Positions 1 to 24,000 of a DNA stretch of 24,000 nt are shown piece after piece. The notes beneath the pieces were generated by a model. The model was not told the DNA's origin. It saw nothing but the letters and a program-made list of their open reading frames with translations, and made no database searches. A program made the translations under genes and the position numbers. Position 1 is the first letter of the stretch; each line of letters opens with the position of its first letter. This DNA is from an uncultured Enterovibrio sp. (GTDB taxonomy: Bacteria > Pseudomonadota > Gammaproteobacteria > Enterobacterales > Vibrionaceae): contig CAMRBZ010000013.1 of assembly GCA_947040595.1 (NCBI GenBank), positions 5,730 to 29,729 of the forward strand, written 5' to 3'.

Positions 1-1
1 T

Positions 2-133
2 GACCACGTTGCGATGACTGGAGGGGAATCTATTTTGTTTCCGAATGAAAATGTAGAAGAAGGGCAAAGGGCTTGTTTATTGATCCAGCCTTTTTCTCTT
101 GATTTTTCTCGTCCTTTTTATGTCACGCCATAA
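2..133 (+). CDS. Possible 3' end of an unidentified CDS entering from the left window edge (43 codons, ...RPFYVTP*)
   Basis: Frame 2 is open from the window edge to TAA at 131-133. No minus-strand frame leaves the window with a usable start. I recognised no family motif, and 43 open codons is only weak evidence. Confidence 0.25.
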   Translation, partial: DHVAMTGGESILFPNENVEEGQRACLLIQPFSLDFSRPFYVTP

Positions 134-274
134 CGTTCTTTTCTTCTTTCTGGGTTCTTTTCATTTCATTCTCGGGGCATGTTTGCATGTCCAAGCAGGG
201 AAGGAATAGAGGATCTTAGGATGCAGAGCCAGTTCTGTTCTCAATGTCGGAAGGTGTTTTTTTGATTTCAAAAG

Positions 275-294
275 CACTGTATATATATACAGTG
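275..294. promoter_or_regulatory. LexA (SOS) box 1, CACTGTATATATATACAGTG
   Basis: Perfect 20-bp palindrome with CTGT-N8-ACAG at 277-292 and an all-TA spacer. It matches 18/20 of the gammaproteobacterial consensus TACTGTATATATATACAGTA. Confidence 0.8.
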
Positions 295-386
295 TTTTTG
301 TTTTCTCCGTAAAAAGGCATATTTTCTTTGATGAAATGCGTGTTTTTTATTCGATTCGCTCTTTAAATGCACTCAAATTGTATTTT

Positions 387-410
387 TCAGTAAAAACAGA
401 TTTTTACTGA
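387..410. repeat. Perfect inverted repeat TCAGTAAAAA-caga-TTTTTACTGA just upstream of LexA box 2, function unknown
   Basis: 10-bp arms with a 4-nt spacer, read directly from the sequence. AT-rich, with no adjacent T-run on either strand. Confidence 0.6.
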
Positions 411-411
411 G

Positions 412-431
412 TACTGTATATTCATACAGTG
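412..431. promoter_or_regulatory. LexA (SOS) box 2, TACTGTATATTCATACAGTG
   Basis: CTGT-N8-ACAG at 414-429. Like box 1 it is followed by TGTTTTTG-N2-TTCT-N3-TAAAAA, so the box and its flank look duplicated. Confidence 0.75.
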
Positions 432-550
432 TTTTTGCGTTCTTTATAAAAATAAACAGAACTGAACATAAAAAAGATCGATTTAATTAAAAAAAGTCTC
501 TTTTTATGCCTTCTTCGTGTTGGCAAAATGCCTAGGCGATTAGGGGGATA

Positions 551-559
551 TGGTAGAAT
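551..559 (+). promoter_or_regulatory. Candidate extended -10 promoter element (TGgTAGAAT) for hrpA
   Basis: TGnTAGAAT lies 56 bp upstream of the hrpA start. There is no good -35. A 12-bp palindrome TACAGCGCTGTA follows at 567-578. Confidence 0.35.
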
Positions 560-614
560 TTAGCAATACAGCGCTGTACTGGCTCTCTTCATTATTTCAA
601 TTCTGGACATACAT

Positions 615-3600
615 TTGACTGCCTCAACCCATAAAAACAATGCACCGACACTCTTTGCCGCTCTTAATGAATGCATGCTGAAAGACCGATTTCGTCTTTC
701 TAAGCGGATAAAAGGCGCGCAGCGGATCAGCCAAGAAGCGCCGCGCTTAAAAGCATTTGATCACATTGCTCTCGACATAGCAAAATCCATGCAGCAGCGC
801 ATTATGCGTAAAAATAATACCTCAAAGATAGATTTTCCTGAGGCGTTACCCGTAAGCCAAATGAAAGAAGAGATTGCTGAGGCGATTTCGCGTCATCAAG
901 TTTTGATTTTGGCAGGAGAGACGGGCTCAGGTAAAACCACACAGCTCCCTAAAATTTGCATGGAGCTTGGCTTCGGTGTCTCAGGCTTTATTGGGCATAC
1001 TCAGCCTCGCCGTTTGGCCGCGCGCACGGTGGCCACACGAATCGCACAAGAGATGAACACCGAGCTTGGGAACCTGGTTGGGTACAAGGTGCGTTTTAAC
1101 GATAAGGTCAGTGAAAATTCACGTGTAAAACTCATGACGGATGGGATTTTATTGGCTGAAATTCAACATGATAGGTATTTAAATCAATACGATTGTATCA
1201 TCATTGATGAAGCCCATGAACGCAGTCTTAATATTGATTTTATTCTGGGTTATTTAAAGCAACTCTTGCCTAAACGGCCCGATTTAAAACTGATTATTAC
1301 CTCGGCCACCATAGATCCTGAACGATTTTCTGCGCATTTTGAAAATGCCCCGATCATCGAGGTTTCAGGGCGCACGTTTCCTGTGGAAGTGCGTTACCGT
1401 GCAGCTTTAGACAAAGAAGAAGAAACTGAACGTGATCCGCTTCAGGGGATTTTTGATGCAGTTGATGAATTACAAGAAGAAAAATCCGGCGACATTTTGA
1501 TTTTTATGAGTGGAGAGCGGGAAATCAGAGACACCGCAGAAGCCTTGAAAAAAAGACACTTGCGTGACACTGAAATCGTTCCTCTTTATGCGCGTTTGTC
1601 TTCTTCCGAACAAAATAGAGCCTTTCAGAGCCATATAGGGCGTCGTATTGTATTGGCGACAAACGTGGCTGAAACCTCGGTAACGGTACCGGGCATTAAA
1701 TACGTGATCGATCCTGGAACCGCACGTATCTCTCGTTACAGTTACCGCACTAAAGTGCAACGATTGCCTATAGAGCCTATTTCTCAAGCTAGTGCAAATC
1801 AGCGTAAAGGACGTTGCGGGCGTCTTTCTGACGGTATCTGTATCCGTCTTTATTCAGAAGAAGATTTTTTGTCGCGCCCAGAATTTACTGATCCTGAGAT
1901 TTTTAGGACTCATCTTGCAAGCGTGATTTTACAAATGACCGCGATAGGTCTAGGTGATATTGCTGCGTTTCCTTTTGTGCAAGCCCCTGACAGCCGTCAT
2001 ATTTCAGACGGTGTTCGCTTGCTAGAAGAGCTTGGGGCCATGAAAGAGGGAGAAAAAGGCGCCCCTAAAAGCCTGACTGAACGGGGTTATGCGCTCTCAA
2101 AATTACCCACAGATCCGCGTTTAGGCCGCATGGTGTTAGAAGGGGCCAAGATGGGGGCGTTAGAGGAAATGATGATCATTGCCTCCGCCTTGTCTATTCA
2201 AGATCCCAGAGAACGTCCCTTAGAGAAACAATTTGCCTCGGATGAAAAACACCGCCGATTTTTAGACAAGACCTCCGATTTTGTTTCCTACATCAATTTA
2301 TGGAATTATCTTGCAGATCAACAAAAAAGCCTTTCTGTTAATCAGTTTAGAAAGCAATGTAAAAGTGATTATCTCAATTATTTGCGTGTGCGTGAGTGGC
2401 AAGACGTCCATTTTCAAATACGCCAAGTGGTCCGAGAGCTGGGTTACAAGATAAACCAAGAGCCCGCGGATTATCTTTGTGTGCATGTGTCTTTGTTGGC
2501 CGGTCTTTTGTCTCATATTGGTCTGAAAGATATGGAAAAAAATGAATACCAAGGCGCGCGCAATGCCCGTTTTAGTCTTTTTCCAGGCTCGGGTATTTTT
2601 AAAAAACAGCCTAAATGGGTCATTGTGGCGGAGTTGGTCGAAACGTCAAAACTGTGGGGGCGTGTGGCGGCCAAAATTGAGCCTGAATGGATTGAACCGC
2701 TTTGTCCGCATTTGATAAAACGCACGTACAGTGAGCCACACTGGGAGAAAAAACAAGAAGCAGTTATGGCTTATGAAAAAGTCATGTTGTATGGGATTGC
2801 CATTGTTGCAAAACGCAAAGTCAATTACAGCTTGATAGATCCCGTATTGTGTCGAGAGATTTTTATTCGCAGTGCGCTGGTGGAAGGTGAATGGACGAGC
2901 AAACATGCTTTTTATCATCAAAACCAAACGCTTCTCAATGAGGTCGAAGAATTAGAGCATAAATCGAGACGCCGAAATATTTTAGTGGACGATGAAACCT
3001 TGTATGCCTTTTATGATCAGCGTATTCATCACAGCATTGTATCAGGACGCGATTTTAACGCCTGGTGGAAAGAGACAAGTAAAGCGGAGCCTGAAAAACT
3101 CCATTTTGAAAAAGCCATGCTTTTGGCAAATGATGCAAGCCATATTACAGAGCTTGATTACCCTAATTTTTGGCACCAAGGGAATTTAAAATTAAAACTG
3201 AGCTATCACTTTGATCCGCAAAATCATCAAGACGGCGTGACAGTACACCTTCCTTTGCCGATTTTAAATCAAGTGCAATCGGGGGGGTTTGATTGGCAAA
3301 TCCCTGGGCTACGTGAAGAGCTGGTGGTGGCCTTGATTAAATCCCTGCCCAAACCGTTACGTCGTCACTTTGTACCTGCCCCTAATTATGCATCTGCTTT
3401 TTTACAGCGTGTGACTGTGATGGAAATGCCCTTATTGGAGGCATTGGAAAAAGAGTTTAAGCGAATGACGGGTGTCTCTATACAAAGAGACGATTGGCGG
3501 GTGGATGCATTGCCTGAGCATTTAAAGATAACCTACCGCGTGGTGGGAGATAAAAATAAAACCTTGAATGAAAGCCATGATTTGCATGGGTTAAAAGAAA

Positions 3601-4514
3601 CGTTAAAAGAACAGATACAAGAAACCTTGTCTCAAGTTGCGGATGATGACATCGAGCAGCAAGGTTTAACGACCTGGAGTTTTGGGGCGTTAACCAAGGT
3701 GTATGAGCAAAAGCGTGCTGGATTTGAAGTGAAAGCCTTTCCTGCCATTGTGGACAACAAGGACTCGGTCGGGATCAAACTCTTCGAAACTGAAGAAGAG
3801 CAACAGCAGGCCATGAAGCAAGGTGAGCGACGTTTGGTCTTATTGAATGTCCCTTCTCCGATAAAATACTTGCACGAACATCTTCCCAATAAATCTAAAT
3901 TAGGTTTGTACTTTAACGCTTATGGGCGTGTTCTTGATTTAATTGATGATTGTATTGCCTGTGGCGTTGATTTTTTGATTGAATCAAAGGGAGGGGTTGT
4001 TTGGGAGCCTCAAAAATTTGAGGCTCTTAAAGAAGGTGTGCGTGGCGAATTAGGGGATTGTGTATTGGAGATCGCAAAGCAAGTTGAACGGATTTTAACA
4101 ACGGCCTTTAACATCAATAAAAAGCTGAAAGGGAAAATCGATTTCACTATGGCGTTTGCTTTGTCTGATATCAAAGCGCAAATGGCAGGCCTTATTTATA
4201 AAGGGTTTGCAACGGAGTCTGGTTGTGCGCGCTTGCCTGATATTGAGCGCTATCTTTTCGCGATTGAGCGACGATTAGAAAAACTGCCCATCGACCCGAA
4301 TAAAGACCGATTACACATGATCAAATTGGAGGCTGTGACATTGGAATACAAAGCCTTAATCAATCGTTTTCAAAGAGGTCAAAAAATTCCTGGTGCGGTA
4401 AAAGAGATCCGCTGGATGATAGAAGAGCTTCGAGTGAGTTATTTTGCACAACAATTGGGGACGCCGTACCCCATCTCCGATAAGCGCATTCAAAATGCCA
4501 TTGCCAGTGTTTAG
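615..4514 (+). CDS. hrpA: ATP-dependent RNA helicase HrpA (DEAH-box), 1299 aa, apparent TTG start
   Basis: Walker A GETGSGKTTQ, DEAH box IIIDEAHERS, and length and N-terminus (..LMLKDRFRLSKR..) like E. coli HrpA (1300 aa). No in-frame ATG lies near the N-terminus, so TTG at 615 is used. Confidence 0.95.
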   Translation: MTASTHKNNAPTLFAALNECMLKDRFRLSKRIKGAQRISQEAPRLKAFDHIALDIAKSMQQRIMRKNNTSKIDFPEALPVSQMKEEIAEAISRHQVLILAGETGSGKTTQLPKICMELGFGVSGFIGHTQPRRLAARTVATRIAQEMNTELGNLVGYKVRFNDKVSENSRVKLMTDGILLAEIQHDRYLNQYDCIIIDEAHERSLNIDFILGYLKQLLPKRPDLKLIITSATIDPERFSAHFENAPIIEVSGRTFPVEVRYRAALDKEEETERDPLQGIFDAVDELQEEKSGDILIFMSGEREIRDTAEALKKRHLRDTEIVPLYARLSSSEQNRAFQSHIGRRIVLATNVAETSVTVPGIKYVIDPGTARISRYSYRTKVQRLPIEPISQASANQRKGRCGRLSDGICIRLYSEEDFLSRPEFTDPEIFRTHLASVILQMTAIGLGDIAAFPFVQAPDSRHISDGVRLLEELGAMKEGEKGAPKSLTERGYALSKLPTDPRLGRMVLEGAKMGALEEMMIIASALSIQDPRERPLEKQFASDEKHRRFLDKTSDFVSYINLWNYLADQQKSLSVNQFRKQCKSDYLNYLRVREWQDVHFQIRQVVRELGYKINQEPADYLCVHVSLLAGLLSHIGLKDMEKNEYQGARNARFSLFPGSGIFKKQPKWVIVAELVETSKLWGRVAAKIEPEWIEPLCPHLIKRTYSEPHWEKKQEAVMAYEKVMLYGIAIVAKRKVNYSLIDPVLCREIFIRSALVEGEWTSKHAFYHQNQTLLNEVEELEHKSRRRNILVDDETLYAFYDQRIHHSIVSGRDFNAWWKETSKAEPEKLHFEKAMLLANDASHITELDYPNFWHQGNLKLKLSYHFDPQNHQDGVTVHLPLPILNQVQSGGFDWQIPGLREELVVALIKSLPKPLRRHFVPAPNYASAFLQRVTVMEMPLLEALEKEFKRMTGVSIQRDDWRVDALPEHLKITYRVVGDKNKTLNESHDLHGLKETLKEQIQETLSQVADDDIEQQGLTTWSFGALTKVYEQKRAGFEVKAFPAIVDNKDSVGIKLFETEEEQQQAMKQGERRLVLLNVPSPIKYLHEHLPNKSKLGLYFNAYGRVLDLIDDCIACGVDFLIESKGGVVWEPQKFEALKEGVRGELGDCVLEIAKQVERILTTAFNINKKLKGKIDFTMAFALSDIKAQMAGLIYKGFATESGCARLPDIERYLFAIERRLEKLPIDPNKDRLHMIKLEAVTLEYKALINRFQRGQKIPGAVKEIRWMIEELRVSYFAQQLGTPYPISDKRIQNAIASV

Positions 4515-4564
4515 ACTTTAACCTGCTTTGGTTTTTTAAAAGAATGATCATGAAACAATAAGAT

Positions 4565-4592
4565 AACGCGCATTCATGGCGCGTTTTTTTTT
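4565..4592 (+). terminator. Rho-independent terminator of hrpA
   Basis: Stem AACGCGC/GCGCGTT with a 7-nt loop, followed by a run of 9 T. Confidence 0.8.
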
Positions 4593-4636
4593 AATGTCTC
4601 ACACTCTTTATTCCTTTTCATTTTTTGGCGTCTCGA

Positions 4637-5512
4637 ATGAACCGATTCTTTTTCATAAAAAAGGCCCCGCTTGCATTGGTTGTTTCTCTTGTTCTTTTTT
4701 CGAATGGCGCTCTGGGGGTTCAGCCTGTTTTGCCTGTTGCGCCTTTGTTGGCGATTTCGTATAACAATGAACGCGCGTTGGATTGGGGCCAGTATCTTTA
4801 CAGTGAAAAATTGGATGGGATCAGGGCCATTTGGACAGGAACCGAATTAAGGACAAAGCAAGGGACACGTCTTTTTGCGCCAGAATGGTTTATTGAGAGA
4901 TTGCCAGATTATCCTGTCGAAGGAGAGCTTTGGGCAGGACGCGGCACGTTTGAATATCTTATGTCAGTGGTTTTAGATAAAACCCCTAACGCGCAAGAGT
5001 GGAAAAAGGTGCAGTTTATGCTTTTTGATTTACCCGGGGATCAGGGGGATTATTCCGCTCGTTATCAGGCTTTGCGTGAACTGGTACAAGAGATAGGACA
5101 AACACAGATACAATTCATTGAACATCATCCAGCTAAAAACGAAAAAGCGATAATGCAAGAGCTTGAACGCCGTGTTCTTTTAGGGGCCGAAGGGCTTATT
5201 TTACGAGATAAAAAGGCATTGTATGTTTCAGGGCGAGACGAGGGTGTTCAAAAATTAAAAGTAACCCAAGACGCAGAAGCCCAAGTGTTGAGGTATTTTG
5301 AAGGAAAAGGAAAGTACAAAGGAAAAATGGGATCCATTCTTGTTAAAATGGACAATGGTAAAACCTTTAAAATTGGCACAGGATTCACTGATGAACAAAG
5401 AATGAATCCACCAAAGATAGGCAGCAAAGTAACTTATCTCTTTAATGGTGTAACGAAAAAAGGGATCCCTAAATTTGCGCGTTATTGGAGAACGGACATC
5501 ACCAAGCAATGA
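4637..5512 (+). CDS. ligE: Minimal ATP-dependent DNA ligase with N-terminal signal peptide (Lig E class, predicted periplasmic)
   Basis: Nucleotidyltransferase motif I SEKLDGIRA (KxDG), motif III FMLFDL, motif IV AEGLILR, motif V VQKLKV. The N-terminus MNRFFFIKKAPLALVVSLVLFSNGALG is signal-peptide-like. Start placed at the ATG at 4637 inside the ORF that opens at 4625. Confidence 0.85.
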   Translation: MNRFFFIKKAPLALVVSLVLFSNGALGVQPVLPVAPLLAISYNNERALDWGQYLYSEKLDGIRAIWTGTELRTKQGTRLFAPEWFIERLPDYPVEGELWAGRGTFEYLMSVVLDKTPNAQEWKKVQFMLFDLPGDQGDYSARYQALRELVQEIGQTQIQFIEHHPAKNEKAIMQELERRVLLGAEGLILRDKKALYVSGRDEGVQKLKVTQDAEAQVLRYFEGKGKYKGKMGSILVKMDNGKTFKIGTGFTDEQRMNPPKIGSKVTYLFNGVTKKGIPKFARYWRTDITKQ

Positions 5513-5553
5513 AAAGGGGTGCGGGGGAGTCAAAAGAAAATAAAAGAAAAAAG

Positions 5554-5592
5554 AAACCGCCTTTTTCAATCTTTATACGAGAAAGGCGGTTT
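5554..5592 (-). terminator. fabA terminator hairpin, possibly also used by the convergent ligase gene
   Basis: 11-bp stem AAACCGCCTTT/AAAGGCGGTTT with a 17-nt loop. On the minus strand it is followed by TTCTTTTTT. Confidence 0.6.
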
Positions 5593-5615
5593 TAAAGAGG
5601 ATAAATAAAAAGAGA

Positions 5616-6134
5616 TTAAAAGGTTGAGGTGTCTTTAAATAAACCGACTTTAAGATCTTTTGCGACGTAGATTTCTTTTCCGTCAACAAGGACGCGACCG
5701 TCTGCCACGCTCATGACGAGTTTCCGATTAATAAGGCGTTTTATTTGGAGTTCATAAACGACTTTCTTGGCTGTTGGCAATACTTGCCCTGAAAATTTCA
5801 CTTCTCCGACACCCAAGGCTCTGCCTTTTCCTTCTCCTCCAATCCAGCCGAGGTAAAATCCAACGAGTTGCCACATGGCGTCAAGACCTAAGCAACCCGG
5901 CATGACGGGATCACCGATAAAATGGCAATCAAAAAACCAAAGTTCTGGGTGTATGTCTAATTCTGCGATAAGTTGGCCTTTTCCAAATTCGCCTCCCTCA
6001 TCTGTGATGCTTTTTATTCTGTCGATCATGAGCATGTTCGGTGCTGGCAACAATGGACTTTCTGGCCCAAACAGCTCTCCCTGGCTTGCAGCTATCAGAT
6101 CTTCTTTAGTATAAGATGGGTGTTTAATGTGCAT
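5616..6134 (-). CDS. fabA: 3-hydroxydecanoyl-ACP dehydratase/isomerase FabA
   Basis: 172 aa, colinear with E. coli FabA, including the active-site region [24 protein letters not shown]. Confidence 0.97.
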
Positions 6135-6167
6135 TTGTTCGTTCCTATTAGAAGAATAGAGCCAGGC

Positions 6168-6187
6168 TAGCGTACACTTGTACGCTA
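6168..6187 (-). promoter_or_regulatory. FabR-type operator palindrome TAGCGTACA-ct-TGTACGCTA upstream of fabA
   Basis: 9-bp perfect arms, 34 bp upstream of the fabA ATG. From memory it closely matches the E. coli fabA/fabB FabR site (GCGTACA..TGTACGC core). Confidence 0.65.
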
Positions 6188-6203
6188 ATCAAATCGGATC
6201 AGT
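6188..6203 (-). promoter_or_regulatory. FadR-like site abutting the FabR operator
   Basis: The minus strand reads ACTGATCCGATTTGATT directly 5' of the FabR palindrome, the same juxtaposition as E. coli fabA (ACTGATCGGACTTGTTC then AGCGTACA..). It overlaps the ycbZ stop codon (6199-6201). Confidence 0.5.
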
Positions 6204-7917
6204 GTTGATTTAGCCAGTTTTTAAGTGAATTTATGAAAGAAATGCGACGTGGTTCAGGATGATGCAAGGATTCTATTCGTTCAGCCATTTTTTCTAGGAG
6301 GGAGGTGTCCTCTTGGTTTTCAGCCTGATTTTCGTTGTCGGGGTTTTCATCTGGAGAAAAAGGCAAGCCTGCTATTAAAGGAAACACCTCTTCAACATCT
6401 TCTACAGGCCAAAGATGAAAGTGACCTGTTTTAACCGATTCAATGATCTCTTGATTTAAACATAAAGAGCGTAAATTGGCTTTAGGAAAAATCACACCTT
6501 GCGTCCCACAGAGACCGCGATGGGCACAAATTTTATAGAAACCTTCAATTTTTTCATTGATTCCACCGATGGCTTGCACTCGACCAAATTGATCGACGGC
6601 CCCGGTAATGGCGATAGATTGCTTTAAAGGTTGTAAGGACAATGCACTGACGAAAGCACATAACTCGGCAAGAGAGGCACTGTCTCCATCGACTTCGCAA
6701 TATGATTGCTCAAAAACAATGGACGCGGAATACAAGCAAGGCTCTTCTAATTCAAGTGCGGCCTGCAAGAAGGCTTGCATGATGATCATCCCTTTCGCGT
6801 GAAGACTGCCACCTAACTCCACTTTTCGTTCGACATCCGTGATTTCACCGTCTCCAAAATGAACAACACAAGAAATACGGGCAGGCTCTCCATAAGCCAG
6901 AGGATGTCCGGGTATTTCAATGACACTCAGTCCATTGACTTGTCCTATTTGCTCACCGGATGTTTCAATAAAGACTTGCCCCATGAGGATGTCTTCTAAT
7001 CCCCGAGAGGGAAGGTAGGAGGCGCGAAAATGTTTTTCGGTGAGAGCCGCTTGTATGTCTTCTTGTTCAAGAACGGGATGGGTAGACAAAAGATGGGCTT
7101 CACGGAATAAGGATTGGTACCACAAAGGACACAGTGGCATGCGTTCATTGTCTTCTGTAAAGCGCGCTCCTGCTTGCATGACGCGTTTAATGGCCTCTGT
7201 TGAAAGAGGCTTAACCTGGGCTTGTACCTGAATGTATTTAATAATGGACAAATAATCTTGAACGCTGTCTTTTGAGAGGTGCATTTCTTCTTCGAATTCG
7301 CAATAATCGCAGAGGCTGTGTAAGTCAGGCTCTAATTCGTCAAAATCGGAAAGAAGTGCACGGTCGCCGATAAGAATGATCCGGGTGTGTAATGCTTCAC
7401 CTTCTGGTACCTCGCAATAGATATTGGGGTTTGCACTTTCCCACTCAATTCGTTGACGGCTTAATGTGACTTTTAAGCGTTTCCATACAGAAGGAGGACA
7501 AAGTAATAAATGGGTCAGAGAAAGAAGAAGAACACCGCCATTGGCTTTATGAAGCAAACCTGTCACTTTTTGAGAGGGAGACCCTTCTTGCTTGGAGGGG
7601 TATATCGCACCAAAAAGCTGTATTTCATTAAAACGATCTGCACAAATAATGGGAAATTCGTTTGAGGGGAGATGTTCAATGACGAGTTGCTGAATAATGT
7701 CATAATAATCGTAAATATCAGGGGCGATCACACATAAGAAATGAGGAAAACTGGATTCATGGATCAGTTTACGGATGGCCTTATTGAGACGCAATTGCAC
7801 TCGACTGTAAGGAGTATTGTTAAGCTCTGAAGAATGGTTAAGCTCTGAATAAGAATCAAGATCTTCTTGAATCGATGTAAATTGAGGCCTAAGAGATTGC
7901 CAGGTCATTTCTTGCAT
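6199..7917 (-). CDS. ycbZ: Lon-like protease YcbZ/LonH family (no Walker A seen)
   Basis: Colinear with E. coli YcbZ as I recall it: ANGGVLLLSL, FGEPARISCVVHFGDGE, catalytic Ser context EVDGDSASLAELCA, Lys context GGINEKIEGF. Start moved to MQEMTW (7917), since the upstream 24 codons of the ORF look non-coding. The fabA-ycbZ-matP order matches E. coli. Confidence 0.9.
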   Translation of the reverse strand: MQEMTWQSLRPQFTSIQEDLDSYSELNHSSELNNTPYSRVQLRLNKAIRKLIHESSFPHFLCVIAPDIYDYYDIIQQLVIEHLPSNEFPIICADRFNEIQLFGAIYPSKQEGSPSQKVTGLLHKANGGVLLLSLTHLLLCPPSVWKRLKVTLSRQRIEWESANPNIYCEVPEGEALHTRIILIGDRALLSDFDELEPDLHSLCDYCEFEEEMHLSKDSVQDYLSIIKYIQVQAQVKPLSTEAIKRVMQAGARFTEDNERMPLCPLWYQSLFREAHLLSTHPVLEQEDIQAALTEKHFRASYLPSRGLEDILMGQVFIETSGEQIGQVNGLSVIEIPGHPLAYGEPARISCVVHFGDGEITDVERKVELGGSLHAKGMIIMQAFLQAALELEEPCLYSASIVFEQSYCEVDGDSASLAELCAFVSALSLQPLKQSIAITGAVDQFGRVQAIGGINEKIEGFYKICAHRGLCGTQGVIFPKANLRSLCLNQEIIESVKTGHFHLWPVEDVEEVFPLIAGLPFSPDENPDNENQAENQEDTSLLEKMAERIESLHHPEPRRISFINSLKNWLNQH

Positions 7918-8076
7918 GTGTGGTTGCTTCAAGGTTATGAAATAGTAATTACATGAAGTATAAAGGATTACGACGGGGCAAAGTAGCAAAGAAACCGCGC
8001 AATGACCTACATTCTATGGACAAAGAGAAAGGAAAAACCGCGGATTATTTTTCGCTTGATAAAAATGGAATCAATT

Positions 8077-8089
8077 GTTACAGTGTAAC
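8077..8089. promoter_or_regulatory. matS-like palindrome GTTACAGTGTAAC upstream of matP
   Basis: Same 5-3-5 architecture as the matS consensus GTGACRNYGTCAC. The centre AGT fits RNY, with one symmetric change per arm (GTGAC to GTTAC). It lies 39 bp upstream of the matP ATG. Confidence 0.35.
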
Positions 8090-8127
8090 TATTGTGCTGT
8101 GTTTTCCTAGAGGTGATCCTGTATATT

Positions 8128-8577
8128 ATGAAATATCAACAACTTGAGAATCTAGAAGCTGGATGGAAATGGACCTATTTGGTTAAAAAACATAAAGAAG
8201 GCATCAATATCACACATTATATTGACACTTCAGAGACGCATGCAGCGATGCAATTGCTTTTATCGATGGAGCATAAACCTACAGAGGTTTCTTTATGGAT
8301 CCAAGAGCATATGCAAATAACTCTGGAGATAAAACTGAAACAAGCGATCAGAGCCAAGCGAAAACGCCACTTTAATGCTGAGCAAGAGCATACCCGTAAA
8401 AAATCAATTGATTTGGATTTTAGAGTGTGGGAGCGTTTATCAATAAAAGCCCATGAACTGGATGCAACCTTGTCTGATACCATTGAGTTTCTTCTTAGCG
8501 AAGAACACCGCTCTTACGATAAAAGTAAAAAGGTTGATGCTTTGAAAAAAGACCTTAATCGTTTACTTAGCTCATAA
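8128..8577 (+). CDS. matP: Macrodomain Ter protein MatP
   Basis: The N-terminus MKYQQLENLEAGWKWTYLVKKH and central RAKRKRHFNAEQEHTRKKSIDL are almost identical to E. coli MatP. Start set at the ATG at 8128 rather than the ORF opening at 8092. Confidence 0.95.
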   Translation: MKYQQLENLEAGWKWTYLVKKHKEGINITHYIDTSETHAAMQLLLSMEHKPTEVSLWIQEHMQITLEIKLKQAIRAKRKRHFNAEQEHTRKKSIDLDFRVWERLSIKAHELDATLSDTIEFLLSEEHRSYDKSKKVDALKKDLNRLLSS

Positions 8578-8592
8578 ATGAAAGGGGGACTC

Positions 8593-8641
8593 AGCGGATA
8601 AACGAAGAATGAATGTGCGTTTGCTTCTTATCCGCTTTTTT
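8593..8641 (+). terminator. matP terminator
   Basis: 9-bp stem AGCGGATAA/TTATCCGCT with a long, partly paired loop, followed by 6 T. Confidence 0.6.
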
Positions 8642-8658
8642 GGCTGGTGGATCTTGAT

Positions 8659-8686
8659 TAAAAATCCCTAAAGATGCTAAGGGATC
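8659..8686 (-). terminator. Terminator of the HDOD gene
   Basis: The minus strand reads ATCCCT-tagcatcttt-AGGGAT followed by TTTTT. Confidence 0.55.
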
Positions 8687-8708
8687 TTTTCTTATCAAAA
8701 GGGCCGTT

Positions 8709-9548
8709 TTAGATCAGAGATTGGGCAAGCTCTCGTCCCGCGCCACGTTGTTCTTGCATCATTTCAAACACCGTCTCATCACACCCCAACATACTGTACT
8801 CAAGCTGGTGGAGTAGCCAGTCTTTTTTTGCTATCTCATCGTTTGAAAACGCATCCCAATTTTCATCGATTTTCCTCGCCAAATTGATCATGGCGGGCAA
8901 TTGGTGGTGTTCATCTTCTTGCGTGAAGGTAAATTGATTTGAAATGGCATAAATAAGCTTGTCTGTGAATTTCCAATTTTTCGCGAGAGTGCCTCCCACT
9001 TTTGCACAATCGGTATTTAATACAATTTGTTGTGCTTCAGGTTTCGATTTTCCAGCTTCCACATGGAGGGCGACCTTTTCTATTTTATCGGGATAAACCG
9101 TGTAAATCAGTAAATCGCCGATGTTATGGAGCATGGCGGCCGTAAAGGCTTCATTTTGATCGGCTTTGAGTTGTTTTGCTAAACTTTTGCAAAGTGTGGC
9201 CACTTCAAAGGTGGTCCCCCAAAAGATCTTTAAATCTAATCCGTCTATTTGAGGAAAAGAACTCATCAGGGCAGAGGCGGTGACAAGGGTGCGTATCGGG
9301 CCTAATCCCACGCGGATCACCGCCTCTTCGATTGAAGAAACGGATTTACCTCGGCCAAAATGTGCAGAATTGGATAAACGCAGAATACGCGCACTGATCA
9401 CGGGGTCTTGAGATATCTTTTCTGAGATTTTATTCATCTCGGCGTTTGGATGGTTTACAAGATCCATCAGCTCTTGAACGACTTTGGGTATTTTGGGCAT
9501 TTTATCGACTTGTGAGAGCAGATATTTCGTCGTCATGTTGAATTCCAT
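8709..9548 (-). CDS. HDOD domain protein (HD-related output domain, signalling-associated)
   Basis: Typical HDOD N-terminal pattern: PKIPKVVQELMDLVNHPNAEMNKISEKISQDPVISARILRLSNSAHFG...EEAVIRVGL. An alternative start is the ATG at 9536. Confidence 0.8.
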   Translation of the reverse strand: MEFNMTTKYLLSQVDKMPKIPKVVQELMDLVNHPNAEMNKISEKISQDPVISARILRLSNSAHFGRGKSVSSIEEAVIRVGLGPIRTLVTASALMSSFPQIDGLDLKIFWGTTFEVATLCKSLAKQLKADQNEAFTAAMLHNIGDLLIYTVYPDKIEKVALHVEAGKSKPEAQQIVLNTDCAKVGGTLAKNWKFTDKLIYAISNQFTFTQEDEHHQLPAMINLARKIDENWDAFSNDEIAKKDWLLHQLEYSMLGCDETVFEMMQEQRGAGRELAQSLI

Positions 9549-9677
9549 TTCAAGAGAAAAAACAGATATTTAAAAGTTTAAAACTAAATGGTGTTCTTTT
9601 TTTTTGTATGGCATTTTCGATATGGGAAAAAGCGATAAATGCGAGAAGGCCATTGTTTTTGAAACCTTATTTTCATT

Positions 9678-11348
9678 TCATTGCCTAATAATGACGTTTT
9701 TTGTTTTCTTGATAGGGGCCCTTTTTCTGATAGATTCTTTTCCTTTTTCGTATTGATAAAAATGAAAGAAATTTTTCCCGTTATTTTTGACGAAGTACAT
9801 TGATTCATCGGCTTTTTCAATGAGTTGTGATATCCCTAATCCGTGTTCTGGAAAAAGAGAAATACCAATACTTGAGCCGACATTTGCCAATTGTTCATGG
9901 CCAATTTCAATGGGTTGGGCAATTTGATATTGAAGATCTTCTGCGATGTCTGAAACGGCGCCTTTGTCGTTCTGTGAATACGAAAAGCCAATTAAAAATT
10001 CATCCCCCCCCCAGCGAGAAAGCACATCGGTCCCTCTGAAAAATTGTTTTATACGATTTGCGACAGCGGAGATCACCTTGTCGCCAGCATCATGCCCATA
10101 GGTGTCGTTGACCCGTTTAAAACCGTCTAAATCAATCATGAGGACGGCAAAATTTCGTCTTCTTTTTTCTGCATCTAGAATCGATTTTTCTAACTTTATC
10201 ATGCTCGCCCGCCGATTAAGCAGCAAGGTCATGGGGTCATGCTCGGCTTCATAGATGATATTTTGTTCACGCTCTGCACGCTCTGTAATGTCATAAACCA
10301 CCAATTCCAATACACTGTCGTCTGGATTGTTAATGTCTTCAACTTTAGAAAAAAGACAATGTACCCATTTATCAGGGACACGGACCTTGTGTTTTAATTG
10401 AATGTCGATGGCACAAAACTGGTTTCCCGGTTTTATCCAGAAATCGGCGATGAACTCTTTGACGTCTTGTGGGTTATAAAAATAGTCTGTGAAGTCGTTT
10501 TTTTTAATGGAATCACTGTCCACGATGAAGGTTTGCCCTATCAGGCGTAAAAGAGCTGGGTTTGCAACGATCAATTGATTGGTATTGTCAAGCAGTCCAA
10601 TACCGGCGCTGGCCCTTTCAAAAATCAAACGAAACTTTTTAGAGAGGTTTTCTGTTTTAGCGCGTAAGTCTCTTTCATTGTTTATTTTGTGATTGACCGC
10701 ATCCAGTAATTCATTGATGTCTCCCACCAAAGCCCCTATTTCATTGTGTTGATGTCCTTGTGGGGCTTTTAGACGGGTTCGGTCTCCAGGGGCGATGAGG
10801 TGAAAACGTTGTACCAAGTTTTTCATGGGTTTTGTGAGGATGCGGTTCACGATGTAGAGGGTGAGCAAGGTGACGATGATGGAGTAAAAAATAAGTAAGC
10901 TGACTTGTACTTTTGCCAAAGTGATGGCGTTATTTTCGATATAGTCATGATTTGGATAAATGATCAAATCGCCCATTTTCTCTTTTTTATTAAAAGGAGA
11001 GAGAATTGGAAAAACCATTTTTTTGTGGGTTGCCTTCACGCCGATTTCTGGCAAGGACAAAGAAAAGAGGCCTTTTTCTGTTGTGAGTTTTGAACCAGAA
11101 ATAATGTCGTTTGCTTGAAGTCCTTGAAGCACTTCATTGGCGAGCTCAAGATTCCCGAGGTACAAAGAGATGGCGGTATTTTTTTCAACGGTTTGAACGA
11201 TTTGTTTTATTTGTGTACGAGAATGGGTGAGCTCTTGATCATACGAAATAAAAAAGAAAATAACGGAAGCAAGGACGGTCATTGCGATCGCACCCGTCGC
11301 CACGCCCGTGGCGACGCGAATATGAATTTTCTTATTCAATATTTTCAA
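9678..11348 (-). CDS. Membrane diguanylate cyclase: TM, periplasmic loop, TM, HAMP, PAS, GGDEF (intact GGDEF and RxxD I-site), apparent TTG start
   Basis: Active-site motif RWGGDEF, with RGTD five residues upstream. Two hydrophobic helices (res ~13-35 and ~150-172) flank a loop of about 115 aa. A HAMP-like segment follows TM2. SD AAGGTGG lies 8-9 nt upstream of the TTG at 11348. Confidence 0.9.
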   Translation of the reverse strand: MKILNKKIHIRVATGVATGAIAMTVLASVIFFFISYDQELTHSRTQIKQIVQTVEKNTAISLYLGNLELANEVLQGLQANDIISGSKLTTEKGLFSLSLPEIGVKATHKKMVFPILSPFNKKEKMGDLIIYPNHDYIENNAITLAKVQVSLLIFYSIIVTLLTLYIVNRILTKPMKNLVQRFHLIAPGDRTRLKAPQGHQHNEIGALVGDINELLDAVNHKINNERDLRAKTENLSKKFRLIFERASAGIGLLDNTNQLIVANPALLRLIGQTFIVDSDSIKKNDFTDYFYNPQDVKEFIADFWIKPGNQFCAIDIQLKHKVRVPDKWVHCLFSKVEDINNPDDSVLELVVYDITERAEREQNIIYEAEHDPMTLLLNRRASMIKLEKSILDAEKRRRNFAVLMIDLDGFKRVNDTYGHDAGDKVISAVANRIKQFFRGTDVLSRWGGDEFLIGFSYSQNDKGAVSDIAEDLQYQIAQPIEIGHEQLANVGSSIGISLFPEHGLGISQLIEKADESMYFVKNNGKNFFHFYQYEKGKESIRKRAPIKKTKNVIIRQ

Positions 11349-11766
11349 ATCTGTATACCACCTTTAAGTTACCAATCACGGTTGCGTCATCTAAATAGGC
11401 AATGGCATTTTTGTTGTTTTGGACAAAGGTAACAATCTCTGGCCCGGATAATTTTGTTGTGGGGGGTTCTGCTTTTCCTGTAAAGAGGAGCCTGGCCCAA
11501 TAGGCGTTAATTTGGGCGATGGACTTGCCGACGAGACGTGAATAGAATTCAACTTTGATCTGGCTGTCTTGGGGGTGATCGGTTGTATTTGCAGTATGGC
11601 CATTTGGATAAGAATTAAACCGTCCCATGTAAATGTCAGTGAGTTGCCGTGATGAAAGGGCTTCGACGGGGTTGTTTTGATTGACGACCACAATCAAATC
11701 CGCATGCACATTCCCTTGCCAAGCGAGGAGGATCAGAGTGAGGTAGAGAAGACGGAGGAGGTCCAT
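11332..11766 (-). CDS. Small secreted PstS/PBP_like_2-type periplasmic binding-fold protein (144 aa)
   Basis: Signal peptide MDLLRLLYLTLILLAWQGNVHA. The mature part has the pattern I associate with short phosphate-binding-protein-like domains (IVVVNQNNPVEALSSRQLTDIYMG...AYWARLLFTGKAEPP...AIAYLD). It overlaps the DGC start by 17 nt. Confidence 0.7.
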   Translation of the reverse strand: MDLLRLLYLTLILLAWQGNVHADLIVVVNQNNPVEALSSRQLTDIYMGRFNSYPNGHTANTTDHPQDSQIKVEFYSRLVGKSIAQINAYWARLLFTGKAEPPTTKLSGPEIVTFVQNNKNAIAYLDDATVIGNLKVVYRFENIE

Positions 11767-13031
11767 CAGAAAATAAAACTGACACTGAAAGAGAGGGTAT
11801 CAATGTGCTCTGGCGCGTTCGTGTTTAAACTTGCTTCTGTGATCCCCCAGGCTCCAATGTGATTGGCTTTCAACCAGGTGCGTTCAATTTGGCCTTTTAG
11901 CGCGACATTTGAACCTAAATCAATTCTGACGCCTAATCCGAACGTTTCTTGGTCAATGATACGCGCATTGAGGGTGTTATTGATCATGTTATAGGCTGAG
12001 GCAATTTGTGGGATCATCAAACTGTTTGAAAGTGGGGCGCTCAATTCATATTGCGCGCCGATGGATTTTTCTTTTGACACAAAGCCATAAACGCTTGTGT
12101 TGTTAATGACGCGCCCAATACTGAGATAGGCCGCCGCTAAATCTGGAAAAAAGACCCATTCTGTGTCGGTGTAACTGATCTCTGATTGAACATTCCAGTC
12201 TCCAGTTTCATACAAGGCGCCCAGTGAAAAATAAGAAATGCGTGTATCCACAAATTTGAAATCAGAAGCAATTTGTTTGGCTTCGGGCCAGAGAAAGGAG
12301 ATCCCGGGGGTGTTATTTAAAAAGAGGGAAAAGCTCTGTGCTGGCTCTCCTTCTTTGACGTTTGTCGTGCTGCTGACGGCGGAGAATAACCAATCTTGAA
12401 CGGAATAACTGAATTTTACCCCGTAAATATGTGACAGCGTCACATTGTGAGTGGTGTCGATGGTTTCAATGCCAAGTTCTGAATAGCCTGAAAAAAGCCG
12501 CGTTTCAAAAATGCCTTCGCCAAGAGGAAAACGGTAAGAAATGTCCCCGCCATTGATATACGTGACCGGGATGGAAGCATAAAAACCGGTGATGGGTTTT
12601 GTCCAAAGGTAGGCAAAATTGACGTCTCTGTATTCTGAAAGCATGTATATCGGTGTTGCGATACGGCCGACTCTGATGGAGGTATGAGATGCAATATTGT
12701 ATCGAAGAAAGGCTAAAGTGAGGGTTTTGTTTAAATCATTGTCGAGTCTGTCTTGAAAAACGCCTTGTAGAACCACAGAGAAAGAATCACTGATTTTACT
12801 GTTCAGTTGAACGCCAAATGCGGAGCCCGTTTTGAGATCCCATTTATCATAAATCCCTGATTTTGTCAGATCGTAGAGGAATCCAATGTCTTGTGTTCCT
12901 GAGTGAATAAGACTGACGTTACCAAAACCACTCACACTGAAAATATCATCGGCCTCAAGATGAAAAGAGAGGGCGACGAGTGGAAGGGATAAAAGGGCGC
13001 TGGAAAGCCTCGATTTAGATGATCTAGACAT
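11766..13031 (-). CDS. Putative outer-membrane beta-barrel (porin-like) protein, 421 aa
   Basis: Signal peptide ending ..SFHLEA/DD, alternating amphipathic beta-strand pattern, aromatic C-terminus ..SFSVSFIF. Its TGA overlaps the ATG of the next gene by 1 nt (TGATG). Confidence 0.7.
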   Translation of the reverse strand: MSRSSKSRLSSALLSLPLVALSFHLEADDIFSVSGFGNVSLIHSGTQDIGFLYDLTKSGIYDKWDLKTGSAFGVQLNSKISDSFSVVLQGVFQDRLDNDLNKTLTLAFLRYNIASHTSIRVGRIATPIYMLSEYRDVNFAYLWTKPITGFYASIPVTYINGGDISYRFPLGEGIFETRLFSGYSELGIETIDTTHNVTLSHIYGVKFSYSVQDWLFSAVSSTTNVKEGEPAQSFSLFLNNTPGISFLWPEAKQIASDFKFVDTRISYFSLGALYETGDWNVQSEISYTDTEWVFFPDLAAAYLSIGRVINNTSVYGFVSKEKSIGAQYELSAPLSNSLMIPQIASAYNMINNTLNARIIDQETFGLGVRIDLGSNVALKGQIERTWLKANHIGAWGITEASLNTNAPEHIDTLSFSVSFIF

Positions 13032-13318
13032 GTCTCATTATTGTTTTCGATACATTTATTGTAAATATAAGACATATTTCTGAATGTGGCTTGAATTCTG
13101 CCTGTGAGCACAAGTAACCAAGCAGACGCTTTAAAGAAAAAGGATATTTTTTCGCAAAGACGGTCCTTGCCCCTTACTGGACGTGTTTTTTTAGCGCAAG
13201 ATCCTTTCTTTTTGTTTAAAAATCAGAGCTAAAGAAAAGAGGATGACGGAAGGATTTGTTCATTCACCATGGTATGCTTTTCAATGAAGGCCTCATCAGT
13301 AAGCCGAATAAAAATCCA

Positions 13319-14077
13319 ATGACTCTAAAGAAGAAGAAAAAGAGAGGGGCAATGCAATTTCCATATCAAAATATTATTGTGCTGACTGGCGCTGGGATTT
13401 CTGCGGAATCTGGAATTAAAACATTTCGTTCAGAAGACGGACTCTGGGAAGATCATGCCATTGAGGACGTTGCGACCCCGGAAGGGTTTATGCGAAATCC
13501 GACCTTGGTTCAGTCTTTTTATAATGGACTTCGAAAAAATCTTCAAGATGGGATTTTCCCTAATAAAGCCCATGAGGCATTGGCTCGATTAGAGCAGGAG
13601 CTGGAAGGGAAGGTGACGATTATCACGCAGAATATCGATGATCTGCATGAAAAGGCGGGAAGCAAAAATGTGATCCACATGCACGGTGAGCTTCTTAAAG
13701 TACGGTGTCTTCAATCGAATCAAGTCATTTCGTGGTTTGACGCTGTGACACAAAGCACTCTTTGCTCTTGTTGCAGCACGCCTTCCCCTTTGCGCCCTCA
13801 TATCGTTTGGTTTGGCGAAATGCCTTTGTTTATGGGACAAATTCAAAAAGCCTTGCTGGAGGCCGATCTTTTCATTTCTATTGGCACCTCTGGGGTTGTT
13901 TATCCCGCAGCCGGGTTTGTTCAGGAGGCAGGAATGAACGGGGCTAAAACACTTGAGATCAATCTTGAGCCCAGTGCGGTAGAAAGTGAATTTGAAGAAA
14001 AGCGCTACGGAAAAGCCAGTGTACTTGTGCCTGAACTTGTTGAAGAGCTCTTGTTACAGCCTTACAAGGAGGATTAA
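13319..14077 (+). CDS. cobB: NAD-dependent protein deacylase CobB (Sir2 family). Long form starts at 13319, and a second SD-preceded ATG is at 13352
   Basis: [32 protein letters not shown], Cys-rich zinc module, and RPHIVWFGE as in E. coli CobB. A Lys-rich extension [11 protein letters not shown] precedes MQFPYQ. Confidence 0.92.
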
Positions 14078-14129
14078 TGGGATGCTTGAAGCTGGCCCAA
14101 AAAGGGTAAAAAACAGGTCTTTTATCTTA

Positions 14130-14157
14130 AGCCTCTGACTTCGGTTAGGGCTTTTTT
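14130..14157 (+). terminator. cobB terminator
   Basis: Hairpin AGCC(t)CTGAC-TTCG-GTTAGGGCT with a UUCG tetraloop, followed by 6 T. Confidence 0.8.
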
Positions 14158-14166
14158 AAGTGTTCC

Positions 14167-14183
14167 TAACGCACTATAACTTT
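14167..14183. repeat. 17-nt block TAACGCACTATAACTTT, copy A (identical copy at 21197-21213)
   Basis: Exact identity read from the sequence. Both copies are intergenic, in the same orientation, and each lies upstream of the 18-nt block below. Confidence 0.9.
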
Positions 14184-14329
14184 ATATTAAGAAATCAATT
14201 ATATTGGATTTCATGAAAATCAAGCCAAGCAAACGTATTGAATTCATCTTACATAAAACCTCTTTCTCAATATTCGAAGCGCAGGGGTGAAAAGGTAAAA
14301 AAAGGGGAGGGGTGTTGCGTTTATCGCTT

Positions 14330-14358
14330 GAAAAAAAGAAGGAGGAGGAAGGAAAAAA
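14330..14358 (+). repeat. 29-nt uninterrupted polypurine tract with stacked GGA/SD-like motifs (GAAAAAAAGAAGGAGGAGGAAGGAAAAAA)
   Basis: Read directly. It is preceded by further G-rich purine runs (GCAGGGGTGAAAAGG..GGGGAGGGGTG, 14281-14313). Confidence 0.9.
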
Positions 14359-14390
14359 CACGTCTTTTTTGAAACAAGGCAGAAGGCAGG

Positions 14391-14483
14391 ATGTCTATAC
14401 CCGTCGCCTTTGAAGCTGCGTGGGTGTTGGCTACGCTCATCTTCAATTCCTTTGGGTATAATGCCATTCAAATGATCGAATAA
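14391..14483 (+). CDS. Candidate 30-aa hydrophobic small protein MSIPVAFEAAWVLATLIFNSFGYNAIQMIE
   Basis: ATG start and TAA stop, with one predicted TM-length hydrophobic stretch. A purine-rich AAGG sits only 4 nt upstream. It lies between two convergent terminators where no other gene exists. No homolog recognised. Confidence 0.25.
   Translation: MSIPVAFEAAWVLATLIFNSFGYNAIQMIE
14396..14413. repeat. 18-nt block TATACCCGTCGCCTTTGA, copy A (identical copy at 21503-21520)
   Basis: Exact identity. It is followed in both copies by conserved TGTTGGCTA-n-GCTC (14425-14438 and 21538-21551), with CAGGATG adjacent. Confidence 0.9.
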
Positions 14484-14498
14484 AATCGCGTTTTGACT

Positions 14499-14527
14499 TA
14501 AAAAAGCACCGAAAAAACACGGTGCTT
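14499..14527 (-). terminator. potABCD operon terminator
   Basis: The minus strand reads AGCACCG-tgtttttt-CGGTGCT followed by TTTTT, 30 bp after the potD stop. Confidence 0.8.
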
Positions 14528-14556
14528 GTGATCACGTGCTGCCAAAAAAAGTGTTT

Positions 14557-15603
14557 TTATTGACCCGCTTTTAGTTTTTGAAAATACTCTTCATAAAGTA
14601 CGTTTTCCTTGCCTACGGAAACCTGCCATTCGCCTTTATCCATCACCTCTTGAGGTGGATAGACTGTTTGATTATTTCTAAATTCTTTGGGTAGAAAAGG
14701 GTCCGCCGCTTTAACTGGGGTAGGGTAACCAATTTCAATCGCAAAGCGGGCTGCATTTTCAGGACGAAGTAAAAAATCGATCATTTTATGGGCGGCTTCA
14801 ACGTTTTTCGCATTAACAGGGATGGCTAAGCTGTCCATCCAGAAAATCGCACCTTCTTTAGGCCAAATGATATCGATGGGGGCTTTTTCTTTTTTTGCCG
14901 TATAGGCAGAGCCATTCCAAAGCATCCCTAACTCCACTTCACCGGCAAGGTAAGGATTGCCTGGGGAGTCTGAATTAAACAACAAGACATTTGGCATGAT
15001 TTTTTTCAGTTCTTCGTAGGCTGCTTTAATCTCAGCAGGGTTTTTCGTATTGGCAGAATACCCTAATTTTTTCAATCCGATATGAAAAAATTCACGGGCA
15101 TCGTCCATCATTAAAAGCTGACCTTTGTATTTTGGATCCCATAATTGAGCCCATGAATCAAGGGTGCCTGGCTTGATGGTTTCTGTGTTATAGCCGATTC
15201 CCGTCGCGCCCCAGATGTAAGGAACCGAATATTGATTTTTTGGGTCAAACGGTTTGTCTAAGGTGTTGGGATCCAAACCTTTAAAGTGTTTTAGTTTCGT
15301 TTTATCAATTTTTTGTAGCATGTTCTCATCACGCATTTTTTCGACATAATACGTAGAGGGAACCACCAAATCATACCCTTTTGGATGCAACTTTAACTTT
15401 GCATACATGCTTTCATTGGATTCATACGTTGAGTAAAAAACTTTGATCCCTGTTTCTTTCGTAAATTCTTCAATGACGTCGCTTGGGATATATTCGGACC
15501 AGTTATAAAAATAAAGTTCTTTATTCTCTGCGGCTAAGGCGTAATTAAAAAAGACAGAAACAGAGATTGCACTGCCGAGGATGAATTTAGAAAGTGGTTT
15601 CAT
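14557..15603 (-). CDS. potD: Spermidine/putrescine ABC transporter periplasmic binding protein PotD
   Basis: 348 aa with a signal peptide, the same length as E. coli PotD, and last gene of a potABCD-ordered operon. Confidence 0.9.
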   Translation of the reverse strand: MKPLSKFILGSAISVSVFFNYALAAENKELYFYNWSEYIPSDVIEEFTKETGIKVFYSTYESNESMYAKLKLHPKGYDLVVPSTYYVEKMRDENMLQKIDKTKLKHFKGLDPNTLDKPFDPKNQYSVPYIWGATGIGYNTETIKPGTLDSWAQLWDPKYKGQLLMMDDAREFFHIGLKKLGYSANTKNPAEIKAAYEELKKIMPNVLLFNSDSPGNPYLAGEVELGMLWNGSAYTAKKEKAPIDIIWPKEGAIFWMDSLAIPVNAKNVEAAHKMIDFLLRPENAARFAIEIGYPTPVKAADPFLPKEFRNNQTVYPPQEVMDKGEWQVSVGKENVLYEEYFQKLKAGQ

Positions 15604-15690
15604 TGAGGACTCCTGCTGTTTGGGATGTTTGGATCATCGTCCCTAACCCAACGTATAAATAAAAAAAATGATGTGCAAATAGATGCATTC

Positions 15691-16467
15691 TCATGAAGGC
15701 TGCATTTTATTGCGTAACAAGCATTGTGAACAAATGATCAAGGCCAAAGATACAATCAGCATCAAGGTGGCGAGGGCATTGACTTCTGGAGAAATACCCA
15801 CTTTTACCATTGAATAAATCTTTAAGGGTAAAATCTCATAACTTGGGTTGGTTAAAAAGGAACTCACAATCACGTCATCCAGTGAAAGTGTAAAACTCAA
15901 AAGCCAACTTGCCGCAATTGCAGGGGCAGCTAAAGGCAAGATGATTTGGGTTAAAATAACCCATTCACTGGCCGCTAAATCCTTCGCTGCTTCCAACATG
16001 CGGACATCAAAGCCATTTAAACGGCTGTAGACCGTCACGACAACAAAAGGCAAGCAAAACGTAATATGAGAAAGCAAGAGCGTCAGAAAACCGAGCTCCG
16101 CGCCTAATACGATAAACAACGCCAAAAGAGAAATAGCCATCACGATATCAGGAGACATCATGACAATAAAAAGCATGCCGTTGACGATGTTTTTTCCTTT
16201 GAATCGATATCGAAAAAGGGCGACAGAGGTCAGGCTCCCAATAAGGGTGGCCACCGTTGCAGAAAAAACAGCAATGGTCATAGAATTTATGGCCGCTTGA
16301 ATCAAACTGTCGTTATTAAAGAGGGCGGTGTACCATTTTGTACTGAAACCCGCCCAGTGCATCCCAAATTTGCTCTCGTTCAATGAATTCACAATGAGAA
16401 TAAGAATGGGGATGTATAAAAAGGCGTAGACAATAAACATAAAGCTGGATTTAAAAAATCGACTCAT
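15691..16467 (-). CDS. potC: Spermidine/putrescine ABC transporter permease PotC
   Basis: Six-TM permease with EAA-loop region (LEAAKDLAASEW). There is a 4-nt overlap with potB. Confidence 0.9.
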   Translation of the reverse strand: MSRFFKSSFMFIVYAFLYIPILILIVNSLNESKFGMHWAGFSTKWYTALFNNDSLIQAAINSMTIAVFSATVATLIGSLTSVALFRYRFKGKNIVNGMLFIVMMSPDIVMAISLLALFIVLGAELGFLTLLLSHITFCLPFVVVTVYSRLNGFDVRMLEAAKDLAASEWVILTQIILPLAAPAIAASWLLSFTLSLDDVIVSSFLTNPSYEILPLKIYSMVKVGISPEVNALATLMLIVSLALIICSQCLLRNKMQPS

Positions 16468-17318
16468 TCTGGCTCCGCCTTTTTATTCATAAGCTTTCCA
16501 ACTCGCCAGTAAGCAAAGAGCATTAATCCCATCAAAATCGTCAATGAAATGCTTGCAGCAGAGCCGAAGGGCCAATCACGAATGTTTAAAATCTGAATTT
16601 TAATGACATTACCGATGAGCAAGTTCTTTGCTCCGCCTAAAAGATCGGAGACGTAAAACATCCCTAAAGCCGGAAGCAGAACCAAAAGGCAGCCAGCGAT
16701 GATCCCAGGCATTGTCATCGGGAGAATGATTTTAATGAAGGTTTGAAATTTATTGGCCCCTAAATCTTTTGCCGCTTCTAAATAGGCGTTATCGAGTTTT
16801 TCAATGCTCGAATAAAGGGGTAAGATCATAAAAGGTAAAAGGATATAGACCAAACCCATCATGACCGCATATTCGGTGTACATAATGCGAAGGGGGCTCT
16901 CTATCAACCCGAGAGACAAAAGAGAGTCATTGAGCAGGCCCCGAGTGCCTAAGAAAATCTTCAACCCATACGTGCGAATGAGGGAATTTGTCCAAAAAGG
17001 GACAATGACCATAAACAGCATGAGTGGGCGCCATTTTCTCGGCATACGTGTGATAACATATGCAAAGGGATACCCTATCAACAAACACAACAAGGTCGCA
17101 ATGACGGCCATATAAAAAGAATGCCATACCACAGTGGCATAAAGGGGATCAAACAACCTTGCGTAGTTGCTTAAGGTGAAGGTCATCTCTATGAGATTCG
17201 CATCATCTCGGGTGAGGAAACTGGTGAAGATAATCATGACATTTGGAATAAAAACGAACACCAATAACCAGCCGACAATAACGCCAATAATGGCGTTTTG
17301 TAAATTAAGTTTCTTCAT
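16464..17318 (-). CDS. potB: Spermidine/putrescine ABC transporter permease PotB
   Basis: Near-colinear with E. coli PotB ([59 protein letters not shown]). Confidence 0.93.
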
Positions 17319-18420
17319 TCGGCAATACCACTTCCCAACTTTCGACCCAGGTAATCGCCACTTTTTGATCTAAAGAATGGTCAACATCCGGATCATCTTC
17401 GTTGAAGAACTCACTGACCATGACTGTTTTTCCTGAATTTAATTCGATCACCGAGTCAAGGGTCATGCCTTTGTAAGTGCGCTCCCGTATATGCCCAACA
17501 ATGCCGTTGCTTGCTTGGCTTGCCCCAATTTCTTCTATCCGTAGATCTTCTGGGCGTAACAAAACGTTGAGCTTGTCGCCAGGGGCAACATCGAGTTTGC
17601 AGAAAACCGGGTATTGCTTGTTTTCTATGGTTGCTAATATCTTTTTTTGATCAATTCGCTCATTGACAATGGCATCGAACACATTGATTTCACCAATAAA
17701 ACTGGCGACAAAAAGGTTGGCCGGTTCTTCATAAATTTCACGAGGTGAGCCGTCTTGTTGTATTTTACCTGACCTCATGACGATGATGCGATCGGACATG
17801 GACAAGGCTTCTTCTTGATCATGGGTCACGAAAATAAAGGTGATTCCTAATTTTCGTTGCAGTTGTTTGAGTTCAATTTGCATTTGTTTACGTAATTTAT
17901 AATCAAGGGCAGACAGAGACTCATCGAGGAGAAGGACTTTAGGTTTATTGACAACGGCACGCGCTATGGCGACACGCTGTTGTTGGCCTCCAGATAATTG
18001 GTGGGGTTTTCGGGTGGAAAATTGTTCAAGTTGAACCATTCGCAAGGTCTCCATAACCCGTGATTCAATTTCGGGTTGGGGGACTTTTTGCATTCGAAGA
18101 CCAAACGCAATATTTTCAAACACAGACATGTGTGGAAACAAGGCGTAACTTTGGAAAACCGTGTTCACATGACGCAGCTCCGCAGGGACGGCGGTGACGT
18201 CTTGTTCATCAATGATGATTTTTCCGGAGTCGGGCTCTTCAAGGCCTGCAATTAAGCGAAGGACTGTGGTTTTACCACAGCCTGAAGGGCCTAGAATAGT
18301 GAGAAATTCACCGTTTTTTATTTTGAGGTCAAACTTTGAAATGATTTCTTTACCATCAAAACTTTTGGAAAGTGTTTTGAGCTTGACAATGGTTTTTTTC
18401 AGTTGTTTTGTTGCGTTCAA
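17305..18420 (-). CDS. potA: Spermidine/putrescine ABC transporter ATPase PotA, apparent TTG start
   Basis: Walker [10 protein letters not shown], signature LSGGQQQR, Walker B LLLDE. SD GGAGA lies 10 nt upstream of the TTG at 18420. Confidence 0.93.
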
Positions 18421-18766
18421 TTCTCGTGTATCTCCTTCGATTGAGGGCGATTAATCCCCAAAAAGCAGCGTTGCGCATAATAGACTTGCGGTCCATGAAG
18501 TTAAAGCATTTTTTATATTTTACGTGATTTTTTTTGTTTTTCGGAACTTTTTTAAAAGAGGAAGAATTTTAAAATTTTATGTTAATGCCGTTTTTTTATT
18601 GTTTATGCGTCTGAACTGGGTTTTTGTATGCATGCTTTACTTAACGAAACCTGTCATTTTGGGCGAAATCAAAAAAAACAAAGATCCAAAAGAGCTTAGG
18701 TTAAGCCTTCATCTACAAAAATAGAATGTCCCCCCCTTTAGGATCGGCCCCCCTCAGTGATGCTCC

Positions 18767-18790
18767 AGGGTCAAGGCTGAGCCCTTTTTT
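18767..18790 (+). terminator. Orphan terminator-like hairpin plus T6 in the potA upstream region
   Basis: AGGGTCA-aggc-TGA(g)CCCT followed by TTTTTT. No annotated plus-strand gene ends here. Confidence 0.45.
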
Positions 18791-18971
18791 CATGACGGTT
18801 TATCGGCGATGTAAGCTTTTTGGCTCGAACGAGAATGGGGCGCGTTAAAGGGCAATCTGCAAACAAAAAAAGAAAGAAGCGTTTGTTTAAATAAATCTGA
18901 TGAAAAAATAATCTATACCTTTATTACGGTTTACCCTTCTTTATCAACGAGAAAAACAAAGTTGCCTAGAT

Positions 18972-19781
18972 ATGAATAAACAACAATTAAGCAATGCCTT
19001 GCACGTTGGAGGCTCATTAGAAAATGCATTATCTGGAAATTACAAACTCAGTGCTTCAAGCGTGATCCAAGAGGCCATCCAACTTACACAAAAACATTTT
19101 TGGCGTTTTCTTCCTGCCATTTTGATATTGATGGGAGCCAATGTCGTTGTTTTTTTGATGGTTTTATCCTTGATTACTCCTTCAGCAAGCGCATTTTTTG
19201 ACGGTATCGTGGGAAAAGCGGAATTGAGTCCTGACGTGTTTCAATCGGGGCAAATTGCGGTTTTCCTTACCGGTGTTTTGACTTCTCCTTTGTATGCGGC
19301 CATCAGCCTCATGGGATTAAGTCATGCCATTGGCTTTAAAACAAAGCCAAGGCACATTATCAAAGGATTCGCCTTTGCGATGCCGGTGGTTATCGCGACG
19401 GGATTGGTCTTGTGTATTCAAAGCCTGGCACGAGAAATGCTCCCTTTTTTGAGCTTGTTTTTGGGGGTCACTTTTTCCATGAGTATTCTTCTTATTTGTG
19501 AAAAAAGACTCGGTCCAGTGGACGCAATGAGAGTGTCTTTTCTCTCGGTCATTAAGAAATTGTTCCCTTTACTCCTGGTCTCTGTTTGTATCGGTTTGGG
19601 TTTTCTTATCTCTTATATTACAGCGGGAATTGCCCTCTTTTGGATTTTGCCGTTTATGTTTAATGTCAAAGGTATTTTGTATCGTGAGATGTTCGGGGTG
19701 GGGATTGAAGTGACGGTTTTAAAAGAAGGAGATGATGATCCTTCATCAGATGAAAAAAAGAACGAAGTCTTTAATGCATAA
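18972..19781 (+). CDS. Multi-pass inner-membrane protein of unknown function (269 aa, acidic C-terminal tail)
   Basis: At least 5-6 hydrophobic helices. I recognised no catalytic or family motif with confidence, and there is no clear SD. Confidence 0.7.
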   Translation: MNKQQLSNALHVGGSLENALSGNYKLSASSVIQEAIQLTQKHFWRFLPAILILMGANVVVFLMVLSLITPSASAFFDGIVGKAELSPDVFQSGQIAVFLTGVLTSPLYAAISLMGLSHAIGFKTKPRHIIKGFAFAMPVVIATGLVLCIQSLAREMLPFLSLFLGVTFSMSILLICEKRLGPVDAMRVSFLSVIKKLFPLLLVSVCIGLGFLISYITAGIALFWILPFMFNVKGILYREMFGVGIEVTVLKEGDDDPSSDEKKNEVFNA

Positions 19782-19915
19782 CAAGGCGCTGATGGTTGCA
19801 ATTTAAGGTTCACTGATCCGTTTTCATTCTTTTATTTACCCAAGATATTTAAAGATGAAAAGAGGCAGGCTCTGAACGAAGGGAACATGGACGTTTCTTT
19901 AAAGCCGAAGGGGAT

Positions 19916-19951
19916 AAAAGGGCGTTACATTTTTTAATGTAACGCCCTTTT
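19916..19951. terminator. Bidirectional terminator between the convergent membrane-protein and J-domain genes
   Basis: Perfect 16-bp stem AAAAGGGCGTTACATT/AATGTAACGCCCTTTT with a TTTT loop. The A/T runs are built into the stem ends. Confidence 0.85.
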
Positions 19952-20014
19952 CATTTAAAACAAAAGAAAGCGCTTAAAATGGACCGAAGGAGAAGTTTAA
20001 AATTGAAATAATAT

Positions 20015-21127
20015 TTAGGGTGTTTGATCTTGTCGAATATGAATTTCGTTTCTTATGTCTTTTATTGTTTTTATATTTTTTAATTGAAGAGAAAGAGTAT
20101 TTTTATGTTGAAGCCTATTGTCTTTATATTCATTCGTCCTTTTTGTTTGTACTGATTTTGAGCCTTTCCCGAAGCGTTCCCAGATGATATTTACGATGCT
20201 AACGTTTTCTTGCATCATTTTATGTTCTTTGTTAATGAGGCGTAATTTTTCTTTTAATGCTTTTTTTAAGGCATGCAGTGCACTTTGATCGAGTTTTAAT
20301 TCGAAATTTGGAAGCCAAGTTTGTGCTAATAAGATCATAGAGAAAGTGTCTTTTTCTTTTTTAGCTTGTGAGAGTTGCTGCATGAGATCTTTTTTAATGT
20401 CTTTCTTGTCTGTGTTTTGTTCTTTATCTGGATGAAATTCTCTTGCCAGCTGGCGGTATAGTTTTGTCATGGTTTTTGAATCAAAGAAGTCTTCTATGTT
20501 TGTTTCCTTGTTTTTGTTCTTTGAATGGAACTCGGGGGCGTTGTCATCTGTGGTGATGGTCTCCTCCATCTCCTCTTTTTCGTATTCCAGTCTCTTTTGC
20601 ATTATTTCAATGATATTGTTTTTATCTTCCATTAGGCGATACAGTTCTTCATCATCTAGCGTCTGTTTTTTTCCTGTGATCGTTGACAAAATTGTTTCAA
20701 ACTCTTCACGAAGTTGATTTAAAAGGGTGTCTTTTTCTTCGTGTTCTTGAAATAACGTCATGTAATAGGTATTCAATTTTTTTTTCAGATCTTGGATGTC
20801 ATTTTTACGAAAAGGATTTGATTCGATGTTTTCAATAAGTTCAAGAATCCAATCTTGTAAGGCGAATTTCTCTTTATCTCGCAATGTTTTTTTGTTTAAA
20901 AAAGTGAATAAATGAAGGGCAAGTGTTTCTTGAACTAAACAAATGTCAGACTCGATAATTTCGAGCTGCGTTTTAAAGTTAGAAAAAAAATGGTCTAATT
21001 TGATTTCGTGGCGGATATTGCGATCTTTCTTCTTTTCTATATTTTCCCAAATTTTCTGAAGCTTTTTCCACTCAGACAAAGGAATGTCATTTTCTGTATT
21101 TAGAAGGTTTATTTCTAAGCTCGTCAT
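20015..21127 (-). CDS. Lys/Glu-rich coiled-coil protein with an internal J-domain-like segment (HPD at residues 232-234)
   Basis: KLYRQLAREFHPDKEQ matches the J-domain helix II plus HPD loop (HPD codons at 20426-20434). The rest is low-complexity and coiled-coil-like. The gene is about 30% GC, against roughly 40-50% in hand-counted lines of neighbouring genes. No SD precedes the ATG. Confidence 0.75.
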   Translation of the reverse strand: MTSLEINLLNTENDIPLSEWKKLQKIWENIEKKKDRNIRHEIKLDHFFSNFKTQLEIIESDICLVQETLALHLFTFLNKKTLRDKEKFALQDWILELIENIESNPFRKNDIQDLKKKLNTYYMTLFQEHEEKDTLLNQLREEFETILSTITGKKQTLDDEELYRLMEDKNNIIEIMQKRLEYEKEEMEETITTDDNAPEFHSKNKNKETNIEDFFDSKTMTKLYRQLAREFHPDKEQNTDKKDIKKDLMQQLSQAKKEKDTFSMILLAQTWLPNFELKLDQSALHALKKALKEKLRLINKEHKMMQENVSIVNIIWERFGKGSKSVQTKRTNEYKDNRLQHKNTLSLQLKNIKTIKDIRNEIHIRQDQTP

Positions 21128-21196
21128 TATATGGCGTTCAACAGTGTGAGAAAGTGATTTAACAATAACAAGAAAAAGAGAAAGAAAATAGCTTAT

Positions 21197-21213
21197 TAAC
21201 GCACTATAACTTT
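21197..21213. repeat. 17-nt block TAACGCACTATAACTTT, copy B
   Basis: Identical to 14167-14183. It lies 70 bp upstream of the J-domain gene start. Its reverse complement contains TATAGT. Confidence 0.9.
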
Positions 21214-21297
21214 TTTTTGTTAAAAAAAATTCTGATATTGCTCAATTCAAACTCTAACAATATCATGACATGGAAAAATATAATTTTGATTTATACA

Positions 21298-21308
21298 TAT
21301 ACCCGTCG
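21298..21308. repeat. Partial third copy (TATACCCGTCG) of the 18-nt block
   Basis: 11-nt identity with the 5' part of the 18-nt block, in the same orientation. Confidence 0.5.
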
Positions 21309-21502
21309 TTCTGTCTCTTCGTTGCCTCTTTTAGAGTCACTCTCTGGGTGATGATGGTTCGAGCTGCTTGTTTAGGCCCCCCAAAAATTCAGTTATAACA
21401 AAAGAGAGCCCTTTAAATTGAAGAGATATCAGCGCTTCTTTATTAAAAAAATATGAGTTGAATGGTTGCGGTTATGGGGAGGCGAGCATTTCCTTGAATC
21501 AG

Positions 21503-21520
21503 TATACCCGTCGCCTTTGA
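21503..21520. repeat. 18-nt block TATACCCGTCGCCTTTGA, copy B
   Basis: Identical to 14396-14413. Downstream conserved TGTTGGCTA-n-GCTC at 21538-21551 and CAGGATG at 21533-21539. Confidence 0.9.
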
Positions 21521-21723
21521 GCCTGTTTGAGACAGGATGTTGGCTAGGCTCTGTTCGTTCAGGTAATCACACAGTCAATCTGCGCTTAGGGGCTTCACTT
21601 GCTTGCTGCAAGCGCGCAACGTCAATTCGTTTTTTTTTGGAGGGGGGATTAGACAAAAAGAATTTAAATATACACAGTGGACAGATTTCTTAACTGAGGA
21701 AGGGAAAAGCAGGGGGGAGCATT

Positions 21724-21751
21724 AAAAAAGGCCCCATCAAAGATGTGGCCC
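21724..21751 (-). terminator. uspE terminator
   Basis: The minus strand reads GGCC(a)CATC-ttt-GATG(g)GGCC followed by TTTTTT, 28 bp after the uspE stop. Confidence 0.75.
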
Positions 21752-21778
21752 ATTTTCTCAAATAAAAAGATATTTTCT

Positions 21779-22729
21779 TCAGTCGGTGGTATCCGTCGGG
21801 GCTAAAGGACTGACATACCCATCAGGTTTAATGGCCAATAAATCGCATTGCAAAGAATCTATCGTGTGTTCCGCTGTATTGCCAATAAACATGGCGGATA
21901 AACCCACTCGCCCTGTGCTGCCGATGATCACAAGCTCTGCATTAATGTCTTTGGCTACGAGAGGGATCACATCTTCAGGAAGTCCTTCAGCGCAAAAGGT
22001 TTGTTCTTCATCAATCCCGTGTTTTTGGCGTAAGGCTTTCATGGATAAAAGATGATGCCCACGGACTGCATCCGTGTAGGAGGCGGGATCGAATTCAGGC
22101 AATTCAATGGTCACATTGACCGGTGTGGCAGGGTAGGCGTTAACGAGATTGATTTGAGAGTTTAAAAATCCACCCATGGCTTTTGCTTCATTTATGAGTT
22201 TGTCATTAAAGTGCTCATGAACTTGATTTTCATACGCGACATTGACGGCGGCTAAAATTTTGCCATGGGAAGGCCAGCCAATATTTTTAACGAGTAAAAC
22301 AGGGCAGGGACATTTACGTATCAATTGCCAATCTGTTGGCGTAAAAAGGATGGAGCCTAATTTTGCGTGTTTGTGCGTCGATTTTATCAGTAAGTCAAAT
22401 TGGCCTTCAAATATTTTTGCAATCATGCATTCGTATGGACGTTTATGCCATACCACGTGAAAATCGAGTATCACGTTTTCGGTATCGTATTCGGTTAAAA
22501 TACTTTTTAACCATTTTTCTTGTTGATGCAATACGCCAGTGCGCATTTCATCTTGATCATCTCCTGAAAGCATGGATGTCATTTCATAAGACAAATCATA
22601 CACCGCAAGAAAAAGGGTGAGTGTGGCTGGAGTCTGTGATTTTTTTGCGATATCTAACGCTCGCGACAACGCCGGTTGATCTTGATTATCAGGATCGATA
22701 GCAACAAATAAGTGGTTATATTTTTCCAT
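21779..22729 (-). CDS. uspE: Universal stress protein E (tandem Usp domains)
   Basis: Colinear with E. coli UspE (IDPDNQDQPAL, YDLSYEMTSMLS, FTPTDWQLIRKCPCPVLLVK, ELPEFDPASYTDAVRGHHLLSMKALRQK, GNTAEHTIDSLQCDLLAIKPD). Start set at MEKYNH (22729), which has GGAGG 5 nt upstream. Adjacent to fnr, as in E. coli. Confidence 0.93.
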   Translation of the reverse strand: MEKYNHLFVAIDPDNQDQPALSRALDIAKKSQTPATLTLFLAVYDLSYEMTSMLSGDDQDEMRTGVLHQQEKWLKSILTEYDTENVILDFHVVWHKRPYECMIAKIFEGQFDLLIKSTHKHAKLGSILFTPTDWQLIRKCPCPVLLVKNIGWPSHGKILAAVNVAYENQVHEHFNDKLINEAKAMGGFLNSQINLVNAYPATPVNVTIELPEFDPASYTDAVRGHHLLSMKALRQKHGIDEEQTFCAEGLPEDVIPLVAKDINAELVIIGSTGRVGLSAMFIGNTAEHTIDSLQCDLLAIKPDGYVSPLAPTDTTD

Positions 22730-22838
22730 AAGAACCTCCAGCGGTTTGATGCTGAGTGCTTGATTCATAAAACAGTCAATATATTGTGATCAATATAAAG
22801 AGCGATCGCAAATTGAGGGGCAATAACGTCCAATTATA

Positions 22839-23582
22839 TTATCGACTGATCCCTGTTAAACGGCCTAATTCATCGGGATTAAGTACCGTAATATATTTTC
22901 CTTTTACACTCAAGATCCCATTTTTTTGAAACCGTCCGAGAAGGCGGCTAATGGTTTCGACGGTGAGCCCAAGATAATTACCAATGTCCCCTCGCGTCAT
23001 GGTTAATCTGAACTCTCTTGATGAGAAGCCCCTTTGTGCAAAACGGATGGATAAATTATTTAGAAAAGCGGCTAAGCGTTCTTCGGCGTTCTTTTTTGAA
23101 AGTAAAAGAATCATGCTTTGATCACCTTTAATTTCTGCGCTCATTAAACGCATAATTTGTTGTCGGAGTTTTGGCATTTTACCGGACAGCTCATCGAGTA
23201 TTTCAAACGGAATTTCACACACCATGGATGTTTCTAAAGACTGGGCAAAACTTGCGTGTTGCATTTGATTAATGGCGTCAAAACCAACAAGATCCCCCGC
23301 CAAATGAAACGCCGTGATTTGTTCGTCGCCTTGCTCTGTGATGGTATAACATTTTATGGTCCCAGAACGAATGGCATAAAGAGAGCGCAATGGATCGCCC
23401 GCTTTGAATAAAGATTGGCCTTTTTGAATCGGTTTTTTTCTTTCTATTATTTGATCTAACTGAAGTAAATCGTTATCGCTTAAAGAAAAAGGAATACAAA
23501 GTTGGCTGATGCTGCAATCTTGGCAATGAATAGCACATCCCCCTGATGGAGGGCGTTTTGTTATAATTTTATCTTGAATCAT
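22839..23582 (-). CDS. fnr: Oxygen-sensing transcription regulator FNR
   Basis: N-terminal Cys cluster [19 protein letters not shown], the central Cys in SMVCEIPF, and the DNA-recognition helix [15 protein letters not shown]. Very close to E. coli FNR throughout. Confidence 0.97.
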
Positions 23583-23599
23583 AAGTCGTTTAAACCAAA

Positions 23600-23613
23600 T
23601 TGATTTGAATCAA
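23600..23613. promoter_or_regulatory. Consensus FNR box TTGAT-TTGA-ATCAA in the fnr promoter (autoregulation)
   Basis: Perfect TTGAT-N4-ATCAA centred about 24 bp upstream of the fnr ATG, immediately downstream of the candidate -10 element. Confidence 0.8.
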
Positions 23614-23614
23614 T

Positions 23615-23623
23615 ATATTACCA
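23615..23623 (-). promoter_or_regulatory. Candidate extended -10 (TGgTAATAT) of the fnr promoter
   Basis: The minus strand reads TGGTAATAT directly 5' of the FNR box, which places the start site inside the box. Confidence 0.45.
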
Positions 23624-23648
23624 TTTATGTATAAAGAATAAATAGCTT

Positions 23649-24000
23649 TTAAAGCTGAATAACCGTTTTATATGCGGTAAATAGGCCGTAACTTAAAAAT
23701 GAAAAAGAAAAAAAACACCTAAAAATCATGTTATTAAGCAGTGATTTTATTTTTGAAGCGCCGTGTCCTACCAAAAGCATCGCAGGGAGCGTTCCGGCGC
23801 CAAATGCGAGCATTATCAAGGAACCCTGGCTAAATCCACCAGCAAGGCTTGCCAAAGTGAGGGCGGCATACACCATCCCACAGGGCAACCAACCCCAAAG
23901 AACCCCAAGTGGAAATGCAAAACGTGGATTTTTTAACGGCAAAAGATGAGAGGTTAAAGGGGATAATTTTTTCCAAAGAGGGGCCCCTAATTTTTCAAAA
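23649..24000 (-). CDS. 3' part of a DsbD_2/TauE-SafE-like membrane protein gene (5' end outside the window)
   Basis: The frame stays open to the window edge, so the M at 23942 in the ORF track is only a TTG. The motif LGVLWGWLPCGMVYAAL is typical of the family often found beside cbb3-oxidase maturation genes and fnr. Confidence 0.7.
   Translation of the reverse strand, partial: FEKLGAPLWKKLSPLTSHLLPLKNPRFAFPLGVLWGWLPCGMVYAALTLASLAGGFSQGSLIMLAFGAGTLPAMLLVGHGASKIKSLLNNMIFRCFFSFSFLSYGLFTAYKTVIQL

Follow-up and report, generated by a model that had tools for sequence, protein, structure and literature searches.

What is the role of an outer-membrane barrel, a small secreted protein and a membrane-bound GGDEF cyclase that are encoded by one chain of overlapping genes? 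The question arises on the minus strand of the window (the whole 24,000-nt stretch of DNA analysed here), where the genes for a barrel protein (11766..13031, 421 aa, C-terminus ...SFIF), a small PBP-like protein, termed the mini-PBP (11332..11766, 144 aa), and a cyclase (9678..11348, 556 aa, TTG start) follow one another in this order, all overlapping. The ORF list and the sequence itself thus confirmed the gene arrangement described in the sequence-only reading, including both junctions. The barrel and mini-PBP genes are joined by a TGATG stop/start overlap (11764..11768, minus strand) with one base common to stop and start, and the mini-PBP and cyclase genes overlap by 17 nt in a coupling junction (11332..11364, minus strand), with the mini-PBP stop at 11332-11334 and the TTG start at 11348. 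Indeed, as had been claimed, the Shine-Dalgarno sequence of this TTG start is internal to the preceding gene, since AAGGTGG (11364..11358) lies 9 nt upstream of the start, within the mini-PBP gene. The operon promoter is presumably located in the intergenic region 13032..13255, which has the divergent cobB on its other side; a scan detected one promoter-like hexamer pair (13065..13037), and over the whole region such sites were no commoner than in shuffled sequence.

The cyclase is an inner-membrane protein with the plan TM, 110-aa periplasmic domain, TM, HAMP, PAS and GGDEF, as anticipated from the sequence alone. Hydropathy revealed hydrophobic segments at residues ~14-36 and 147-169 and, together with the alignment, defined the periplasmic sensor domain (residues ~37-146; 10911..11240, minus strand), which bears the family motifs QL..TVE.TAAIAAYL and L.SPF...E..G.L.I.PN in the alignment. 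No Pfam family was assigned to this domain; CHASE8 was matched weakly, in 4 of 31 members, with a best E of 0.005. The next two domains on the minus strand scored just below the cut-offs: HAMP (residues 167-218; 10695..10850) reached 22-24 bits against a cut-off of 25 in Pfam and was detected in 25 of the 31 cyclase-family members, and the cytoplasmic PAS domain (residues ~238-356; 10281..10637) gave weak PAS_8 and PAS_9 matches. PAS is optional, as it is missing from five homologous cyclases of 411-430 aa. The GGDEF catalytic domain (residues 368-526; 9771..10247, minus strand), with 140.7 bits, was well recognized above threshold, and its catalytic motifs are intact. The motif RGTDVLSRWGGDEF starts at residue 438, and RGTD, the RxxD I-site (residues 438-441), is placed five residues upstream of the GGDEF active site (residues 447-451); through this I-site the window's cyclase would be subject to product inhibition. 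Among the homologous cyclases, GGDEF is intact in 67 of 68 and the I-site is present in 37 of 68.

The mini-PBP is a secreted, 13-kDa protein, with a signal peptide ending in ...NVHA. It had been described as PBP-like and far too short for a full PstS, and both points were supported by its profile match and its predicted structure. PBP_like_2 thus matched at 24.4 bits (cut-off 27) and only over profile positions 90-190 of 267, and the AF2 model consists of a single domain (pLDDT 88.4). When this model was searched with Foldseek, 1twy and 4gd5 were retrieved with E ~1e-6 (TM 0.64 normalised to the length of the query, 0.38 to that of the target), and it covered about half of each PstS-family structure matched. 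As modelled, the mini-PBP corresponds to lobe II of a PstS-type (type II) binding protein and contains that lobe in full. We rejected its assignment as a true PstS or PBP_like_2 member, two-lobed and ~250-340 aa long, on the grounds of length, score threshold and ligands. The 81 close homologues are nearly all ~140-146 aa, with signal peptides on the full-length ones. The wider family comprises 4,881 clusters at E<=1e-10, and in the best 150 of these all but three are 120-197 aa and nearly all 135-160 aa. The family alignment yielded the motif INAYWARLLFSGRAxPP, with the strongest conservation in the aromatic motif YW.RLLFSGR..PP. Judged from these sequences, the mini-PBP is a stable, genuine single-lobe PBP-like family of its own.

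The barrel protein carries a signal peptide and has Phe as its last residue. For the window's protein, no Pfam or NCBIfam family passed its threshold (Porin_4 reached 15.8 bits, with the cut-off at 27), and some homologues of the protein bear PF13609 and the name 'porin'. Its AF2 model (pLDDT 82.8) contains ~16-18 strands, and the best Foldseek matches in the PDB were chitoporin, Omp32, OmpT and OmpF, with E values of 1e-12 to 1e-10. The prediction thus points to a general (trimeric-type) porin fold with an aromatic C-terminus, and the fold check proposed earlier for both proteins returned trimeric general porins for the barrel and half of the PstS-family structures for the mini-PBP. In a profile of 80 homologues, the loop at residues 126-157 is the best-conserved segment, whereas the remaining long loops are poorly conserved. 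We also considered an OmpA-type lipoprotein for this component, which was ruled out by the lack of a lipobox and an OmpA domain and by the porin-like fold.

The conservation of the neighbourhood, which had been put forward as a check, was analysed in 80 loci fetched from other genomes. A barrel homologue adjoined the mini-PBP gene in all 80, and in 64 of them a co-directional cyclase with a homologous N-terminal sensor module lay immediately alongside. Two gene orders were observed: barrel, mini-PBP, cyclase in 49 loci, and mini-PBP, barrel, cyclase in 15 loci of the Alteromonas/Glaciecola group. In four more loci (L041, L064, L076 and L078) the sensor module is encoded nearby in another arrangement, bringing the total to 68 of 80. 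The trio is present in many bacteria, mostly marine, including Vibrionaceae, Alteromonadales, Shewanella, Marinomonas, Ketobacteraceae, Thiobacillaceae and Desulfuromonadales, and a Steroidobacteraceae locus contains the same trio. Overlap or near-abutment is the rule in these relatives: counted to longest-ORF starts, the gaps have medians of -1, -14 and -20 nt. The value of -1 nt is for the step from barrel to mini-PBP gene (63 loci), and in the 49 loci with the window's gene order the cyclase ORF, taken at its longest, starts a median of -14 nt from the mini-PBP stop. Furthermore, a barrel homologue of 27% identity, used as a reciprocal check, also adjoins a 140-aa protein and a GGDEF protein. 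The recurrence of the trio is far from chance, and it forms a conserved envelope-spanning unit.

The sensor module travels with the barrel/mini-PBP pair even when the output domain differs. In the acidobacterial locus L082, the pair is accompanied by a protein of 317 aa that shares the TM-periplasmic-TM-HAMP module but has no GGDEF; hhalign related it to the cyclase sensor module with 99.9% probability (E 4e-33). On the other hand, in about eight complete loci no sensor adjoins the pair (L019, which contains two pairs, L025, L027, L038, L044, L056, L073 and L088), and one MAG encodes three pairs with no adjacent cyclase, suggesting that the pair may function alone or use a sensor encoded elsewhere. 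No fourth gene is common to the 80 loci, nor is any transporter family; pstCAB, another ABC importer, and pst or phn genes are not conserved nearby. The HDOD gene (8709..9548, minus strand; 279 aa, HDOD 180 bits) had been noted as following the cyclase gene after 129 bp without an obvious terminator, and a consensus scan indeed detected no terminator-like site in this gap. However, it does not belong to the module: its synteny is confined to Enterovibrio/Grimontia, where NUDIX and DUF3581 genes intervene between HDOD and cyclase in 12-13 of 14 cases, and the HDOD gene is thus a lineage-specific neighbour.

The sequence-only reading knew of no characterised system of this composition, and likewise none combining a barrel, a mini-PBP and a cyclase was found in the literature searched; the trio looks like an uncharacterised envelope-to-cytoplasm relay. 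The chitin-sensing system of Vibrio, in which ChiP is the porin step, similarly runs from a porin through a periplasmic binding protein to an inner-membrane sensor (PMC8050422 for CBP and ChiS). Unlike the trio, ChiP, CBP and ChiS are not encoded together in an operon of overlapping genes, CBP belongs to SBP_bac_5 with a size of 63 kDa, and the output is a hybrid kinase; chitoporin is the top fold match of the barrel, yet no better than other general porins. The PahS-PahP-PahK/R cluster of Cycloclasticus also combines a barrel in the outer membrane with a periplasmic binding protein and a sensor in the inner membrane, and PahP was reported to travel from PahS, the outer-membrane receptor, to PahK, the kinase (PMC10570129). 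This mechanism, in which the binding protein is parked on the barrel and moves to the sensor on arrival of the ligand, is the one that we propose for the trio. Compared by description, however, PahS is a 22-strand TonB-dependent receptor, PahP is two-lobed with 318 aa, and PahK, in contrast to the trio's cyclase, is a histidine kinase that lacks a periplasmic domain and has transcription rather than c-di-GMP as its output. In the NspS-MbaA and ScrB-ScrC systems of Vibrio, which are SBP-controlled GGDEF/EAL proteins (PMC8050422, PMC8079147), a periplasmic binding protein from a neighbouring gene likewise controls a membrane c-di-GMP enzyme through its periplasmic domain, but the SBPs are full two-lobed proteins (SBP_bac_8 and SBP_bac_3), the sensors are dCache-like with GGDEF-EAL outputs, and no dedicated outer-membrane gene is present. 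PstS (PBP_like_2), the closest family to the mini-PBP by both sequence and fold, itself communicates with a membrane receptor in PstS-CtpL signalling (PMC8050422). The mini-PBP differs from it in comprising lobe II only, in its non-conserved phosphate ligands, in the lack of pstCAB and in the family helix YW.RLLFSGR..PP. Membership in the SBP-stimulated membrane receptors (Matilla, Ortega, Krell 2021) would entail direct binding of the SBP to the receptor's extracytoplasmic domain; for the mini-PBP and the cyclase, the analysis established genomic linkage.

The YfiBNR/TpbB system (HmsCDE; Pseudomonas, E. coli, Yersinia) also resembles the trio, with three adjacent genes whose products span the outer membrane, periplasm and inner membrane, a cyclase of the plan TM-periplasmic-TM-HAMP-GGDEF with weak TM/HAMP module similarity, and a small secreted single PBP-like alpha/beta lobe, the gene of which overlaps the cyclase gene (E. 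coli yfiR overlaps dgcN by 11 nt). YfiR consists of one PBP-like lobe and alternates between YfiB and YfiN (PMC4655355). However, it is a DUF4154 protein with a type I-like lobe, whereas the mini-PBP corresponds to lobe II of the type II (PstS-like) proteins; the mini-PBP gave no DUF4154 match, hhalign aligned its family profile with E. coli YfiR over the signal peptide only (probability 1.9%), and YfiR was absent among the 50 PDB fold matches listed by Foldseek for the mini-PBP. YfiB is an OmpA/Pal-like peptidoglycan-binding lipoprotein, in contrast to the porin-fold barrel of the trio, which further differs in gene order and in the extra cytoplasmic PAS of its cyclase. The N-terminal modules of the cyclases matched NF053592 ('HK near YfiR-like') in 30 of 31 cases and the YfiN model in 19 of 31; these weak but recurrent YfiN-type matches come mostly from TM2 and HAMP, the periplasmic part alone giving 2 weak matches out of 10 and a score of 4.4 bits against E. 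coli DgcN (fifth in a ranking that included 2,000 shuffles). The earlier claim that the parts are unrelated to YfiB/YfiR/YfiN thus held for the mini-PBP, which has no sequence relation to YfiR, and for the barrel, which is not of the OmpA type, but was slightly too strong for the weakly YfiN-like TM-HAMP module. The trio follows a YfiB/R/N- and PahS/P/K-like logic with different periplasmic and outer-membrane parts.

We thus propose, with a probability of roughly 0.55, that the three genes form an operon for an envelope-spanning c-di-GMP input relay, in which the mini-PBP would distribute itself between barrel and cyclase. The porin-type barrel would reside in the outer membrane and the mini-PBP would serve as a periplasmic co-sensor, read by the cyclase via its 110-residue periplasmic domain. 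A cue arriving at or through the barrel would set the balance of the mini-PBP between barrel and cyclase, and the signal would pass from TM2 through HAMP, usually with PAS, to the GGDEF domain. The gene layout, folds, topology, catalytic motifs and co-occurrence across phyla and gene orders are directly established. We infer the physical contacts, the nature of the cue, most simply a solute other than phosphate, and the sign of the mini-PBP, which may be an activator or a repressor.

A relay of the YfiBNR type could also operate without any solute, with the mini-PBP constitutively repressing the cyclase until the barrel removes it upon perturbation of the outer membrane or cell wall, thereby reporting envelope stress or surface contact. 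The three-compartment layout, the gene overlap, the single lobe of YfiR, the NF053592 and YfiN matches and the absence of the PstS ligand residues from the mini-PBP are consistent with such sequestration. We nevertheless consider it unlikely, since the barrel lacks a lipobox and an OmpA-like peptidoglycan-binding domain, the mature mini-PBP contains no cysteines and thus no YfiR redox switch, the YfiN-type matches are largely lost outside TM2 and HAMP, and some pairs occur without a cyclase.

The idea raised in the sequence-only reading, that the barrel admits a small anion (for example phosphate, phosphonate or sulfate) and that the mini-PBP on its own binds this anion and then gates the cyclase, fared worse and appears rather improbable. 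In established PstS structures, phosphate is bound by Arg and Ser-Gly-Thr of lobe II together with lobe I ligands. When aligned to 1twy, the D-x-x-x-x-S-x-x-R/K of the mini-PBP family falls on T-R-E-A-S-S-G-T-R of PstS, and only one of the four lobe-II ligand positions is kept, Ser68 at a helix N-terminus, and position 71 likewise retains a basic residue; the positions of Arg, Gly and Thr are variable or hydrophobic, an invariant Asp adjoins the Arg position, and lobe I is absent with all of its ligands. This loss of the canonical ligands disfavours phosphate sensing, although PstS-type phosphate-binding proteins are the closest folds and the sole family match of the mini-PBP. The phosphate porin OprP does occur among the barrel's PDB fold matches in Foldseek, but at rank 43 and no closer than general porins, and the loci lack conserved pst or phn genes. 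That the 144-aa ORF is a decayed pstS remnant, placed there by accident, would fit the partial, sub-cut-off PBP_like_2 match; however, the large family of uniform length, the confident single-domain model and the conserved neighbourhood rule it out for practical purposes. Finally, the constant adjacency of barrel and mini-PBP, even where the sensor is missing, could mean that they are a self-contained uptake or structural pair, with the cyclase merely a frequent co-transcribed neighbour without a direct signalling link. We regard this as very unlikely, because the sensor module co-occurs in 68 of 80 loci through changes of gene order and output domain, the cyclase start overlaps the upstream gene, and a single lobe has no known docking mode on an ABC importer, none of which is encoded nearby.

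Within the envelope-spanning relay, a single lobe lacks the cleft of an ordinary binding protein, so a solute cue would require a dimer or a composite site. We tentatively suggest, as a possibility well short of an even chance, that this widespread half binding protein does not act as a Venus flytrap but forms a composite site, by homodimerization or together with the periplasmic domain of the cyclase, and physically bridges the dedicated porin and the cyclase into a trans-envelope complex. If so, c-di-GMP signalling would have a further, new mode of input, and the single-lobe stage that has been proposed in binding-protein evolution would survive today in the mini-PBP. Tandem-duplicated mini-PBPs also occur, though rarely (P0164 and P0217), and the BlaR1-like fusion P0135 carries two copies; these would fit two lobes as the working unit.

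The four genes under consideration all lie on the minus strand, and the ORF list placed them exactly where the sequence-only reading had: the barrel gene at 11766–13031 (421 aa), the gene for the small secreted PBP-like protein, hereafter mini-PBP, at 11332–11766 (144 aa), the cyclase gene at 9678–11348 (556 aa, TTG start), and the HDOD gene at 8709–9548 (279 aa). The overlaps described in that reading were also seen in the sequence of the window. The barrel and mini-PBP genes share one base in TGATG, and the TTG start of the cyclase lies 17 nt within the mini-PBP gene, with the Shine–Dalgarno-like AAGGTGG nine bases upstream, inside the preceding gene.

We investigated the conservation of this trio as a neighbourhood, a check that the same reading had proposed, by scanning one genome per species. 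As a result, 186 genomic stretches were found to encode a mini-PBP relative, and the best matches, 80 distinct loci with 7-kb flanks, were kept and analysed with our own ORF calls and phmmer. A barrel homologue adjoined the mini-PBP gene in 80/80 loci, and a cyclase gene was adjacent or nearby in 68 of the 80: 49 had the order barrel, mini-PBP, cyclase, a further 15, all of the Alteromonas/Glaciecola group, had the mini-PBP gene first, followed by the barrel and the cyclase genes, and four (L041, L064, L076 and L078) had another arrangement. The median distances at the coupled junctions, counted to longest-ORF starts, were -1, -14 and -20 nt. The loci came from several orders of Gammaproteobacteria and from Thiobacillaceae, Nitrosomonas and Desulfuromonadales. 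The same trio was also seen in a Steroidobacteraceae locus. Furthermore, an acidobacterial locus (L082) encodes a barrel, a mini-PBP and a 317-aa protein that carries the same N-terminal sensor module (hhalign E 4e-33) but lacks GGDEF. The neighbourhoods of distant barrel homologues showed either the same neighbours again or the pair of barrel and mini-PBP genes without the sensor, and about eight complete loci had the pair only. Since the barrel and mini-PBP genes are always neighbours in close abutment, the mini-PBP gene overlaps that of the sensor, and one specific periplasmic sensor module stays with the pair where gene order or output changes, we consider that the three products act together across the envelope, and put the probability that the trio is a functional conserved module at roughly 0.9.

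Several individual loci deserve mention. The third gene of the acidobacterial locus (L082, 6423–7376) encodes TM-periplasmic-TM-HAMP as in the window cyclase, followed by about 85 residues without a Pfam match in place of GGDEF. Pairs without an adjacent sensor occur in L019 (3657–7399), L044 (1982–3714), L025, L027, L038 and L056 (about 5660–7970) and L088 (4001–5689); three pairs are present in a single Pseudomonadales MAG, of which two stand divergently in L019, and a PqiA-like gene follows the pair in four Paraglaciecola species. The 229-aa gene that follows the pair in L088 was examined and is not the sensor module. All-against-all clustering of the locus genes found no fourth gene common beyond close relatives; a cluster of signalling proteins from 14 loci proved to be a mix of kinases and regulators that are unrelated and differ in position. 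A trio in a record titled Flavobacterium sp. W21_SRS_FM6 (L035) is very gammaproteobacterial-like, with gene coordinates identical to those of L040, which could reflect misassignment or contamination of the record or a transfer of the locus.

In the family scan, the 556-aa cyclase scored 141 bits for GGDEF, whereas HAMP and PAS fell slightly below their cut-offs; RGTDVLSRWGGDEF is found at residue 438. Between the hydrophobic segments at about 14–36 and 147–169, some 110 residues remain for the periplasm. GGDEF is intact in 67 of the 68 cyclases and the I-site is present in 37, while PAS is missing from five cyclases of the fetched loci. The N-terminal module aligns well over 31 relatives with conserved periplasmic motifs; this family was taken from the fetched loci, after the N-terminal part of the cyclase had given only two matches in a word-indexed search of proteins. 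The whole module matched NCBIfam NF053592 ('sensor histidine kinase, YfiR-like protein-associated') in 30/31 members and the DgcN/YfiN model in 19/31. These recurrent matches suggested homology of the periplasmic domain to YfiN. However, the signal was nearly gone when the domain was used alone, with weak matches in 2 of 10 members and a score of 4.4 bits against E. coli DgcN, rank five when listed together with 2,000 shuffles; CHASE8 matched weakly in 4/31. The architecture is thus YfiN-like, whereas homology of the sensing domain is not claimed. The earlier view that the parts appear unrelated to YfiBNR holds for the mini-PBP, whose family profile showed no similarity to E. coli YfiR and which is therefore ruled out as its homologue, but goes slightly too far for the N-terminal module as a whole, which matches YfiN-type models weakly, though recurrently.

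For the 421-aa barrel, the family scans gave no match and a PDB search by sequence gave none either, while some homologues carry Pfam Porin_4 or the name 'porin'. Its structural model (pLDDT 82.8, about 16–18 strands) matched the trimeric general porins chitoporin, Omp32, OmpT and OmpF (E about 1e-12 to 1e-10), with OprP at rank 43. The most conserved segment among 80 homologues is the loop 126–157, in which residues 131–150 have a mean column conservation of 0.70–0.73, versus 0.23–0.39 for the three other long loops; this loop may be equivalent to the pore-constricting L3 or may face the periplasm.

The HDOD gene (279 aa, domain at 180 bits) had been noted to follow the trio on the same strand across a 129-bp gap with no obvious terminator, and a consensus scan of this gap indeed found no terminator-like site. 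However, among the analysed loci HDOD is limited to the 14 of Enterovibrio/Grimontia and one unrelated locus, and NUDIX and DUF3581 genes stand between it and the cyclase in 12–13 of those 14, as in L002, where they encode 151 and 253 aa (9126–10379). Both genes are absent from the window (positions 8709–9677 in it) and from its 95% relative L001, with gaps of 129 and 122 bp, respectively. Because these genes intervene in related loci, the adjacency in the window looks like a lineage-specific deletion rather than module membership.

The mini-PBP matched PBP_like_2 partially (24.4 bits against a cut-off of 27, profile positions 90–190 of 267). The best PDB matches of its AlphaFold model (pLDDT 88.4) were the PstS-family phosphate-binding proteins 1twy, 4gd5, 4q8r and 4exl (E about 1e-6), with a TM score of 0.64 by query length versus only 0.38 by target length, which makes the protein equivalent to one lobe and bears out the view that it is too short for a complete two-lobed PstS. 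By sequence alignment, it corresponds to the uninterrupted central part of PstS-like chains, which is lobe II in type II binding proteins, and it thus looks like an excised lobe with a signal peptide of its own. Decay of a full-length pstS was a finding that, by the sequence-only reading, would have refuted its hypothesis, but 81 close homologues are nearly all about 140–146 aa long, and a profile search of 1.84 billion representatives gave 4,881 clusters at E<=1e-10, of which the best 150, bar three, measure 120–197 aa; we regard such decay as practically out of the question. Of the three that fall outside this range, two are tandem duplicates and the third is a BlaR1/M56-like protein with two copies. 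The tandem forms measure 292 and 286 aa, and the other has 744 aa, with the BlaR1/M56-peptidase-like N-terminus preceding the copies (P0164, P0217 and P0135), which hints that two lobes are the working unit and that the fold serves elsewhere as an extracytoplasmic sensor domain. In the 1twy alignment, the PstS motif T-R-E-A-S-S-G-T-R corresponds to D63-x-x-x-x-S68-x-x-R/K71; only the Ser is conserved across the family, the Arg, Gly and Thr ligand positions being variable or hydrophobic, and all of the lobe-I ligands are absent. Conservation is instead highest in a family-specific helix and loop, INAYWARLLFSGRAxPP. Relative to its ancestors, the mini-PBP has lost most of the ligand site but acquired an aromatic element on its surface that is strongly conserved, which suits partner binding as its main job.

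The co-occurrence, the largely lost ligand site and the logic of published systems lead us to propose a relay in which the mini-PBP would partition between the barrel and the periplasmic domain of the cyclase, a cue arriving at or through the barrel may control this partitioning, and the resulting state would be passed via HAMP (and PAS) to GGDEF. Gene layout, folds, motifs and co-occurrence are observed, whereas contacts, cue and regulatory sign are inferred, and we hold this relay to be slightly better than an even bet. The published logic is that of YfiR, which resembles one type I binding-protein lobe, binds to YfiN and, in turn, is sequestered by YfiB (PMC4655355), of PahP, reported to reside on the outer-membrane receptor PahS and to move to the kinase PahK upon ligand arrival (PMC10570129), and of NspS and ScrB, which control GGDEF-EAL proteins (PMC8050422). 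A ligand-free stress sensor like YfiBNR would agree with the lost ligand site and the YfiN-like architecture; the periplasmic part here is not DUF4154 and the outer-membrane part is not an OmpA-like lipoprotein, and we judge this alternative unlikely, though the strongest of the rivals. The anion sensing of the sequence-only reading, in line with the PstS-like fold, appears somewhat less likely still, given the variable ligand positions. An independent barrel/mini-PBP pair would account for the pair-only loci and leave aside the gene overlap and the recurring sensor module, and is improbable. The module shares its working logic with YfiBNR and PahSPK but cannot be assigned to either: besides the differences from YfiBNR given above, the mini-PBP is not a two-lobed SBP and the barrel is not a TonB-dependent receptor. 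The mini-PBP also differs from PstS by its single lobe, lost ligands and the absence of a transporter. In E. coli K-12, yfiR and dgcN overlap by 11 nt (L081, 3876–5610) and are thereby coupled in the way that the mini-PBP and cyclase genes are.

The inputs of most c-di-GMP enzymes are unknown, and the chief system known to span three compartments is YfiBNR. A 2021 review names only two SBP-controlled GGDEF/EAL proteins (PMC8050422). We found no description of the barrel, mini-PBP and cyclase composition in the literature, a Geobacter Esn paper proving irrelevant, in agreement with the earlier statement that no such characterised system was known. This may be because the usual model organisms in our genome sample lack the family. 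For specialists in c-di-GMP and envelope signalling, the trio is a useful and fairly unexpected input module, not a new principle; conserved, compact and genetically tractable, it occurs in many marine Gammaproteobacteria and beyond, and opens an outer-membrane channel, a periplasmic adaptor and a cyclase to joint study. Its most unusual element is the family of naturally single-lobed relatives of binding proteins, which is large and unnamed and whose members are currently labelled 'hypothetical' or, probably wrongly, 'phosphate ABC transporter substrate-binding protein'. Single-lobed binding proteins are rarely reported and their purpose has been called unclear (PMC10601554); the family bears on why they exist and on the evolution of two-lobed binding proteins.

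The trio is set among ordinary chromosomal genes, with cobB upstream and divergent, a polyamine-type transporter operon farther upstream, and matP and a Lon-like protease gene downstream; the nearest genome is an uncultured Enterovibrio MAG, and an Rfam scan of the entire window matched no RNA family. A perfect 10-bp palindrome, TGTGCTCACA, lies at 13103–13112, some 75 bp ahead of the start of the barrel gene; a single one within 224 bp would be no great surprise by chance. The Lon-like protease gene (6199–8577; LonB-type AAA domain and Lon_C) adjoins matP, which we take to be the ycbZ-matP neighbourhood of E. coli, an ordinary conserved synteny.
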